Source of the DNA: Magnetococcales bacterium
GTDB taxonomy: Bacteria; Pseudomonadota; Magnetococcia; Magnetococcales; Magnetaquicoccaceae
Direction: 5' to 3'
NCBI GenBank assembly: GCA_002753095.1
Contig: PDZU01000003.1
Location: forward strand, 40,946 to 104,945
DNA: 64,000 nt
Part shown: one piece after another, positions 1 to 64,000 of the stretch
Position numbering within the stretch: the first letter of the stretch is position 1
Layout of the letters: the number at the start of each line of letters is the position of its first letter
Position numbers and translations under genes: made by a program
The notes under the pieces: generated by a model
What the model saw: only the letters and a program-made list of their open reading frames with translations
What the model was told of the DNA's origin: nothing
The model's database searches: none

Positions 1-182
1 GGCTGAACAGTTTCAATGACTGCTTTCCACTCAGCGCTGATCGTTCCATCAAATAAATACACAACAGCACCAACCGATAAACGCAGTGTCTTTAATAAAT
101 AGCGCTCTACTGCCTCATCTGGCAATACTGTTACACCATCTGCCAATGCGGTTGAGATGTGGACTCTCGGAATTGTCGGCAT
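1..182 (-). CDS. rsmE: 16S rRNA (uracil1498-N3)-methyltransferase RsmE, first ~60 codons only (gene runs off the left edge)
   Basis: My own reverse-strand translation from the ATG at 182-180 gives MPTIPRVHISTALADGVTVLPDEAVERYLLKTLRLSVGAVVYLFDGTISAEWKAVIETVQ. This fits the RsmE N-terminal pattern (M.IPR..., ..VLRl..G..i.lFDG). It is absent from the ORF track because the window edge truncates it. Confidence 0.45.
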   Translation of the reverse strand, partial: MPTIPRVHISTALADGVTVLPDEAVERYLLKTLRLSVGAVVYLFDGTISAEWKAVIETVQ

Positions 183-271
183 CACTCCAATCCTGTCATC
201 ATTTCAGAGGTAACACGATCTGGCCACTCAATACAGATCTTGGACATCCAGTATCAAATGCGCAGCAGATT

Positions 272-285
272 TTGATGCAAAGCAA
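272..285 (+). promoter_or_regulatory. FNR/CRP-family (NnrR/Dnr-like) box candidate TTGATgcaaAGCAA upstream of nnrS
   Basis: The 14-mer matches TTGAT-N4-ATCAA at 9 of 10 specified positions. It lies about 98 nt upstream of the nnrS start at 383, in a low-GC intergenic region. Confidence 0.3.
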
Positions 286-382
286 ACGGATCATGAAGCC
301 CCTTTTTAATTGATCTTAACGCAACAATGGGTTAATTTCAAAGCCGACACCAATGATGAATCACCATCCAAAAGGGAGTATC

Positions 383-1564
383 ATGAATCCATCTTCAGCA
401 CGCCAATCTGTTCTCTTTGCCTACGGCTTCCGCCCATTTTTTCTTGGTGCGGGCGTCTGGTCGCTTGCCATGATTTCGCTTTGGCTTTACCTGCTCAACA
501 GTGCCGATTCCACCCTGGATGCCATGCGCTCACCACTCTGGCATGGTCATGAAATGCTCTATGGCTTTATCGGGGCCAGCGCAGCAGGCTTTTTGCTGAC
601 AGCGTCGCCAAACTGGTCACGAAAACCAGCGCTGACTGGCACGCCACTGAAACTCCTCTTTCTCTCCTGGTTGCTCGGGCGCTTCAGCATGCTGTGTTCA
701 CCCTGGCTACCCGCTTGGCTGGTTGCAGGAGGTGACCTCCTATTTTGCATCGCCCTGGTGGCAACAACAACCCCAACGCTCTGGAATACCGGAAACAAGG
801 TACATCGCATTTTCCCGCTGTTGCTGGCTCTCCTGGCCCTTGGTAACCTTCTCTACCACGGGCAATTCGTTGGAATATGGCAGGAAAGTGCTCAGCGTGG
901 TCTTTATGTTGGCATCGACGCCATCGTCTTTTTTCTTGTGATGGTCGGCGGACATATCATGCCCATGTTTACCAGAAACGCTCTCGCCAATACAGAAATG
1001 TTACCACCCATTCCCATCAAACCAGCACTGGAAATCGCCGGCGCCGTCACTCTGACTGCCATCGTCCTCAGTGACCTATATGATCCCTACAACGCTGTCG
1101 GCGGGGTGATCCTGTGTGTAGCAGCACTCGTACAAGCGTGGCGACTCTCATTGTGGCATACCCTCAAGACGCTAAAAATTCCCATTCTCTGGGTTCTGCA
1201 TGTGGGATATGCATGGCTGGTCATTGGCCTCATGTTACGCGGGATCAGCCAAACCCTGCATTGGCTCCCACCGACAGCCGCTCTGCATGCCTTAACGATT
1301 GGCGCCATGGGCCTGTTCACTCTGGGTATCATGGGCCGTGTATCTCTTGCCCATACCGGTCGACCTTTGCAAGCCAGCTTTTCCTTTGCGCTCACCTTTT
1401 ACCTGATCATTGCCGCTGTTTGTATCCGCGTATTTGCCATATTAATCTGGCCAATGCAGGCGATTACTCTTTCTGCACTGCTATGGATTGGTGCATTTGC
1501 ACTGTTCATCGTCAATTTTGCAACAGCACTCACACAACCTCGGCCTGATGGTTTGCCTGGATAA
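383..1564 (+). CDS. nnrS: NnrS family heme/copper membrane protein
   Basis: The product is polytopic and hydrophobic. Its N-terminus LFAYGFRPFFLGAGVWSL is typical of NnrS proteins. I chose the ATG at 383 because AGGGAG lies 6 nt upstream; the track ORF begins at 353. Confidence 0.7.
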   Translation: MNPSSARQSVLFAYGFRPFFLGAGVWSLAMISLWLYLLNSADSTLDAMRSPLWHGHEMLYGFIGASAAGFLLTASPNWSRKPALTGTPLKLLFLSWLLGRFSMLCSPWLPAWLVAGGDLLFCIALVATTTPTLWNTGNKVHRIFPLLLALLALGNLLYHGQFVGIWQESAQRGLYVGIDAIVFFLVMVGGHIMPMFTRNALANTEMLPPIPIKPALEIAGAVTLTAIVLSDLYDPYNAVGGVILCVAALVQAWRLSLWHTLKTLKIPILWVLHVGYAWLVIGLMLRGISQTLHWLPPTAALHALTIGAMGLFTLGIMGRVSLAHTGRPLQASFSFALTFYLIIAAVCIRVFAILIWPMQAITLSALLWIGAFALFIVNFATALTQPRPDGLPG

Positions 1565-1580
1565 CCCGCTTTTTTATGCA

Positions 1581-1613
1581 GCGGTTGCTGATCACCAAGT
1601 GCTCAGCAACCGC
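1581..1613. terminator. Hairpin between convergent nnrS and ubiA (possible bidirectional terminator)
   Basis: There is an 11 bp perfect stem, gcggttgctga (1581-1591) pairing with tcagcaaccgc (1603-1613), with an 11 nt loop. A T-run (1570-1575) lies just upstream. Confidence 0.4.
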
Positions 1614-1620
1614 CAAATGA

Positions 1621-2487
1621 CTAGCCAAGTAAAATTCCCAGGAAAATAAGAGCACCCAACCATTTGTTGCTTAAAAAGGCCCGTAAATACTCTTGCCTGG
1701 ATGATACTCTGATCTGCCATAGCATATGCAGCATTACCAGAACCATGACCAAATAATAGGTGATGGAGAGAGAGAGCACAATACCTGCAGCAACCAGGAA
1801 TAAAAGCGTCAGCGCATACAGCAATGCCACCATCGCCAATGCCCATCGTCCAAACAAAATGGCTGTAGAGCGAACACCTATTTTTAAATCATCTTCAATG
1901 TCCATGAGTGCATAAAGCGTATCATACGCTGCAGCCCAGGTCAGGGTAGCCAAAAAGAGCAACCAGGCCACACCACTCAATTCCCCTGTCTGTGCGCCCC
2001 AGGCAACAATCACCCCCCAACCAAAAGCGGCCCCCAGATAAAATTGTGGCCAATGTACGAAACGCTTGGTAAAGGGATAACTGATCGCCAGAAATGCACC
2101 AACAACACTCAGTTCAATGGCAAAGGCATTCAAGGTAAGCGCCAGAAGCAATGCAATTGACAGAAGAACAAATAACACCCATTTGGCCACAGTGACCGAT
2201 AGACGACGCGAGGCCAGAGGTCGGTCCTTGGTCCGGGCGACCAAGGGATCAAAATCTTTATCTGCCAAGTCATTGATAACACACCCAGCCGAGCGCATAA
2301 TGAATGAGCCCAAAGCAAAGATAACAACCACAGGCCAATTTGGCAATTCCGGTTTCACTGAAGCAAATACTGACCACAGTGCCGGCCAAAGAACCAACCA
2401 AGTACCAATTGGCCGATCAACACGCATCAAGCGCAAAATCTCTCGTAATACTGGCCAGGGCAAGGTGTCAATCCAGTGCTTCATCAC
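1621..2487 (-). CDS. ubiA: 4-hydroxybenzoate polyprenyltransferase
   Basis: UbiA prenyltransferase motifs are present: NDLADKDFD plus a second Asp-rich motif YALMDIEDD. The product is 288 aa and polytopic. Confidence 0.85.
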   Translation of the reverse strand: MMKHWIDTLPWPVLREILRLMRVDRPIGTWLVLWPALWSVFASVKPELPNWPVVVIFALGSFIMRSAGCVINDLADKDFDPLVARTKDRPLASRRLSVTVAKWVLFVLLSIALLLALTLNAFAIELSVVGAFLAISYPFTKRFVHWPQFYLGAAFGWGVIVAWGAQTGELSGVAWLLFLATLTWAAAYDTLYALMDIEDDLKIGVRSTAILFGRWALAMVALLYALTLLFLVAAGIVLSLSITYYLVMVLVMLHMLWQIRVSSRQEYLRAFLSNKWLGALIFLGILLG

Positions 2488-3103
2488 AACATCCCGTCAG
2501 AAATAGCTCTACAATACGCGCGCGAAATTGGCTGTTAACCTGAAATATGGAGCGCCGGCACCAATATGCCGTCTGCAAATCTTCCTGATTTCTAAGCGCC
2601 AACTCTGGAACATTGGCCTGCGCAATCTGCAAGTCCGTCCTCTCTACAACACCAGAGCGCTCGTGAAACAGCAAACCGAGAGGCTCCTCCCCCTCTTCAA
2701 TGGCGGTACAGAGATCGTCCGATAAATTCTGCAGAGAGAGCTCGGAGTAGGCCAGAATCAGTTCTCTGTCCTCCTGCAGCAACCAGGCAGTACGGGATAA
2801 TATGGGCATACTTACTGGCAGTAGACGCTGACCACTCCACCACACATTTGACCCAGCCGATCCGTTCGGAAGGCGATACTGCTTTTCAATGCGGACTTGG
2901 ATCGGTATCTTGGCACTCTGCTGCAGATGGAGCGTCAAGGAATCAAGGCAACACAGCGCGGCGCGCAAACGCATGGAGTGCGGACTGGCGTGGCAGGCAA
3001 AATAGCGCTCAGGCTCCTGCCAGTCATGGAGCAACTTCAGGGCATAGGGAGAATTATCCACTTGTAACACAACCCGTACCTTCCTGTAGGTGTGGGCAGA
3101 CAC
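2468..3103 (-). CDS. ubiC: Chorismate pyruvate-lyase (UbiC-like)
   Basis: The gene overlaps the ubiA start by 20 nt. The C-terminal half carries the UbiC pattern: EPLGLLF, then YWCRRS, then IVELFL (compare E. coli PLGRYLF...WGRRS...LTELFL). It uses a GTG start. Confidence 0.5.
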   Translation of the reverse strand: MSAHTYRKVRVVLQVDNSPYALKLLHDWQEPERYFACHASPHSMRLRAALCCLDSLTLHLQQSAKIPIQVRIEKQYRLPNGSAGSNVWWSGQRLLPVSMPILSRTAWLLQEDRELILAYSELSLQNLSDDLCTAIEEGEEPLGLLFHERSGVVERTDLQIAQANVPELALRNQEDLQTAYWCRRSIFQVNSQFRARIVELFLTGCCDEALD

Positions 3104-3135
3104 GTATAAAACCTGACTGAATCAACGCCGTGAAT

Positions 3136-5010
3136 TCATGTGTCTCTGTTCATACTGTTGCTCTGCAAATAGACCATCAAAAGGGAGATGGCTGCCGGCG
3201 TCATGCCAGGGATGCGACTGGCCTGACCCAAATTGACAGGGCGCACCCGATCAAGCTTTTGTTGCAATTCAATAGACAATCCAGGGATCTGCTGCCATGC
3301 CATGTCAAGCGGTATACGCACCGCTTCCACATGCTTTAATCGGTCGGCATCGCTCTCCTGTTTGGACAGATACCCTTCATAGCGAATATCAGTCAACACC
3401 CTTTCCAGCAAATCGTCCCTTAAATGATGCAATCCCACCTGTGCGAGGATCTGCGCGCTGTCAACATCTTCTCGCTTTAACCACTCCCAGGCGGTACGAC
3501 TTTCCGGCATCTTCTCGCCTTGCTCACGGCTGTCTGCCGAACAGATACGAACCGTTTTTACCTTCTCGCCCTGCAAACGCACCTTTATCTGTGCAATGTG
3601 CGCCATTTTTTCGGAAAAAATCTGCCAGCGCTGTGCATCCACCAGACCAAGCGTGTGCGCCAGTGGCGTCAACCGTTCATCTGCATTGTCAATGCGCAAC
3701 AGCAAACGAAATTCCGCTCTGGACGTAAACATGCGATAGGGTTCATCGACCCCCTGGGTAATCAGGTCATCAATCATGACACCCAAATAGGCTTGCGATC
3801 GGTCGATGTGAACGGGAGGCTGATTTTGACAAAAGCGTGCTGCCTGCATGCCCGCATACAACCCCTGCGCTGCCGCCTCTTCATAGCCGGTCGTACCGTT
3901 GATCTGCCCGGCAAGGTACAACCCCTGTACACCCTTGACCGCCAGGCAATCATCCAGTTGACGCGGATCGGCCATGTCATACTCAATGGCATAGCCAGGG
4001 CGCAGGATTTCTACATGCTCCAACCCCTCAATGGATCGCACCATCTGCCACTGGACATCGATAGGCAGACTGGTTGAGATGCCGTTGGGATAAATTTCCT
4101 TGGTATGATACCCTTCAGGCTCCAGAAAAATTTGATGCGAATCCCGCTCGGCAAAACGGACGACCTTGTCCTCGATAGATGGACAGTAACGCGGGCCAAC
4201 ACCCTGAATCTGCCCGGAGAACAAAGGGGCTCGGTGGATGTTGGCACGAATAATCTCCTGCGTCAGAGGTGTCGTGCGGGTGATATGGCAAGGAATCTGT
4301 TTTCTGGTGATGGCCTGCGTCATGAAGGAAAATGGGACCGGTGGATCATCTCCCGGCTGCACCGCACAGCGCTGCCAATCAATGGTATTGCCATCTAAGC
4401 GTGGTGGTGTTCCCGTCTTTAAACGCTGCAATTGCAATCCCACATCAAGCAGTGACGCGCTCAGAGATAGGCTTGCAGCATCACCCAAGCGACCGGTAGA
4501 AAAAGTTCTCGTGCCAATATGGCCTAAACCACGTAAAAATGTCCCAGTGGTCACGATAACAGCCTGACATGGATAGCTCTCCTGCCAGTCTGTCTCTACC
4601 CCTGTCATGCGCTCACCCTGCCAGAGTAAACGGACTACTTCTCCCTGACGCAAGGTCAAATTTGGCTGATTATCCAAGGCAGCACGCATCTCCCTGCGAT
4701 AATCCACCTTATCCATCTGTGCCCTTGGTCCACGCACAGCAGGCCCCTTGCGTCGGTTCAGCAAACGAAACTGTATACCGGCACGATCGGCTACAACACC
4801 CATAAGGCCGCCCAGAGCATCAAGTTCCCGCACCAAATGCCCCTTCCCCAAACCACCAATGGCCGGATTGCAAGACATCTGACCAACGGTATCCAAATTC
4901 TGTGTCAATAGCAGGGTTTTCACACCCATGCGGGCTGCCGCAGCCGCTGCTTCACAACCAGCATGCCCTGCACCAATAACAATCACATCATATTTCCGCT
5001 CTGCGTTCAC
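3136..5010 (-). CDS. mnmG: tRNA uridine 5-carboxymethylaminomethyl modification enzyme MnmG (GidA)
   Basis: The FAD motif [16 protein letters not shown] and MnmG-like sequence run through the whole ORF. The start is set to the GTG at 5010, which has GAGAGGAAG upstream. The track ORF extends to 5085 and would overlap mnmE. Confidence 0.95.
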
Positions 5011-5069
5011 GACGCTTCCTCTCAAAGGTTCCACGTGAAACCACACAAAACTGTCTGGTGCTTTACACC

Positions 5070-6476
5070 CTATTTTCCGATACAAAAGCGGGAAAAAATG
5101 CGCTCCAATAATGCGTCATAGTGGGTTTCACCGAGAAGCTCGCCCATCACCTGCAAAGCACTGCGCAAGTGCAAGGCAACCAGTTCGCCCTGCGGCTGTA
5201 ACTGTTTCAGCAGTTCCATGGCTGTACTGACCTGTTCCAGGCAACTTTGCACAATTGCACGTTGCCGCTCTTGCAACAATATCGTACCCTCCTCAGCGCC
5301 GGGTTGGCGAGTAAACCGCTCCAGAACCATCGCACGCAGGGAATCCACTCCTGAACCACTGTGACAAGAGAGTGCCACCACACCATACTCCGCACCAAGC
5401 GGTGATACGACAGAGGGGGGGGCAGGCAACAAATCTACCTTATTGGCAACCAACAGAATGCGGTCCACACCAAGCTCCAAGGCCATTTGCTGCTCAGCAA
5501 GAGTGATTCCCTCACGCACGTCGTAGACCAATAATACTGCATCGGCCTTGGCGATACGCTCCTTCGCTCTGCGAATACCCTCTTGCTCTACCCAATCAGA
5601 ACTGTCTCGCAAGCCAGCTGTATCCGCCAAGACAATCGCCACACCCGACCACTCCACTCCATACTCATTCACGTCTCGCGTGGTACCGGGAATATCGGTC
5701 ACAATGGCCCTGTCCCGCTCGATCAGCGCATTAAACAGACTTGATTTACCCACATTCGGCTGCCCGGCAATGACAATGTCCAAACCCTCTTGCCATTGTC
5801 TGCCGGTACGTCCACCCGCTTGCAACCGCTGCAGCATACGCAGAAGCTCCGACAAACGACCATGCAAATGCATGAATGAGTCTGTCTCAAGCTCTTCATC
5901 CGAAAAATCCAACTCTGCCTCTACCTGAACCAATACCTCAAGGAGACTCTCTCGCAAAACAGACCAACGCTCTGCCAACGACCCTTGCAGCTGTCTGGCC
6001 GCCTCACGCGCTGCCTTCAAAGAGGTGGCATGGATCAGGGCCATCACGGCTTCAGCGCGGCTAAAATCCATTTTACCATTCAGGAAAGCGCGACGAGAGA
6101 ACTCTCCTGGCTGGGCAATACGCACGCCCAATTGACCAAGAAGATACAAAAGGCGCTTGATCACCACAGGGGAACCATGCGTGTGAATTTCAAACAACGA
6201 CTCACCGGTAAATGAATTTGGTCCAGGAAAAAACACAACCAACGCCTGGTCCAATAAATCACCGCTCTCTGGATCCAAAATATGCACCAACACCATTGTA
6301 CGCGGGCGCAATTGATCCACAGCCAACGCCGATCCACGACTGGTCCGCAATATTGGCAAAAGAGTGCTAGGTAAACCAGCACCACTCAACCGCAATACAG
6401 CCACTCCTGAACTGCCCGCAGGTGTTGCCAAACCAACAATCAATTCATCCTGTTCCCGCAGCATTGACAGCATCAT
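5070..6476 (-). CDS. mnmE: tRNA modification GTPase MnmE (TrmE)
   Basis: G-domain motifs GQPNVGKSS and DTAGLR are present, and the protein ends in the MnmE-specific CIGK tail. Confidence 0.95.
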
Positions 6477-6559
6477 CTATACACCTCATGGAGAGTGGCT
6501 TTGGCACCCCGTTTATAGCACCGTTGACCTACCCCGTAAATCCGGCGTTCACTTGTGGT

Positions 6560-7234
6560 TCATGAACCATTGGTAAAGTGGCATGGACGGCAGGACAACG
6601 GTTCTTTGGCAGCAGATAATGCCGCACCGATTGCGGCACGGGAAATGGCACCGTCCCGCACGATCTGCCAGCGATCACCCTCCACGCGGATGATTGTCGA
6701 GGGTAGGGCATTCAACGCGATCTGACCCGGCAAAATGCACGCCAATTCTCGCCCCCAAAGCTTCTCGATTTCGGCAGAGGTTGTCAAAGGTGGCGCACCG
6801 CTGCGGTTGGCGCTGGTAGAGATCAATGGTTTATCCCACCTCTGCATCAACGCCTGCACCAAAGGCGAAGAGGAGTGCCGTACAGCGACCCAATCGCCCC
6901 CCCCAGATACACTCACTGGGATAGCTTTCCTTGCAGGGAACAAGATTGTCAAAGGTCCAGGCCAGAAGAGATCAATCAATTGACGTGCCAAAGGCGAAAC
7001 TTCCCGAGTCAAACTTGGTAGAACCTGACGATTCGGAACCAACAATACGAGACCTTTGCAGGCATCCCTGCCCTTCATACGTAATAGATTCTCCACCGCC
7101 ACTGGTTGCCATGGGTCAACGGCCAACCCGTACACGGTTTCGGTGGCATGTGCAACGATCAGCCCATCCCGCAAGGCACAGCAAGCAGAATGTAACTTAT
7201 CTTCAACGATATAAAAATTCAGATTATTATCCAT
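6560..7234 (-). CDS. tsaC: L-threonylcarbamoyladenylate synthase, TsaC/YrdC family
   Basis: YrdC-domain signatures are present (ATETVYGLAVDP, SANRSG). At 224 aa there is no Sua5 C-terminal domain. Confidence 0.8.
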   Translation of the reverse strand: MDNNLNFYIVEDKLHSACCALRDGLIVAHATETVYGLAVDPWQPVAVENLLRMKGRDACKGLVLLVPNRQVLPSLTREVSPLARQLIDLFWPGPLTILFPARKAIPVSVSGGGDWVAVRHSSSPLVQALMQRWDKPLISTSANRSGAPPLTTSAEIEKLWGRELACILPGQIALNALPSTIIRVEGDRWQIVRDGAISRAAIGAALSAAKEPLSCRPCHFTNGS

Positions 7235-7442
7235 ATTTCTCGATATTTACCCATCAATAAACCCCTACCCAGCAGCAAACCTGCAACACCTTCAGAGAGG
7301 GAGAAACATTTAGGTTACGATTTTTAAAAAAAGGCGGTTGAACCTTTCCGGTAACTATGTTAAACCTCTCAGACGTCCTCAGGGAACCCTATACGAGTTT
7401 CTCTTCTGGGTAAACACGTTTTGACGGGAGGAATCGTTCGCC

Positions 7443-9583
<2,141 letters not shown>

Positions 9584-9628
9584 TCTGTGGCGGATTGAGA
9601 CGTGTTTCCTATTGGGAGTCGTTAAGAG

Positions 9629-10516
9629 ATGGCGAGTCTGAAGGCCTTACGGCAACGCATCCGCTCGGTGAACAATACGCGGCAGATTACCAAGGCCATG
9701 AAAATGGTTGCTGCCGCCAAGTTGCGCCGCTCACAAGAACGGGCCATGGCAACCCGCCCTTACAGCCAGCAAATGGGGCGCATGGTACAGTCCATTGCCT
9801 CTCGCGTGAGCAAGGATTCGGCCCCGCCACTCTTGGCAGGTCGACCGGAGCCTGTCAAGAAGGTGGAGTTGGTCGTTTTTACCGCAGACCGTGGTTTATG
9901 CGGCAGTTTCAACAGCAGCGTTATTCGTGCGGTGCGCGGCAAGATCGCTGAGTTGCAGGCCAATGGCTTTGAGGTTTCCATTACCTGTGTGGGTCGCAAG
10001 GGCAATGATGTTCTGAAGCGTACTTTTGGACATCTGATTCATCGCGTTCATACGGCGGTCAACAGGGGACTGACCTTTGAAAAGACTGAGCAAGAGATTG
10101 CGCAGCCTCTTTTGCATGACTACGAGACGGAGCGCTTTGATTCCTGCTTTATCGTGTACAATGCGTTTATTTCAGCGATGACCCAGGAGTTAACTTGGCG
10201 TCAGATCATTCCCGTACCGGAAGCGGCAAAAGAGACGGAGAACGACGCTGTGGCTGCGCCGCCCTGTTATGAACCGGACGAAGAGGAGATTCTGGCGGAT
10301 CTCCTGCCACGCAATATTACTGTACAGATTTATCAAGCCTTGGTCGAATCGGATGCCTCGGAGAACGGTGCCCGGATGACCGCTATGGATAATGCTGTTC
10401 GGAATGCGGGTGGCATGCTGCGGCGTTTGCGGACCACCTACAACCGCAGTCGACAAGCAGCCATCACGACCGAGTTGATGGAAATTATCAGTGGATCCGA
10501 ATCGTTAAAAGGCTGA
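9629..10516 (+). CDS. atpG: F1 ATP synthase subunit gamma
   Basis: The N-terminus is MASLKALRQRIRSVNNTRQITKAMKMVAAAKLRR and the C-terminus contains ITTELMEIISG. Confidence 0.95.
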   Translation: MASLKALRQRIRSVNNTRQITKAMKMVAAAKLRRSQERAMATRPYSQQMGRMVQSIASRVSKDSAPPLLAGRPEPVKKVELVVFTADRGLCGSFNSSVIRAVRGKIAELQANGFEVSITCVGRKGNDVLKRTFGHLIHRVHTAVNRGLTFEKTEQEIAQPLLHDYETERFDSCFIVYNAFISAMTQELTWRQIIPVPEAAKETENDAVAAPPCYEPDEEEILADLLPRNITVQIYQALVESDASENGARMTAMDNAVRNAGGMLRRLRTTYNRSRQAAITTELMEIISGSESLKG

Positions 10517-10546
10517 TCGGAAACAGGTTCGTAATTGCCAGCATGA

Positions 10547-11980
<1,434 letters not shown>

Positions 11981-12032
11981 TGTACGTTATCTGATAACCA
12001 GCGAGCAGGCTGCTTGATTCAGGAGAGGCTAC

Positions 12033-12449
12033 GTGGCTGTCACCTTTCAATTCGATCTGGTTACTCCAGACAAACAGGTTCTCTCGCAACAGGAGGTCAT
12101 GTTGACCATTCCTGGAGCAGATGGCTATTTTGGTGTGTTGCCGGGCCATACACCGTTGGTTTCCCTTCTGAACATGGGTATCTTGACGGTTGGTGAAGGC
12201 AAGGAGGCGGTACGCTATGCTTTGGCGGGGGGGTATGCCGAAGTGTTGCCCAATCGTACCACGATCCTGGCAGATCGGGTGCAGTGCTGGGATAGCGTGG
12301 ATGTGGCGGCGGTTGAGAAGGAAAAGGGTGCAGCCAGTGAACAGGAGCTGGCGAGTCGTGAAGAGGAAAGCAAGAACAAGTTCTGGAAAAAGCAGATGGC
12401 ATTTGCTGACCTTTGTCTGGATGTACACAGACAGTATCAGGAGCGGTAG
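12033..12449 (+). CDS. atpC: F1 ATP synthase subunit epsilon
   Basis: It is the last gene of the operon, 138 aa long, and contains the epsilon-type motif GYFGVLPGHTPL. Confidence 0.9.
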   Translation: MAVTFQFDLVTPDKQVLSQQEVMLTIPGADGYFGVLPGHTPLVSLLNMGILTVGEGKEAVRYALAGGYAEVLPNRTTILADRVQCWDSVDVAAVEKEKGAASEQELASREEESKNKFWKKQMAFADLCLDVHRQYQER

Positions 12450-12482
12450 TGCGCTATTCTGAGACATAGAGGTGACTGCGCT

Positions 12483-12518
12483 GAGGGGGGAGAAGTGTTT
12501 GCCCCCCTCGCTTTTTTT
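12483..12518 (+). terminator. Rho-independent terminator after atpC
   Basis: An 8 bp GC stem, gagggggg (12483-12490) pairing with cccccctc (12502-12509), is followed by a T7 run at 12512-12518. Confidence 0.65.
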
Positions 12519-12558
12519 ACGGCGGCAATTTCAATCAGTACCAGTGGGTACTCGTCCT

Positions 12559-13926
12559 ATGGAAAGTTGTGCAATTCTGATTCTCGCCGCTGGGCATGGC
12601 ACCCGGATGCGCTCCTCGTTGGCAAAGGTGTTGCATCCGCTGGCAGGTCGCCCACTTCTTGGCCACATTCTGAATACTGTTCGACAATTACAGCCTGTGT
12701 GTCTGGCGGTCGTGGTTGGCCATCAGGCAGAACGGGTTAAGGCTGCATTTGCTGACGAGGCCATTGAGTGGGTGTTGCAAGCAGAGCAACTGGGCACAGC
12801 GCATGCGGTGCGGTGTGCTTTGCCGGTTCTGGCTGGCCATTCTGGAGAGTTGATCATACTCAGTGGTGACACTCCTCTGATTGAATTGGAGCTCTTGCAA
12901 AGACTATTGCAGCAACACCGTGCGCAAAAGAGTGGTGTCACCGTACTGAGCACCACACACGACAATCCAGCTGGATATGGACGCATTGTGCGCAATCCAG
13001 GGGGGAAGTTGCTGCGTATTGTGGAGGAGAAGGATGCTTCTGCGGCGGAGAAGGGGATCACAGAGGTCAACAGTGGCGTTTATTGTGTCGATTTGCGCCG
13101 CTTACCGACTTGGTTGCAACAAATCTCCGCCAATAATGCGCAAAGAGAGTACTATTTGCCGGATCTTCTGGCTTTGGCGGTGCAGGAGTCGTGTGCAGGA
13201 GTTCTGCATCATGGCGACGCCCTCTCTCTTGCTGGTGTGAATGACCGCCAGCAACTTTCCGTGCTGGAACGGGTCATGCGGGATCGCCTGGTAAACCATT
13301 GGCAGAGTAGGGGAGTGACCTTTACGGATCCGGCTTCGTGTTGGTTGGCGGATGATGTGGCCATTGGTGCGGATACGGTGATCTCGCCCAATGTGATCCT
13401 TGGCAGCGAAACGATTATCGGCGAGGCGTGTTGGATTGGTCCTTTTTCTGAAATTCGGCACAGTCAGATTGGCTCTGGGTGTCGGATCAAAGGTTTCAGC
13501 CATTTGGAGGGGGTCGTTCTGGATGGCAACAATGAGGTTGGGCCGTTTGCCCGGTTACGTCCAGGCACGGTCCTGGCAGAAGCCGCCCGGGTTGGCAATT
13601 TTTGTGAACTGAAAAAGGCCCATATTGGCGAGGGTAGTAAAATCAGCCATCTCTCTTACATTGGTGATACCAGCATGGGCCGCAATGTCAATGTGGGAGC
13701 TGGGACAATCACGTGTAACTATGATGGCCAAAACAAGCACAAAACGATCATTGAGGAGGGGGTATTCATCGGTTCCGACACGCAGTTGGTAGCCCCTGTT
13801 CGCATTGGCGCCCATGCCACCATTGGGGCCGGCTCCACCATCACCAAAGAGGTTCCTGCCGACTCCCTGGCGGTATCCCGCGTTGCACAAACCCACATCG
13901 CACAGTGGAAAAAGAGAAAGATATAG
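12559..13926 (+). CDS. glmU: Bifunctional UDP-N-acetylglucosamine pyrophosphorylase / glucosamine-1-phosphate N-acetyltransferase
   Basis: The N-terminal motif LILAAGHGTRMRS and C-terminal hexapeptide repeats are present. The start is moved to the ATG at 12559, because the track start at 12472 lies inside the atpC terminator. Confidence 0.93.
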   Translation: MESCAILILAAGHGTRMRSSLAKVLHPLAGRPLLGHILNTVRQLQPVCLAVVVGHQAERVKAAFADEAIEWVLQAEQLGTAHAVRCALPVLAGHSGELIILSGDTPLIELELLQRLLQQHRAQKSGVTVLSTTHDNPAGYGRIVRNPGGKLLRIVEEKDASAAEKGITEVNSGVYCVDLRRLPTWLQQISANNAQREYYLPDLLALAVQESCAGVLHHGDALSLAGVNDRQQLSVLERVMRDRLVNHWQSRGVTFTDPASCWLADDVAIGADTVISPNVILGSETIIGEACWIGPFSEIRHSQIGSGCRIKGFSHLEGVVLDGNNEVGPFARLRPGTVLAEAARVGNFCELKKAHIGEGSKISHLSYIGDTSMGRNVNVGAGTITCNYDGQNKHKTIIEEGVFIGSDTQLVAPVRIGAHATIGAGSTITKEVPADSLAVSRVAQTHIAQWKKRKI

Positions 13927-14046
13927 GTTACAATAAGCAGACTATTGAATACTGTAGCCTCAGTCACTCCTTAAACCCCAGTGCGATCTTCGCTTGCCCA
14001 TGCCTGATGGCGACGGTCCAACCGTTGATCGATAGGTTTCCAATTC

Positions 14047-15867
14047 ATGTGCGGAATTATTGGCGTTATTGGTGAACGAAATGCAACCCCCATTTTGGTG
14101 GAAGGACTGAAACGTCTGGAGTACCGGGGGTATGATTCTGCGGGCATTGCCGTTATTGACGGTACGCACCTGCAGTTGGCACGGGTCAAGGGCAAGTTGC
14201 TCCGTTTGGAGGAGCATCTGGCCAGTGCGCCGTGTACGGGTTTCATTGGTATTGGTCATACCCGTTGGGCCACGCATGGCCCGCCAACCGAAGAGAATGC
14301 CCACCCTCATACCTCTGACCGCGTTGCCGTTGTTCACAATGGGATCATTGAAAATTATCAGCACCTGCGTCAGCGCTTGCAGGATAGTGGGGTGGTATTT
14401 CGATCGGCCACCGATTCTGAGGTTGTGCCGCATCTGATTGAGCAGGCTCTACAGGCGGGTTTAGGCGCAGCAGATGCGGTACGTCGCGCTGTTTCTCAGT
14501 TGGAGGGTGCCTTTGCCCTTGGCATTGTCATACGCGGAGAAAACAGCCTTTTTGCTGTGCGACGGGGTTCACCTCTTTTGGTTGGGGTAGGTGATGGTGA
14601 AAAGTTCATCGCCTCCGACGCTTCACCGTTGGTGCCTTATACGCGACGCATGATTTTCCTGCAGGATAATGATGTGGTGATACTGCAGCGGGATTCGGTT
14701 ACTGTCACTGACCTGCATGGTCAACTGCAACAGCGGGCCATCAAATATTCCCAGGTCAGTGCGGCGTTGACTGACAAGTGGCCCTATCGTCACTATATGC
14801 AAAAGGAGATTTTTGAGCAGCCAACCGTTCTAGGTGAAACCTTGAAAGGGCTCATTGATACGGTACAGCGCACGGTGCAGTTGCAGCACCATCTGGGTCA
14901 GATTGATTTGGGTGCGGTGCAGGCCATCAATATCGTTGCCTGTGGCACCTCCTGGCATGCGGGACTGGTGGCGCGTTACTGGATAGAGCAACTGGCACAC
15001 TTACCGGTCAACGTAGATATTGCCTCGGAGTACCGCTACAGGGAGCCCCCATCCTTGCCCGGCACGCTGGTGGTGGTTATTTCACAAAGCGGCGAGACGG
15101 CAGACACTTTGGCGGCGCTGCGTTTTGCCCGACAGATGGGCCATCCTGTATTGGCAGTGGTCAATGTACCTGAATCGACCATTGCCCGTGAAGCGGATGG
15201 AGTACTCTATACGCAGGCGGGACCAGAGATTGGTGTGGCCTCTACCAAAGCCTTCACCACGCAACTGATCGCGCTGGCCACTTTGGCCCTGGCTCTGGCC
15301 AAGGGGAGGGGCAGGCTCGGTACGAGGCAAGAGGCAGAACTGGTGGATGAACTGTTGCATATTCCCACCCTGATCGAACAGGTTTTGCAACAGGATGATG
15401 CCATACTGGGCATTGCACGGCGTTGGATGCACGCACCGGGTTTTCTATTTTTGGGACGTGGTACGACTTTTCCGGTGGCTCTGGAGGGTGCATTGAAACT
15501 CAAGGAGATCACCTATATTCATGCCGAGGGCTATGCGGCTGGGGAGATGAAACATGGCCCAATCGCCTTGATTGACGAGCATTTACCGGTGGTGGTGTTG
15601 GCGCCACGCGGAACACTCTTCGAAAAGGTCATCAGCAACCTGGAAGAGGCCAGAGCCCGTGGTGGGCGTTTGTTGCTGATCACCACAGCTAGCGATGGTG
15701 AGGTACCTGTGGCTGAATCGGTTTTAACCATGCCGTCTAGTGGACTATTTGCGACACCCATATTGTATGTCGCCCCCTTGCAACTGCTGGCTTATCATAT
15801 TGCTGTACTGAAGGGTACGGATGTGGACCAACCCAGAAATTTGGCGAAAAGCGTCACGGTGGAGTAG
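14047..15867 (+). CDS. glmS: Glutamine--fructose-6-phosphate aminotransferase
   Basis: The N-terminus MCGIIG supplies the catalytic Cys. Two SIS domains are present, and the protein ends in the typical ...SVTVE. Confidence 0.97.
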   Translation: MCGIIGVIGERNATPILVEGLKRLEYRGYDSAGIAVIDGTHLQLARVKGKLLRLEEHLASAPCTGFIGIGHTRWATHGPPTEENAHPHTSDRVAVVHNGIIENYQHLRQRLQDSGVVFRSATDSEVVPHLIEQALQAGLGAADAVRRAVSQLEGAFALGIVIRGENSLFAVRRGSPLLVGVGDGEKFIASDASPLVPYTRRMIFLQDNDVVILQRDSVTVTDLHGQLQQRAIKYSQVSAALTDKWPYRHYMQKEIFEQPTVLGETLKGLIDTVQRTVQLQHHLGQIDLGAVQAINIVACGTSWHAGLVARYWIEQLAHLPVNVDIASEYRYREPPSLPGTLVVVISQSGETADTLAALRFARQMGHPVLAVVNVPESTIAREADGVLYTQAGPEIGVASTKAFTTQLIALATLALALAKGRGRLGTRQEAELVDELLHIPTLIEQVLQQDDAILGIARRWMHAPGFLFLGRGTTFPVALEGALKLKEITYIHAEGYAAGEMKHGPIALIDEHLPVVVLAPRGTLFEKVISNLEEARARGGRLLLITTASDGEVPVAESVLTMPSSGLFATPILYVAPLQLLAYHIAVLKGTDVDQPRNLAKSVTVE

Positions 15868-15913
15868 GGGGCTCACGCACCCTTTGTCTACCATATCCAT
15901 TGATCCAGGAATA

Positions 15914-16813
15914 ATGACAATGCAAAAGAGATGTTTGTTGAATGTTGCCGTGGCACTGTGTTTGTTGGGACAGGGTTACCTTGCCATTTCGGCACACGCT
16001 GCTGACGAAGATAAAACGGTCGTGGCAGAAATGGGTGAGGCCCGTTTAAGCAGGGGGCAATTGCAGAATATGCTCTCTGCCATGCCTGTGGAAAAGCGGC
16101 AGGCATTGCTGGGCAATCCCACTGTGTTGGCCCGCTTGGTACAGGAGGAGGTCGTGCGTCTTTATCTCCTGCAGGAGGCGCGCAAGGGGGGAATGGATAA
16201 AAAGCCGGAGGTGGTCATGGCCATGCGGCAGGCCAGCGAGCAAGTTCTGTTGAATCAATACATGGCTGAGTTGGTTAAACCGGGGGCTGATTTTCCCTCT
16301 GAGGCTTTGCTGCAAGAGGCATATGACAAAAACAAAGCCAAGTGGCGTTCTTTGAAGCGTGTGCATGTGGCGCAGATTTTTCTGCCGGTTAGTCCTGATG
16401 AACAAAAAAATCGCGCCGTGCAACAGGAGATCGTTCGTGTTTACGGTGAGGTATTGCAAAAGAAGGTGAAATTTGGCGATCTGGCCAAGAAATATTCGCA
16501 ACACCGTGAAAGTGCCGAGAAGGGTGGTGATATGGGCTGGGTGACTGGCGATAAGTTATTGCCGGAGTTGGCCCCCCTCTTTATGAGTATGGCTGCCAAC
16601 GAGGTGTATCCACCCGTGCGCACCACCATGGGTTGGCACATTTTTAAATTGCTGGAGAAGGAGTTGGCCCCCATTCCTACTTTGGCTGAGGTCAAGGATG
16701 GATTGGTTAAAGCGATTCGCCGGGAGGCCATGCTGGCTAAAGAGCAAGAGGTGATGGAAAGTGTGTTGAAGGAGCATCCGGCCAAGGTCCACAAGGATCT
16801 GTTGCCCAAGTAA
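15914..16813 (+). CDS. Secreted PpiC/parvulin-type peptidyl-prolyl isomerase (SurA/PrsA-like)
   Basis: A signal peptide MTMQKRCLLNVAVALCLLGQGYLAISAHA is present, together with the parvulin core GGDMGW...MGWHIFKL. The start is moved to the ATG at 15914; the track start would overlap glmS. Confidence 0.75.
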   Translation: MTMQKRCLLNVAVALCLLGQGYLAISAHAADEDKTVVAEMGEARLSRGQLQNMLSAMPVEKRQALLGNPTVLARLVQEEVVRLYLLQEARKGGMDKKPEVVMAMRQASEQVLLNQYMAELVKPGADFPSEALLQEAYDKNKAKWRSLKRVHVAQIFLPVSPDEQKNRAVQQEIVRVYGEVLQKKVKFGDLAKKYSQHRESAEKGGDMGWVTGDKLLPELAPLFMSMAANEVYPPVRTTMGWHIFKLLEKELAPIPTLAEVKDGLVKAIRREAMLAKEQEVMESVLKEHPAKVHKDLLPK

Positions 16814-16842
16814 GTCATTTTGAAATCTTGATAAATTTCTGC

Positions 16843-17308
16843 GGGGTCCAGGGGCGATCATCGCCCCTGGCGGGTGCAGGGCGGAGCCATGCTTGTAATG
16901 TGCGGCGTTTTCAAGAAGCAAATGCGCAGCATTTGCGCACGCCGCACAAATCTGTGCCCCGCAGGGGCACTCTCTGGGAGGGCGGACGCCCGACTTTTAA
17001 CCGCGCAAACTGTAACGAATCCTTTTGTGTTCGATGGGCGAAGGCCATGGATCTGGAGCTTGCGGATTCACCTGCGGGAAAAACCCATTGGGAGGATGTG
17101 CGGATTGGCGCATAAAAGCGCGCCAATCCGCACATCTTGCTTCAATAAGGCGCGCTGCGCCGATGCAAAAGGCGCATCGGCTTATCGTGAAAAGCGCGCC
17201 AAAAGGCAACAGATAAAAGCAACAGATAAAAAAACAACAGCTAAATTCAACAGATAAGTTCCCAGGGCTCCGCCCTGGACCCGCCAGGGGGGTGACCCCC
17301 CTGGACCC
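16843..17308. mobile_element. Copy A of a non-coding repeat family: ~465 bp element with ~44 bp terminal inverted repeats (MITE-like) and multiple internal hairpins
   Basis: The left end, gggtccaggggcgatcatcgcccctggcgggtgcagggcggagcc, matches the reverse complement of the right end, gggtccaggggggtcaccccctggcgggtccagggcggagcc. The left ~150 bp is homologous to copies at 29834 and 31622. The element fills the ppiC/yidC convergent gap. Confidence 0.6.
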
Positions 17309-17325
17309 ACAATTGTTTATCTATC

Positions 17326-19023
17326 CTATCCAGCCTTCTTCATGATGTAACCCTGCTGAATGATCGACAACACATTGTTAACCAACCAATAAAGCACCAA
17401 ACCCGCCGGAAAACTCAAGAACATGAAGGTGAAAATTACCGGCAAAAATAACATCACCTTGGCTTGAATGGGATCAGCAGGCGCAGGGTTCATCTTGGTC
17501 TGAATGAACATCGTTGCCCCCATCAACAACGGCAACACATAATAAGGATCCTGAATCGACAAATCCTTGATCCACCAAATCCACGGCGAATGCCGCATCT
17601 CCACCGATAAATAAAGTACCTGATACAACGCAAAAAAGACCGGTATCTGCACCAAAATCGGCAAACATCCCCCCAGCGGATTGATCTTATTGGTTTGATA
17701 AAGTTGCATCATCTCCTGGTTCAGCCGCGTCTTGTCACTACCATACAGCTTGCGCAACTCCTCCATCTTGGGCTGCAGCTTTTTCATCTCGTTCATCGAA
17801 CGATAGCTCTTGTCCGCCAAGGGGAAAAACAGCAACTTCACCAAAATGGTCAAACAAATGATGGCCACGCCATAATTGTGGAACAGGTCATTGAAAAATA
17901 ACAACACATCCACCAACGGTACGGCCAGAAAATGCAACCAGCCATAGTCGATGGCCCGCTCCAACGCCATCCCCTGCTTCTCCAAACTGCGAATCTCTTT
18001 GGGCCCGATATACAGCCAAGTCTCCGTATCCACCGTTTGACCCGGCTCAACCGTATGCGGCTTGCTGACCGAACCCACACGATAAACCGGTGCATCATGG
18101 TCAAAATAAAATTTCTTCTGCGCATCCGCCGGACCCGGAATGAGCGCCGCCAGGAAGTATTTGTCAGAAAAACCAATCCAACCAGTGGCCGCACTCTTGT
18201 GCTGATCCTGCTTGCGCAAACTCTCGTAAGTATGCTGTACCCGCTCCTTATCCAGATAACCCATGGGGCCCTGAAAATCCGACGGTGCCGTCGCAAGGCC
18301 AGGATCCGCAACCGGCTCCGTCCGAATATACTGCGCAAAACCATGCACCACGACCGGCTTCTGCCCCTGATTGATCACCCGATCCTTGACCACCACCATG
18401 TAGGAGTCCTGGGTAACCATGAAACTCTTTTCAAAGACCAAACCACTGCCATTGTCCCAATACAGGTCCAACGCTCCAGCTCCCTGCAGCGCATCACGGC
18501 TCTTGACCTTCCAAACCGTCTTGCGACCCGGCGTGGACACATCCGCACCAGCTAAAAAGCCCGACTCACCAAAAAAAAGATCCGCTCCCTTACTGCCACC
18601 CGCCCGATGCATGAACGCGATGGGCTTGCCCTCCGGCGGCAGATGATCCAAATGTTTCAAAAATTGCACATCCACCAACTGCGCCCCAGTCATGGATAAC
18701 TGCCCCCGAAAAACAGTGTTCTCGAAGGGCAACAGCTTCTCCTCCTTCACCTCTCCCATCGCATCCCGCTGTACCGGCGGAACACCAGGCTCAATCGTCG
18801 CCAACTGGGGCTCGCTTCCCTTGCCTACCTGAACATTTGCCACCATGGGGCCCTTGCCATCCGCTGCTTTGCCATCGGTCGCCGCCGTGTTGGCCGCCGC
18901 AGGTGGCTTGCCAGCCTGCTCAGTCTCGGCAAGCGGCTCCGGAAAACGGATCGACATGTAGGTCTGGTAAACCATCAACAACAGTAAAGCAAGCGTAAGG
19001 GCCAAGGTGGTGCGCCGGTCCAT
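17326..19023 (-). CDS. yidC: Membrane protein insertase YidC
   Basis: It has a large periplasmic domain followed by the conserved C-terminal 60 kDa-IMP core (LQPKMEELRKLYG, CLPILVQIPVFFALY). Confidence 0.95.
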   Translation of the reverse strand: MDRRTTLALTLALLLLMVYQTYMSIRFPEPLAETEQAGKPPAAANTAATDGKAADGKGPMVANVQVGKGSEPQLATIEPGVPPVQRDAMGEVKEEKLLPFENTVFRGQLSMTGAQLVDVQFLKHLDHLPPEGKPIAFMHRAGGSKGADLFFGESGFLAGADVSTPGRKTVWKVKSRDALQGAGALDLYWDNGSGLVFEKSFMVTQDSYMVVVKDRVINQGQKPVVVHGFAQYIRTEPVADPGLATAPSDFQGPMGYLDKERVQHTYESLRKQDQHKSAATGWIGFSDKYFLAALIPGPADAQKKFYFDHDAPVYRVGSVSKPHTVEPGQTVDTETWLYIGPKEIRSLEKQGMALERAIDYGWLHFLAVPLVDVLLFFNDLFHNYGVAIICLTILVKLLFFPLADKSYRSMNEMKKLQPKMEELRKLYGSDKTRLNQEMMQLYQTNKINPLGGCLPILVQIPVFFALYQVLYLSVEMRHSPWIWWIKDLSIQDPYYVLPLLMGATMFIQTKMNPAPADPIQAKVMLFLPVIFTFMFLSFPAGLVLYWLVNNVLSIIQQGYIMKKAG

Positions 19024-19065
19024 AAATGTGTCCTCGTCAATGAAAAGAATCAGGTATTCTATGCC

Positions 19066-19278
19066 TCATGGAACCGGATCAATACCTCCAGGATGGAACG
19101 GATGACAACGCAGCAGTCGCTTGATCGCTAACCAACTACCACGCCATGCACCATGACGCTGAACCGCCTCCAGGGCATATTCGGAACAACTGGGAAAAAA
19201 TCGACAGCTTCTTGGCAAAATCGGCGAAAGCACATATTGATAAATGCGTATCAATCCCATCAATGGATGCTTGAGCAC
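19066..19278 (-). CDS. yidD: Membrane protein insertion efficiency factor YidD
   Basis: The 70 aa product carries [27 protein letters not shown]...[13 protein letters not shown]. Confidence 0.85.
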
Positions 19279-19346
19279 GTGTCTGCCTGTTACCCCTCAC
19301 GCTCTATACACACAACCACCGCCATGCAACGCCCTTGGCGCTTCAC

Positions 19347-19760
19347 CTAATCGCGATGGACAAAACCAGCAAAGAGCTTGACCAAATCCTGCTGCAACCC
19401 TGCAGCTACCGCCCCCCCAGCCTGTGGCCGGGCAATCACCACCCAATCATAGCCACGCTGCAACAATGGCCTCTGGCGACGGAAAAATTCCCGCAAATGC
19501 CGCTTGATACGATTGCGCACCACCGCATTGCCAACCTTGCGGCTGACCGTAATGCCCAATCGGGATCGCTCCAACGGCACCTGCCGGGCAAACAACAAAA
19601 AAAAACGCCCCCCAAGCTTACGCCCGGAGGAGGTTACCAACTTGAACTCCGCCCCGTCCAAAATCCTAGACGACCTTGGAAAAGACGCATCCCGCTGCAA
19701 GAGGTCACCGCTCTCCAAACCAGTCTGTTCGGAGAACGGTGGCTGCGCCGCGCTACTCAA
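19347..19760 (-). CDS. rnpA: RNase P protein component
   Basis: It lies between rpmH and yidD and encodes a basic protein containing the RNR motif region ITVSRKVGNAVVRNRIKRHLRE. The track start is a TTG, so the exact start is uncertain. Confidence 0.8.
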   Translation of the reverse strand: MSSAAQPPFSEQTGLESGDLLQRDASFPRSSRILDGAEFKLVTSSGRKLGGRFFLLFARQVPLERSRLGITVSRKVGNAVVRNRIKRHLREFFRRQRPLLQRGYDWVVIARPQAGGAVAAGLQQDLVKLFAGFVHRD

Positions 19761-19772
19761 GGCAATTGTCTA

Positions 19773-19910
19773 TCAGACAACAATCAGCCGCTTGCGTCCT
19801 TTGGCCCGACGGCGGGACAATATCTGCCGACCATTGGCCGTTGCCATCCGCGCCCGAAAACCATGATTCCGACTGCGGCGAATTCTGCTGGGTTGAAATG
19901 TTCTTTGCAC
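19773..19910 (-). CDS. rpmH: 50S ribosomal protein L34
   Basis: My own translation from a GTG start with AGGAG 8 nt upstream gives [45 protein letters not shown]. At 45 aa it is too short for the ORF track. Confidence 0.88.
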
Positions 19911-20375
19911 CGTTGTGCTCCTTCTAAAGTTGCTCCGGCCCAACGTGTTACATGGACCTTTTCCTCTACCCGATCGGTCAATCCTGCCATGAACCGACCC
20001 ACCTATTTAGCCTACTTCCACATACTTTTCCAGGATCGTTATCACATTCCAGAATATTTCCCCCGGAAACAGGGCGTACACGCCAACACCACCACAAGCA
20101 CCCTGGCCAATCAGCGCGTGACCCGCATGCGTGCTGGCCCTGCCACGGCAAGCTGATGTATCATGCACACACCACTCACCTCCAACCAGGGAAAATCAAC
20201 CATGCCATCATCGCCGCCGTCTACCCCTGGCAAGTCACCGCAACCAATACCTCCTGCCGAAAAACCATTGGTCCCTCGCCTGCAACGCCTGCTCGCCGGC
20301 CAACCTCAAGAGGAGGTGATCCTCGACCCGGATAATCCAAACCTGATCATGGAACGCCAAGAAAAACAGTGAACC

Positions 20376-23300
20376 TCAACCAGCCAACTGCTTTTGCCGT
20401 TTGTCGAAAACCTCCAACAATTTCCAGTAGACGATGGGCACCTCCAGCAGGTGCTCCCACTGCACGCAGTGCAATACCACCTCCTTTTCATGGCGAAAAC
20501 GCCAATGATTGTACTGCGGATCCAGATAACTCTGCTCGCCAAAGAATCCCCCATTGCGAACCACCTCCAAGGTACGTCCGCCCCGGTCCTGACAGTGAAT
20601 TTCGCCCTGCTCGATCAACCAAAGATGGTGCCCACTCCTGCCAGGAATCAGACCACTTCCTGACAACGTGATGCGCTCCATGGAACCGGCAATCCGCCCC
20701 AAGGTCAAGGGGGTGGTATGCTCGCCAAACAGCCAAGTTTTTCGCAAGAAACTTACCTTGACCATGCGGGCCATCATCTGCTCCATCAGACCGTTGCGGA
20801 CCAAAAAGGTACGCATCTCTTCAATGGAAAATTGAATCACGCTACAATGGGAAACCGTGCGATAGGTCCATTGACGCCGACACATGGCCCGTTCCGAAGC
20901 CTGCTGCGCCCCCTCCTGCTGTTCACCCTCTTCTTCACATGGCTGTTCCCAATCGCGCTCCGGTTGATTGCCAAACAGCGACTCACCACCAATCAAAGAA
21001 CCAAAGGAGAGCAGATTCATCACATTGGCCGAAGCATTCAAATAGGCCACCGTGCCGGAAAGAATCATGTCCAAACATTCATGCTCATCATTATCCCGTC
21101 GGCCACGGCGAATAATGGTCCCCGCGTTATGATCAATCACCGGACTGGTCAACAACGCACGAATCTCGGCCAGGGGGGCCGTGGGAAAAATCTCCTGCAA
21201 ATACTGTTCGGCACGGTCCAGGCGATAATCCCGATCTCCAGCAATCAGGACATCTTCTGCCCCGAAAGAGGCCTCTGAACCAATCTCCATCTCCTGCGTG
21301 GTCAGACTGCGGGCAATATGGGCCAAAATCAAACGTTTGGACGTGTCATGGCGAAAATCTTCCGCCAGACCATGAATCATTCCGCCACCAATATCCAACT
21401 TCTTCAGGGTGGCCGGTCGCAAATAGTCCGCCTTGACTTTGTCCATGAAGGCGGCGGAAATCTGTCCTGGTCCATCGCCCACCATGCCATCCAACACCTT
21501 GAATGCCGACAGGTCAGCCCAATGCGCATAGGTCAGTGCGTTCTTCTCTTCATCCCAGGCCCGGAACAAAAAGAGACTGGTCTCCAGAGGGTGGGGAGAG
21601 TAGATGGGCATGACTTCCAAACCGTCACAATCGTTCCACTGATCAAAAACCAGATCGCGAATCTGAAACAGTTGGGAAAATTTATCTTCACTCAACGACA
21701 TCAAAGCAGCAAATTTTTTGCTCACCGAGGCGCGAACCAACGGCGGGGCAAAATACTTCAACCGCTGATCGGTCTGAATCAGGGCCGGCAACCCGGCAAA
21801 ATGGTCATCATGGGCATGGGTATGGAAAATGCCCTCCACATCATTGATATCCAGGCCCAAGGCTGTCAGCGACTGCATGATGCAAGGGTTGGCATCGATC
21901 AGGTAGATCCGACCACGAAACATGATCATGCTGCCCATGCTGGGTCGGTTAATATCCCATCCATCCCCTTCGCCGGTGTGAATGACGGCAAAAGAGTGTT
22001 GCTTGAGCTGATGGCGTCCCAACGGATAGGGCGACTCATAGCTGACCCCTGGCGGCAGGTTGAGATCAACCTCGGTGCTTTCACCCCGGAAACTGAATTT
22101 ATACCGGTTGAATCCGCAACGCTCCACTGTCACACCGTTGCGAACCGCCAAAGGTTTGTCCTCCACCTCCAACGTATCCAAAAAATCAGCCGGTGAACGG
22201 ATATTGCCAAAGGCAAATTTTAATTTGATACGCATCATGGTATCTGCCAGCGCCTCATCCACGCCACTGGCCAGAATTTCTTCTTTGGAGATCAAGCCAT
22301 AGTTGCCACGATAGATGTAGGCCATCTGCGCCCGCACCTGGTCCGCCGAACCGATCAACAAGGGTTTGATGCCGGTATTGTTGGGGTGCTTCGGAATGAT
22401 GATACCCTGGCGATACAACATCTGCAGCACTGGAAATTCCGCCAAATTGGCAAAACCACCATTCTGCACCAATACGTCCGACAATAAAATGACGTTGGGC
22501 CCGGTTTCAAAGGAGACACCATCCTTGCTGGTGCTGCTGATATACCCCCGCCGCATCAAATGTTTGACCACTTCGCTGGGACAACCGCACAGAATGTAGA
22601 GTCCCGCCTCTGGGATCTGTAGCCAATAGACCCCTGGAGCCACCTGCAACGTCAACAGGTTGCGCATGGCCACCCGCATGGCCACTTCCGCCTGCTTGCG
22701 GATGACAATCTCCTTTTCCAACTCCATGGTGCGCGCCTGCACCTGACGTCGCAACAGCAGATTGCCGACAAACAGCAAAACCAACATGCCGGCAGCCCCG
22801 GCAGCAACCGGCAAAACCCATTTGGGAAACGCCTTCTTGGATCCCCCCTCATACCACTGGTTGAATGAGGTGTAATACAATGATTCGCTGTCCGCTTTCA
22901 TCTCGTGCAGATCCCGATCCAGGGCACGCAACAAGTCACTACCACGATCCTTGGGCGCAGCAAAGCGAATTTCCATCGGGCAACATACGATGGGACTTTT
23001 ATGGGCTGCATAGCCTTTGTCCAACATCATGCCCGCCGAACGAGAGATGATACCCGCATCTGCATCGTTGTCGGCCACCGCCTGCAAGACCGCCTCATAA
23101 TCCACCTGATCCAGCGGATAGATCTTGATGCCCAACTGGGCCACTAACGCCTTGAAACGGGTATAGTACACATCATCCCGCATGCCAGCGACAATCCGAT
23201 CCTTCAACTTGGGCAGGGCATCCAGATCCGGGTTCCAGACGTAGATCTGTCCCCAGTTGGAAAAAGCGGTCTCGTCAGAAAAGTCAACCTGAGACTCCCG

Positions 23301-23606
23301 CTCCGGCGTGTGGGCAATCGCCACCTGAAGGTCAATCTCCCCGTTGAGCAGGCGCTGGTAGCTCTCGGCCCAGGTACCAAAAACAAACTCCAACTTCCAA
23401 CCGTTTTTGGTAGCGGTATGCTCCAGCAGATCAACGTAAAACCCCTTTATCTCTCCATTCTTGTCTGCAAAGACGCCGGGTTCATTTTGATAGACACCAA
23501 CCTTGACCGTGCGTGCCGTGCCGCTGGCAACCGCGACGGCATCTGACCAGCACAACAACCCCATGACGAGCAACAGCCCAATGAGTGGCTTACGCAACCA
23601 TGACAT
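20376..23606 (-). CDS. Multidomain membrane receptor: periplasmic solute-binding domain, TM segment, unassigned domain, metallo-beta-lactamase fold, two cNMP-binding-like domains
   Basis: Domains read from the translation:
- Signal/TM segment MSWLRKPLIGLLLVMGLLCW.
- SBP_bac_3-like region (KVGVYQNEPGVFADKNGEIKGFYVDLL...).
- TM segment WVLPVAAGAAGMLVLLFVGNLLL.
- MBL motif HTHAHDDHFAG.
- Two cNMP-like segments (LSFGSLIGGESLFG and VRNGGFFGEQSYL).
The start is set at the ATG at 23606, which has GGAAGGAG upstream. Confidence 0.8.
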   Translation of the reverse strand: MSWLRKPLIGLLLVMGLLCWSDAVAVASGTARTVKVGVYQNEPGVFADKNGEIKGFYVDLLEHTATKNGWKLEFVFGTWAESYQRLLNGEIDLQVAIAHTPERESQVDFSDETAFSNWGQIYVWNPDLDALPKLKDRIVAGMRDDVYYTRFKALVAQLGIKIYPLDQVDYEAVLQAVADNDADAGIISRSAGMMLDKGYAAHKSPIVCCPMEIRFAAPKDRGSDLLRALDRDLHEMKADSESLYYTSFNQWYEGGSKKAFPKWVLPVAAGAAGMLVLLFVGNLLLRRQVQARTMELEKEIVIRKQAEVAMRVAMRNLLTLQVAPGVYWLQIPEAGLYILCGCPSEVVKHLMRRGYISSTSKDGVSFETGPNVILLSDVLVQNGGFANLAEFPVLQMLYRQGIIIPKHPNNTGIKPLLIGSADQVRAQMAYIYRGNYGLISKEEILASGVDEALADTMMRIKLKFAFGNIRSPADFLDTLEVEDKPLAVRNGVTVERCGFNRYKFSFRGESTEVDLNLPPGVSYESPYPLGRHQLKQHSFAVIHTGEGDGWDINRPSMGSMIMFRGRIYLIDANPCIMQSLTALGLDINDVEGIFHTHAHDDHFAGLPALIQTDQRLKYFAPPLVRASVSKKFAALMSLSEDKFSQLFQIRDLVFDQWNDCDGLEVMPIYSPHPLETSLFLFRAWDEEKNALTYAHWADLSAFKVLDGMVGDGPGQISAAFMDKVKADYLRPATLKKLDIGGGMIHGLAEDFRHDTSKRLILAHIARSLTTQEMEIGSEASFGAEDVLIAGDRDYRLDRAEQYLQEIFPTAPLAEIRALLTSPVIDHNAGTIIRRGRRDNDEHECLDMILSGTVAYLNASANVMNLLSFGSLIGGESLFGNQPERDWEQPCEEEGEQQEGAQQASERAMCRRQWTYRTVSHCSVIQFSIEEMRTFLVRNGLMEQMMARMVKVSFLRKTWLFGEHTTPLTLGRIAGSMERITLSGSGLIPGRSGHHLWLIEQGEIHCQDRGGRTLEVVRNGGFFGEQSYLDPQYNHWRFRHEKEVVLHCVQWEHLLEVPIVYWKLLEVFDKRQKQLAG

Positions 23607-23818
23607 GACAGTCAGCGCTCCTTCCGTCGAGTAGCGGCGGGAGAGGGTGAAAGGAGAGATGCGGAACGGCAATCGAAACAGGACATCCCTGTCCCGATAG
23701 GGAGTTTTTATAACACAGGCAAGAAGTTGCCTGCCATAAAAAATTCACTCCTGTGAATCGCTCCTGTGGGAGTAGGCATTATATGTGCCAAACAAAAAGA
23801 ACCCAACGATAAAAAAAA

Positions 23819-24823
23819 TTATACGAACATTTTAATCTGGTAATAGTCCCGATACCAGCAGATAAACCGTTCAATACCCTCGCGCACCGTGGTCGAAGGA
23901 CGGAAACCAACCAGTTGTTCCAACTCTTCTATATCGGCATACGTATCAGGAACATCCCCCGGCTGGAGCGGCAACAGTTGCAACTGCGCCTTTTTGCCCA
24001 GCACCTCTTCCAGGGTTTGAATATAAGTCATTAATGAAACCGGTTGATTGTTGCCAATATTATACAACCGCCAAGGAAGCGATTGTGTTCCCTCTTTTGC
24101 TCTCTCCTCAGTGTGGGGTGGGTGATGCAAAACCCGCACAACACCTTCAATGATATCATCGATATAGGTAAAATCTCTTTGATGATGGCCATGATTGAAG
24201 ACCGGGATGGCATCCCCTGCCAAAATTTTGCGCGTAAACAAAAACAGCGCCATATCCGGGCGCCCCCAGGGACCATATACGGTAAAAAAGCGCAATCCAG
24301 TTGCGGGTAAACCGTACAGATGGCTGTAGGTATAGGCCATCAACTCATTGGAACGCTTGCTGGCTGCATACAAGGAGAGGGGTTGATCCACCCGGTCACG
24401 GATGGAAAACGGCAAATGGTTATTGGCCCCATACACTGAACTGGATGAAGCATACAACAAGTGCTCGATCTGGTTGTAACGACACCCCTCCAGAACATTC
24501 AGAAAACCGACGATATTGCTCTCGATATACGCATGGGGATTCTGCAATGAATAGCGCACCCCGGCCTGGGCTGCCAAATGGACCACCCGATTGAAGCGGC
24601 CCGCCGCAAACAGGTGGGCCATGCCCTCCCGATCCGCCACATCCAGACGTTCGAAACGAAACCCTGCCTGCGCTTGTAACCGGTTGAGGCGTGCCTCCTT
24701 CAGGGTGAGATCATAGTAATCGTTCAGATTATCCACACCCACCACTTCGTGCTGCTCTGCCAATAAACGCTGTGCCAGATGAAAACCAATAAATCCGGCT
24801 GCTCCGGTAATGAGAATTTTCAT
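23819..24823 (-). CDS. NAD-dependent nucleotide-sugar epimerase (UDP-glucuronate 4-epimerase-like, CapI/WbnF type)
   Basis: It has the Rossmann motif MKILITGAAGFIGFHL, the SDR catalytic motif YAASK, and a family-typical N-terminus DNLNDYYD..LK..RL. Confidence 0.8.
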   Translation of the reverse strand: MKILITGAAGFIGFHLAQRLLAEQHEVVGVDNLNDYYDLTLKEARLNRLQAQAGFRFERLDVADREGMAHLFAAGRFNRVVHLAAQAGVRYSLQNPHAYIESNIVGFLNVLEGCRYNQIEHLLYASSSSVYGANNHLPFSIRDRVDQPLSLYAASKRSNELMAYTYSHLYGLPATGLRFFTVYGPWGRPDMALFLFTRKILAGDAIPVFNHGHHQRDFTYIDDIIEGVVRVLHHPPHTEERAKEGTQSLPWRLYNIGNNQPVSLMTYIQTLEEVLGKKAQLQLLPLQPGDVPDTYADIEELEQLVGFRPSTTVREGIERFICWYRDYYQIKMFV

Positions 24824-24998
24824 GACTGTTCCACTTTGCTCGTTAACACCATGGCGCTTTGGCGCGCTTCTCCCTGCACAATTCCGGGTTTACCCTTGGC
24901 AACCCGCACAGACGGGGCTACACTGTAACCCAGGTGAACGGGAGCGGTAAAGGTTCCGTTATGGTACGCAGCGTTGCAACAAGTCAGGAACAGCCCGG

Positions 24999-26423
24999 AT
25001 GGAAGAGAACCCCCAATTGGCAGGCGAATCTGCGCCACACGCCCCCCCTGCCTCCCCTGCGGCGGCGTCTCCTGCCACCGCCCTGCGTCGCCCCGCCTGG
25101 AACAATGCCGCTGAACAATCTGTGCTGGGCGCCATCCTGCTCGACAGCACCATCTATGATCAGGTCGCTGACATCCTTCAGGCAAGCGATTTTTATGCCG
25201 GAGCCCATCGGGTCATTTTTCACGCCATTGCCCAACTCCTGGAGCAGGGCGAACCGGCGGATCCGGTCACTTTGCAACAGCATTTGCAAAAACAGGATGA
25301 GTTGCAGTCCGTCGGCGGCAGTGGCTATCTGGCGCAGTTGATTGACACCGTCCCTTCCACCGCCAATGCCGCCGCCTATGCGCGACTGGTGCGCGACAAG
25401 TCCCTGCTGCGCGAACTGGCCAAACAGGCCACCACCATCATCGAATCCATCTATCAGGGCAAAAACATCCCCCTCGATAAATTGCTCGATGAAGCCGAAC
25501 AGCGCATCTTTTCGGTCGGTGAAGGACGCACCCTGCGCACCGCCAACTATTTTCCCCTGAAATCGGTCCTGATGCCTGTTTTGCACAGCATCGAACAACA
25601 GATGAAACTCAAAGGCACCGTCACCGGTGTCCCCACCGGTTTTGTCGATCTGGATCGCATGCTCTCTGGATTGCAAAGCTCCGATCTGTTGATCCTGGCC
25701 GGGCGCCCCTCCATGGGTAAAACCTCTTTCGCCATGAACATCGCCGCCAACGCAGCCATCGATCATCACGTTCCTGTGGCCGTCTTCTCTCTGGAGATGT
25801 CCAAAGAACAACTGGTCTCGCGCATGCTCTCCTCCTCGGCGCGCATCGATGCCCAAAAATTGCGGACTGGCTGGCTGGATGAGCGGGATTATGGTCAATT
25901 GATCTCCACGGCGACGCGCCTGTCCGATGCCCCGCTTTATATTGATGATACCCCGGCCATCTCCATCTCCGCGCTGCGCGCCCGCGCCCGCCGCATGCGT
26001 CGGGAACAAAAAATTCAGCTCATCCTCATCGATTACCTGCAACTGATGCAGGGCGAACTGAAAACAGAAAACCGCGTCCAGGAAATTTCGCAAATCAGCC
26101 GGGGGCTCAAAGCCCTGGCCAAAGAGCTGAATATTCCCGTCATCGCCCTCTCTCAACTCTCCCGCAAGCTGGAAGACCGCCCCAACAAGCGTCCCATCCT
26201 CTCCGACCTGCGCGAATCCGGCGCCATCGAACAGGATGCCGATGTGGTCATGTTCGTCTTCCGCGAAGAGGTCTACAAGGAGAATGATCCTTCCCTGACC
26301 GGTCTGGCGGAGATCATCGTCGCCAAACAGCGCAACGGTCCCACCGGCAAGGTCAAACTCACCTTCCAAAAGCAGTTTACCCGCTTTGAAAACCATGCCG
26401 ATACCCGCTACGGCGGTGCATAG
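24999..26423 (+). CDS. dnaB: Replicative DNA helicase DnaB
   Basis: The N-terminal domain contains AEQSVLGAILLD, the Walker A motif is GRPSMGKTSFAMN, and the KQRNGPTG motif is present. Confidence 0.95.
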   Translation: MEENPQLAGESAPHAPPASPAAASPATALRRPAWNNAAEQSVLGAILLDSTIYDQVADILQASDFYAGAHRVIFHAIAQLLEQGEPADPVTLQQHLQKQDELQSVGGSGYLAQLIDTVPSTANAAAYARLVRDKSLLRELAKQATTIIESIYQGKNIPLDKLLDEAEQRIFSVGEGRTLRTANYFPLKSVLMPVLHSIEQQMKLKGTVTGVPTGFVDLDRMLSGLQSSDLLILAGRPSMGKTSFAMNIAANAAIDHHVPVAVFSLEMSKEQLVSRMLSSSARIDAQKLRTGWLDERDYGQLISTATRLSDAPLYIDDTPAISISALRARARRMRREQKIQLILIDYLQLMQGELKTENRVQEISQISRGLKALAKELNIPVIALSQLSRKLEDRPNKRPILSDLRESGAIEQDADVVMFVFREEVYKENDPSLTGLAEIIVAKQRNGPTGKVKLTFQKQFTRFENHADTRYGGA

Positions 26424-26443
26424 GGCAGGGCGCGGACGCAACC

Positions 26444-27583
26444 ATGGTACATGCTCCCCCTCTCTCCGGTCGGCCAACCTGGTTGGAAATTGATCTGGAT
26501 GCCATCGAACACAACTATCTCCAGGCCCGGCAGGCGGTCGCTCCGGCAACCGCGCTCTATCCGGTGGTCAAGGCCAACGGCTATGGCCTGGGCGTGCTCC
26601 CCATTGCCAACCGCTTGCTCCGTGCCGGGGCCGATGGCCTCTGCGTTGCCACCATCGAAGAGGCTATCCAGTTACGACAGGCGGGTATCAGCCAACCGTT
26701 GGTGTTGCTCTCTGGCCTTTCCGCCGGTCTGGAAGAGCTGGTTGTCAGCTACCGCCTGCGCCCCTTCGTCTTTGATTTGGCCCAATTCAAACCGCTCAGT
26801 CAGGCTGCCCGGCACCAACCGATCACCATTTTTCTGAAAGTTTATACCGGCATGGGACGCCTGGGCCTGCTGCCGGAGCAACTCCCGGAGGCGTTGCAAC
26901 TGGTGGCCACACTGCCCGGCCTGCACCTGGCCGGTCTGGTCTCCCATCTGGCCTGCTCCGATCAGCCCGATCATCCAGACAACAGCCGTCAACTGCACAC
27001 CCTGAACACCCTGCTACAGCACAGCGGCCTGACCCACGGGCAAACCTCTTTGGCCAACAGTGGCGCCATCCTGGCCCGACCGGATACCCACTTTGCCTGG
27101 GTGCGTCCGGGCATCATGCTCTATGGGGCATCCCCCTTTTTTCCCGCCAATCACGGACCAGAGGTGGGGCTGCAGCCCGTAGCCAGTTGGTATACCCGCA
27201 TCCTGCAAGTCCGCTCCCTCCCAGCCGGTACGGCCATCGGCTACGGACAAACCTTTGTTACCCAACACCCCTCCCGCATCGCCATTCTCCCGGTCGGCTA
27301 TGCCGACGGCTATAACCGTCTGCTGGGCAATCGGGCCCAGGTGTTGCTGCACGGGCAACGGGTACCGGTCGTGGGTCGGATCTCCATGGACTCCATCGCC
27401 ATCGATGTCAGCGCACTGCCCGACGTGGCCACTGGGCAACGGGTCACCCTGCTGGGCCGCGACCACCAAGCATTGATCACCGTGGAAGAGTTGGCCGCCT
27501 GGCAGGGGACCATCCCTTACGAAATTTTTACCAACCTGGGAGAACGGGTGCCAAAGTATCCCATCTCTTCCCGCACCTGCTAA
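26444..27583 (+). CDS. alr: Alanine racemase
   Basis: The PLP-lysine motif VVKANGYGLG is present and the whole ORF is Alr-like (379 aa). Confidence 0.9.
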   Translation: MVHAPPLSGRPTWLEIDLDAIEHNYLQARQAVAPATALYPVVKANGYGLGVLPIANRLLRAGADGLCVATIEEAIQLRQAGISQPLVLLSGLSAGLEELVVSYRLRPFVFDLAQFKPLSQAARHQPITIFLKVYTGMGRLGLLPEQLPEALQLVATLPGLHLAGLVSHLACSDQPDHPDNSRQLHTLNTLLQHSGLTHGQTSLANSGAILARPDTHFAWVRPGIMLYGASPFFPANHGPEVGLQPVASWYTRILQVRSLPAGTAIGYGQTFVTQHPSRIAILPVGYADGYNRLLGNRAQVLLHGQRVPVVGRISMDSIAIDVSALPDVATGQRVTLLGRDHQALITVEELAAWQGTIPYEIFTNLGERVPKYPISSRTC

Positions 27584-27597
27584 GCACGGCTGTCACT

Positions 27598-29799
27598 GTG
27601 TTTGCCCAGGTTGCACTGCCCATTCCTCTGCGCTCCCTTTTTACCTACTCGCTGCCCCCCGACTGTTGTGCCGCCCCTGGCACCCTGGTCCTGGTGCCGG
27701 TTGGGAAAACCCGTCAGGTCGGTATCCTCTGGACCATCACCGCACAACCGGCTTATAGCGGCGAGATCCGACCCATCGTGGAACTGCTCGAAGAGCGTCC
27801 CCTGCTCAACGATGAGTTGCGCCATCTGTTGGAATGGATCGCCCACTATTATCTTGCACCCATCGGCTCTGTTCTGGCCGCCGCCATGCCCGGCCACCTC
27901 CGCTTTCAAAAGAGACGACGTGTCTGCTGGAACAACCTGCCCATTCCAGAAAAACTCCCGGCCCCACTCCTGCCGCTGGCCCAGTGGCTGCAACAAAAAA
28001 AGGCCCTCTCGGAAGAGACCTTGGCCGGAAAAATAGCGCGCCCTCTTTTAAAGCAACAATTGCAGCAGTTGCTCCGTCTCGATCTGATCCGCCTGGAAGA
28101 GCATTGGCACGGTCGGCAAGAGTCGTCAGCCTCGGAATCCAACCCAAACATTCTCCCCAGCGCCGATCCACCCAACCTGACCGCCGAACAGGCCCAACAA
28201 GCACAGATAATCGAGGAGGCTCTGCAACAGCGGTGCTATCACCCCTTCCTGCTGCATGGCATCACCGGCAGCGGCAAAACCGAACTCTATCTGCGGGCTG
28301 TTGAACAGGTTTTACTCCTGGGGCGACAGGCACTGTTGCTGGTGCCGGAAATTGCCCTGACCCCACAATTGATTGAGCGCTACCAGGCCCGCTTTCAGGC
28401 CACGCTGGCCGTTTTTCATTCACGGCTGAGCGAGGCACAACGCTTTAATTTCTGGCAGCAAATTCGTGATGGCCGAGCACGGGTGGTCATCGGAGCCCGC
28501 AGCGCCATCTTTGCCCCCTTTGCCGATCTGGGGCTGATCGTGGTCGATGAAGAGCATGACTCCTCCTACAAACAGGAAGGCGGCGTCCCCTACCAGGGCC
28601 GGGATATGGCCGTGGTGCGGGCGCGCCAAGCCAAGGCGGTCCTCATCCTGGGCAGCGCCACCCCCTCCCTGGAGTCCCTGGCCAACGCCCGTCATGGACG
28701 CTACACCTTGCTGACCTTGACGCAACGGGCCACCGGGGCCAACCTGCCCAGCGTAGAGATGGTCCATACCGCCGAGGCCATCCGGCAACAGCAGATGCGC
28801 TTTGGCGATCTGTTGAGCCCCACCTTGCGCCAGGCCCTGCTCGACACCCTGGCCGCCGGACAACAGGCCCTCCTTTTCCTGAATCGGCGCGGCTTTGCCC
28901 CCTCCCTGCTCTGTCGGCGTTGTGGACATGCCATCCAGTGTCCGCACTGTTCGGTAACCCTGACGCTCCACAAGGCCAAGCAACTTTTGCTCTGCCACTA
29001 TTGTGACTTCCGGCAAAATCTCCAGGATGTGTGTCCCGCTTGCGGACAGTTAAGCCTGTTCGCCTTTGGCCCTGGCACTGAACGATTGCACGAAGAGTTG
29101 AGCCACTTTCTCCCCAACGCCCGCATCGCCCGTCTGGATCGGGATACGGTTTCGTCCGGTCTGCTCGATCTGGAAAATACCTTGCGTGCCTTTCGGGATG
29201 GTCAGCTGGATCTGCTGATCGGCACACAAATGGTCGCCAAAGGACACCATTTCCCTGGTCTGGCTCTGGTCGGCGTGGTGCAGGCAGAGACGACCCTCTG
29301 TCAACCCGATTTTCGGGCGGCAGAGCGCACCTTTCAACTGTTGACCCAAGTGGCCGGACGGGCTGGACGGGAGGAGGGGAGCCCTGGACGGGTGTTGGTG
29401 CAAAGTTTTGATCCCTCGCACTATGCGCTGCAGGCGGTCTTGAGCCATGATGTACACGGCTTTGTCAACACGGAAATGGCCTACCGTCAGGAGGCTGGCT
29501 ATCCTCCTTTTCACCGTTTGGCCATGTTGCGCTTCTCCTGCGCTGCCCTTCAGGAGGGTAATGACTTTTCCGACCTCCTCAAGGCCCATCTGCCCAGCTT
29601 CGATCAGGTGCAACTGCTCGGTCCGGCACCCGCACCTTTGTTCAAATTGCGCAACTGCTACCGCTGGCAACTGCTGATCAAAGAGCTGAAAACCGGGCAA
29701 CTCCATCGCGCCCTGCATGCACTGCTGCCCCTGGTCCTCTCCCTGGCCAACCCGCGCATCCGCCTGGATTGGGATGTGGATCCGTACTCGTTCGTATGA
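27598..29799 (+). CDS. priA: Primosomal protein N' (replication restart helicase PriA)
   Basis: It has the Walker A motif GITGSGKTE, a DEEH box, and the Cys-rich zinc region CRRCGHAIQCPHCSVTLTLH...CHYC...CPACG. It uses a GTG start. Confidence 0.93.
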   Translation: MFAQVALPIPLRSLFTYSLPPDCCAAPGTLVLVPVGKTRQVGILWTITAQPAYSGEIRPIVELLEERPLLNDELRHLLEWIAHYYLAPIGSVLAAAMPGHLRFQKRRRVCWNNLPIPEKLPAPLLPLAQWLQQKKALSEETLAGKIARPLLKQQLQQLLRLDLIRLEEHWHGRQESSASESNPNILPSADPPNLTAEQAQQAQIIEEALQQRCYHPFLLHGITGSGKTELYLRAVEQVLLLGRQALLLVPEIALTPQLIERYQARFQATLAVFHSRLSEAQRFNFWQQIRDGRARVVIGARSAIFAPFADLGLIVVDEEHDSSYKQEGGVPYQGRDMAVVRARQAKAVLILGSATPSLESLANARHGRYTLLTLTQRATGANLPSVEMVHTAEAIRQQQMRFGDLLSPTLRQALLDTLAAGQQALLFLNRRGFAPSLLCRRCGHAIQCPHCSVTLTLHKAKQLLLCHYCDFRQNLQDVCPACGQLSLFAFGPGTERLHEELSHFLPNARIARLDRDTVSSGLLDLENTLRAFRDGQLDLLIGTQMVAKGHHFPGLALVGVVQAETTLCQPDFRAAERTFQLLTQVAGRAGREEGSPGRVLVQSFDPSHYALQAVLSHDVHGFVNTEMAYRQEAGYPPFHRLAMLRFSCAALQEGNDFSDLLKAHLPSFDQVQLLGPAPAPLFKLRNCYRWQLLIKELKTGQLHRALHALLPLVLSLANPRIRLDWDVDPYSFV

Positions 29800-29833
29800 C
29801 CCGTATCAGGGTAATCACATGTAAAAGTGGCAT

Positions 29834-30070
29834 GGGGTCCAGGGGAGATTATCTCCCCTGGCGGGTGCAGGGCAGCGCCCTGCTGCAATGGCGCGCTTTT
29901 ACCGAAGCAGATTTGCGCAGCAAATCTGCGCAGCGCGCCAAATCTGTGCCCCGCAGGGGCACGCTTTGGGAGGGCGGCAGCCCGACATGCACCGTGTTGT
30001 CTGAACAACAATACGGAAAAAATTCTATCGTGCCACAGCCAATACGGAAAAAATTCTATCGTGCCACAGC
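29834..30070 (+). repeat. Copy B of the hairpin-rich repeat family (one arm only), ending in a 2 x 31 bp tandem duplication
   Basis: Positions 29834-29986 align with the left arm of copy A (16843-16996) and with the reverse complement of copy C. The copy lies between the priA stop and the ccmE stop. Confidence 0.65.
30009..30070 (+). repeat. Exact tandem duplication, 2 x 31 bp (caatacggaaaaaattctatcgtgccacagc)
   Basis: Read directly from the sequence: 30009-30039 is identical to 30040-30070. The second unit ends 1 nt before the ccmE stop codon (30072-30074). Confidence 0.95.
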
Positions 30071-30071
30071 A

Positions 30072-30524
30072 TCAACGCAAACTCTTCAACATGGACTCCT
30101 TGGCCTTGGCGATACCCTCTTCGCTCATTTTGACCGGGACATAATCTTCGGAGTGCTTGGCCAGGATGGTCACCGCCTGAAAGGTCTCCCCATTCTGCCA
30201 GGTGCCTTCGACAATGACCCCTTGTCCCTCGCGAAAAAGATCCGGCGTCATGCCTTCATACTGCACCGGCAACCCTTCGCTGTTATCAACCACCAAAAAA
30301 CGCATTTTCAAACTGCCCGGTTCGCGCAGCAAAGAGCCCTCTTGCACCATGCCACCGATGCGCACTTTGCGGCCATTCAACGCACTGCCTTTGGCCTTGA
30401 TTTCGCTTGGCGTGTAAAAATAGACCAAAGCCCCGGTGAAGGAGGTAAAGACCAGGGCCAGCAGCGCACCACCAACCAGCAAAACACTGCCGATCACTAA
30501 CCACCGCCTGTTTTTACTGTTCAT
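30072..30524 (-). CDS. ccmE: Cytochrome c-type biogenesis heme chaperone CcmE
   Basis: The product has an N-terminal anchor MNSKNRRWLVIGSVLLVGG, an OB-fold, and the heme-binding His in LAKHSEDYVP. The start is set to the ATG at 30524; the track ORF has a 55 aa spurious extension. Confidence 0.9.
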   Translation of the reverse strand: MNSKNRRWLVIGSVLLVGGALLALVFTSFTGALVYFYTPSEIKAKGSALNGRKVRIGGMVQEGSLLREPGSLKMRFLVVDNSEGLPVQYEGMTPDLFREGQGVIVEGTWQNGETFQAVTILAKHSEDYVPVKMSEEGIAKAKESMLKSLR

Positions 30525-30651
30525 CTTTGCCCTCCGCCTGCAACAAACGACGCACGCGCTGCAAACGCCGCCACCATACCCATGCCGGACCCAGCAACAG
30601 CAGTGCGGCCAATCCGTAAACACTCCATACGTAATCACTGTAATCAGGCAT
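30514..30651 (-). CDS. ccmD: Heme exporter protein CcmD
   Basis: My own translation gives MPDYSDYVWSVYGLAALLLLGPAWVWWRRLQRVRRLLQAEGKDEQ (45 aa). It overlaps the ccmC stop by 8 nt and the ccmE start by 11 nt. It is too short for the ORF track. Confidence 0.7.
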   Translation of the reverse strand: MPDYSDYVWSVYGLAALLLLGPAWVWWRRLQRVRRLLQAEGKDEQ

Positions 30652-31387
30652 GATTCTGCTCCAAACGCTCTGTTTCTACCGCCTCCCACTGCCGCCGAGC
30701 AGCAATCTCCCGGCTTTTCAAGACCAACAACCAGCCACCCAATACCACAAAGGCCACTGACATGACCAGCAAGGGGGGAAGCAGATCACCCGTGATGCTC
30801 TGCTTGGCTGGACCCGCAAAGGAGGGGGGTTGATGCAAAGTGCGCCACCACACCACCGAAAAATGGATGATGGGCAGATCCACCGCCCCAATGAGCGCCA
30901 GTACGGCAGTAGCACGGGCCGCCTTGTGGGGATCATCCAAGGCGTTGCGCAACGCCATCAAACCCATGAAGAGAATCAACAACACCAGCATGGAGGTCAG
31001 GCGCGCATCCCAAGCCCACCAGGCACCCCACATCGGCTTGCCCCAGATGGAACCAGAGAGCAAGGTCAAAGCAGTAAAGGCCGCACCGACCGATACGGAA
31101 GCCTCGGCCAAAATATCCCACTTCTCCTGACGGCGCCATAAATAGAGCGCGCTGGCTAGGCTTAACAACAGGTAGCTCAACAGGGACATCTTGGCCGCCG
31201 GAACATGAACGTATAAAATCCGCACCGCATTGCCCTGCTGAAAGTCATCCGGAGCCGAGAAAACCAGCCAAAGGCCAGCCGCCAGACTCAGCACAGTCGC
31301 CGTGGCAAGAAACCATTGAATTTTTGCAAACCATTTGATCATTTTTTCTGCAATCCGCTCTCTCATGCCATTAGGATGGCGGGCCAA
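30644..31387 (-). CDS. ccmC: Heme exporter protein CcmC
   Basis: The Trp-rich WWD motif WGKPMWGAWWAWDARLT is present and the product is polytopic. Confidence 0.9.
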   Translation of the reverse strand: MARHPNGMRERIAEKMIKWFAKIQWFLATATVLSLAAGLWLVFSAPDDFQQGNAVRILYVHVPAAKMSLLSYLLLSLASALYLWRRQEKWDILAEASVSVGAAFTALTLLSGSIWGKPMWGAWWAWDARLTSMLVLLILFMGLMALRNALDDPHKAARATAVLALIGAVDLPIIHFSVVWWRTLHQPPSFAGPAKQSITGDLLPPLLVMSVAFVVLGGWLLVLKSREIAARRQWEAVETERLEQNHA

Positions 31388-31399
31388 TCGTTAATAGTG

Positions 31400-31622
31400 T
31401 TTGGAAGCTTTGTGCGGGGCCATCGTGTTTGAACCTTTCTGCATTGTTGTGTGCAGACAACACGGTGCAGGTCGGGCTGCCGCCCTCCAGGAGCGTGCCC
31501 CTGCGGGGCACAAATCTGTGCGGCGTGCGCAAATGCTACGCATTTGCTTTTGTAAAACGCCGCACATTGCAAGCAGGGCTCTGCCCTGCACCCGCAAGGG
31601 GAGATAATCTCCCCTTGACCCC
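31400..31622 (-). repeat. Copy C of the hairpin-rich repeat family, inverted relative to copy B, inside the ccmB-ccmC gap
   Basis: The reverse complement begins ggggtcaaggggagattatctccccttgcgggtgcagggcagagccctgc and aligns with copy B through ...gcccgacNtgcaccgtgttgtctg. It occupies the 261 bp gap between the ccmB stop (31649) and the ccmC start (31387). Confidence 0.65.
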
Positions 31623-31648
31623 ATGTAACTTTTTTTAGTGCTACTATT

Positions 31649-32323
31649 CTACTCGCTCACCAGCCAGGAAAAAGCCCAGGGGGCCAGCGCCACATAGACC
31701 AGATCAAAGATGAGCAACAGACGCAACCAGGGGCCTACCTCACCGGCAGGATCCAACAGGGCAGCCACCGCTTGCACGCCAGCAATCAACAGGGGAGCCG
31801 TCAACGGTAACAACAACAGGGCCAGCAAAGTCTCGCGGGAACGGGCCGCCTGGGTCATGGCTGCCAACAGCACACCCAAACCGGTCAAACCCAACGTCCC
31901 CAAAAACAACACACCAATGATGGCCGGCAACTGACCCCAAACATCCACATTGAACAGCACCAACAATAATGGCAACAGGGCCAACTCAACCAAAACGGTC
32001 AACAAGAGATTGCCAGACCATTTGCCCAAAAAAAGCACCCCGCGCGGTACAGCGGAGAGCAACAAACCCTCCAGCGCCCCATCCTCCTCTTCAGCCTGGA
32101 AAACCCTTCCCAAACCCATCAGGCTGGTAAACAGAATGGTAACCCATAACAACCCGGGCAATAGTCGCATCGCTTCCCGGCGGTCTGGATCAAAAGCTAC
32201 CTGGAAAACCACCAATACAGCAATGGCAAAAAAAAGCATGGAGGAGAGCGTGGCCCGCCGCCGCCAGTCACCAACCACATCCTTCCAGGCAATGCGGTAG
32301 GCAGCACGTAATAGTTTGATCAC
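31649..32323 (-). CDS. ccmB: Heme exporter permease CcmB
   Basis: It encodes a 224 aa polytopic protein positioned between ccmA and ccmC, and it overlaps the ccmA stop by 4 nt. Confidence 0.85.
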   Translation of the reverse strand: MIKLLRAAYRIAWKDVVGDWRRRATLSSMLFFAIAVLVVFQVAFDPDRREAMRLLPGLLWVTILFTSLMGLGRVFQAEEEDGALEGLLLSAVPRGVLFLGKWSGNLLLTVLVELALLPLLLVLFNVDVWGQLPAIIGVLFLGTLGLTGLGVLLAAMTQAARSRETLLALLLLPLTAPLLIAGVQAVAALLDPAGEVGPWLRLLLIFDLVYVALAPWAFSWLVSE

Positions 32324-33006
32324 GCCGCATCCTCTCTGCTGTCAAAAAGCTGGCCACGGCGCAGATAAAGAGGACGATGGGGCAGGGCGGCCACCCGCTC
32401 TGGATCGTGGCTGGCCATGACCAGCATGCCCCCCATGGACAAGAAGTGCCGCAAAACCTGATTGAGCCAGTTTACCCCCTGTTGATCCAAGGCCGAATAG
32501 GGCTCATCCAGCAAAAGCAGATCCGGTTGCGACAGCAACATGCGGCCCAAAGCCAACCGTTTGCGCATCCCGGCAGAAAACCAACGCACCGGTTGATCGG
32601 CAAATTTCTCCAAACCGACCGTCTGAACCACCTGCCGCAACTGTTCCTGGCTGGGCGAAAGCTGGTGCAGATCAGCAAAAAAAAGCAGATTTTCCACCGG
32701 GGTCAAATGGCCGTACAAATGGGTGTGATGTCCCACAAACAGCAGTCGGCCACGCATCTCTTCGGCCTCTGCACGGACATTCAGACCAACCAGATGATAG
32801 CTGCCCTGCTGCACACGTAAACGGGTCGCCAACAGAGCCAACAAGGTGGACTTGCCAGAACCATTGGCCCCCAGAAGAACCACACACTCCCCCGCCGACA
32901 CCTGCAGGTCAATCCCCTGCAAGACACGATAGCGCCCAAAAGCATGGTGCAGTTGGCTGACCCGTAACCGTTCCGTCGGGTGCATCTGGGTTAGCGTATC
33001 GCTCAT
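32320..33006 (-). CDS. ccmA: Heme exporter ATP-binding protein CcmA
   Basis: ABC ATPase motifs are present: Walker A GANGSGKST, signature FSAGMRKR, and Walker B LLLLDEP. Confidence 0.85.
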   Translation of the reverse strand: MSDTLTQMHPTERLRVSQLHHAFGRYRVLQGIDLQVSAGECVVLLGANGSGKSTLLALLATRLRVQQGSYHLVGLNVRAEAEEMRGRLLFVGHHTHLYGHLTPVENLLFFADLHQLSPSQEQLRQVVQTVGLEKFADQPVRWFSAGMRKRLALGRMLLSQPDLLLLDEPYSALDQQGVNWLNQVLRHFLSMGGMLVMASHDPERVAALPHRPLYLRRGQLFDSREDAA

Positions 33007-34319
33007 TTTTTAGCCGTGACAACCGTACCATTGATGTTGACATGCTGCTGGACCAGGAGCAAAACCCGCTCTGCCCACTGGCGATCGGCAAACGGCCCAA
33101 CCCGAACGCGATAGTAGGGTTTACCTTCGTGAACAAAATCATTGCGCACCACAGGCAAAGATTGTCCATCCAGATAAAGGGAAGAGACAGTTTGCGATAA
33201 CAACTGCGCATTGGCCTCATTGGAAAAGGTGGCCAACTTGACCCAAAATTCACCACGCTCCTTTTCCTCCTCGCTGGCAGCAGGGGCAGAGGCAACGGGT
33301 GCAACGGGCAAGGTCCGCAACGGCTTGCTGAAAGATTGCGCAGGAACAGCCTGCCCACTGGCAACAGGGCGCCACTCCTGGGTGGCAACCAACACCGGTT
33401 TCTGCACTGCCGGTTTTTTGTTGACGATAACCGGCGCAACCGCCAAGCGTGAGGCATTTTTCAGGCCAATCAACGGCGGCTGTGGCGGTAATTTGCCCGC
33501 TTCGTATCCAGAATGATGTGTTTGGCCCAAACCTGTCGTGAAAGCACGTGAAACCACCCCTGAGCTGAGACGATACTCCCTGGCTTGCTCAGACTCTTCC
33601 GGCAGGACAGCGACAACAGGCGGCGTGACCACAAACTCAGGAACAACACTCTCCTGTTTTGCCACAGACGGCTGATTTTTTTCAACGGCAGCGGCAGACG
33701 CCGCTACACCGTCGGCCTCGTTGGCGTCTGGAGCATGCCGCATGGCCTCCAGAGAAGCTGCATTGGGTAACCAAGTATCCAACGAGGGCTGAGCCGACGC
33801 CGACGGTACATCAACCACCTTTTCGTCTGGAAGAGGATCGGACTCGATAGCTACCTGGGTATCACCGATCTTGGCATATTCCGGTTTGGCGGCTGTTTGG
33901 GGCAATGCAAGCGCAGCAGGGGGGGTGCTCCCCTCTGGAGAGGTCGGCAGAATCCCAGACGTGGGCGCTGGTGATTTGTTGACTGGAGCAGCAGGGGCTG
34001 CCGGAGCGCTTGCCGGAACAGGGGAGGGGGGAGTTGCCGCATTTGCGGGGGCAGAGGCAACGCCTGTGCTCACAACACCCGCCGTAGACGCCGCCTGAAA
34101 AACCGGGGCCGGGGCCATGGCATCTACCCAATCCTGCTTTTTATTGGGCACCGTCTGCTGTTCTGCCTGCTTGACCACCGGTTTTGGTTCTTCAAAAGCC
34201 AAGTCGCCGCCACCTGATTTGGCCAACAAATCAAAAATGGCAACACCCACGATCAGGGCCAAAATCACCCCGCCCATGATCAAAAAGAGTTGTTGCTCAC
34301 GATTTGCTGAGGTATCCAT
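33003..34319 (-). CDS. SPOR-domain protein with N-terminal anchor and long Pro/Ala-rich linker
   Basis: It has a TM segment LFLIMGGVILALIVGVAIF, a low-complexity P/A/S-rich middle, and a C-terminal SPOR-like region (FWVKLATFSNEANAQ...YYRVRVGPFADRQWAERV). It overlaps the ccmA start by 4 nt. Confidence 0.7.
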   Translation of the reverse strand: MDTSANREQQLFLIMGGVILALIVGVAIFDLLAKSGGGDLAFEEPKPVVKQAEQQTVPNKKQDWVDAMAPAPVFQAASTAGVVSTGVASAPANAATPPSPVPASAPAAPAAPVNKSPAPTSGILPTSPEGSTPPAALALPQTAAKPEYAKIGDTQVAIESDPLPDEKVVDVPSASAQPSLDTWLPNAASLEAMRHAPDANEADGVAASAAAVEKNQPSVAKQESVVPEFVVTPPVVAVLPEESEQAREYRLSSGVVSRAFTTGLGQTHHSGYEAGKLPPQPPLIGLKNASRLAVAPVIVNKKPAVQKPVLVATQEWRPVASGQAVPAQSFSKPLRTLPVAPVASAPAASEEEKERGEFWVKLATFSNEANAQLLSQTVSSLYLDGQSLPVVRNDFVHEGKPYYRVRVGPFADRQWAERVLLLVQQHVNINGTVVTAKK

Positions 34320-34386
34320 GCGCCGAAATGGTAGTGAATAATTTTTTAACTTGACGAAACCACACCAAAGCGTTCACCCTTTTGGC

Positions 34387-34941
34387 ATGAACCCATACGC
34401 CCTTTTGACCGTCACTGGCCGGGATCGACCCGGCATGGTAGCCCGTACCACACAAGTGCTGTTTGAGACGGGATGCAACATTGCTGACTCCAGCATGACC
34501 CGCCTGGGCGGGGAGTTTACGGTCATGCTCATTCTGCAACTGCCCCCCGCACTCACGCCCACGGCACTCTCCCAACGCTTTCAACCTTTGGCCGAGCACA
34601 TGGAGCTGCATATTCAGGTGCAACCCTTGTCGGCTGGTGACCGACCCACTGCAACACAGAATAATACGCTGCAGTCGGCAACCCTCAGTCTGTTGGGAGC
34701 GGATCAACCGGGAATCGTCTATCGGGTAACCCAATTTTTGGCCGATCAGCACTGCAATATTGTTGATCTGTACACACGGGTGCTTGGTTCTGCGCATCAA
34801 CCGATCTACTCTATGGTGATCGAAGTGGAAGCACCCGCTCATATCGACCTGCAGCAGCAACTACAACCCGGCCTGACCCAGTTGGAAACCCTTCTGCACG
34901 TTGAAATTCATCTCCGTCTTGCCGACTCTGCACTGATGTAG
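34387..34941 (+). CDS. Tandem ACT-domain protein (GcvR-like)
   Basis: Two ACT-like repeats are present (LLTVTGRDRPGMVARTTQVLFETGCNIADSSM and SLLGADQPGIVYRVTQFLADQHCNIVDL). The start is set to the ATG at 34387. Confidence 0.5.
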   Translation: MNPYALLTVTGRDRPGMVARTTQVLFETGCNIADSSMTRLGGEFTVMLILQLPPALTPTALSQRFQPLAEHMELHIQVQPLSAGDRPTATQNNTLQSATLSLLGADQPGIVYRVTQFLADQHCNIVDLYTRVLGSAHQPIYSMVIEVEAPAHIDLQQQLQPGLTQLETLLHVEIHLRLADSALM

Positions 34942-34985
34942 CGGCGAGTATAACCCTCTTTTCATCGCCAAACCAAGTTTGTTCT

Positions 34986-35495
34986 ATGGCTATACTGGAC
35001 ATTCTCACCTACCCGGATGATCGCCTGCGCGAACATGCCGAGGAAATCGAGGATTTTTCCGATCCTGCGTTGCAGTGCCTGATCGATGATCTTCTGGAAA
35101 CGATGGCCTCACTGCCCGCCTGCGTGGGTGTAGCGGCACCGCAAACCGGTCGCAGCCTGCGTCTGCTGGTCATGGATTGTGGCAATGGGCGCAAACCACC
35201 CGCGCACCATCATGGCCAACTGGTGGTTATCAATCCAGACATTCTGCACTGGTCCGGCACCGACATCGGTCGGGAGGGCTGTCTCTCCCTGCCCGATTAT
35301 ACCGGCAATGTGGTGCGGGCCCAGACGGTTCGGGTTACCTTCCAAGACCGCCAAGGGGTTGCGCAAACCCTGGAACTGACCGGTTATGAAGCACGGGTCA
35401 TGCAGCACGAAATCGATCACCTGGACGGTCGCCTGTTCACCGACCGGATCGTCAGCCGCAAAACCGATCTCTTCCAACGCAAAAACCGTCTCTGA
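34986..35495 (+). CDS. def: Peptide deformylase
   Basis: All three deformylase motifs are present: GVAAPQ, EGCLS and HEIDHL. Confidence 0.93.
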   Translation: MAILDILTYPDDRLREHAEEIEDFSDPALQCLIDDLLETMASLPACVGVAAPQTGRSLRLLVMDCGNGRKPPAHHHGQLVVINPDILHWSGTDIGREGCLSLPDYTGNVVRAQTVRVTFQDRQGVAQTLELTGYEARVMQHEIDHLDGRLFTDRIVSRKTDLFQRKNRL

Positions 35496-35677
35496 ACACC
35501 GGTCAGTGCTGTTTGTTCTTTCTGCTCTCCTCCGACCTGCTTTTTTTGCCGCTTCGGGAGAGCTGCTGAATGAGCTGCCGGGAACTTTCCGCATCCAGCA
35601 AATCTGCCGGAGGCATCTCACCACAGGTTTGTTCATATCGACCCAACACACGCATCTGTTGGGCTTCGTTTTCTGAT

Positions 35678-36211
35678 TTACTCATTTTCTCCACCTGGTT
35701 GTCGCCGTGGTTGGGCTTCATTTTTTGGCGGTTCTGCCTCCAGAACCGTGATGGCTAAAGTAGCCAAAGCATACCACGTGCCATGATCTACCTGATCAAG
35801 TATCTTGAAAAACCACAAACCCTCTGTAAAACGACCGGCAATGGGAACAGCTGCCGTGTAGAGCGGCAACCTGCCCGCTGTCACGGGCGCCATCTCCGGG
35901 AAAGGGAGTTCACCGGCCTTATCCCCCTGTTGGTTCAGCACATCCACACGCAGTTGGTGCTGACCGGGTTTAAGCAACATGAGATCCACAAGCAGATAGC
36001 CCAAAGTACCCGAAGAGCGGTTGCGCAGACTTTTGACCACGCTCTGGGCCTGTGGCGTCTTCGGTTCATTCTGCTGCAGTTGCTCGGCAAAATAACCATT
36101 GCTGACATAGGCAGGCTGGCGCAATGGCGGCAGCACGGACTGTGCCCATAGGGGAACACTGGCAAAAGAGAGCAACAGAGCCAAGAACTGAACCGCACAC
36201 CGCCTGCTCAA
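35678..36211 (-). CDS. Hypothetical exported protein
   Basis: The ORF carries a signal-peptide-like N-terminus [20 protein letters not shown]. It is coupled to the prfA stop by a TTGA overlap. I recognised no family. Confidence 0.5.
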
Positions 36212-37314
36212 ATACCATCTCCATCGCTCAAGCGGGCCAAGGTTTCCGCCTGGTGATGGGCGGCCAAGGATTCGACAATCTCCACCAAGTCACCCTGCAA
36301 CACCTGATCCAGTTTATGCAATGTCAAATGGATGCGATGATCGGTCACCCGCCCTTGTGGGAAGTTATAGGTACGAATCCGTTCCGAACGGTCACCGCTG
36401 CCGACCTGATCGCGTCGATCGCGGGAACGCTCGTCGTGGGCTGCCCGTTGCTGCATGTCGAACAGGCGGGCTTTCAGCACCTTGATGGCCTGGGCCTTGT
36501 TTTTATGCTGCGATTTTTCATCCTGGCAGATGACCACCAAACCGGTGGGCAAATGGGTGACCCGTACCGCCGAATCGGTTGTGTTCACACTCTGGCCGCC
36601 CGGACCGGAAGCGCGAAACACATCGATGCGCAGCTCATCCCGTTCGTTGATCTGCACATCCACCTCATCGGCCTCTGGCAGGATGGCGACGGTGCAGGCT
36701 GAGGTATGGATTCTGCCCCCTGCCTCGGTGACCGGCACCCGTTGCACACGGTGGGCGCCCGACTCAAATTTGAGCGTGGAGTAGACCCCAGCCCCACTGA
36801 TCAGGGCAATCACCTCTTTGAAACCACCCAACGCTGTGGCACTGCTGCTCAGCGTCTCCACCCGCCAGTTGCGCAGTTCGGCATAACGGCAATACATGCG
36901 AAAAAGATCCGCCGCAAAAAGACCAGCCTCCTCGCCACCGGTGCCAGCCCGAATCTCCAACACGATATTTTTGCCATCGTTGGGATCCTTGGGCAGCAGC
37001 AGCAGTTGCACCGCGCGCTGTTGCTGATCAATCTGCTCCTTTAAGCTCTCCCGCTCTTCCTGGGCCAACTCTTGCAGCTCTCGATCTCCTTCCGGATCTT
37101 CGAGGAGAGCAATCGCCTCCTGGAGTTGTTGCTCCAGATCGCGCAGGGTGCGCCGGGCTTCCACCACCGGATCCAGCTCTGCATACTCTTTGCTCAGGCG
37201 GGCAAACAGACTGGGATTGGCTCCGGTTTCTGCCTGTGCCAACAGATCGCTCAATTCGGCATGCCGACGCGCCATCAGATCCAGTTTTTGGGTAAGATCA
37301 GGGGAGAGTTCCAT
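36208..37314 (-). CDS. prfA: Peptide chain release factor 1
   Basis: The GGQ motif ([10 protein letters not shown]) and the RF1-type PVT tripeptide (RVPVTE) are present. Confidence 0.95.
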
Positions 37315-37336
37315 ATCGGTTTAGACCGCCTAGCGG

Positions 37337-38596
37337 TCACTCCAGTTCAAAGAGTTTACGGGTGGCATCCACATAGCGCGAGCCATCCGGTTCGGAAGCC
37401 AATTGACGCAACTGGCTGAGGGGGGAGTGCAGGATTTTATTGACCAACAAGCGGGCCATTGCTTCCAATCGTTTTTGTCCATCCGGGTTCAAGTCGCTCC
37501 AACCGGCGATGGCCCGTGCCACCTCTTGATCGCGCATCTGTTCAACTTTTTGCCGCAAAGCCACCAGGGTGGGCACCACCTCCAAGGTATCCAGCCACTG
37601 ATTGAAGGCAGGGATGGCACCCAGGATCATGGCCTCTGCCGCCACCATACCTTGGCTGCGCTCCTTTTGATGACCGGCGACAATTTTGGCCAAATCATCA
37701 ATATCGTACAGGAAGGCATTGTCTACGTCACTGATCTTTGGATCAAGATCCCGTGGCACGGCAATATCGATGTAGAACTGGGGACGTTGACGGCGTTGTT
37801 TGAGGGCGGTGCGCACCATGGCGGCACTGACCAGCGGCAGGGTGGATCCCGTCGAGGAGAGGATGATGTCGGCCTGGGGCAGGATGGCGGCCAGATCTTC
37901 CAGGGCATACCCTTCGCCCTGAAAACTGGCGGCCAGGGTTTGGGCCCGTGCCAAGGTTCGGTTGGCCACCCGAATGCGCACACCCTGGGCACTCAGATGG
38001 CGGGCGGCCAGTTCGCACATTTCACCCGCCCCCAACAGCAGGCAGGTATGACCATCCAGTTCACCAAAAATTTTGCGGGCCAGGTTGACCGCAACCGAGG
38101 CAATCGAAACCGGATGGCGGGCAATTTCTGTTTCGGTGCGAATCTGTTTGGCCACCTGGAAGGCCAGATGGAAATAGCGATTCAAGACGGTTCGGGAGGT
38201 ACCACTGGCCACCGCATCGCGATAGGCCTGTTTCATTTGTCCCAAAATTTGCGCCTCGCCCACCACCAGAGAGTCCAGACTGGCGGCGACCCGCATACCG
38301 TGCTGCATCGCCTCTGTTCCCACATGGCTATAAAGATGGGGCAGCAGTGTATCGATCTCCACACCACGGTTGAGCGCCAGCCAACGACTGGCACTGGCCA
38401 CACCGCTGTCTGGATCCCGACATACGCCGTATAACTCCACCCGGTTGCAGGTGGAGAGCAGCAACGCCTCGCCCAACCCCTCCTGCGCGACCAGTTGCTG
38501 CAAGGCCGCAGGCAACTCTTCGCTGGCAAACGCTAACCGTTCGCGCAGCGCCACTGGCGTCGTTTTATGGTTGAGTCCCACAACTATCAATTTCAT
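37337..38596 (-). CDS. hemA: Glutamyl-tRNA reductase
   Basis: The N-terminus MKLIVVGLNHKTTPVALRE, the catalytic Cys in STCNRVE, and the NADPH motif LLLGAGEM are present. The start is set to the ATG at 38596. Confidence 0.93.
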   Translation of the reverse strand: MKLIVVGLNHKTTPVALRERLAFASEELPAALQQLVAQEGLGEALLLSTCNRVELYGVCRDPDSGVASASRWLALNRGVEIDTLLPHLYSHVGTEAMQHGMRVAASLDSLVVGEAQILGQMKQAYRDAVASGTSRTVLNRYFHLAFQVAKQIRTETEIARHPVSIASVAVNLARKIFGELDGHTCLLLGAGEMCELAARHLSAQGVRIRVANRTLARAQTLAASFQGEGYALEDLAAILPQADIILSSTGSTLPLVSAAMVRTALKQRRQRPQFYIDIAVPRDLDPKISDVDNAFLYDIDDLAKIVAGHQKERSQGMVAAEAMILGAIPAFNQWLDTLEVVPTLVALRQKVEQMRDQEVARAIAGWSDLNPDGQKRLEAMARLLVNKILHSPLSQLRQLASEPDGSRYVDATRKLFELE

Positions 38597-38735
38597 GCGC
38601 TGCTCTACTTGACCGACCCGCAACACGCCTCCCATTACAGAGGCAAAAGCGTCATGATAGCCTGGAGACCGGTCAAGCGGAAGGGTTGCAGACACACAAT
38701 GCAAAGCAATTGCATCTGTAATCGATGTCCACCTC

Positions 38736-38764
38736 TTGCCAGCTTGTGGTAAACGGGGTAGAAT
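38736..38764 (+). promoter_or_regulatory. Sigma70-like promoter candidate for the tRNA-Pro/tRNA-Arg pair
   Basis: TTGCCA (38736-38741) and TAGAAT (38759-38764) are separated by a 17 nt spacer. The -10 element ends 24 nt before the tRNA-Pro 5' end. Confidence 0.4.
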
Positions 38765-38788
38765 GGCTCATTCGGTGGTTGTAGTGTT

Positions 38789-38865
<77 letters not shown>

Positions 38866-38902
38866 ATCTCCTGCCTCCTCGGTGGAGAACGCCTCATCGC
38901 CT

Positions 38903-38979
38903 GCGCTCGTAGCTCAATTGGATAGAGCAACGGCCTTCTAAGCCGTAGGTTACAGGTTCGACCCCTGTCGGGCGCACCA
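38903..38979 (+). tRNA. tRNA-Arg (anticodon UCU)
   Basis: The acceptor stem is gcgctcg/cgggcgc, the anticodon loop is ctTCTaa, the T-arm is ggttcgacc, and the CCA end is encoded. Length 77 nt. Confidence 0.9.
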
Positions 38980-38995
38980 ATAAAATCAAATACTT

Positions 38996-39029
38996 ACAGC
39001 CACTCACAAGGTGGCTGTTTTTGTTTTTC
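38996..39029 (+). terminator. Rho-independent terminator after tRNA-Arg
   Basis: An 8 bp stem, acagccac (38996-39003) pairing with gtggctgt (39011-39018), is followed by tttttgttttt. Confidence 0.65.
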
Positions 39030-39315
39030 TGGTTTTTGGGTTCCTCTCGTTCTTGGCATAGATGGTCAACAACCAGATTTCACCCTGGCGGGTCCGCCAG
39101 TAGTAAATCACCCGAACCCCGCCACGCTTACCCCGCCCTTCAGCACACCATCTCAACTTGCGTACTCCACCACTACCAGGGATAACAACGCCCATTTCCG
39201 GGTGTCATGCCAAAGACCATTGCATGGCCGCATACTCTGCATCATCCATGTAGTCATGAACCAGTTTGGAAAATGCGGGTGCTTCAATAAAGGCAACATC
39301 TGTACTATACGTCAT
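39004..39315 (-). pseudogene. HigB-2/RelE-superfamily toxin remnant with an in-frame TGA and a replaced C-terminus; no antitoxin gene
   Basis: My own translation from the ATG at 39315 gives MTYSTDVAFIEAPAFSKLVHDYMDDAEYAAMQWSLA*HPEMGVVIPGSGGVRKLRWCAEGRGKRGGVRVIYYWRTRQGEIWLLTIYAKNE... The stop is a TGA at 39207-39205. After KNE the frame runs into the tRNA-Arg terminator. Confidence 0.6.
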
Positions 39316-39339
39316 TGACGGAACACCCTGCAAAAGAAA

Positions 39340-39495
39340 TCACGCCATCACCCGCAACGGCACTACGTTGGATTCTGGTTGCCCGGCCACGATGGATTCC
39401 AGCCGCCTATCCCGGACATCCAAGACCGTGCGCCTCTCTGTATCGTATTTGTGCCGGTCGTACACGATCTCAGTGCTGAAAACATATGGCAACAT
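39340..39495 (-). pseudogene. Possible C-terminal remnant of a tyrosine integrase (51 codons)
   Basis: My own translation gives MLPYVFSTEIVYDRHKYDTERRTVLDVRDRRLESIVAGQPESNVVPLRVMA. The segment Y-D-R-x-x-Y-x-x-E-R-R...VVPLR resembles the tail of P4/CP4-57-type integrases (AYNRaeYl.ERR..mq.Wadyl.....V.pl). The match is weak and was made by eye only. Confidence 0.25.
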
Positions 39496-39555
39496 GGGAA
39501 AAGGTACTGTATAGTTCAGACGGTACGGTTGCGGTCTACACCAGGAGGAGTTGCC

Positions 39556-40059
39556 ATGGCATTGACGACAAAATCAGAAACAGAGCTGGCTTCTGGTGCC
39601 GTCTTTGATTCCTATGCCTACGTGCGCCGTCTGCGTGATGCCGGAATGGATGAGGAGCTTGCAGCCATCCAGGCCGAACAATTTGCCGCAGTCATCGAAA
39701 CACGACTGGCCAGCAAAAGGGATCTGTTGGAGACGGAAGCGCGATTAAGAGTGGCAATAGCCGCCATTGACGCCAAATTGGAGGCAACCAAGGCCGGTCT
39801 GCAAAAAGAAATTGAAACCTGTAAGATCAGTCTGCAAAAAGAGGCTGAAACCAACAAAAACGAACTCAAGCGCGACATGAAAGAGATGGAGTTGCGCATG
39901 ATCATCAAAATGGGCGCAATGATCCTGGCCAGCGTCGGCATGATCATCGGCTTTATGCGTGCCTTCCCAACCCCCGTGCAACTGGTCAATATGCCCCAGG
40001 AAGTACGCTCGCCCACGCCAATACCCGCCACACCTGTACCACCTGCAAATGGCCGCTAA
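39556..40059 (+). CDS. DUF1640-like coiled-coil protein with C-terminal TM segment
   Basis: AGGAGG lies 7 nt upstream of the ATG at 39556. The N-terminus VFDSYAYVRRLRDAGMDEELAAIQAEQFAAVIE..LASKRDL fits the DUF1640 pattern. It is followed by a coiled coil and the hydrophobic segment MIIKMGAMILASVGMIIGFM. Confidence 0.55.
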   Translation: MALTTKSETELASGAVFDSYAYVRRLRDAGMDEELAAIQAEQFAAVIETRLASKRDLLETEARLRVAIAAIDAKLEATKAGLQKEIETCKISLQKEAETNKNELKRDMKEMELRMIIKMGAMILASVGMIIGFMRAFPTPVQLVNMPQEVRSPTPIPATPVPPANGR

Positions 40060-40169
40060 CCCAACACCACACGCTCTGATCGGCACTGCCAACACAATCA
40101 TCCTGCTTGCCATAATAAATCCATTGCATCCAGATAATGGTTATGGCATACTCCCTTTCCCTGGATTAT

Positions 40170-40246
40170 GGCGAATGTAGCTCAGTTGGCAGAGCCCTGG
40201 ATTGTGGATCCAGTTGTCGTGGGTTCGAGTCCCATCGTTCGCCCCA
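40170..40246 (+). tRNA. tRNA-His (anticodon GUG)
   Basis: An extra 5' G(-1) opposite the C73 discriminator is encoded. The acceptor stem is gcgaatg/cgttcgc, the anticodon loop is ttGTGga, and the CCA end is encoded. Length 77 nt. Confidence 0.9.
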
Positions 40247-40335
40247 GATTTTCCCCGCCCACTCTTTCGCTTCCGCTCCTCCCATCACTTCCCGTCGAAT
40301 CCCTGTGCGTGCAAATCGATCTGCAGGGTCACTGT

Positions 40336-40420
40336 GCGAAAGTGGCGAAATTGGTAGACGCCCTGGACTTAGGATCCAGTGCCTTCGGGCGTGGGGGTTC
40401 AACTCCCCCCTTTCGCACCA
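40336..40420 (+). tRNA. tRNA-Leu (anticodon UAG)
   Basis: This is a class II tRNA with a long variable arm (gtgccttcgggcgt). The acceptor stem is gcgaaag/ctttcgc, the anticodon loop is ctTAGga, and the CCA end is encoded. Length 85 nt. Confidence 0.9.
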
Positions 40421-40563
40421 TGTGCGTTCGCCCCAAACCGCTCGACCAAGCACACACCACTCCTTGCCGCGAAACCACCGCCGTTGGCCTGTGCCGCACA
40501 CAATTTCAACAAGCGTGGCAGACCAACCGCAGCGGTGTCAACGCCAAATTGAGGCAAAATGCC

Positions 40564-40974
40564 TTACCGTTTGGCTTTTTTGCCAGACTTTTTAACCTTC
40601 TTGGCGGATTTTTTCGTACTACCTTTATGCACGGCTTTGCTTGATTTTTTGCCAGACTTTTTCTTGATCGCCTTCTTTTGTGCCGATTTGCCCCCCTTGC
40701 CCGCCGCAGCTACCTGTGCATCCTTGGTGCTACTCTTGAACGAAGATTGTGGATCTCCGCTCTCCTTGCTGCCCAAAGGCTGCAAGGCATTGCTCTTTTG
40801 CTGACCATTGGCCGGCTTTTTGGCGTTGTGATTGACCGGTTCATCCGGCTCCAAAGGGGCCAATTGATCGCTGCCCGGCGGCAACGGAATCTGTTCCAAA
40901 GCTGCCCAGGCCACGCCCGGCTGCAACAACCAACCCGCCAGCAGCAGATATGCCGCTATCCATATCTTTTTCAT
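40564..40974 (-). CDS. Hypothetical secreted protein with Lys/Ser-rich C-terminal tail
   Basis: It has a signal peptide MKKIWIAAYLLLAGWLLQPGVAWA and a low-complexity tail KKSGKKSSKAVHKGSTKKSAKKVKKSGKKAKR. It lies directly downstream of the hybrid kinase. Confidence 0.5.
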   Translation of the reverse strand: MKKIWIAAYLLLAGWLLQPGVAWAALEQIPLPPGSDQLAPLEPDEPVNHNAKKPANGQQKSNALQPLGSKESGDPQSSFKSSTKDAQVAAAGKGGKSAQKKAIKKKSGKKSSKAVHKGSTKKSAKKVKKSGKKAKR

Positions 40975-40991
40975 CACATTGAACTCTCCCA

Positions 40992-43900
40992 TTAGGTTTT
41001 ATCCACACGCTCTCGTTTGGTCGCCGGTTGCGCCCAGCGGGCAATCATCGCCTGAAAATCCTTGCCCCGCACCGGCTTGGTCATGTAGTCATCCATGCCA
41101 GCCGCCAAGCAGCGTTCCCGATCTCCCTGCATGGCAAAAGCCGTCAATGCAATAATCGGCACCCGACCCTGCCCCGGTACACTGGCCTCCTGCAAGCGCC
41201 ACGCATGACAGGCCGCATAGCCATCCAGCAACGGCATCTGACAGTCCATGAATACCAGATCATACGCCTGTGTTCGCAACTTCTCCAAGGCTTCCACACC
41301 ATTCTCGGCCACATCGGCCTGAATACCCAAACGGCGCAACATACCCAATTCTACCACCCGATTAACCGGATCATCTTCCACCACCAAAACCCGGTAACTG
41401 TTCAGTGCGTCTTCCCCCTCGGAGAGGCCCGGCACAACCATCTGCGGCAGTTCCTCCGCCTTGGGATAGGCCAAAGGCAAGGTGACTCGAAACAGACTTC
41501 CCACGCCGACAGTGCTCTCTACCTCAATTTCACCCGACATCAACTGCACCAGCATTTTGGTGATGGCCAGCCCCAAACCCGTTCCTCCATAGCGGCGGGC
41601 CACTGCCTTGTCTCCCTGTTCAAACAGCTTGAACAGACGCACAAAAAATTCCGGGGCAATGCCAATACCGGTATCGCGCACCTGAAAGCAAATCAGATGC
41701 ATCCCTTCCGCCATCTCCGGCTGCAGTTCCACCCGCTCGGCTGTCAGAACTACCTCACCCTGATGGGTAAACTTGATACCGTTGGAGAGCAGATTGACCA
41801 AAATCTGCCAAACCCGCACCGAATCACCTTGCACAAGCCGTGGCAGATCAGGGGCCAATTGAATGCTGAACTGTAACCCCTTCTCCTTGATCAACCCCTC
41901 AAAGAGTTTGGTCAGGCCATGCAGCAACTGGTGCAGGTCAAAATCTTTTTTCTCCAGCGTCAACTTGCCCGCCGAGATCTTGGAATAGTCCAGAATATCA
42001 TTGATCAACGTCAACAAGGCTTCGCCAGCCTGCATCATGCTGCTGGCATAGTGACGCGCCTTGTCAGAAATCTCTTCGGCGCACAGCAACTCCGCCATGC
42101 CGACGATGGCATTCATGGGCGTGCGAATTTCATGACTCATGGTGGCAAGAAATTCACTCTTGGCCCGATTTTCGGCATCGGCACGCACCTTGGCATCTTT
42201 CAACTGGCCAATCTGCGCATGTTCGATCAACACAGCCAACGCGTTGGTGGCGGTGTGCAAAAATTCCTCTTCAAAGGGGCTGCTGTCGCGATCGGCGTCC
42301 AGGTACAGATGCAGCACACCCAGCACCCGATCTCCTGACTGCACAGGAATACAGTAGTGACCATAGGCACTCTCCTCTTCCGCATGGGCAGTCATCGGTT
42401 TGTGACAGCGGAGAGGTTTGTTCTCTTCGGCCACCTGTCCACATAAACAGTGGCCAAAAGGAACCAACGCACAATTGCTGCGCACCGAAGCCGGTAACGC
42501 CTCTTCGGCGATCAGTTGCAGTTGCCGGGCGGCACGATCGGCCAAAAAAATGGCCCCTCTCTTTTGCAAAGTCAACCAGGGCACAGCCAAAATGGCCCGC
42601 AAAGCCCGCTGCAACTGATCCGCCAGCGGGGCATCCTCCAGGGCAATGCGCAACAGATCACTGACCACCCCTTGCGCCTGATTGGCACGCCGTTCCAAAA
42701 ATTCCGCCTGACGGCGCTCCTGCACCTCGTGCTGCAACTCGGAAGTGCGTAACAACACCTGCTGTTCCAAAGAATAATTGACCTGATTCATGCGCCCTTC
42801 CAGCAATTTGCGCTCGGTAATATCAACGCAACTCCCGGAAAAACCCATAAAAAATCCATTGCCCGCAAAACGGGGCAAGGCGGTCTCATAAAACCAACGA
42901 TACTCCCCCTGGCTGTTGCGGAGTCGAAATTCCAACGAATAAGGGTGCAGATGGCTAAAGGCTTCGCTGGAAAAAAAACGATAGCGCTCCAAATCTTCTG
43001 GATGAACCCCCTGTTGCCAACCGCCATCCAACTCCTGTTCCAGAATCACCCCACGAAAACTCAACCAGGATTTATTGAAAAACATCCGTTTATTGTCTGG
43101 ATTGGAGAGCCACAACAGCCCAGGCACCGAATCGGCAATAAAGCGAAACTCATTTTTCAGAATCTCAAAATAGTCCAGATTGAGGCGATCCAGGTTCAGG
43201 AAGGTAAAGGCCGACACCACCTCCCTGCCCAGAGTGTTATGGGTGGTGGTCACGCAAAAACGGGTATAGAGCAGTTGCCCGGTCAGGGTGTTGAGATAAA
43301 TCTCATGGATCCGTTTATCGGTACGGGGTATCCAGCAGAGCGCCTTTTGCATGGGCGCCCGATTGTCGTGATTGACAAACTCCAGGGGAGTTTTACCAAT
43401 AAAACTCTCGCGGGAGTGGCCCAACATGGCACACAAGGCATCATTGACTTCGATGATTTGATGGCTGCGGGCATCGATGATCCAAAAGCCCTTCAGATCG
43501 GAGTGGATGATGTCGGAACATAGCTCGGTATTGCCGGTGCGGCGACTGTAGCGCAAAAAACTGCGGGCATGCAGGCGCAAACGGGCGATCATCTCCACTT
43601 TGCTGGGCAGTTTGACCAGATAGTCGTTGGCCCCAGCAGCAAAGGCTTGCGCCTTGATATAGGGATCCTCTTCCGAAGAGAGCATGACAATGGGCAACTG
43701 GCTGAAACTGCGCCGATTGCGAAAACGACGGATCAAAGTGATCCCATCCACCTCCGGCATCAGCAGATCAACCAGCAACAATACCGGTCGAATGGTCTCC
43801 GCCATCTGGATGGCCTGAGTCGGATCTGGACAAAAATGAAGTTCCAGATCTGTTTCATGTTTGAGGATCTGGTGCAGGAGCCGCTCGGTGACCTCTTCAT

Positions 43901-44009
43901 CATCGATCAGCAGAATGCGTGTAACCGGCTCCCCATGCTTGACGGATTCACTCACCGAGATACCCCCATAGGTGGCGCTCAATATCGGAAAAATTGGCAA
44001 TACCGTCAA
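40992..44009 (-). CDS. Hybrid sensor histidine kinase (REC-PAS-PAS-GAF-HisKA-HATPase-REC)
   Basis: It has an N-terminal receiver (RILLIDDEE...LLVDLLMPEVDG), an H-box FLATMSHEIRTPMNAI, an N/G-box set (LLSNGIKFT, VRDTGIGI, GGTGLGLAI), and a C-terminal receiver (VLVVEDDPVNR...FMDCQMPLLDG). The track start is a TTG, so the exact start is uncertain. Confidence 0.9.
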   Translation of the reverse strand: MTVLPIFPILSATYGGISVSESVKHGEPVTRILLIDDEEVTERLLHQILKHETDLELHFCPDPTQAIQMAETIRPVLLLVDLLMPEVDGITLIRRFRNRRSFSQLPIVMLSSEEDPYIKAQAFAAGANDYLVKLPSKVEMIARLRLHARSFLRYSRRTGNTELCSDIIHSDLKGFWIIDARSHQIIEVNDALCAMLGHSRESFIGKTPLEFVNHDNRAPMQKALCWIPRTDKRIHEIYLNTLTGQLLYTRFCVTTTHNTLGREVVSAFTFLNLDRLNLDYFEILKNEFRFIADSVPGLLWLSNPDNKRMFFNKSWLSFRGVILEQELDGGWQQGVHPEDLERYRFFSSEAFSHLHPYSLEFRLRNSQGEYRWFYETALPRFAGNGFFMGFSGSCVDITERKLLEGRMNQVNYSLEQQVLLRTSELQHEVQERRQAEFLERRANQAQGVVSDLLRIALEDAPLADQLQRALRAILAVPWLTLQKRGAIFLADRAARQLQLIAEEALPASVRSNCALVPFGHCLCGQVAEENKPLRCHKPMTAHAEEESAYGHYCIPVQSGDRVLGVLHLYLDADRDSSPFEEEFLHTATNALAVLIEHAQIGQLKDAKVRADAENRAKSEFLATMSHEIRTPMNAIVGMAELLCAEEISDKARHYASSMMQAGEALLTLINDILDYSKISAGKLTLEKKDFDLHQLLHGLTKLFEGLIKEKGLQFSIQLAPDLPRLVQGDSVRVWQILVNLLSNGIKFTHQGEVVLTAERVELQPEMAEGMHLICFQVRDTGIGIAPEFFVRLFKLFEQGDKAVARRYGGTGLGLAITKMLVQLMSGEIEVESTVGVGSLFRVTLPLAYPKAEELPQMVVPGLSEGEDALNSYRVLVVEDDPVNRVVELGMLRRLGIQADVAENGVEALEKLRTQAYDLVFMDCQMPLLDGYAACHAWRLQEASVPGQGRVPIIALTAFAMQGDRERCLAAGMDDYMTKPVRGKDFQAMIARWAQPATKRERVDKT

Positions 44010-44017
44010 AAAAACAA

Positions 44018-44407
44018 TCAGACGGCTGTATTATCGACCAACCAGCGCAAAGCATTTTGCACAACAGCCGCTTCTTGTTGCAAAACAGGCAACAGCTCAA
44101 CGACCGCTGTCGTGTTGTGATCACGACCGGCATATTCCAGGCGTTCGCAGAGCGTTCCCAACACCATGGCACCCATTTGGCGGCTGGAACTTTTCATGGG
44201 GTGAGCGACCATGGCCAAGGCTGCACCATCCTGATTGTTGCAAGCGGACACCATGGCAGAAAGCCGGCCAGGCAATTTATCCAGATAGAGTAAGACAACC
44301 CGCACCAGATCTTCTGGATCCAGATCTTCACGCAATAACTCCAGAGCTTCTGGATTGATGGCCGGTTGGGAGGGTTCGAAGACGGACAGATGGTGAGGTG
44401 ATAACAT
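44018..44407 (-). CDS. Hpt (histidine phosphotransfer) domain protein
   Basis: The 129 aa product carries the Hpt phospho-His motif context AHPMKSSSRQMGA. It lies 8 nt upstream of the hybrid kinase. Confidence 0.75.
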   Translation of the reverse strand: MLSPHHLSVFEPSQPAINPEALELLREDLDPEDLVRVVLLYLDKLPGRLSAMVSACNNQDGAALAMVAHPMKSSSRQMGAMVLGTLCERLEYAGRDHNTTAVVELLPVLQQEAAVVQNALRWLVDNTAV

Positions 44408-44490
44408 GATGCGGCTCCAAACCGATCAGCGGTGACCATTCGGCCTCTCTTGCAGGCCGACACACGCAATAATCCTTGCACAAAAATCAC

Positions 44491-44526
44491 AAAAAAAACG
44501 CCGCCCGGTTGAAAGTTCGGGCGGCG
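44491..44526 (-). terminator. Rho-independent terminator after the csp gene
   Basis: On the minus strand a 9 bp GC stem (cgccgcccg/cgggcggcg, 44499-44526 in plus coordinates) is followed by T8 (the plus-strand A8 at 44491-44498). Confidence 0.65.
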
Positions 44527-44540
44527 TCGAAGTCTGTCCC

Positions 44541-44753
44541 TTATAAGGGGGTAACATTCTCGGCTTTGGGGCCTTTTTCACCTTGGGTCACGTTGAACTC
44601 CACACGTTGACCTTCGGCCAAGGTTTTGAAGCCCTCGCCGACGATGCAGCTATGATGAACGAAGGCATCACCCTTGCCACCGCTCCGTTCGATAAAGCCA
44701 AAACCCTTACTGTCATTGAACCATTTAACGGTTCCGGTCTCACGAGTTGCCAT
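44541..44753 (-). CDS. csp: Cold-shock protein (CspA family)
   Basis: The 70 aa product carries the RNP1/RNP2 motifs [15 protein letters not shown] and VFVHH-like DAFVHH. Confidence 0.93.
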
Positions 44754-45033
44754 TTGTTATGCTCCTGCTGAAAATCGAAAAAAGATGATGGTGGTACGCG
44801 CTGGTTGGCGGACTCATGGCTGGCTTAAGACCGGACGAAAGGTTAGCCGGAACTGTGTTAAGGAGTCGGAACCGTGTGGAAAATACTTTATTTCCGGATG
44901 GATGAAGCATTAGTTTCAGGCTCTGGCTTGCTGTCAGATAACGACCACCAACTGAGAACCTTGACCGTACAACGAAAACCATCGCTTGTCAATTCAATTT
45001 TTCCCACAGACAGGGCCGCAAGGGAGGCACATT

Positions 45034-48000
45034 TCAGCGCTCTTGCCCTTTTTCTGAGCGACGCAGATGGTGATCCAATATCTGGCGCAAGGGGGTCATA
45101 AAGACAGGCTTGCTCAAGAAATCGTCCATTCCTGATGTTGCGCCATTGCGGCGGCTCTCTTCGGTGACATCGGCCGTAAAGGCGATGATGGGAATGGGTT
45201 GTTTGCCACGCTCTGCCTCCCACTGGCGAATGGCGCGGCTGGCTTGATAGCCATCCATGACCGGCATTTGGCAATCCATCAGGATCAAATCAAAACGACC
45301 GGTCTGATAGCATTCCAGCGCCAGTTGACCATTGGCGACACAGACAATCTGTTCCCGGCGACAACCCAAGCGTACCAGCATGCCCTGGGTGATTTTAAGA
45401 TTGGTGGATTGATCATCCACCACCAGGATGGCCGCCTTTGCCAATAAATCCTCTGTGGACATACCTTGGCGAGGCACTGCAGAGAGGGCGTCCCTTTCCG
45501 ACACAACCCGCTCTTCTCCGGCCAGAACGGCTGTCGGCAGACTCTTGATGCGTATGGTAAAAAAGAAGCGACTACCCACCGGCGCCGCTGGATTGGGCTC
45601 CACCGCAATCCGCCCCCCCATCATGGTGACCAGATCGCGGCTGATCGCCAACCCCAGGCCAGTACCACCAAAACGGCGGGTAATACTCTCATCGGCCTGC
45701 GTGAAGCGTTCAAAGATACGCTGCCGCTTCTCCTCTGGAATACCCACACCAGTATCCTGCACCTCAAACAGCAACTCCAGTTCGTCCCCCAGCTGTGCAA
45801 TCTGTTCACCACGCAACTGCACCGTACCCTCTTCCGGTGTAAACTTGATGGCGTTGCCCAGCAAATTGATCAACACCTGCTTGAGTCGGTTGGCATCTCC
45901 ATATACCAGCACCGGCCAACCATCGGGCAGAGAGCAAGTCAAACGAATGCGCTTTTTGCGCGCCGAAATGGTCATGGTTGCCGACAGCTCCCGGATCAAA
46001 TCCGGCAGATTGAAAGGTGCAGGATTCAATTGCAACTGTCCTGCCTCAATCTTGGCATAATCCAGCAGATCATTGATCAACAACAACAGGGCACGGGCCG
46101 AACCGTAGGCCAATTGCAACTGCTCCTGTTGTTCATCGACAGGTGGGGCATCCTGGACCAGTTCCAAAGCGCCAATGATGGCGTGCAACGGGGTGCGAAT
46201 TTCATGGCTCATGTTGGCCAAAAAGGCACTTTTGGAACGATTGGCCGCATCAGCCCTGCTGGCTGCCACCCGCAGAGCCTCTTCCCGATGTTGCCGTTTG
46301 ATGGCAATACCAATCAACTGTAGCAAAGGCGCCAGACGATCACTGAAAAACGACTCACCAAACCGCTTCTCCCGATCATAACCGGCCAGAGTACCCAACA
46401 CTTCGCCCCCCTCGCCGATGATCGGTATCGACCAAAAACTTTGCAAGCCCACCTGACACAAACATTCATGCGTTTGCCATTGTTGGTCTCCGCATAAATT
46501 TTCCATATAAATCATCTCTTTGCGATACGCAGCAATGCTGCACGGAGTGGTGGCACTCTGCAGCAGAATGCCCTCCTCTGCCGGACAGCGATAATTTTCC
46601 AGCCCGGCGATACGCAAACGCGGAGCCGTCAGGCAGTAGAGACGCTGTTCTGCATGGTTGACCATGGCAAAACAGGATACCATGCCCGGAAACAGCTCCT
46701 CGACATAGCGCATGACCAAACTGTAACTCTCCGCCAGGGGCGCTCCTGAGGCAACCACCTCCAGGAGTTGTCGCCGATAATCATCCTCCTTTTCCTGGCG
46801 CTTTTTGGCGGTAATATCCTCCTTGATGGCCAAAAAATGGCGAATTCGTCCTTCTGGATCGCGGACCGGCGAAATGGAAGCCGACTCCCAATAGCAGAGA
46901 TTATCCTTGCGACGATTGTAAAATTCACCCTGCCACACAACCCCATCTAAAATGGTGCGCCACATGTCGGCATACACCTCTGGACCAAAATGATCGGTTT
47001 TCAGCAGGCGGGGATTTTGACCCAGCAACTCCTCCTGGCTATAGCCTGTGGATTGGATGCAGGTGCGATTGACATATTCGATACTGCCAGCAATATCGGT
47101 AATGACCACCGTGATGGGGGTTTGATCCAGGGCATGGTGTAGCTTGCTCAACTCTGCTTCGTGCCGTTTGCGTTCGGCCACTTCCCGCATCAACAGGCGG
47201 CTGCGACTGGCCAAAGTGGCCACCATGGCCAAGGCACCCACCGCCAGCAACAAAACCATGCCTGCCGCCAATTGACCCCAAAACTTCCAGGAGGCGGAAC
47301 GGATACGCTGGGCCGCCAAGGTCTGCGTATCCTGCTGAATCATGGTGCCCATATCCCGCAGCAGATCAATCATGCGGGTAACCGCGATGAACCACTCTTT
47401 GGGATCCACCGCAAAGCCCCCTTCGGCATGACGTTGCACCACACGGGCACGAAATCGGTTCAATTGGCCCTGGGTTGCCTCATCATCTACCGCCTGGAAA
47501 ATATCCCGGTAACGGTTGGAAGACAAAGCCAACAACGTGTCGATATGGGCTTTGCGCTCACCTTGCAGCATGTTCCACCGTTCATACATGCCCGGTGACA
47601 GGGCGTCGGCGGTAAAAACCTCGGTCAACAATGCCCGCTCTTGCCCCAAGGATTCACCGATACGCAATAGGGAGGGCAGAACAAAAAAACGGTTGATCAA
47701 CTCCACATCCGCAATTTGCACCACCAGCTTACTGATCAGCTTGAGAACGACTGAGACAAAATGGGTATAATCTTCAATGGATTCATAGGCATCAACCGTT
47801 TGCCGATCCACCTGTTGGCGCACCACCTCCAGGCGGGACAACTCCTGCATCATCTCTTCGAACAATGTCAAAAAATGGCTATCCTCCGCATTGAGCGAAA
47901 GATGCGTGGAGAGATACTGTAGCTGTTGGCGAATATATTGATCGGTATTGCTGCGATGCTCCTGTAATTCGACACGAAACTGCTTGCCATCACTGGCCAA

Positions 48001-48213
48001 AAAACCGGAGGAGTAACCACGTTCTTTCTGCAGTTCGTAGACCAGATTGGTCAGGTCACTGACATTGACTGTCCAATGTTGCTGCACCTCAGTTCGGTTC
48101 CAGACTGCCCATTCATCGCGGATATGCAGCCAGATATAACCCACCACGATGGTCAACGGCAACAACCAGAGCAACCAACGCTCCTGAAAAACAAGGGAGG
48201 GGGGCCAACGCAT
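45034..48213 (-). CDS. Hybrid sensor histidine kinase with a periplasmic NIT-like (nitrate/nitrite-sensing) domain, then PAS, GAF, HisKA-HATPase and REC
   Basis: Two TM segments flank a ~270 aa domain that begins LVYELQKERGYSSGFLAS, which is NIT-family-like. The H-box is FLANMSHEIRTPLHAI, the G-boxes are VQDTGVGI and GGTGLGLAI, and the receiver is ILVVDDQSTN...LMDCQMPVMDG. Confidence 0.88.
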   Translation of the reverse strand: MRWPPSLVFQERWLLWLLPLTIVVGYIWLHIRDEWAVWNRTEVQQHWTVNVSDLTNLVYELQKERGYSSGFLASDGKQFRVELQEHRSNTDQYIRQQLQYLSTHLSLNAEDSHFLTLFEEMMQELSRLEVVRQQVDRQTVDAYESIEDYTHFVSVVLKLISKLVVQIADVELINRFFVLPSLLRIGESLGQERALLTEVFTADALSPGMYERWNMLQGERKAHIDTLLALSSNRYRDIFQAVDDEATQGQLNRFRARVVQRHAEGGFAVDPKEWFIAVTRMIDLLRDMGTMIQQDTQTLAAQRIRSASWKFWGQLAAGMVLLLAVGALAMVATLASRSRLLMREVAERKRHEAELSKLHHALDQTPITVVITDIAGSIEYVNRTCIQSTGYSQEELLGQNPRLLKTDHFGPEVYADMWRTILDGVVWQGEFYNRRKDNLCYWESASISPVRDPEGRIRHFLAIKEDITAKKRQEKEDDYRRQLLEVVASGAPLAESYSLVMRYVEELFPGMVSCFAMVNHAEQRLYCLTAPRLRIAGLENYRCPAEEGILLQSATTPCSIAAYRKEMIYMENLCGDQQWQTHECLCQVGLQSFWSIPIIGEGGEVLGTLAGYDREKRFGESFFSDRLAPLLQLIGIAIKRQHREEALRVAASRADAANRSKSAFLANMSHEIRTPLHAIIGALELVQDAPPVDEQQEQLQLAYGSARALLLLINDLLDYAKIEAGQLQLNPAPFNLPDLIRELSATMTISARKKRIRLTCSLPDGWPVLVYGDANRLKQVLINLLGNAIKFTPEEGTVQLRGEQIAQLGDELELLFEVQDTGVGIPEEKRQRIFERFTQADESITRRFGGTGLGLAISRDLVTMMGGRIAVEPNPAAPVGSRFFFTIRIKSLPTAVLAGEERVVSERDALSAVPRQGMSTEDLLAKAAILVVDDQSTNLKITQGMLVRLGCRREQIVCVANGQLALECYQTGRFDLILMDCQMPVMDGYQASRAIRQWEAERGKQPIPIIAFTADVTEESRRNGATSGMDDFLSKPVFMTPLRQILDHHLRRSEKGQER

Positions 48214-48951
48214 CTACCTCTCCTGGGCGGTTGACGGAGAATCGCCCTTCAACCAGATGCATGCACCGGAATCCCGCTGCAGGCGCTGCAAAAAGGCGAC
48301 ATGTTCGGTCAGTTCCTGCTCCAACAGAGGCCAATGTCGTGGTGGAATGACACCGCTGCTCTTGCCAGAGTGGCTGATGGCGTCTGTGCTGTCATGCTTC
48401 TCCTGGTTGGTGGGCAGGTCGGTCAATGCCAAGCGCAACTGGCTGCCACCGGTCAACTCCAGATAGACCGAAGCCAACAGATCGGCATCCAAAAGAGCGC
48501 CATGCAAGGTACGATGGCTGTTGTCAATTTTCAGCCGACGGCACAGGGCATCCAGCGAGGCAGACAAACCCGGAAATTTACGGCGGGAAAGGGCAATGGT
48601 ATCAATGGCACGACCCAGGGCAAGGGGGGTCCGCTGCAACCGTTCCAGTTCTGCATTCAAAAAACCCATATCAAACGAAGCGTTATGGATTATCAGAGGA
48701 TCATCTGCAATAAAGGCCAAAAAATCATCGACCAGATCAACAAAGCGGGGCGCATTGGCCACTTTTTCCTGGGTGATGCCATGCACACGGACAGCTTCGG
48801 CGGGAATATCCCGCTCCGGGTTGATCAAGGTATGGAACTGTTTCCCCCGACGATTGTTGAGCAGTTCAATGCAACCGATTTCGACGAGGCGGTCACCATT
48901 GGCAGGGGAGAGACCGGTTGTCTCCGTATCCAAGACGATCAGACGTTTCAT
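48214..48951 (-). CDS. dnaQ: DNA polymerase III subunit epsilon (3'-5' exonuclease)
   Basis: Exo I is VLDTETTG, Exo II is IIHNASFDMGFL, and Exo III is HGALLDADLL. The start is set to the ATG at 48951, which gives an ATGA overlap with the upstream stop. The kinase ATG follows the dnaQ stop with no gap. Confidence 0.88.
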   Translation of the reverse strand: MKRLIVLDTETTGLSPANGDRLVEIGCIELLNNRRGKQFHTLINPERDIPAEAVRVHGITQEKVANAPRFVDLVDDFLAFIADDPLIIHNASFDMGFLNAELERLQRTPLALGRAIDTIALSRRKFPGLSASLDALCRRLKIDNSHRTLHGALLDADLLASVYLELTGGSQLRLALTDLPTNQEKHDSTDAISHSGKSSGVIPPRHWPLLEQELTEHVAFLQRLQRDSGACIWLKGDSPSTAQER

Positions 48952-50429
48952 ACATGGGACTCGTTGCGGGCAAGAGGAGGCCAGGGCGGCGTGGCCGAAC
49001 TGCTGGCCGAGGATTGGGACCGTTTGTTGACAAAAAGAGCCGGATAATCGGCAGCAATCTGGGCCGCGACCCGCTCGCCGTTGCGCACACAATCGGCTAC
49101 GGAGATACCATCGCGCCAGTTGGCCCGCAGATAGAGACCGGGGAACTGTTGCAACTCGGCATCCACCTGCTGCAGGCGCTGTAGATGACCCAGAGTGTAT
49201 TGGGGAATGGCAGCCGCATAGCGGGTCAAATAGACGAAATCGGCAGCAGGCATCACCCCCAAGGCATGGGTCAGATCCTGTTCCACCTGAGCAATCAGTT
49301 GGGAATCATTGTGTTGCAACAGATGGGGTTGTGTGGCACCACCGATGAAGGAGGTCAACAACGCCTTGCCCTCTGGTGCCCGATCGGGAAAGAGGGTACT
49401 GGAAAAAAGGGTGCCCAACAGAGGCAACTGTTCCCGGCGGGGAATCAAAAAGCCGAAACCATCCAGCGGATGGGGAACGCCGGCCCTGGGATAGCCCAGG
49501 GCAACGCTGGCCACGGGGGCGTAGGGAATGGCCCGCAATGCGCTGACGGCACTCTTGGCAAACGGGGCCACCAATTGGGCAGCAGCAGGAGCAGGGACAG
49601 CCAACACCACCGCTTTGGCCAATATTTTTTCGGTTTTGCCAGCCACCCGATGGTCTGGCAGCACATTGACGCCATACACCTGCCAGCCCGTTCCTTGCGG
49701 ACTAGGTAGCAGACTCAATACCTTGAAACGGGTTCGCACCACGTTGGGGGTCAATTGCTGGGCGATACGGTTGGGAAGCAGACCCATGCCCTGATCAAAG
49801 GAGATCATGCGCCCTTTCGGCAATCCGGCCCCTTTGAGCAGGCGGCCCTGGTGCAGCGCACCGCGCAACAGCGAACCATGTTCCCGCTCCAGAGCATAAA
49901 TTTTGGCCACTGCCGCCTGCACCGAAAGCTGTTCTGGATCACCGGCATAGACACCGGAGATAAAGGGATCGACCACATTTTGGAAAAATTCGTCGCCCAA
50001 ACGGCGGCGCACAAACTGTGCAACGCTCTCCTCTTGACTGGCGGCGGGATGAAAGGGCTCCAACAGTAGTTGCAGCTTGGCCCGCCAACTAAAAAATGAG
50101 GAGAGAAAAAAGGCCGGAGGGGAGGTGGGTAGGGGTTTGAGTTGTCCCTCGCGCAAAATATAGCGCCGGGCCGCCAGGGGATTGGCAACTTGCAGATGGG
50201 GCTCCAGTTGTAACTGCTGGATCAAGCGGCCCAAGGCATCGTCTGGATGCCCAGGCTTTTGCAAGGTGGAGTTGGGACCATGTTCCACCCGATAGTCCTG
50301 TTTGCACGAGGTCAGGATGGCGCCACCCGGCTGGTTACGGGCCTCCAAGAGCCGCACCGGAATCCGGTGTGCCTGCAAAAACCAAGCAACCGACAACCCC
50401 GATATACCGCCACCAATCACCACAACCAC
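48948..50429 (-). CDS. hemY: FAD-dependent protoporphyrinogen oxidase (HemY type)
   Basis: The N-terminal dinucleotide fold is VVVIGGGISGLSVAWFL and the ~490 aa product is an amine-oxidase-fold protein in heme gene context. It uses a GTG start with GAGGA upstream. Confidence 0.8.
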   Translation of the reverse strand: MVVVIGGGISGLSVAWFLQAHRIPVRLLEARNQPGGAILTSCKQDYRVEHGPNSTLQKPGHPDDALGRLIQQLQLEPHLQVANPLAARRYILREGQLKPLPTSPPAFFLSSFFSWRAKLQLLLEPFHPAASQEESVAQFVRRRLGDEFFQNVVDPFISGVYAGDPEQLSVQAAVAKIYALEREHGSLLRGALHQGRLLKGAGLPKGRMISFDQGMGLLPNRIAQQLTPNVVRTRFKVLSLLPSPQGTGWQVYGVNVLPDHRVAGKTEKILAKAVVLAVPAPAAAQLVAPFAKSAVSALRAIPYAPVASVALGYPRAGVPHPLDGFGFLIPRREQLPLLGTLFSSTLFPDRAPEGKALLTSFIGGATQPHLLQHNDSQLIAQVEQDLTHALGVMPAADFVYLTRYAAAIPQYTLGHLQRLQQVDAELQQFPGLYLRANWRDGISVADCVRNGERVAAQIAADYPALFVNKRSQSSASSSATPPWPPLARNESHV

Positions 50430-50468
50430 TGTCTCTTTTCCTCTTGCCCTGGGAAGGTGCCATCGTTT

Positions 50469-51878
50469 TTAAATCGTCCTGGAAAAGCTCTTTTTTTGCT
50501 GGGCATGGTTCAAATACCAATCAAATACCATGCAAATATTACGAATCAACAGCCGTCCAGCCGGCTTCACCCGCAACAATGGGCCCTCTTCTTCCAGCAG
50601 ACCGTCACCGATCATCCGTTGCAAGGTATCCATTTCGGCCTGAAAGTAGTCGGCAAAATCCACGTGAAATTTCTCTGCGATGGCCTGCCGATCCAACTGA
50701 AAATCACAAATCAAACGCATGATCACTTCGCGGCGCAACAGGTCATCCTCATGCAAACTCAAACCGCGAAAAATGGCCAGCTCGCCTTGATCGATGCGCT
50801 GGTAATACGGCTCCACCTCTTTTTCATTCTGGGCATAGATTCGCCCAATTTGGCTGATGGAGCTGCTGCCCATGCCGATCAGGTCACAATCACCATGGGT
50901 GGTATACCCTTGAAAATTGCGGTGCAACACCCCTTGGCGCTGGGCCACAGCCAATTCATCATTGGGTTTGGCAAAATGGTCCATGCCGACATAAAGATAC
51001 CCGGCAGCAGTCAAAAAGCGAATGGTGCTCTCCAGAATACGCAACTTTTCGGCAGGGCTCGGCAACTGCTCCGGGTTGACCCGCCGTTGTGGCATGAAAT
51101 ACTGTGGCAAATGGGCATAATTAAAGACAGCCAGTCGATCCGGATCCAGCTCCTCTACCACATGTTGCAAAGTATGCAAAAAAGACTGTTCACTTTGCAA
51201 TGGCAAACCATAGATCAAATCCAGATTGATGGAAGGAAACCCAGCCGCACGGGCTTCCTCCACCACACGTCGGTTCAGCTCCAGGGGTTGAATGCGATTC
51301 ACTGCCTTTTGCACCGCCGAAAACAGATCCTGAAAGACGGTGGAAAGACGATTAAAACCCAAACGACGCAGCTGGGTGATGGAACCGCTGGGCATTTCAC
51401 GCGGGTCTATCTCAATGCCATATTCGCCCTCTGTATCCGGTACCAGACAAAAATGGTGCTGCAGGGCCTCCATCAACTGCTGCAGTTGGGCACTCTCCAG
51501 ATAGGTGGGTGTTCCCCCCCCCAGATGCAGTTGTAAGACCGGTCGTTGCCGACCAAACAGCTCACCGAGTAAAGCCACCTCGCGCAGCAGGGATTGCAGA
51601 TAACGGGCCGCCCGGCTGCGATCAGGAGTGACGATTTTGTTGCATGCGCAATAGTAGCAGACCGTATCGCAAAATGGGATATGGATATAGAGCGAAAGGG
51701 GACGGTCCGCTTGTTGGGCGGCTGCCTGGAGCGCCTCGGCACGAAAATCCTGTACGGTAAACCCCTCGTGCAGATGAGGAGCCGTGGGGTAGGAGGTATA
51801 GCGGGGACCGGACTGATTGTAGCGTTCAATCAATTCCCGATCAAAAACAACCTGTTGTTTAATTTGATCCGGGTTCAT
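50469..51878 (-). CDS. hemN: Oxygen-independent coproporphyrinogen III oxidase (radical SAM)
   Basis: The GPRYTSYPTA motif and the radical-SAM cluster motif CDTVCYYCAC are present. Confidence 0.93.
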   Translation of the reverse strand: MNPDQIKQQVVFDRELIERYNQSGPRYTSYPTAPHLHEGFTVQDFRAEALQAAAQQADRPLSLYIHIPFCDTVCYYCACNKIVTPDRSRAARYLQSLLREVALLGELFGRQRPVLQLHLGGGTPTYLESAQLQQLMEALQHHFCLVPDTEGEYGIEIDPREMPSGSITQLRRLGFNRLSTVFQDLFSAVQKAVNRIQPLELNRRVVEEARAAGFPSINLDLIYGLPLQSEQSFLHTLQHVVEELDPDRLAVFNYAHLPQYFMPQRRVNPEQLPSPAEKLRILESTIRFLTAAGYLYVGMDHFAKPNDELAVAQRQGVLHRNFQGYTTHGDCDLIGMGSSSISQIGRIYAQNEKEVEPYYQRIDQGELAIFRGLSLHEDDLLRREVIMRLICDFQLDRQAIAEKFHVDFADYFQAEMDTLQRMIGDGLLEEEGPLLRVKPAGRLLIRNICMVFDWYLNHAQQKKSFSRTI

Positions 51879-52981
51879 GGTCTCTTCTCCTGTATGCGCT
51901 GCATACCCCCATTCTGCTGCAGCAACAAACGGCTCTCTTCCCGTACCGCACGCACCAGATCCACGACCCGTCCTGGATCCATATCCTGGGCCATGCCATG
52001 CCCCAGATTGAACACATGTCCCGGATATGGACCATAATCCTGGAGCAGTTGGCGAACCTGATGGCGAACAATATCAGGCGTGGCATAGAGCACGGCTGGA
52101 TCCAGATTACCCTGCAAAGCCGCCCGCGCCGCCACCTGGTGCCGCGCGGTAGCCAAATGGGTGGTCCAGTCCAGACCAATGACATCACACCCGGTACCAA
52201 TCATCTCCTCCAGCATGCTGCCAAAAAAAAAAAAAAAAAGGATGATCGGTACAGTCTGACCATCCGGTCCCACACGCTGCAGGCGATCGATGATTCTTTG
52301 GATGCTGCGCAAAGAGAAAGTGACAAATTCTCGTGGTCCCAATACCCCACCCCAGGTGTCAAATATTTGAACCGCCTGAACGCCATGGGCAATTTGCGCA
52401 TTGAGATAATCCGCCACCACATCGGCAATTTGATCGAGCAACTGTTGCAGAAGGGCAGGTTGATCAAAAAGCATCCCCTTGATATAGCGGAAGGTTTTAC
52501 TTGATCCCCCCTCGACCATATAGGTGGCCAAAGTCCAAGGTGAACCGGAAAAACCGATCAGTGGCGTTTTTTCTTGCAAAGCCTGACGAATTTGGGTCAC
52601 CGTTTGCAGTACATAACCCAACTGCTCTTCTGGCTGTACCGGGCGAAGGCGACGCAGATCGCTAGGTGTGCGTAAAAACGGTTCTAAAACAGGGCCTTCA
52701 CCCATTCCAAAGGAAAGAGACATACCCATGGCTTCTGGCACAACCAGAATATCAGAAAAAAGAATGGCCGCATCCATGTCAAAACGGTACACCGGTTGCA
52801 GGGTGACTTCTGTAGCCAAGTCGGGATTTTTGCACAAGGAGAGGAAGTTGCCCGCTTGTTGGCGAACCCGCATGTATTCCGGCAAATAGCGTCCGGCCTG
52901 ACGCATCAACCAAACGGGAGTTTGATCGACTGGCAGCGAGTGGCAAGCACGCAAAAAACGATGAGTAGGTTCAATGGGCAT
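51875..52981 (-). CDS. hemE: Uroporphyrinogen decarboxylase
   Basis: The PVWLMRQAGRYLPEY motif is present and the protein aligns end to end with E. coli HemE. The start is set to the ATG at 52981 (MPIEPTHRFLRAC, compare MTELKNDRYLRAL). The track ORF begins at the GTG at 53008. Confidence 0.93.
   Translation of the reverse strand: MPIEPTHRFLRACHSLPVDQTPVWLMRQAGRYLPEYMRVRQQAGNFLSLCKNPDLATEVTLQPVYRFDMDAAILFSDILVVPEAMGMSLSFGMGEGPVLEPFLRTPSDLRRLRPVQPEEQLGYVLQTVTQIRQALQEKTPLIGFSGSPWTLATYMVEGGSSKTFRYIKGMLFDQPALLQQLLDQIADVVADYLNAQIAHGVQAVQIFDTWGGVLGPREFVTFSLRSIQRIIDRLQRVGPDGQTVPIILFFFFFGSMLEEMIGTGCDVIGLDWTTHLATARHQVAARAALQGNLDPAVLYATPDIVRHQVRQLLQDYGPYPGHVFNLGHGMAQDMDPGRVVDLVRAVREESRLLLQQNGGMQRIQEKRP
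52223..52239. repeat. A17/T17 homopolymer inside hemE (encodes LFFFFFG)
   Basis: Counted directly: 17 consecutive A on the plus strand. The run is in frame (CTT TTT TTT TTT TTT TTT GGC on the coding strand). Confidence 0.95.
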
Positions 52982-53030
52982 GGATACGTTCCTGTTGGGG
53001 GACGACACCGTGTGATGGGCCGTACCGGTT

Positions 53031-53270
53031 GCTGTTTCTGCTTTTCTTTAAAGATAAAAAAAAGTTCGTAGTCATTGCGCCTGTGGAAATGTGGAAAATG
53101 TGTCCATCCAACGAAACGACAGTCTGTTTTTGGTCACAGACCGCTGTGGAGGGATTGTGTCCATTCCGTGCATGAAAATGCATGCGGGTTGTCTTGCCCG
53201 AAATCGGGATGGGTTTTTCACAATGCATCAACGGTTCATCAACATGTTATGCACAGGTTCCTGTGGATAA
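53031..53270. promoter_or_regulatory. AT-rich tract plus a cluster of DnaA-box-like 9-mers upstream of hemE (candidate oriC or DnaA-regulated hemE promoter)
   Basis: Elements read from the sequence:
- TGTGGATAA at 53262-53270, a perfect match.
- TTATGCACA at 53247-53255 and TTTTTCACA at 53214-53222, which both fit TTWTNCACA.
- TGTGGAAAA at 53090-53098, which fits TGTGNAWAA.
- TGTGGAAAT at 53082-53090, an 8/9 match.
- A ~28% G+C tract at 53031-53076 by my count. Confidence 0.35.
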
Positions 53271-53302
53271 CATCACAATTTTAATCAATACCTGTATTTA
53301 TC

Positions 53303-54562
53303 CTATTTTGTTTCCGTATCCGAAGCAAGGCGACGATAGACCAAAGAGCAGTTGATTTTGGCGGCCTGCCCAGAGTGGATGGAAACCAAGGCTTCATCCT
53401 TCAAGCGGATCCACTTCTCTCTGGAATTGACAGTGCGTACAGGATGATCGGGGGAAGTGGGCCGACCCGCCTCGGTATGTTCAAAACGGGCCCGGAGAAT
53501 GGCCACGGTGCTCTGATCCGGTCCCTGGAAAAGAAAATCTTGATGAATATCAAGAGGCCAATTTTTACTGGCAGCAGTCAATTGCGCCAACAATTCGGCA
53601 TCCACCTTGAGCAGAAGATACTGCTCAATGGCGATCTCCTCACTGGTGCTGGAGGTGGTGAGAAAGGTCAAGCGACGCGTCTGTTGAGAGGAGATAAAGA
53701 CGGTTGCCGGGATCTTTTTCCAGGCCAACAGTTGCGCAGCCAAAGAGGCAGCACAACGGCGCCCGGAAGCATTGTGATAGAAATTGAAATATTCAAAAAA
53801 TTTCTTTTCTAAAACATCGACATACTCTTCGCCGCGCTCATAAAGGGACTGTTCGATATAATTCAAGTAGAGTGCCAGCCCCCGGATGGCATTATCCAGT
53901 AGTCGTTCCACTTTGACATGAAAATGGGTCAACTCAAAAGGCCAGGCATCGCCATCGGCAGTACGTTGCACCAGCAAAGCATAATCAAGGGGCAGGAGCA
54001 TCTTGAGCAGGGAATTAAATTTTTCATGGTTGGTGTGGCGCATGGACCATTTATACTGGTGCAATTCGGTCAAATCCGGGGCCACTTCCAGAAGGTTTTC
54101 CTTGTACAGGCGGTTGCCTTCCCGAAAACGAAAATTTTTGCGCATTTTTTCCGGGATGGTGCCATCCACCAGAATAACCAGAGCACTGTTTTGCAACTCA
54201 AACTCTTTGGCATTGGTAGGGGAGCCGGGGCGCAACTTGCTGGGCGAAACAAATGGGTAGGGAATACCCTGCGCGTTAAAGTTATGGTACGAGTCGAGTA
54301 AGGTATATTCGATCAAGCTGTGTGCAATTTTCTCGCGGGTAACGAGATAAGGATCCTGCCGGGATTGCGACAGAACCTTTGCGTCTGGCAAAACGAGAGA
54401 ACAGGAATCCTTGGTCATGACCGGATTCGACCTTTCGACATCAAACTGCATTGAAAACAAGCACAACCACATCCCTGTCACACGGAATGAAAACCATTCC
54501 GAATCCAACCAAAGAGCCTGAAATATGGGGTCACTGAACCATATTTCCCCTGATTGTTGCAA
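53303..54562 (-). CDS. Hypothetical protein (no family recognised)
   Basis: This is a long uninterrupted ORF in a co-directional gene string. The track start is a TTG; in-frame ATGs at 54452 and 54419 are alternatives. The G+C content looks a little lower than in the flanks. Confidence 0.55.
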   Translation of the reverse strand: MQQSGEIWFSDPIFQALWLDSEWFSFRVTGMWLCLFSMQFDVERSNPVMTKDSCSLVLPDAKVLSQSRQDPYLVTREKIAHSLIEYTLLDSYHNFNAQGIPYPFVSPSKLRPGSPTNAKEFELQNSALVILVDGTIPEKMRKNFRFREGNRLYKENLLEVAPDLTELHQYKWSMRHTNHEKFNSLLKMLLPLDYALLVQRTADGDAWPFELTHFHVKVERLLDNAIRGLALYLNYIEQSLYERGEEYVDVLEKKFFEYFNFYHNASGRRCAASLAAQLLAWKKIPATVFISSQQTRRLTFLTTSSTSEEIAIEQYLLLKVDAELLAQLTAASKNWPLDIHQDFLFQGPDQSTVAILRARFEHTEAGRPTSPDHPVRTVNSREKWIRLKDEALVSIHSGQAAKINCSLVYRRLASDTETK

Positions 54563-54729
54563 GGATTTTATTCATCCGGTCCGCAAAAAAAAGGGTGGAA
54601 GAGAGCCTGTTGTCAGAGGATGCACGATGCACTGGATCATGTTACACTGGCCGGGTGTGGGCTGAAAACGGCCTGGACAATTTTTGACAAAGCAATTCTT
54701 AACCTGCTGAACAACAACGGAGTCACACA

Positions 54730-55590
54730 ATGGCCATGGGCAAGATCATTGACGGCAAAGAGATCGCCAAACAGTTGCGCCTGCAGCTTCGTGAAGAGGT
54801 ACAGTCCCTGACAGCAGAACATGGCGTGACCCCTGGTTTGGCGGTAATCGTGGTGGGGGAAAATCCGGCTTCCCATCTCTATGTACGCATGAAAAAGCAG
54901 GCCTGTGCCGATGCAGGGATTGTCTCATTCTCCCACGAACTGCCGCAGGAGACGACAGAAGAGGCACTGCTCTCCCTGATACAAACCTTGAACGAACATC
55001 CGGCAGTGCATGGCATCCTGGTTCAAATGCCCCTGCCCGCCCACATTCGCAGCCAACGGATTTTGGAAGCCATCTCCCCCGACAAGGATGCAGACGGTTT
55101 TCATCCGCGCAATGTGGGTTTGCTGGCGGTCGGTGCCCCCCTGTTTCGCCCCTGTACTCCGTGGGGCTGCATGGAACTGTTGCACTTGAGCGGCGTCAAG
55201 CCCGCCGGTCAAAATGCCGTTGTGTTGGGGAGATCCAACATTGTCGGCAAACCGGTTGCCTTGATGCTTCTGGCGGAACATGCCACTGTTACCCTCTGCC
55301 ACTCGCAAACCCGTGCCTTGCCGGAAATAGTCCGTCAGGCCGATATTCTTATCTCTGCCATGGGTCAGGCAGAACTCGTGCGGGGGGACTGGCTCAAACC
55401 GGGGGTCGTGGTCATCGATGTGGGGATGAATCACCGCGCCAGTGATGGTAAACTGTGTGGCGATGTGGCCTTTCAGGAGGCCCTGCCCAAGGTTTCCGCC
55501 ATCACCCCGGTGCCCGGTGGCGTGGGACCGATGACCATCACCATGTTGTTGAAAAATACCGTGTTCAGTGCCAGCCGTTTTATTGCCTGA
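54730..55590 (+). CDS. folD: Bifunctional methylenetetrahydrofolate dehydrogenase / methenyltetrahydrofolate cyclohydrolase
   Basis: The N-terminus is KIIDGKEIA, and FolD motifs are present (GILVQMPLP, VVLGRSNIVGKP, PVPGGVGPMT). Confidence 0.93.
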   Translation: MAMGKIIDGKEIAKQLRLQLREEVQSLTAEHGVTPGLAVIVVGENPASHLYVRMKKQACADAGIVSFSHELPQETTEEALLSLIQTLNEHPAVHGILVQMPLPAHIRSQRILEAISPDKDADGFHPRNVGLLAVGAPLFRPCTPWGCMELLHLSGVKPAGQNAVVLGRSNIVGKPVALMLLAEHATVTLCHSQTRALPEIVRQADILISAMGQAELVRGDWLKPGVVVIDVGMNHRASDGKLCGDVAFQEALPKVSAITPVPGGVGPMTITMLLKNTVFSASRFIA

Positions 55591-55634
55591 TGCGGACGGT
55601 GCCACCAATCCAACCGGATGCCAACGGGTGACGC

Positions 55635-56528
55635 ATGGGACGTATTGCCCAAAAAATTTTGCAGGGCTTTGCCAAAGCCCGCGCCATGCCCGTCGTAGAC
55701 TTTGAAGCCCATCTGGCGGCCAAAAAACGGTCAGATGAGTATCAGGGACAACTGCGCATCGTGGAACGACTATTGCGGCGCGGTTTTGATCCTCTGCATG
55801 CCCACTATATCGCCGCACAAAATCTGGTCTCCCTGCTGTGCGAAGAGTTGACCATGCTGCCAGTCATGAAACCCTTTGTGCGCACCGTCACCGAAGCGGA
55901 AAATCTTTATATGCCGGATGGTCCCCCCTTCAGCGCCTTGACCCGGAGCTATTTTGTCTGTTGGGCCTTTTTCGATGTACTGTTCGGCAAGGATAAAGAG
56001 AGCATCAGCAGTTGCATTCAAGAGTTGAGCAGCGATCTGGCCATCGACTCCCACCTGCTCGGCACCATTGCCCTGATGCAGCAGTCACGCATGGGCATCT
56101 ACGAACACTGCGGGGTGGTGGAATCAGAGGTCATGTTGCGTGATCTGACCGATGATCGCAACTGCTATTGCTATGTCCCTACCGGTTATCAAGGCAAGCT
56201 TGGGCAGTTGTGGTATGTGCGCCTGATGCCACCCCTGCCGGGTTATCACTACCATATCGCCTTCACAACGCCCTATATCCTGATGAACTCCCGTGAAGAG
56301 TGGTTGGCTTATCTGCACCGCATGGTTCCCCTGACCAAAGGCCCCAAACTTCCGTGTCCGGTTACCGGCATCATCCAATATTTTTTGAAGCACGGTTTGC
56401 ATGCCACCTATTGGCTTGATTATATTGTCTCCGGCTATGTGGGTGCCCAGGACAATGCCATTTTCCTGGCGGGCATCCCGGATCAGATGGAGGCCATTGC
56501 CTCGGATGTGGCAGAGGATCTTTTTTGA
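55635..56528 (+). CDS. Hypothetical protein (no family recognised)
   Basis: A 297 aa ORF with an ATG start lies between folD and lysK on the same strand. I recognised no motifs. Confidence 0.55.
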   Translation: MGRIAQKILQGFAKARAMPVVDFEAHLAAKKRSDEYQGQLRIVERLLRRGFDPLHAHYIAAQNLVSLLCEELTMLPVMKPFVRTVTEAENLYMPDGPPFSALTRSYFVCWAFFDVLFGKDKESISSCIQELSSDLAIDSHLLGTIALMQQSRMGIYEHCGVVESEVMLRDLTDDRNCYCYVPTGYQGKLGQLWYVRLMPPLPGYHYHIAFTTPYILMNSREEWLAYLHRMVPLTKGPKLPCPVTGIIQYFLKHGLHATYWLDYIVSGYVGAQDNAIFLAGIPDQMEAIASDVAEDLF

Positions 56529-56568
56529 CTTTTTGTACAACTGAATTTTGAGCAAGGACCGAATCATC

Positions 56569-58119
56569 ATGTGGCTTGATAAAATCATTGACCCCCTGCA
56601 CGAACCGCAAATCATCAACGATTCCAAAACCCCATCTGGACGTGTGCATATCGGATCCTTGCGCGGCGTGTTGATTCATGACGCCCTGTTGCGTGCTCTG
56701 CAGGCCAAAGGGCGACAAGCCACCTTTCTGTACGGCATCGATGATTATGATCCCATGGATGGCATGCCGGCGGAGGCGCCAGAGGAGATGCGGCAATACA
56801 TGGGACGCCCCCTCTGCCAGGTTCCCGCGCCAGAAGGTTCCGACGCCACCGATATGGCCGAGCACTATATCCGTGAATTTTTGGCCATTTTCCAGGAATT
56901 GAATGTCAATGCCCAGATCTATCGCATGCGTGATGTCTATCGCTCTGGGCGCTTCAACCATGCCATCGATGCCATCCTGCGCCAATCGGCCCTGGTGCGC
57001 GACATCTATCGAGAGGTCAGCGGGGCACAGCGCCCAGAGGATTGGCACCCCTTCCAGGTGATTTGTCAACAGTGCGGCAAGATCGGCACCACCGTGGTGA
57101 CCGCCTATGATGGTCAGGAGGTGCATTACCATTGCCGGCCCCATCTGGTCAAATGGGCACAAGGATGCGATTATCAAGGCAAGACCTCCCCCTTCGACGG
57201 GGCGGGCAAACTGCCCTGGAAACTGGAATGGGCGGCCAAATGGCATACCTTTGCCATCACCCTGGAGGGGGCAGGCAAGGATCATTGCACCAAAGGCGGA
57301 TCCCGCGATATTGCCACAGCGGTGTTACGGAAAATCTTCGCGCAACAAGCTCCCCTCAATGTACCTTATGAATTTTTCCTGGTGAGTGGGGCCAAAATGA
57401 GCTCCTCCAAAGGCATCGGCAGTGCCGCGCGCGAGATGGCCGATTTTCTGCCCCCAGAGATATTGCGGTATCTGATGATCGGATCCGATCCCAAAAAGGC
57501 GGTCAATTTTAATACCGGTCTGCCCTACATGACCAAATTGTTCAACGAATTTGACCGCCTTCTGCAACAGCAGCACAGCGGCAATCCAGAGCCACAAACT
57601 CAGCAACAGCTTGCCTTGGCCCAGACCGATGATGACTCCATCGCCTATCAACCGATCCCCTTTCAGTTGATCAGCACCCTGGTGCAGTTGCCCCATATCG
57701 ATTTGCTGCAAGAGGTGGAACGGCAGGCACCGCCCGGTTGGTGCGAACGGGATCGGCAGCAGTTGCAGCGCCGTATTCAGGCTGCCCGCTATTGGTTGGA
57801 CCATTTTGCCAGCCCGGAAGATACCTTCACGGTGCAACAGCAGTTGCCAGAAAACGCCCACCTTCTGACGGCAACCCAGCGGGCTTTCCTGCATCAATTG
57901 GCGGATATGCTGGCTCTGCAAGAGGAAAATGCCAACGGCGAACAGTTGCAGGGGGTGATTTTTGAAGCGGCCCGCCTGACCCCACTGCCGCAAGCGGAGG
58001 CGTTTCAAGCCATCTATCAGGTTTTGTTGGGCAAAGAGCGCGGACCAAAGGCGGGCAATTTGCTGCCCTTTTTAGATCGCTCCTTTGTTTTGCAGCGTTT
58101 TCGGGCGCTGACCCTTTAA
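56569..58119 (+). CDS. lysK: Lysine--tRNA ligase, class I
   Basis: The class I HIGH-like motif SGRVHIGSLRG and the KMSKS-like motif KMSSSKG are present, and the ~516 aa length fits class I LysRS. The start is set to the ATG at 56569 (MWLDKI...); the track start is the TTG at 56548. Confidence 0.88.
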   Translation: MWLDKIIDPLHEPQIINDSKTPSGRVHIGSLRGVLIHDALLRALQAKGRQATFLYGIDDYDPMDGMPAEAPEEMRQYMGRPLCQVPAPEGSDATDMAEHYIREFLAIFQELNVNAQIYRMRDVYRSGRFNHAIDAILRQSALVRDIYREVSGAQRPEDWHPFQVICQQCGKIGTTVVTAYDGQEVHYHCRPHLVKWAQGCDYQGKTSPFDGAGKLPWKLEWAAKWHTFAITLEGAGKDHCTKGGSRDIATAVLRKIFAQQAPLNVPYEFFLVSGAKMSSSKGIGSAAREMADFLPPEILRYLMIGSDPKKAVNFNTGLPYMTKLFNEFDRLLQQQHSGNPEPQTQQQLALAQTDDDSIAYQPIPFQLISTLVQLPHIDLLQEVERQAPPGWCERDRQQLQRRIQAARYWLDHFASPEDTFTVQQQLPENAHLLTATQRAFLHQLADMLALQEENANGEQLQGVIFEAARLTPLPQAEAFQAIYQVLLGKERGPKAGNLLPFLDRSFVLQRFRALTL

Positions 58120-58330
58120 CAAAATGGGATATGTTATCATAGTGTTGGTGATGCTTAATTAGCAAAACAGGAAAAATAAGAAATTTCTTTGCCATTCCTC
58201 GAACAATCGCATAAACTGTGTGCAACGGTGGAGTGGGTTAATGAACACAAGGAGTGTGTGTAGGGTTTTGCTACACTTGGTTAGCAAATAGAGAAAAAAA
58301 AGCAAATATAGAATTTGCATCGAGGAAAAA

Positions 58331-61018
58331 ATGGCACTTCCTCATCTACCAGCACCGCAGATACGCAGGCCGATTTTAGTCGTGTTTCTCATGGCCATAG
58401 CGATTCTGCTCGGTGTATTCGTTCTCTCCCTGTCCAGCATGCATGAACAGCATGAAAAGCTTGCCACCAACCAGCTCAAGCGAGCGATTCAGCAAATCTT
58501 GGCCCATTTTACCCAATCGCATGTCGATGAAATGACAGGCCATCTGTACGGTTTGGCACGGGATCGTTCACTGTATAAAAATTACCTCCAACAGGGTCGC
58601 CCTGCCTTACAAAGCGCGTTACAGGAAAAATTTAACGTATTTTCCAAACGTGACATCACCCATCTCTATTTGCATGATCTGGAACGACGTGTTGTCTTGC
58701 GCATGCATCAGCCCAACCATTACGGCGACCGCATTGAGCGGGAAACCCTGTTGCGGGCCGAGGAGAGCGGGCAACCCCAATCGGGGCTGGAACTGGGTCC
58801 ATTGGGGACAGTGGTTCTGCGGGTGGTCCTGCCGTGGGAGGTAGAGGGCAAGCGCAGGGGATATTGGGAACTGGGTATAGAAATTGACCATTTTGTGCGA
58901 TTGATCCGCAGTGCATTGGGGGTGGAGGTCCACCTGTTTGTGGAAAAGCGCCTGTTGAACCAGGAACAGTGGCAGGCGGGGATGACCATGTTGGGGCGTC
59001 CAAACGAGTGGGAGCAATTTGCCGAGGTGGTGTGGATAAACAGTGGCGAACCTGGCGCTGTTCATGAACTGCAGCGCCATTTGCAACAAAGAATGGCGCA
59101 CGGGATGTTATTGGAAGAGGGGAAAAGTCACTATTCATGGCATGATCACCGCCTTTATTTTTTCTGGCCATTGCCGACATTAACCGGCGAGAGGGTGGCC
59201 TGGATGGGGGTCAGCAAGGATGATCTGCCGGAGGGGCGGCAGCATCGGATCCATGTCTGGCTGATGCTTGGCAGCGGACTATTGCTGGCACTGCTCTTGG
59301 GTACCGTTTTGCACCGCTATTTGCGGGATTTGGAACAACGTTTGACAGCGGTGCAGCAGGCACTGCAGCAGAGCGAACAGCGCACACGCTCCATCGTGGA
59401 GACGGCCATGGATGCCATCATCTCCATTGATGCCAGTAACCGAATCCTGGAATTCAATCCGGCAGCAGAACGGATGTTTGGCTATGAACGCCACGCCGTG
59501 TTGGGTCGGGATGTCACAGAAACGATTGTGCCAGAAGAGTTGCGCGCCAGACATCGCCAGGGAATGGCTCGGTATTTGGCAACCGGAGAGCAACGGGTCA
59601 TCAACAAGGCAGTCGAACAGATTGCCATCGATGCCCAAGGCAGACGCCTGCCGGTGGATTTAGTGGTCACGGTTGTATCGAATCAGGGGGGCACATTCTT
59701 TACAGCATTTTTGCGCGATATTACCGAACGCCGTCGCATGGTGGAATTTTTGCAGGAGTCCTATGCCAATCTGGAGCAGATCAACCGCCAACTGAGCGGT
59801 GAAATGGCTGAGCATCAAAAAACGATGCACCGTCTGGAAGCGGCACTGCAGCGGGCAGAGGCGGCCAATCTGGCCAAGAGTCAGTTTTTGGCCAGCATGA
59901 GCCATGAGATTCGTACCCCGATGAACGCCATTATCGGTATGAGTGATCTGTTGTATGAAAGCAGCCACCTCAATCAGGAAGAGCAAAATTACATACGAAT
60001 CATGCGCCAGGCCGGAGAAACCTTGCTGGCTTTGATCAATGATCTGCTGGATCTTTCCAAGATTGAGGCAGGTCAGATGATTATGGAGCAGATACCCTTT
60101 GATATGCAGCGCTTGTTGATCAATGCACAGGAGATGATGCACCTGCGCGCACTGGATAAAGGGTTGCCGCTGGTCCTGGAAGTTGCAAATGAGGCGGTGA
60201 AACCATTTCTGGGGGATCCGCAACGCCTGCAGCAGGTTATTCTCAATCTGGTCAGCAACGCCATCAAGTTTACTGCCCAGGGATCGGTGACCATTCGCAT
60301 GGGTTTGTTGGCTCCGCAGGGCTGTTGGATTGAGGTGCAGGATACGGGAATTGGCATTGATCCACAGATGCAGGAGGCCATATTTCAACCATTTACCCAG
60401 GCAGAAATGTCAACCAGTCGTCGTTTTGGTGGTACAGGACTGGGGTTGACCATCTGTCGCAAATTGATCCGGCAGATGGGGGGTGAAATCACGGTTCAAA
60501 GTACAGTAGGGGAGGGGAGCCTGTTTCGCTTTTGGCTGCCCTTGCCGTTGGCGCCAGAGGAGGCACAGCGGAACGCCTGTTGTGGTGCGCATGCGCAAAG
60601 ACAAGAGAGCCTCCCAGGCCGTGCAGAGGAGGATCATGCCCTGGTCCGCTTGTTACTGGTGGACGATGCCGATGACAATCGCCTGTTGATACGGGCCTTT
60701 TTGAAGCGCAGCCGCTATCAGATCATGGAAGCGACCAATGGGGAAGAGTCGCTACGCTTGGTACAGGAAAACGCTTTTGATCTGGTCTTGATGGACATGC
60801 AGATGCCGGTCATGGATGGTGTTGAGGCCACACGGCGCATACGGGCCTGGGAGCAGGCGCATGGCCGTGCAGCAGTGCCAATCATTGCCCTGACCGCCCA
60901 TGCCATGAAAGAGGATGTAACCCGCACGATTGAAGCGGGTTGTAGCCTGCATCTGACCAAGCCAATCACCAAGTGCGTGCTGTTGGAAAGCATCGGGCGG
61001 TGTTTGCGTTTGTCATAA
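58331..61018 (+). CDS. Hybrid sensor histidine kinase (periplasmic sensor domain, TM, PAS, HisKA-HATPase, REC)
   Basis: Two TM segments flank a ~270 aa extracytoplasmic domain. A PAS domain is present (IVETAMDAIISID...). The H-box is FLASMSHEIRTPMNAI, the G-boxes are VQDTGIGI and GGTGLGLTI, and the receiver is LLLVDDADDN...LMDMQMPVMDG. Confidence 0.9.
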   Translation: MALPHLPAPQIRRPILVVFLMAIAILLGVFVLSLSSMHEQHEKLATNQLKRAIQQILAHFTQSHVDEMTGHLYGLARDRSLYKNYLQQGRPALQSALQEKFNVFSKRDITHLYLHDLERRVVLRMHQPNHYGDRIERETLLRAEESGQPQSGLELGPLGTVVLRVVLPWEVEGKRRGYWELGIEIDHFVRLIRSALGVEVHLFVEKRLLNQEQWQAGMTMLGRPNEWEQFAEVVWINSGEPGAVHELQRHLQQRMAHGMLLEEGKSHYSWHDHRLYFFWPLPTLTGERVAWMGVSKDDLPEGRQHRIHVWLMLGSGLLLALLLGTVLHRYLRDLEQRLTAVQQALQQSEQRTRSIVETAMDAIISIDASNRILEFNPAAERMFGYERHAVLGRDVTETIVPEELRARHRQGMARYLATGEQRVINKAVEQIAIDAQGRRLPVDLVVTVVSNQGGTFFTAFLRDITERRRMVEFLQESYANLEQINRQLSGEMAEHQKTMHRLEAALQRAEAANLAKSQFLASMSHEIRTPMNAIIGMSDLLYESSHLNQEEQNYIRIMRQAGETLLALINDLLDLSKIEAGQMIMEQIPFDMQRLLINAQEMMHLRALDKGLPLVLEVANEAVKPFLGDPQRLQQVILNLVSNAIKFTAQGSVTIRMGLLAPQGCWIEVQDTGIGIDPQMQEAIFQPFTQAEMSTSRRFGGTGLGLTICRKLIRQMGGEITVQSTVGEGSLFRFWLPLPLAPEEAQRNACCGAHAQRQESLPGRAEEDHALVRLLLVDDADDNRLLIRAFLKRSRYQIMEATNGEESLRLVQENAFDLVLMDMQMPVMDGVEATRRIRAWEQAHGRAAVPIIALTAHAMKEDVTRTIEAGCSLHLTKPITKCVLLESIGRCLRLS

Positions 61019-61023
61019 ACTGT

Positions 61024-61051
61024 TTGACAGAGCGCAAAATTTACCTATAAT
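61024..61051 (+). promoter_or_regulatory. Near-consensus sigma70 promoter candidate upstream of the MCP gene
   Basis: TTGACA (61024-61029) and TATAAT (61046-61051) are separated by a 16 nt spacer, about 125 nt upstream of the MCP ATG. Confidence 0.45.
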
Positions 61052-61177
61052 CGCGGGCTGGTGTGGTGTCAGGAAATTACTTTGATCAATGTGTAGAATC
61101 GGTGATCCGGCTCTGCGGCGCGCTTTTTTTGTTTGCGGATGGCGGATATTATAACCACAGATATAAGGTGATCAGGG

Positions 61178-62860
61178 ATGAATACAATCAATAACTTGAA
61201 ATTGGGTGTAAAGCTGGGCATTGGATTTGGAATTGTATTAATGTTGTTGGTTATCATTACCATATCCGGGTTGAGTACCATTGAAACCTACAAGGTCAAT
61301 GGGCCGGTATACCAACGGATTATGCAAGGAAAAGATTTGTTGGCGGATATTCTGCCCCCTCCTTTGTATGTGGTGGAGAGTTGGGCAGCGGTTCTCGAAT
61401 TGAGCAGTACCACGGATAAAAGCGAAATCGACAGAGACGCGGCTAATCTGGCCAAGCTGAAAAAGGACTATGATGCGCGTCGAGAATATTGGCATAAGGA
61501 GCGGTTGGAGGCGGAATTGGCCGGATTGGTGGAAAAGGCCCATGCGCCGATTGTGGATTTTTTTGCCACGGCCCAGGGGGAGTTTGTGCAAAATGTGCGG
61601 GGCGGGGATCCAGAGAAGATACGCCATTCGATAGAAAAAATGGGAAAATCCTACGAAGCGCACAGAAAGGCCATCGATGATCTGAGCAGCTACGCCAGCA
61701 AACGCAGTGAAGCCATTGAGAAAGAGACGGTCAGCAAGATTGGCTCTGCCATTGTCACGATTGTTGTCGGGGGTGTGGCCGCCATCATGGCCGGTATGTT
61801 GGTGGCCTTTTTGGTCACGAGCAGTATTACGGCGCCTCTTTCCCTGTGTACAGGTCTGCTGGAACGTTTGGCCTCTGGAGATATGAACATCAATTGTACG
61901 CTGAATCGCCAGGATGAGTTGGGACGCTTGGCTCTTTCCATATCGACCATGTCCAACAAACTGCGTGAGGTGATCAGCGAGGTGTCTGCCGCCGCCGAGC
62001 AGGTGAGCATCGGCAGCAACGAAATATCGGAGGCGGCACAATCGCTCTCCCAGGGGGCGACGGAGCAGGCGGCTTCCATCGAGGAGACCTCTTCGGCCAT
62101 GGAGGAGATGAGCTCCAACATTGCGCAAAATTCCGACAATGCCGGGGTCACGCAGAATATAGCGCAGAAGGCGGCCAAAGATGCGAATGAGGGGGGCAAG
62201 GCGGTTGGGGAGGCGGTGCAGGCGATGAAGGAGATTGCCGCCAAGATTGGTATTATCGAGGAGATTGCCCGGCAGACCAATCTGTTGGCGCTTAATGCAG
62301 CCATTGAGGCGGCACGGGCCGGTGAGCATGGCAAAGGGTTTGCGGTGGTGGCGGCAGAGGTGCGCAAGCTGGCAGAGCGCAGTCAGGCAGCGGCGGGGGA
62401 GATCAGTCAACTTTCCATCTCCAGCGTGGATGTGGCCGAAAAGGCCGGGGGGATCATCAATCAACTGGTGCCGGACATTCAAAAGACTGCCGAATTGATT
62501 CGGGAGATCAATACCTCAAGCCAAGAGCAGAATCAGGGGGCGGGCCAGATCAATCAGGCCATTCAACAACTGGATCAGGTGATTCAGAAAAACGCCGGTG
62601 CTTCGGAAGAGATGGCAGCCACCGCTGAAGAGTTGAGTGCCCAAGCAGACATGATGGCTCAGGCGATTGCCTTCTTTCATCTGGGCGGTGCGGCGAACAG
62701 CGCAGTCAACAAGCCTGTCAGGCGGGTAGCAAGCCGCAACAAAGCCCTGCCGCCAGCCCGAAAACAGGAGGTGATGGTTGTACAGAGAACGATGGGCAAA
62801 AAAGCCAACACGGCCAGTCTGAACAGAAGTTCGGATGACCAGGAGTTTGAAAAATTCTGA
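61178..62860 (+). CDS. Methyl-accepting chemotaxis protein
   Basis: An N-terminal TM segment and a helical sensor domain are followed by a second TM segment and a HAMP domain. The highly conserved signalling hairpin [37 protein letters not shown] is present. Confidence 0.93.
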
Positions 62861-62896
62861 GCTGTGTTCAGCCGGGAAACACAGTTGTCAACAAGG

Positions 62897-62924
62897 GGAT
62901 AACCGAGAGGTTATCCTCTTTTTT
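62897..62924 (+). terminator. Rho-independent terminator after the MCP gene
   Basis: An 8 bp stem, ggataacc (62897-62904) pairing with ggttatcc (62909-62916), has a gaga loop and is followed by tcttttttg. Confidence 0.6.
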
Positions 62925-63222
62925 GTGGGCGAGAGATGGGTTTGGGGGGAATGGAGTTGGCTTTGGGGAAAGAATTATTTTTCTGGGGAATGGGGTTGGA
63001 TTTGATATTGGTGGGTTTGCCTGTGGTGGTGGGTTTGCTGCTGGCCATGGCCGACACTCCTCTTTTAAACAAGAAAATTAAGCGGTTGTAAAGCAAGGAT
63101 TGTAGGGGAATCTCCCGTTGCTCTCAAGGAAATTTTTAATGGAAGTCAGTGCAGGTGCGCGTGGAATGAGGAGTGCTCCTCTCGCATGATTAAAAAAAGC
63201 TGGAAAAACGTAACGCCGCAAC

Positions 63223-63250
63223 TTGACAGCAGAGATTGCCCCCGTATAAA
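63223..63250 (+). promoter_or_regulatory. Sigma70-like promoter candidate upstream of the HU gene
   Basis: TTGACA (63223-63228) and TATAAA (63245-63250) are separated by a 16 nt spacer. A second TTGACAGCAG copy starts at 63277. Confidence 0.35.
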
Positions 63251-63326
63251 AGTGAGGCGGGCGGTTGGAGCTCACATTGACAGCAGCCGGGTTGGCCATG
63301 CGACTATCCAGAGGAAGGGGAGGAAT

Positions 63327-63725
63327 ATGAACAAATCAGAGTTGGTGGATGCGGTAGCAGCCAAAAGCGGTTTGACCAAAGCACAGGCTGCCGATGCCAT
63401 CGATGCCACGGTCGGTGCCATCCAGGAGGCATTGAAAGCGGGTGATCAGGTCACGTTGGTTGGCTTTGGTGTGTTTGCCAGCGCTGAACGGCCTGCCAGA
63501 ACCGGTCGCAATCCACGCACGGGTGCCGAAATCCAGATTCCTGCCAGTCGATTGCCCAAATTCAAGCCGGGTAAGGGTCTGCGCGACGCGGTTGCCCTGC
63601 CGGTAGCGGTGGCCGCACCGGTCCCGACCCCCGTTAAAACGGAAGTCAAAACAGAGAAGGTTGTAGCCAAAGCGGAAAAGTCTGCCACCAAAGCGGAAAA
63701 AAGCAGCAAAAAGGGCAGCAAGTAA
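63327..63725 (+). CDS. hup: HU-family DNA-binding protein with a Lys/Ala/Pro-rich C-terminal extension
   Basis: The HU core is MNKSELVDAVA...GFGVFASAERPARTGRNPRTGAEIQIPA...KFKPGK. It is followed by a ~42 aa tail PVAVAAPVPTPVKTEVKTEKVVAKAEKSATKAEKSSKKGSK. The ATG at 63327 has GGAAGGGGAGG upstream. Confidence 0.9.
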   Translation: MNKSELVDAVAAKSGLTKAQAADAIDATVGAIQEALKAGDQVTLVGFGVFASAERPARTGRNPRTGAEIQIPASRLPKFKPGKGLRDAVALPVAVAAPVPTPVKTEVKTEKVVAKAEKSATKAEKSSKKGSK

Positions 63726-63740
63726 CGGTTGTCTACGCAA

Positions 63741-63816
63741 TGGGCGGGTAGCTCAGTCGGGAGAGCGTCGGCCTTACAAGCCGAATGTCGCAGGTTCGAA
63801 CCCTGTCCCGCCCACC
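63741..63816 (+). tRNA. tRNA-Val (anticodon UAC)
   Basis: The acceptor stem is gggcggg/cccgccc, the anticodon loop is ctTACaa, the T-arm is ggttcgaacc, and the CCA end is encoded. Length 76 nt. Confidence 0.9.
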
Positions 63817-64000
63817 ATTGGGATGATTTTGCCACAGCAAATGGCGCACATAGTAAAATCGCTCGGGCAATAGAGACGACAGTGCCATCGACCGTTGACA
63901 GACGGCGCCGGTTCGAGTAAAAAGTAGGGCAACGAAGCGGCGGGGGGCAGGATGAGTGTGAGGTTGTGGCCTGCATCTGATTCAGCCTCTCGCCGAGCTG

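Follow-up and report, generated by a model that had tools for sequence, protein, structure and literature searches.

Repetitive extragenic palindromes (REPs) and bacterial interspersed mosaic elements (BIMEs) are the described repeats closest to the elements analyzed here. In E. coli, REPs act as barriers to 3' exonucleases. Elements of the IS200/IS605 type and their miniature derivatives (PATEs) move as single-stranded DNA. Two REP super-families, GTAG and CGTC, each follow a tag plus stem-loop logic and lie less than ~20-60 bp from the upstream stop codon (PMC3733652). CGTC stems are 8-9 bp long with A/T in the first two positions and loops of 4-5 nt (Di Nocera et al. 2013, PMC3733652), and no dedicated transposase is known for this class.

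The window, meaning the whole 64-kb stretch of DNA that was analyzed, holds three type-1 copies (A, B and C) and one convergent type-2 copy (A'). The elements measure 160-260 bases, each comprising five or six perfect hairpins (HP), and are non-coding, situated just 3' of the stop codons of unrelated genes. On balance, they probably belong to an undescribed family of REP/BIME-like mosaic repeats, non-coding and high in copy number, in Magnetococcales. All sequences quoted in a preliminary description of the locus were found in place. Copies B and C are longer than hairpins 1-4 of that description, by ~25 nt on the 5' side and by 60-80 nt on the 3' side. What it took for the right end of copy A is instead the 5' start of A', a second, convergent minus-strand element with its own hairpins (17308-17073). 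The host is an uncultured magnetotactic coccus. The features of the four copies are as follows.

16843..16994, plus strand: copy A, type 1; begins 29 nt past the stop codon of a rotamase gene (15821-16813)
GGGGTC, plus strand: 5' tag of copy A, preceding HP1
16848-16870, plus strand: HP1 of copy A
16876-16892, plus strand: HP2 of copy A, with one G/A mismatch
16899-16948, plus strand: HP3 of copy A; outer 9-bp stem, 10-nt 5' internal loop, inner 8-bp stem with GCA triloop, 3' GCA bulge
16954-16970, plus strand: HP4 of copy A, with GCA triloop
16977-16994, plus strand: tail hairpin of copy A
17073..17308, minus strand: copy A', type 2, convergent with A; begins 17 nt past the yidC stop codon (17326)
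17304-17284, minus strand: HP1 of copy A', the "A right" hairpin of the preliminary description
17278-17262, minus strand: HP2 of copy A'
17261-17205, minus strand: microsatellite of copy A', (ATCTGTTG)-like
17200-17149, minus strand: HP3-like hairpin of copy A'; outer stem GGCGCGC/GCGCGCC, identical to that of copy B
17136-17095, minus strand: 17-bp hairpin of copy A'; the element's 3' end is CTCCCAATGGGTTTTT
29812..30070, plus strand: copy B, type 1; ~259-nt insertion within the 13-nt spacer of the convergent priA/ccmE stop codons
TAAAAGTGGCATG, plus strand: leader of copy B, 5' of HP1
29839-29861, plus strand: HP1 of copy B
29867-29883, plus strand: HP2 of copy B
29890-29939, plus strand: HP3 of copy B
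29946-29962, plus strand: HP4 of copy B
29969-29986, plus strand: tail hairpin of copy B
29992-30016, plus strand: tentative HP6 of copy B, with one G·T
30009-30070, plus strand: tandem duplication of a 31-nt unit in copy B
31400..31640, minus strand: copy C, type 1; within the ccm operon between ccmB (stop 31649) and ccmC, in sense orientation
31617-31595, minus strand: HP1 of copy C, CAAGGGG/CCCCTTG variant
31589-31573, minus strand: HP2 of copy C
31566-31517, minus strand: HP3 of copy C, with GTA loop
31511-31495, minus strand: HP4 of copy C
31488-31471, minus strand: tail hairpin of copy C, with a 3' extension to ~31400

Each element is laid out as a string of modules: a short A-rich leader, GGGTC-tagged hairpin units (HP1 and HP2) that vary in number from 1 to 4, and family-specific hairpins. 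The latter are HP3 with its conserved asymmetric internal loop, HP4, the tail hairpin and sometimes HP6. Similar to BIME mosaics, a shared HP1/HP2 module precedes any of three downstream sets, those of type 1, of type 2 and of a type seen in Magnetococcus sp. DMHC-8. The type-2 architecture of A' recurs, with compensatory differences, at another locus (L244, 10959-10715). Copies of the DMHC-8 type carry a terminator-like hairpin between an A tract and a T tract. Tail-to-tail dimers and antisense copies are present in DMHC-8, and its tail-to-tail pairs have a conserved centre. In a solo copy, a 39-nt perfect palindrome now also takes in the tag and the leader.

The copies are many and closely alike. 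The window genome has eight elements in 80 kb, half of them in the 64-kb window and half in 16 kb of a second contig, and more than 40 HP1/HP2 modules were found among the matches listed for DMHC-8, the high number of short stem-loop palindromes per genome that characterizes REPs and BIMEs. Copies A and C match at 88% over 152 nt, and copies B and C at 90-92% over 62 and 69 nt. The 17-mer of HP4 occurs in three exact copies in the window versus 0.47 expected even with 3 mismatches allowed, and a 19-mer at the HP1/HP2 junction has 4 matches versus 0.06 expected. This similarity is far above chance. A protein-coding origin was rejected: all frames are open from G+C richness, and indels shift the reading frame between copies.

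Comparison with relatives shows that the elements are inserted DNA. In the closest relatives, priA and ccmE are separated by 13 nt, versus ~259 nt extra in the window, and the ccmB-ccmC spacer is 56-90 nt in relatives L245 and L247, versus ~240 nt extra in the window. Sites B and C are both empty in L245/L246 (87% CcmC identity), site C is empty also in MYC-9, and no element was found within 20 kb in the closest relatives. The glmU-glmS spacer is filled in DMHC-8 only and is empty in the window. The elements thus show the presence and absence at orthologous sites that is expected of mobile DNA. The reading that B and C bound a transposon with ccmC/ccmE as its cargo was rejected; these are ordinary ccm genes, and their order is unchanged in repeat-free relatives.

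Placement relative to genes was determined with flanking genes called by a dicodon model, which reproduced the deposited annotation in a test region. Among the Magnetococcales loci, 14 lie between convergent genes, 16 between co-directional genes and 1 between divergent genes. HP1 lies 3-57 nt past a same-strand stop codon in 13/13 copies with reliable gene calls, drawn from the window genome, MYC-9 and two metagenome contigs. The elements are thus extragenic, near the 3' end of the upstream ORF and rarely between divergent genes, in agreement with the REP distribution reported in PMC3733652. All informative co-directional type-1 cases (5/5, p ~0.03) are in sense orientation; tail-to-tail dimers make convergent cases uninformative on polarity. 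Two copies inside the ccm operon lack a sense-strand terminator and must therefore be transcribed. In the related genome DMHC-8, copies occur in both orientations relative to genes, for example antisense between glmU and glmS. Consensus scans of the elements detected no promoter-like site and, in type-1 copies, no sense-strand intrinsic terminator; weak terminator matches in these copies were confined to the antisense strand of HP3. The genes neighbouring modules in low-copy genomes have none in common.

Base pairing was assessed on nine full type-1 copies, five from the window genome and four from Magnetococcus sp. MYC-9. In this alignment, which was fitted to the structural model, all 235 of 235 cells in HP3-HP5 were standard pairs, and in nine pairs (23 cells) both partners had changed, in no pair just one of them. 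The pairing statistics were matched by 0/500 shuffles, and sliding the partner columns left at most 52% paired. The compensatory pattern proposed from fewer copies is therefore real, and is stronger in the larger alignment; the proposal that selection keeps pairing while sequence changes is statistically supported, so the hairpins matter. HP4, described as invariant, is so inside the window, though not in MYC-9, where it reads CCGCCCC-GCA-GGGGCGG, a compensated change. HP1 presented 34 distinct apical sequences, 32 of them extending the stem, a result reached by 0/2,000 shuffles. Its basal pairs covary perfectly (C-G 86 vs A-T 31; C-G 90 vs G-C 22).

The stems hold to strict Watson-Crick pairing and wobble pairs are nearly absent, with 5 G·T and 7 A·C among ~1,630 pairs of HP1/HP2 and 0/235 G·T in HP3-5. 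Loops are 3-4 nt long (GCA, GTA, AGA, AGC, GGA and TCA) and are not of the GNRA or UNCG types. Fold z-scores were -5.2 for the sense and -6.3 for the antisense strand, the two strands folding equally well. Between genomes the stems vary, but several unpaired segments stay conserved: the GCA loops, the internal loop TTTTACCGAAG and the tail GGAGGGCGGCAGCCCGAC. Their conservation shows a sequence-specific constraint, which could act on RNA or on DNA. A closing helix, GGGG/CYCY, is further proposed by RNAalifold and includes G·U pairs. Of the signatures expected of a structured RNA, covariation preserving base pairs was found, and tolerance of G·U with better folding of the transcribed strand was not.

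Collectively, the evidence points to DNA-level palindromes over a structured RNA gene, since G·U is nearly absent, both strands fold equally, loops have 3-4 nt, and neither a promoter nor a sense-strand terminator was found. The modular mosaics, the placement after stop codons and the empty B and C sites in the closest relatives favour the same reading. The preliminary description had offered a structured RNA or a protein-recognised DNA structure; the RNA half of that proposal is not favoured, and the DNA half fits a mobile palindromic element of the REP/BIME type. It had also named a match to a described REP, BIME or MITE family as a ground for rejecting its finding; the elements are of the REP/BIME kind, yet no described family matches.

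The most serious competitor is a structured RNA domain that acts in cis in 3' UTRs and between cistrons, and whose hairpins would be selected as RNA (a 3' exonuclease block, a processing site or a protein-binding platform) and repeat spreading would serve only as delivery. We regard it as possible, though we lean against it. The 13/13 placement past same-strand stops, the transcribed ccm-operon copies, the strong covariation and the conserved GCA loops, asymmetric HP3 internal loop and tail all agree with such a domain, as does the sense orientation of co-directional type-1 copies, a small sample (5/5, p ~0.03) to which the convergent cases add nothing. The G·U pairs of the RNAalifold closing helix also fit; elsewhere, however, there is almost no G·U, neither strand folds better than the other, and triloops dominate over stable RNA tetraloops. 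Antisense copies in DMHC-8, such as that at glmU/glmS, also argue against an RNA domain, and the empty sites of close relatives mean that the genes on either side can do without the element. Independent multi-copy small RNA genes would explain the stable folds (z-scores of -5 to -6), and HP1 weakly resembles the first hairpin of an Rfam small RNA motif, Clostridiales-2 (RF02937), whose 5' hairpin GGGGGU-GCAGGGG...CCCCUGC-CG is like one GGGTC-tagged unit. The second hairpin and Shine-Dalgarno-like linker of that motif are absent here, and scores of 31.2 bits (A'), 21.8 (L101), 15.4 (B) and 14.0 (C) fall far below its gathering score of 58.6, so the elements are not members. Consistent with the earlier remark that no known RNA family fits, Rfam 15 returned no family for the elements at gathering score: the window and 18 diverse loci gave tRNAs or nothing, and E-value mode gave only sub-threshold Clostridiales-2 and noise. 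As the elements also abut stop codons and lack both a promoter-like site and a sense-strand intrinsic terminator, small RNA genes are the most improbable of the readings considered.

Two DNA-level alternatives differ from a REP/BIME-type repeat in what the palindromes are. In one, 16843-17305 is a single 463-bp MITE that arose from an insertion sequence by deletion and has HP1+HP2 as its 46-nt inverted ends. The ends are indeed inverted copies with 93% complementarity over 28 nt, the DMHC-8 tail-to-tail pairs share a conserved centre, and the elements are non-autonomous insertions of MITE size. However, the A/A' arms belong to different subfamilies and each is complete, and no terminal inverted repeats were seen: B, C, D and E stand as single-ended copies whose two ends are unlike, and an inverted partner is not found close to any of them. 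No convincing direct repeat marks a target-site duplication at the one clean filled/empty junction (priA/ccmE), and neither a transposase nor another trans-acting gene was found in the sequence examined; a tblastn with an approximate RAYT query, a weak test, gave no match in 1.6 Mb of fragments (best E = 0.16). An ordinary MITE is accordingly improbable. Gyrase and IHF bind E. coli BIMEs, and a dimeric protein of the host, perhaps a nucleoid or topology factor, might likewise bind the palindromes as symmetric operators in duplex DNA, not as extruded hairpins. Such sites would look much like those observed: the palindromes are perfect and odd-centred, their outer half-sites (CCAGGGG/CCCCTGG) are conserved around a variable centre, and Watson-Crick symmetry is strict. 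Self-complementarity of the variable centres up to the 3-4-nt loop is needless in a half-site spacer, though, the conserved asymmetric internal loop of HP3 would be meaningless in duplex DNA, and the HP3 and HP4 stem sequences vary freely, which makes duplex operators very improbable.

In a REP/BIME-type repeat, the hairpins would form in single-stranded or extruded DNA and would be the features recognised by a copying or maintenance machinery. Mismatches within a palindrome would be removed by selection for recognition, or by intra-palindrome repair or template switching, and either route would yield double changes without G·T intermediates. As the elements sit in transcribed 3' regions, mostly in sense, a very stable hairpin block would then stand at mRNA 3' ends or between cistrons. 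By analogy with REPs, this block probably hinders 3' exonucleases, an effect that would follow from where the elements lie and would not be what causes the covariation. A role at the RNA level, in 3' UTRs, is also in play, as a minority possibility. Rather unlikely is a stronger pair of proposals, namely that the type-1 element is a true polar 3'-UTR RNA domain or that the GGGTC-tagged unit is the substrate of a horizontally spreading, single-strand-DNA-acting trans enzyme. If the unit is such a substrate, it would represent a third REP super-family beside GTAG and CGTC, set apart from both by a core that hardly differs between distant taxa.

The likeness to REPs and BIMEs, and to REPIN/RAYT systems, lies in high-copy short hairpin palindromes with a conserved unpaired tag at the hairpin foot. 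As in REP/BIME repeats, the elements are extragenic, just past stop codons, between convergent or co-directional and almost never divergent genes; they form mosaics with other motifs and frequent tail-to-tail dimers, and compensatory changes keep their pairing. The elements differ in that the tag is GGGTC, not GTAG, and no RAYT gene has been linked. Each is 160-260 nt long with 5-6 different hairpins, whereas a REP has 20-40 nt, and HP1/HP2 keeps a near-identical sequence in several phyla, unlike a REP sequence, which as a rule is peculiar to its species. The tag and stem-loop logic, the distance from the stop codon and, as in the CGTC class, the lack of a known dedicated transposase are shared with the two super-families of PMC3733652. 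Neither of their tags is present here, however, and stems begin with C(C/A)AGGGG, are G+C-rich and close on 3-4-nt loops, which places the elements outside both super-families by tag and, for CGTC, by the stem and loop rules. Two REP surveys, including PMC3733652, mention neither the taxa found here nor the GGGTC tag, and full-text literature searches with exact strings, Magnetococcus plus REP, and Clostridiales-2 returned nothing relevant.

With IS200/IS605 elements and PATEs, the elements have in common that terminal inverted repeats are lacking, that no target duplication is evident, that the hairpins stand some way in from either end and that pairing in one DNA strand is strictly needed. 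We infer that the conserved unpaired tag at the hairpin foot parallels both REP/RAYT and IS200/IS605-type systems. In contrast to IS200/IS605, neither a parent element nor a Y1 (HUH) transposase was identified, the few junctions yield no conserved target tetranucleotide, and orientation follows the neighbouring gene and not one replication strand: within 15 kb, A and A' occupy opposite strands, as do B and C. Integron attC sites are likewise recognised as folded single-stranded DNA hairpins with conserved structure and varying sequence. The elements differ from them in having no R''/R' GTTRRRY core sites, cassette organisation or integrase context, and in having perfect stems, whereas extrahelical bases define attC.

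The tagged unit extends beyond Magnetococcales. It consists of GGGTC, C(C/A)AGGGG-variable apex-CCCCT(G/T)G and CGGGT(C/G)CAGGGC-triloop-GCCCTG, and the six bases before the HP1 stem are GGGGTC (47), CGGGTC (37), CCGGTC (18) and similar. A 45-50-nt core is near-identical in Magnetococcales, Acetobacteraceae/Rhodospirillales, Desulfovibrionaceae, Acidobacteriota, Lentisphaerota and several Firmicutes; in a Selenomonadaceae contig of 36% G+C, the module forms a 75-nt G+C-rich island. A metagenome scan with the tail 18-mer gave only chance matches in coding DNA and an unrelated-looking 53-nt tandem array. A scan of viral contigs gave 6 matches, of which 3 are real modules in prophage-like contigs, and the plasmid database gave one match, in Rhodovastum atsumiense. 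The module is not phage-specific. Its recurrence across phyla hints at an undiscovered mobilising activity, a question also raised by the CGTC class and other REPs for which no transposase is known, and the sharply defined GGGTC motif makes such an activity testable by phylogenetic profiling.

With many hairpins perfectly paired and free of wobble intermediates, the elements form a compact natural data set that bears on telling RNA-structure selection from DNA-level palindrome maintenance. They also affect genome data: the elements probably break MAG assemblies at contig ends, and they create spurious ORFs, at least one deposited protein, a Magnetococcales "CcmH", having ~75 element-derived N-terminal residues.

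The window was assigned to contig JADGCX010000006.1 of a Magnetococcales MAG (GCA_015228825.1). Every sequence quoted in the preliminary description was found in the window, where the type-1 repeat is present as copies A and B on the plus strand and copy C on the minus strand. Copies A and C align at 88% over 152 nt, and copies B and C at 90–92% over 62 and 69 nt. The HP4 17-mer occurs exactly three times, against 0.47 occurrences expected even with 3 mismatches allowed, and the HP1/HP2 junction 19-mer occurs four times against 0.06 expected; thus chance does not explain the repeats. What had been taken for the right end of A proved to be a separate type-2 element, A′, which runs on the minus strand from 17308 and has its own hairpins.

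Hairpins (HP) and related features of the four elements in the window
Copy A, plus strand: HP1 16848–16870; HP2 16876–16892; HP3 16899–16948; HP4 16954–16970; tail hairpin (HP5) 16977–16994
Copy B, plus strand: HP1 29839–29861; HP2 29867–29883; HP3 29890–29939; HP4 29946–29962; tail hairpin 29969–29986
Copy C, minus strand: HP1 31617–31595; HP2 31589–31573; HP3 31566–31517; HP4 31511–31495; tail hairpin 31488–31471
17304–17284, minus strand: A′ HP1
17278–17262, minus strand: A′ HP2
17205–17261, minus strand: A′ microsatellite, (ATCTGTTG)-like, between HP2 and HP3
17200–17149, minus strand: A′ HP3-like hairpin, GGCGCGC/GCGCGCC outer stem and GCA bulge, both as in copy B
17136–17095, minus strand: A′ 17-bp hairpin

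The architecture of A′ is identical to that of a second type-2 copy, F (10959–10715), located after gyrB on contig L244 (JADGCX010000055.1), which belongs to the same MAG as the window. Together with the hairpin set of A′, this indicates that 16843–17305 comprises two convergent elements, and A and A′ each begin just 3′ of the stop codon of their own gene, the rotamase gene (+) and yidC (−), respectively. Relative to A′, F has a different HP1 apex and compensated changes in which T:A replaces G:C in the 17-bp hairpin and C:G replaces T:A in HP3. The microsatellite between HP2 and HP3 of type 2 is short, and its unit and copy number vary from element to element and from genome to genome (A′, ATCTGTTG-like; F, TTGCTTTTATCTTTTGTTTT, at about 10800–10900 of L244; Magnetococcus sp. 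DMHC-8, TGC(C/T)GT, e.g. L044 and L068). Elsewhere in the window, 41961–42182 and 46033–46254 are direct, 76–78% similar and 4,072 bp apart, and a third similar stretch (59853–60483) is inverted (74–83%); these are most likely paralogous sensor-kinase genes with no relation to the repeat family.

Scanning genomes for the HP1/HP2 junction pattern returned at least 115 loci, including full type-1 copies of Magnetococcus sp. MYC-9 arranged as two convergent pairs (L033 and L081). A protein search with the element translation led, via a mis-annotated CcmH, to L244, which carries two type-1 copies (D and E), F and a solo palindrome. The deposited 236-aa ‘CcmH’ (MBF0097860.1 / MBF0115163.1; L244 10001–10711) has a GTG start overlapping the end of ccmG and reads through element E, with about 75 N-terminal residues (…MGSRGDYLPLRVQGGALLQWRAFTEADLRSKSAQRA…) encoded by the repeat; the true CcmH start is probably near the signal peptide KNKACFSLFLLLL. 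A protein-coding reading of the elements was rejected, as all frames are open and the copies are frame-shifted relative to each other. The 3′ end of copy B (30009–30070) carries a 31-nt unit (CAATACGGAAAAAATTCTATCGTGCCACAGC) in perfect tandem duplication; within this unit lies the 3′ arm of a putative sixth hairpin (29992–30016, one G·T), whose counterpart in copy D is CCGTATCG/CGATACGG.

RNAalifold predicted HP1–HP5 from seven copies, with both-sided changes in 18 of 51 pairs. In the alignment of nine distinct type-1 copies produced with the HP3–HP5 covariance model R1, all 235 of 235 cells held standard pairs; two-sided changes affected nine pairs (23 cells), and one-sided changes were absent. 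These counts are to be read with the fitting of the alignment to the model in mind. No shuffle out of 500 matched these pairing values, and slid partner columns were 29–52% paired. The HP3 inner stem reads GCAAATGC, GCAGATTTGC, GCCAATTTCC, GCCCATTGGC, GCCGATTTGC or GCACATTTTC, with complete pairing in each, around a GCA loop that is GTA in copy C. HP4, described as invariant, is so within the window (GTGCCCC/GGGGCAC); MYC-9 has the compensated variant CCGCCCC/GGGGCGG. The GGGTC-tagged HP1/HP2 module was sampled with a pattern that fixes one arm per hairpin, which qualifies its pairing counts: 128 instances among the matches listed contained 34 distinct HP1 apices, 32 of which extend the stem to a 3–4-nt loop (0 of 2,000 shuffles), and among the same matches the basal pairs covary perfectly (HP1, C-G 86 versus A-T 31; HP2, C-G 90 versus G-C 22). 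The HP3–HP5 counts, HP1 apices and basal pairs thus bear out, and generalise, the earlier observation that pairing is kept while sequence changes.

The elements show insertion polymorphism. The CcmC of the window shares 87% identity with its counterpart in Candidatus Magnetaquicoccus inordinatus and 81% with the protein from MYC-9; no elements were found in the syntenic 20 kb of the closest relatives compared (L245 and L246) and of MYC-9 (L247). The priA–ccmE stop codon spacing is 13 nt in L245/L246 versus 272 nt in the window, where the alignment delimits an insert of about 259 nt (29812–30070), and the ccmB–ccmC spacer is 56–90 nt in relatives versus about 306 nt in the window. These short, element-free spacers indicate that the elements are inserted, gained or lost DNA. 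Comparison of the filled and empty priA/ccmE sites revealed neither terminal inverted repeats nor a convincing target duplication.

Placement was analyzed with gene calls from a dicodon model, which agreed with the deposited annotation in a test region. All 13 of 13 elements from the window genome, MYC-9 and two metagenome contigs start 3–57 nt past a same-strand stop codon. Among the matches listed, 31 Magnetococcales modules had genes called on both sides; 14 were convergent and one divergent, and co-directional spacers held 10 in element sense and 6 in antisense. The five type-1 elements in informative co-directional settings are all sense-oriented, namely C (ccmB/ccmC), E (ccmG/ccmH), D and the contexts of P0005 and P0006. 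In DMHC-8, co-directional spacers also hold single elements in antisense and tail-to-tail dimers, so the polarity is a bias rather than a rule. The placement found for these elements is that published for repetitive extragenic palindromes (REP) (PMC3733652).

Of the two candidates initially put forward, a structured RNA or a protein-recognised DNA structure, a structured-RNA gene is disfavoured by the wobble, strand, loop and promoter/terminator results, by a solo palindrome described below and by the non-coding nature of the elements. In RNA families constrained at the RNA level alone, G·U intermediates are frequent. Wobble is nearly absent here, with 5 G·T and 7 A·C in about 1,630 HP1/HP2 pairs among the matches listed and none in HP3–HP5 of the nine copies. 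Transversion flips (C-G to G-C, A-T to T-A), for which no wobble intermediate exists, make up many of the stem changes. Both strands fold equally well (z-scores: RNA sense −5.2, RNA antisense −6.3, DNA −5.9). The loops are minimal (GCA, GTA, AGA, AGC, GGA, TCA, GCT, CACT) and not GNRA/UNCG; C-GNA-G triloops and GCGAAGC mini-hairpins are unusually stable as DNA. Neither a promoter-like site nor a sense-strand terminator was found at the elements. An RNA-level role for the type-1 element appears unlikely, and it retains some weight because type-1 copies have sense polarity and their unpaired segments are conserved.

More probably, the hairpins act while the DNA is single-stranded, as structures recognised in copying or repair, with a probable secondary role as hairpin barriers at mRNA 3′ ends. 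The solo palindrome of L244 (3468–3506), 39 nt, perfect and between two convergent genes (CATGGGGTCCAGGGGAGAT-T-ATCTCCCCTGGACCCCATG), corresponds to HP1 plus inverted duplicates of its tag and leader; its form is what hairpin-templated DNA synthesis or repair (snap-back / template-switch) would be expected to yield.

The feature is real and statistically solid, and represents a new family of REP-like palindromic repeats. Like REP and bacterial interspersed mosaic elements, these repeats combine a tag with a hairpin, form mosaics and dimers and lie near stop codons. Unlike the GTAG and CGTC REP super-families, they lack the defining tag of both; they are also several times longer than REPs, and no link to a REP-associated transposase (RAYT) was found, a RAYT-like gene having no match in 1.6 Mb of fragments in a weak test with an approximate query. 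Classical MITEs were rejected because the ends of single copies are unlike. IS200/IS605-type single-strand transposons and their miniature derivatives share the lack of inverted repeats and have hairpins set back from the ends, and the apparent lack of a target duplication at the one clean junction compared would also fit them; we know of no parent element for these repeats. At the gathering score, Rfam detected only five tRNA genes in the window (38789–38976, 40171–40417, 63742–63814), in agreement with the initial failure to match a known RNA family. Membership in Rfam Clostridiales-2, whose first hairpin alone resembles one unit of the element, was excluded by scores of at most 31 bits against a gathering threshold of 58.6.

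The elements are modular, and the HP1/HP2 module recurs across phyla with 1 to 4 units at a period of about 24 nt; the sequence 3′ of HP2 differs lineage by lineage. Among the matches listed, and by the MAG depositors' own taxon labels (mis-binning of some contigs is possible), it occurs in six Magnetococcales MAGs, numerous MAGs of Acetobacteraceae/Rhodospirillales and other Alphaproteobacteria (which retain the tags and flanks), Desulfovibrionaceae (among them the isolate Halodesulfovibrio spirochaetisodalis), a Thermodesulfobacteriota MAG, one Acidobacteriota and one Victivallaceae MAG, Rhodocyclaceae (inovirus-like context), and Oscillospiraceae, Ruminococcus and Selenomonadaceae MAGs. A Rhodovastum atsumiense plasmid also carries it, as do three prophage-like viral contigs. 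No shared neighbour gene was found around the modules of low-copy genomes. Near-identical module flanks in Acidobacteriota MAG bins.101 and Desulfovibrionaceae MAG X3_MetaBAT.36 suggest either recent transfer or a binning/taxonomy error.

In a Rhodocyclaceae MAG (L106 228–2300) and the related viral contig L239, the module is found immediately 3′ of an ORF adjoining Zot-like and ParB-like genes; Zot-like genes function in filamentous-phage assembly, and the context is inovirus or plasmid-like. In a Selenomonadaceae MAG of 36% G+C (L101 2380–2460), a 75-nt three-unit G+C-rich module sits within A+T-rich DNA, flanked by the inverted pair CAGACTGTAGAC/GTCTACAAGCTG and two copies of GGAATGTAAAATTCC, and looks like a recent horizontal insertion. 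GCGAAGC-type mini-hairpins (…CCCGCGAAGCC…) precede the module at L018, L111, L008, L012, L087, L076 and L106, in Desulfovibrionaceae, Acidobacteriota, Thermodesulfobacteriota and Rhodocyclaceae. Tandem arrays of 53-nt period in seawater metagenome contigs (L158 8663–8786, L187, L208 and L217) hold GGAGGGCGGCAGCCCGAC, as in the type-1 tail, and the HP4-like CCCGCAGGGGC at similar spacing, and may be either a distant relative of the type-1 element or a coincidence.

Follow-up and report, generated by a model that had tools for sequence, protein, structure and literature searches.

We propose that the 321-bp intergenic spacer directly upstream of hemE (positions 52982–53302 of the window, i.e., of the whole 64,000-nt stretch of DNA analysed here) is likely to be the chromosomal replication origin (oriC) of a magnetotactic coccus. 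The window corresponds to positions 40946–104945 of contig C172 (54.6% G+C), which belongs to a 3.58-Mb draft MAG in 177 contigs. The hemE product is 85% identical to its counterpart in a Magnetococcales MAG and 69% identical to that of Magnetococcus sp. YQC-5, and the protein encoded on the other flank of the spacer is 87% identical to a protein of Ca. Magnetaquicoccus inordinatus; judged by these identities, the host belongs to the magnetotactic cocci of the order Magnetococcales. The first-pass annotation had marked the spacer as a candidate origin or DnaA-controlled promoter, and its origin interpretation is supported by the conservation of the DnaA boxes and of an AT-rich tract, by GC-skew minima at or near hemE, by the lack of an origin on the dnaA side (contig C138) and by synteny with the gene cluster around the Caulobacter origin (Cori). 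We found no described origin of any Magnetococcus in the literature. The proposed element belongs to a known kind of origin, the hemE-linked, DnaA-dependent one.

The spacer lies between the start of hemE (uroporphyrinogen decarboxylase; 51875–52981, minus strand; Pfam PF01208 URO-D, E = 1.3e-125) and the stop codon of a conserved minus-strand gene (53303–54418) whose product matches no Pfam or NCBIfam profile, and which we henceforth call the orphan gene. Its true start is probably Met49 of a 419-codon open reading frame, which gives a protein of 371 amino acids. On the other side, hemE is the first gene of the string hemE-hemN-hemY-dnaQ, a tightly packed operon ending in dnaQ (DNA polymerase III epsilon; 48214–49092, minus strand; TIGR01406, 271.6 bits against a cut-off of 222.7) at about 4 kb from the spacer. 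The profile matches confirmed the earlier observation that hemE and dnaQ are close together, and the reported gene directions (leftward from 40.5 to 54.56 kb and rightward beyond) were also correct.

Five DnaA-box-like 9-mers had been listed in the spacer and all are present on the + strand: a perfect TGTGGATAA at 53262–53270, TTATGCACA at 53247–53255 (1 mismatch), TTTTTCACA at 53214–53222 (2 mismatches), TGTGGAAAA at 53090–53098 (1 mismatch) and TGTGGAAAT at 53082–53090 (2 mismatches). Together with further sites they form an ordered layout. The perfect box, which we call R1, reads TTATCCACA on the hemE-sense (minus) strand. It stands 6 bp beyond, and inverted relative to, an array of four + strand 9-mers at 53214–53255, namely TTTTTCACA (53214), GCATCAACG (53225), TCATCAACA (53236) and TTATGCACA (53247; box R2), which follow a strict 11-bp phase in a single orientation opposite to that of R1. 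The two inner members of this array account for another feature noted earlier, a pair of CATCAAC copies 11 nt apart at 53226 and 53237: both copies are present, and they are the cores of these two more degenerate boxes. At the hemE end, TGTGGAAAT and TGTGGAAAA overlap to form a tandem at 53082–53098 (+ strand; TTTTCCAC-ATTTCCACA on the hemE-sense strand) that adjoins an AT-rich tract and is oriented toward it.

Between the array and the tandem, two further degenerate boxes were identified. The genus alignment (see below) revealed one on the minus strand at 53166–53181, a TTT(C/T)ATGCAC block that overlaps a small palindrome and reads TCATCCACA in one congener and CTTTATGCACG in the complete relative G045. 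The other, at 53145–53153 (+ strand), reads CCCTCCACA on the hemE-sense strand; the site aligned to it is TTTTCCACA in 3 of 7 congeners (L089, L090 and L091) and more degenerate in the others. A repeated TGTGGA module described in the same part of the spacer proved real in its repetition, with its geometry in need of correction: the spacers are 3 and 5 nt rather than 4–5 nt, and the second copy begins at 53145. Its second half, TGTGTCCAT, occurs twice, at 53099 and 53156, and this repeat showed no conservation in relatives in the genus alignment. Scans for other kinds of element gave null results, i.e., no match to a sigma-70-like promoter in the spacer, nothing relevant in an Rfam scan of 52700–53600, and no structure signal in the single-strand fold of the spacer (z = -1.0).

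The AT-rich tract at 53031–53076 is a candidate DNA-unwinding element. As described in the first-pass annotation, it is about 46 bp long and contains an A8 run; its G+C content is 28.3%, compared with 54.6% for the contig, which puts it in the lowest 0.6% of all 46-nt windows genome-wide, and every congener, like the complete relative, has an AT-rich tract at the equivalent position. We rejected a second AT-rich patch at 53267–53312 (21.7% G+C) as the unwinding element, since congeners differ there and the patch overlaps the orphan gene's stop codon.

We then compared the junction of tandem boxes and AT tract with the basal unwinding system, which consists of one or more DnaA boxes and DnaA-trios (PMC8287927, PMC6669920), using a rule that asks for a box of no more than 2 mismatches, followed after 0–16 bp by at least 3 NAN trios on the complementary strand. 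As in that system, the tandem boxes are followed in turn by a short G+C-rich spacer, a CTA-type 3-nt run and an AT tract, clearly so in the congeners L091–L094 and in G045. At the homologous box the published rule gave a match in L091–L094 (CTA CTA TTT CTA after a spacer of 5), in L096, L117 and L119, and in the complete relative (CTT TTT CTA ATT after a spacer of 4). The window differs in that the run at its tandem box is degenerate (CAA TGA CTA CGA), a form common to the window and its two nearest relatives, and lacks at least 3 NAN trios within 16 bp; the sole formal trio match in the window's spacer falls inside the phased array and is trivial.

Within a single genome, the box cluster is only suggestive. 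The probability that a 321-bp stretch carries at least 3 boxes of no more than 1 mismatch is about 5e-5 per site, but about 0.6 such clusters are expected by chance per genome, and perfect boxes are not enriched genome-wide (29 found vs about 27 expected, i.e., 2 x 3.58 Mb / 4^9). The spacer is the sole box cluster in the 40–64 kb part of the window and the second-densest in the 3.58-Mb draft (350-bp windows). Only one cluster is denser: it occupies the gap between the divergent ndk and DUF4412 promoters, upstream of ndk, and includes two perfect boxes whose starts are 12 bp apart. We rejected this cluster as a rival origin: it is conserved in the genus only, there is no skew switch at ndk in the congener G024, and ndk in the complete relative lies at 3.74 Mb and carries no boxes. 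The complete relative has a large cluster of its own, with six perfect boxes and several weaker ones at 1,197,362–1,197,654, between convergent genes and far from any skew switch. The Magnetococcales lineage thus has dense box clusters that are not at the origin, and it is position and conservation, rather than box count, that carry the argument for an origin.

To assess conservation, we compared the 450 bp upstream of hemE with the remaining 143 kb in a set of 32 Magnetococcales hemE loci. Allowing no more than 1 mismatch, the density of boxes was 6.3/kb upstream of hemE and 0.23/kb elsewhere, a 27-fold enrichment; by contrast, 78 control hemE loci of Gamma- and Zetaproteobacteria showed no enrichment (0.31/kb upstream vs 0.24/kb elsewhere). 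On this comparison the enrichment is not general to hemE promoters, and order-wide conservation puts the box cluster far beyond chance. The inverted pair TTATCCACA-N6-TGTGGATAA (R1-N6-R2) was found in 17 of the 32 Magnetococcales loci, R2 being TGTGGATAA in several relatives, and most pair-bearing loci have a third box 2 bp after R2. Among the controls, a pair resembling that of the DARS elements discussed below was present upstream of hemE in a single locus out of 78, from a Mariprofundus.

We also aligned the spacer with those of two relatives and, separately, with those of seven congeners. Across the eight same-genus spacers, boxes are retained with unchanged spacing and orientation, and the sequence between them varies freely; R1 is identical in 7 of the 8 genomes and reads TTTTCCACC in the eighth. 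Read in the hemE sense, the shared plan begins with R1 (TTATCCACA), a 6-bp gap, R2 (TGTGGATAA), a 2-bp gap and a TGTTGATGA-like box; continues with a 2-bp gap, a GTTGATG-like box, a 2-bp gap, TGTGGAAAA, a variable stretch, TTTCATGCAC and TTTTCCACA; and ends with the tandem box (in relatives TTATCCAC-TTATCCACA at the same place), a short G+C cluster, the CTA-type 3-nt periodic run, the AT-rich tract and hemE. Two loci depart from this picture. In G005, an apparent exception, four boxes lie 535–713 bp upstream of hemE. G009, from a divergent family, lacks boxes in its hemE spacer, has the orphan gene in inverted orientation and shows no skew switch at hemE, which makes this genome a useful natural control; a box cluster at 156 kb of G009 falls within coding sequence and was taken as chance.

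The first-pass annotation had named the GC-skew minimum as one check on an origin at this locus. We carried it out on contig C172 and on relatives, at a resolution for the skew switch of about 2–10 kb, and found a minimum at or near hemE in C172, G045, G024 and G036. Contig C172 has its cumulative minimum at about 49–54 kb of the window and its strand-corrected change point at about 48 kb, within a flat zone (44–58 kb) that includes the spacer. Its right arm is short, the skew becoming negative again after about 69 kb of the window. Since local skew switches are not rare in the draft (3 origin-like and 7 terminus-like ones among 39 contigs), we count the C172 skew as moderate support only.

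The complete relative G045, a single contig of 4,719,581 bp in which GC skew was sampled, has positive skew from 0 to 2.2 Mb and negative skew from 2.4 to 4.72 Mb. Its cumulative minimum, at about 25.4 kb, lies about 1.5 kb from the hemE spacer (26.70–27.10 kb; 398 bp, two perfect boxes), with hemE starting at 27.1 kb; two further perfect boxes are found 3 kb away, beside aroE. The strand-corrected change point (t about 0.045) is equally good at -2.9 to 0 kb, by dnaA, and at 23.5–25.5 kb, meaning that skew alone cannot choose between the dnaA and hemE sites in this genome. The rpmH-dnaA spacer and the dnaA-dnaN gap of G045 are G+C-rich, and even with 1 mismatch allowed neither contains a box, which leaves an origin next to dnaA unsupported in that genome. 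For the window's own genome such an origin is excluded: dnaA-dnaN sits at the end of contig C138, dnaA has no intergenic spacer on its upstream side, and after strand correction the skew of C138 is negative over all 57 kb, with no switch.

Other relatives gave a similar picture. In G024, which belongs to the same genus, the strand-corrected skew changes from -0.044 to +0.033 within 47–57 kb, and the hemE spacer (51.9–52.2 kb) is among the best change points. In G036 the cumulative minimum, at about 62 kb, coincides with a box pair at 62.1–62.2 kb, just upstream of hemE. The dnaA gene of G031 lies 80 kb to the left of hemE with negative skew in between, and the sole box pair in 160 kb is at hemE; G014 shows negative skew up to hemE. 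The skew of G028, G047 and G052 was uninformative.

From the layout of the spacer we infer how DnaA binding, unwinding and origin firing may proceed. DnaA would occupy the strong boxes first and constitutively, i.e., R1 (53262) and the tandem pair (53082–53098); ATP-DnaA would then cooperatively fill the 11-bp-phased weak boxes (53214–53255) and the degenerate boxes in the middle, thereby building an oligomer. The tandem boxes would aim this oligomer at the AT tract (53031–53076), which would melt and take in the helicase, and one fork would then travel leftward across hemE-hemN-hemY-dnaQ and the other rightward across the orphan gene, folD and lysK.

Parts of this scheme have a precedent in Escherichia coli. 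In the Leonard and Grimwade model of E. coli oriC, arrays of low-affinity sites are nucleated from the R boxes, and R1 points at the DNA-unwinding element. As in E. coli oriC, where the array orientation has been described (PMC6868365), the spacer has 9-mers of the same orientation separated by 2-bp gaps, which produces the 11-bp phase, with strong boxes anchoring the arrays and a strong box facing the AT-rich unwinding element. Given that the tandem boxes are oriented like E. coli R1 and like the box-plus-trio module, the AT tract is the predicted opening site. Unlike E. coli oriC, the spacer has no 13-mer repeats, has other flanking genes, has its inverted strong box merely 6 bp from the array, and contains zero GATC in 321 bp (GANTC is likewise missing, and neither absence is significant).

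One could argue instead that the boxes act only as a DnaA-dependent operator of hemE-hemN-hemY-dnaQ, the origin being another nearby sequence. Such an operator would link the replication cycle to haem synthesis and to the proofreading subunit, and it would be well placed, the boxes lying directly upstream of a tight operon that ends in dnaQ; moreover, ndk provides an example of a conserved DnaA-box operator at another promoter in the genome. What this explanation lacks is the other sequence, as no other box cluster was found in the skew-switch zone of the window, in G031 or around dnaA in G045. It also fits poorly with the distance between the proximal box and the hemE start, which varies about four-fold across loci (from about 65 to about 270 bp) with the module intact and is not what would be expected of a promoter-fixed operator. 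The hemE genes of the 78 control loci do without such boxes, and some ten sites, an 11-bp phase and an AT tract are more than promoters need; that no sigma-70-like promoter was recognised is weak evidence pointing the same way. Altogether, we regard an operator-only role as improbable.

Control of hemE by DnaA may nonetheless be an additional role of the proposed origin. The hemE promoter is probably in or beside the AT tract, for which reason DnaA may also control the hemE-dnaQ string through this region. The Caulobacter Cori contains hemE promoters as well, so a DnaA-controlled hemE promoter is compatible with an origin.

The head-to-head arrangement at the R1 end of the spacer raises a different alternative, namely that the spacer is a non-origin locus of the DARS/datA type, recycling or titrating DnaA and merely located near the true origin. 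The sequence TTATCCACA-N6-TGTGGATAA-N2-weak box can be set against the E. coli DARS1 core, which in NC_000913.3 reads TTATCCACT-N5-TGTGGATAA-N3-TGTGTATTA (see PMC6868365 for the DARS1 and DARS2 cores). In both, box I is opposite to, and convergent with, boxes II and III, and the starts of boxes I and III are 26 bp apart; at the level of motif order and spacing, this resemblance appears real. The large cluster at 1.197 Mb in G045, between convergent genes, also indicates that non-origin clusters occur in these genomes. The register differs, with gaps of 6 and 2 bp here (the 6-bp gap in 17 of 32 loci) vs 5 and 3 bp in DARS1, and the array goes on for two more phased boxes. A pure DARS locus is unlikely for several reasons. 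Nothing would lead one to expect a DARS-like site to coincide with, or lie close to, the skew minimum in several genomes; the array is joined to a second module absent from DARS cores, i.e., tandem boxes directed toward an AT tract and accompanied, in congeners and G045, by CTA-type trios; the spacer contains no IHF consensus WATCAANNNNTTR (four matches occur elsewhere in the window), unlike DARS2 with its IHF and Fis sites; and there is no alternative origin candidate nearby. We therefore give this explanation only a slim chance of being correct.

The two ideas can be combined, in that the proposed origin may carry a conserved, built-in head-to-head triplet like a DARS core. If it worked as E. 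coli DARS does, the origin itself would recycle ADP-DnaA to ATP-DnaA, a suggestion that we offer by analogy and consider doubtful. Finally, a chance accumulation of DnaA-box-like words in an AT-richer spacer, conceivable when about 0.6 clusters are expected per genome and perfect boxes are not enriched genome-wide, is effectively refuted by the order-wide retention of boxes, spacing and orientation and by the 27-fold local enrichment that control loci lack, leaving it next to no probability.

Origins bounded by hemE were reportedly described by Brassinga et al. for Caulobacter crescentus (Cori) and for Rickettsia. They are known in Caulobacter, in Rickettsia and in Anaplasmataceae including Wolbachia and Ehrlichia (Ioannidis et al. 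2007, PMC1914354). The Magnetococcales spacer resembles the Cori/Rickettsia type in being an intergenic region (about 320–430 bp in this type of origin) bounded by hemE, with DnaA boxes and an AT-rich tract on the hemE side. It also resembles the Cori type in its neighbourhood, which includes dnaQ, aroE and coaE, and in the presence of the orphan gene, which is found in the maf/COG1806/hemE cluster of some Alphaproteobacteria. Among the differences are the lack of CtrA sites (an absence already noted in the first-pass annotation and now extended to zero TTAA-N7-TTAA matches in the whole 64 kb), the lack of an IHF consensus, and a flank formed by the orphan gene instead of COG1806 (DUF299) or COG1253; a COG1806 homologue (PF03618) is absent from the whole genome of the window. 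The parallel drawn earlier with dnaQ in Caulobacter holds insofar as dnaQ is nearby, and fails in its position: the Caulobacter dnaQ and hemE are on opposite sides of the origin, whereas here dnaQ lies on the hemE side, downstream in the same gene string.

If the spacer is the origin, then the linkage of hemE and origin would be older than the CtrA, IHF and COG1806 features that mark origins of the Caulobacter type. Magnetococcales, a deep-branching relative of Alphaproteobacteria with a proposed origin beside hemE rather than dnaA, would thus offer a CtrA-free point of comparison for tracing the later addition of cell-cycle control to the origin. In practical terms, the locus could serve as an anchor for orienting and closing Magnetococcales MAGs and for peak-to-trough estimates of growth rate from metagenomes, and as a starting point for replicating vectors in magnetotactic cocci. 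It also draws attention to a conserved orphan protein, with no Pfam match, that travels with the proposed origin.

Gene order around this orphan gene ties the Magnetococcales spacer to the alphaproteobacterial hemE-bounded origins, to which, by synteny, it appears orthologous in position. In G045 the order is coaE-pilD-aroE-NIF3 and then, divergently, orphan-[spacer]-hemE-hemN-hemY-dnaQ; coaE and aroE (in G045) and dnaQ (in the window) are thus present near the Magnetococcales locus, where maf was not seen. The orphan protein is 46% identical to the hemE-upstream neighbour in G045, and homologues occur throughout Magnetococcales and, at 31–44% identity, elsewhere. In three contigs of alphaproteobacterial type, the homologue is part of the Cori gene cluster and lies between maf and COG1806. 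There, secB-dnaQ-coaE-aroE-maf is followed in divergent orientation by the homologue and COG1806, and next come a spacer of about 400 bp and hemE-hemH-rho. The boxes in those spacers are of the TTATCCCCA type, as opposed to the E. coli-type TTATCCACA found here, and in L178, likewise of alphaproteobacterial type, a box followed by the run CTA CTA CTC CTA adjoins hemE.

Across Magnetococcales, the proposed origin is flanked by an orphan gene, which in the window lies on the minus strand at 53303-54562 and adjoins the origin directly; its true start is probably at 54418 (Met49). We found no match for this gene in Pfam or NCBIfam. The AlphaFold model of its protein was very confident (pLDDT 91.6, pTM 0.91), and a Foldseek search with this model returned no PDB fold match (best E 0.15). 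The gene is a member of an uncharacterised family, of which a homologue sits between maf and COG1806 in the gene cluster of the Caulobacter-type, hemE-bounded origin (Cori) on three alphaproteobacterial contigs (L175, L178 and L179). Outside these groups, in other phyla, the family gene is instead found in a PGK-VTT context. If Met49 is the start, the divergent gap that separates the orphan gene from folD would measure about 311 bp (54419-54729) rather than 167 bp; no DnaA boxes with one mismatch or fewer were present in it.

Two further box-bearing sites were found in the complete relative G045 (contig C1). The nearer one is the spacer between pilD and aroE (C1:23,508-23,814; L119:3508-3814), which lies 3 kb from the hemE spacer and contains two perfect TGTGGATAA boxes set in AT-rich sequence. 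This spacer might have a regulatory role or might belong to the origin as its second part. It has no equivalent in the window, where, on the corresponding flank, folD and the gene after it are only 44 bp apart. The other site is a box-rich, 550-bp gap (C1:1,197,287-1,197,839; L138:3287-3839) on which genes for a MiaB-like methylthiotransferase and an NAD-dependent epimerase converge, and which a transposase adjoins. It holds six perfect DnaA boxes, several weaker ones and two AT-rich patches, at a distance of 1.2 Mb from the skew switch. This cluster could be a site like datA or DARS (non-origin DnaA-handling sites) or the origin of a foreign replicon; no counterpart was seen in the draft genome to which the window belongs (G000).

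Within G000 itself, the densest DnaA-box cluster is located in the divergent promoter gap between ndk and a DUF4412 gene (C134:2106-2291; L004), where two perfect TGTGGATAA boxes, with starts 12 bp apart, are accompanied by GGTGGATAA and TGTGGCTAA. Its conservation is confined to the genus, and the cluster probably serves ndk as a DnaA operator. The same genome carries a second, short DnaA-like AAA+ gene (C118:23933-24415; L002), a 252-aa frame that matches PF00308 at 62.9 bits, lacks the DnaA C-terminal domain and probably encodes an Hda-type regulator of DnaA. Among the 78 control hemE loci, a box pair resembling the DARS core (TTATCCACT-N5-TGTGGCTAA) was found upstream of hemE in only one, a Mariprofundus locus (Zetaproteobacteria; L062:5940-5962), 37 bp from the gene.

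Four minus-strand genes at C172:110-114.6 kb (equivalent to window 69-74 kb) form a block that lies beyond the window, on the right-hand side of the proposed origin. The strand-corrected skew of this block is strongly negative (-0.07 to -0.19), opposite to that of its surroundings, and the block may represent a recent inversion or insertion.
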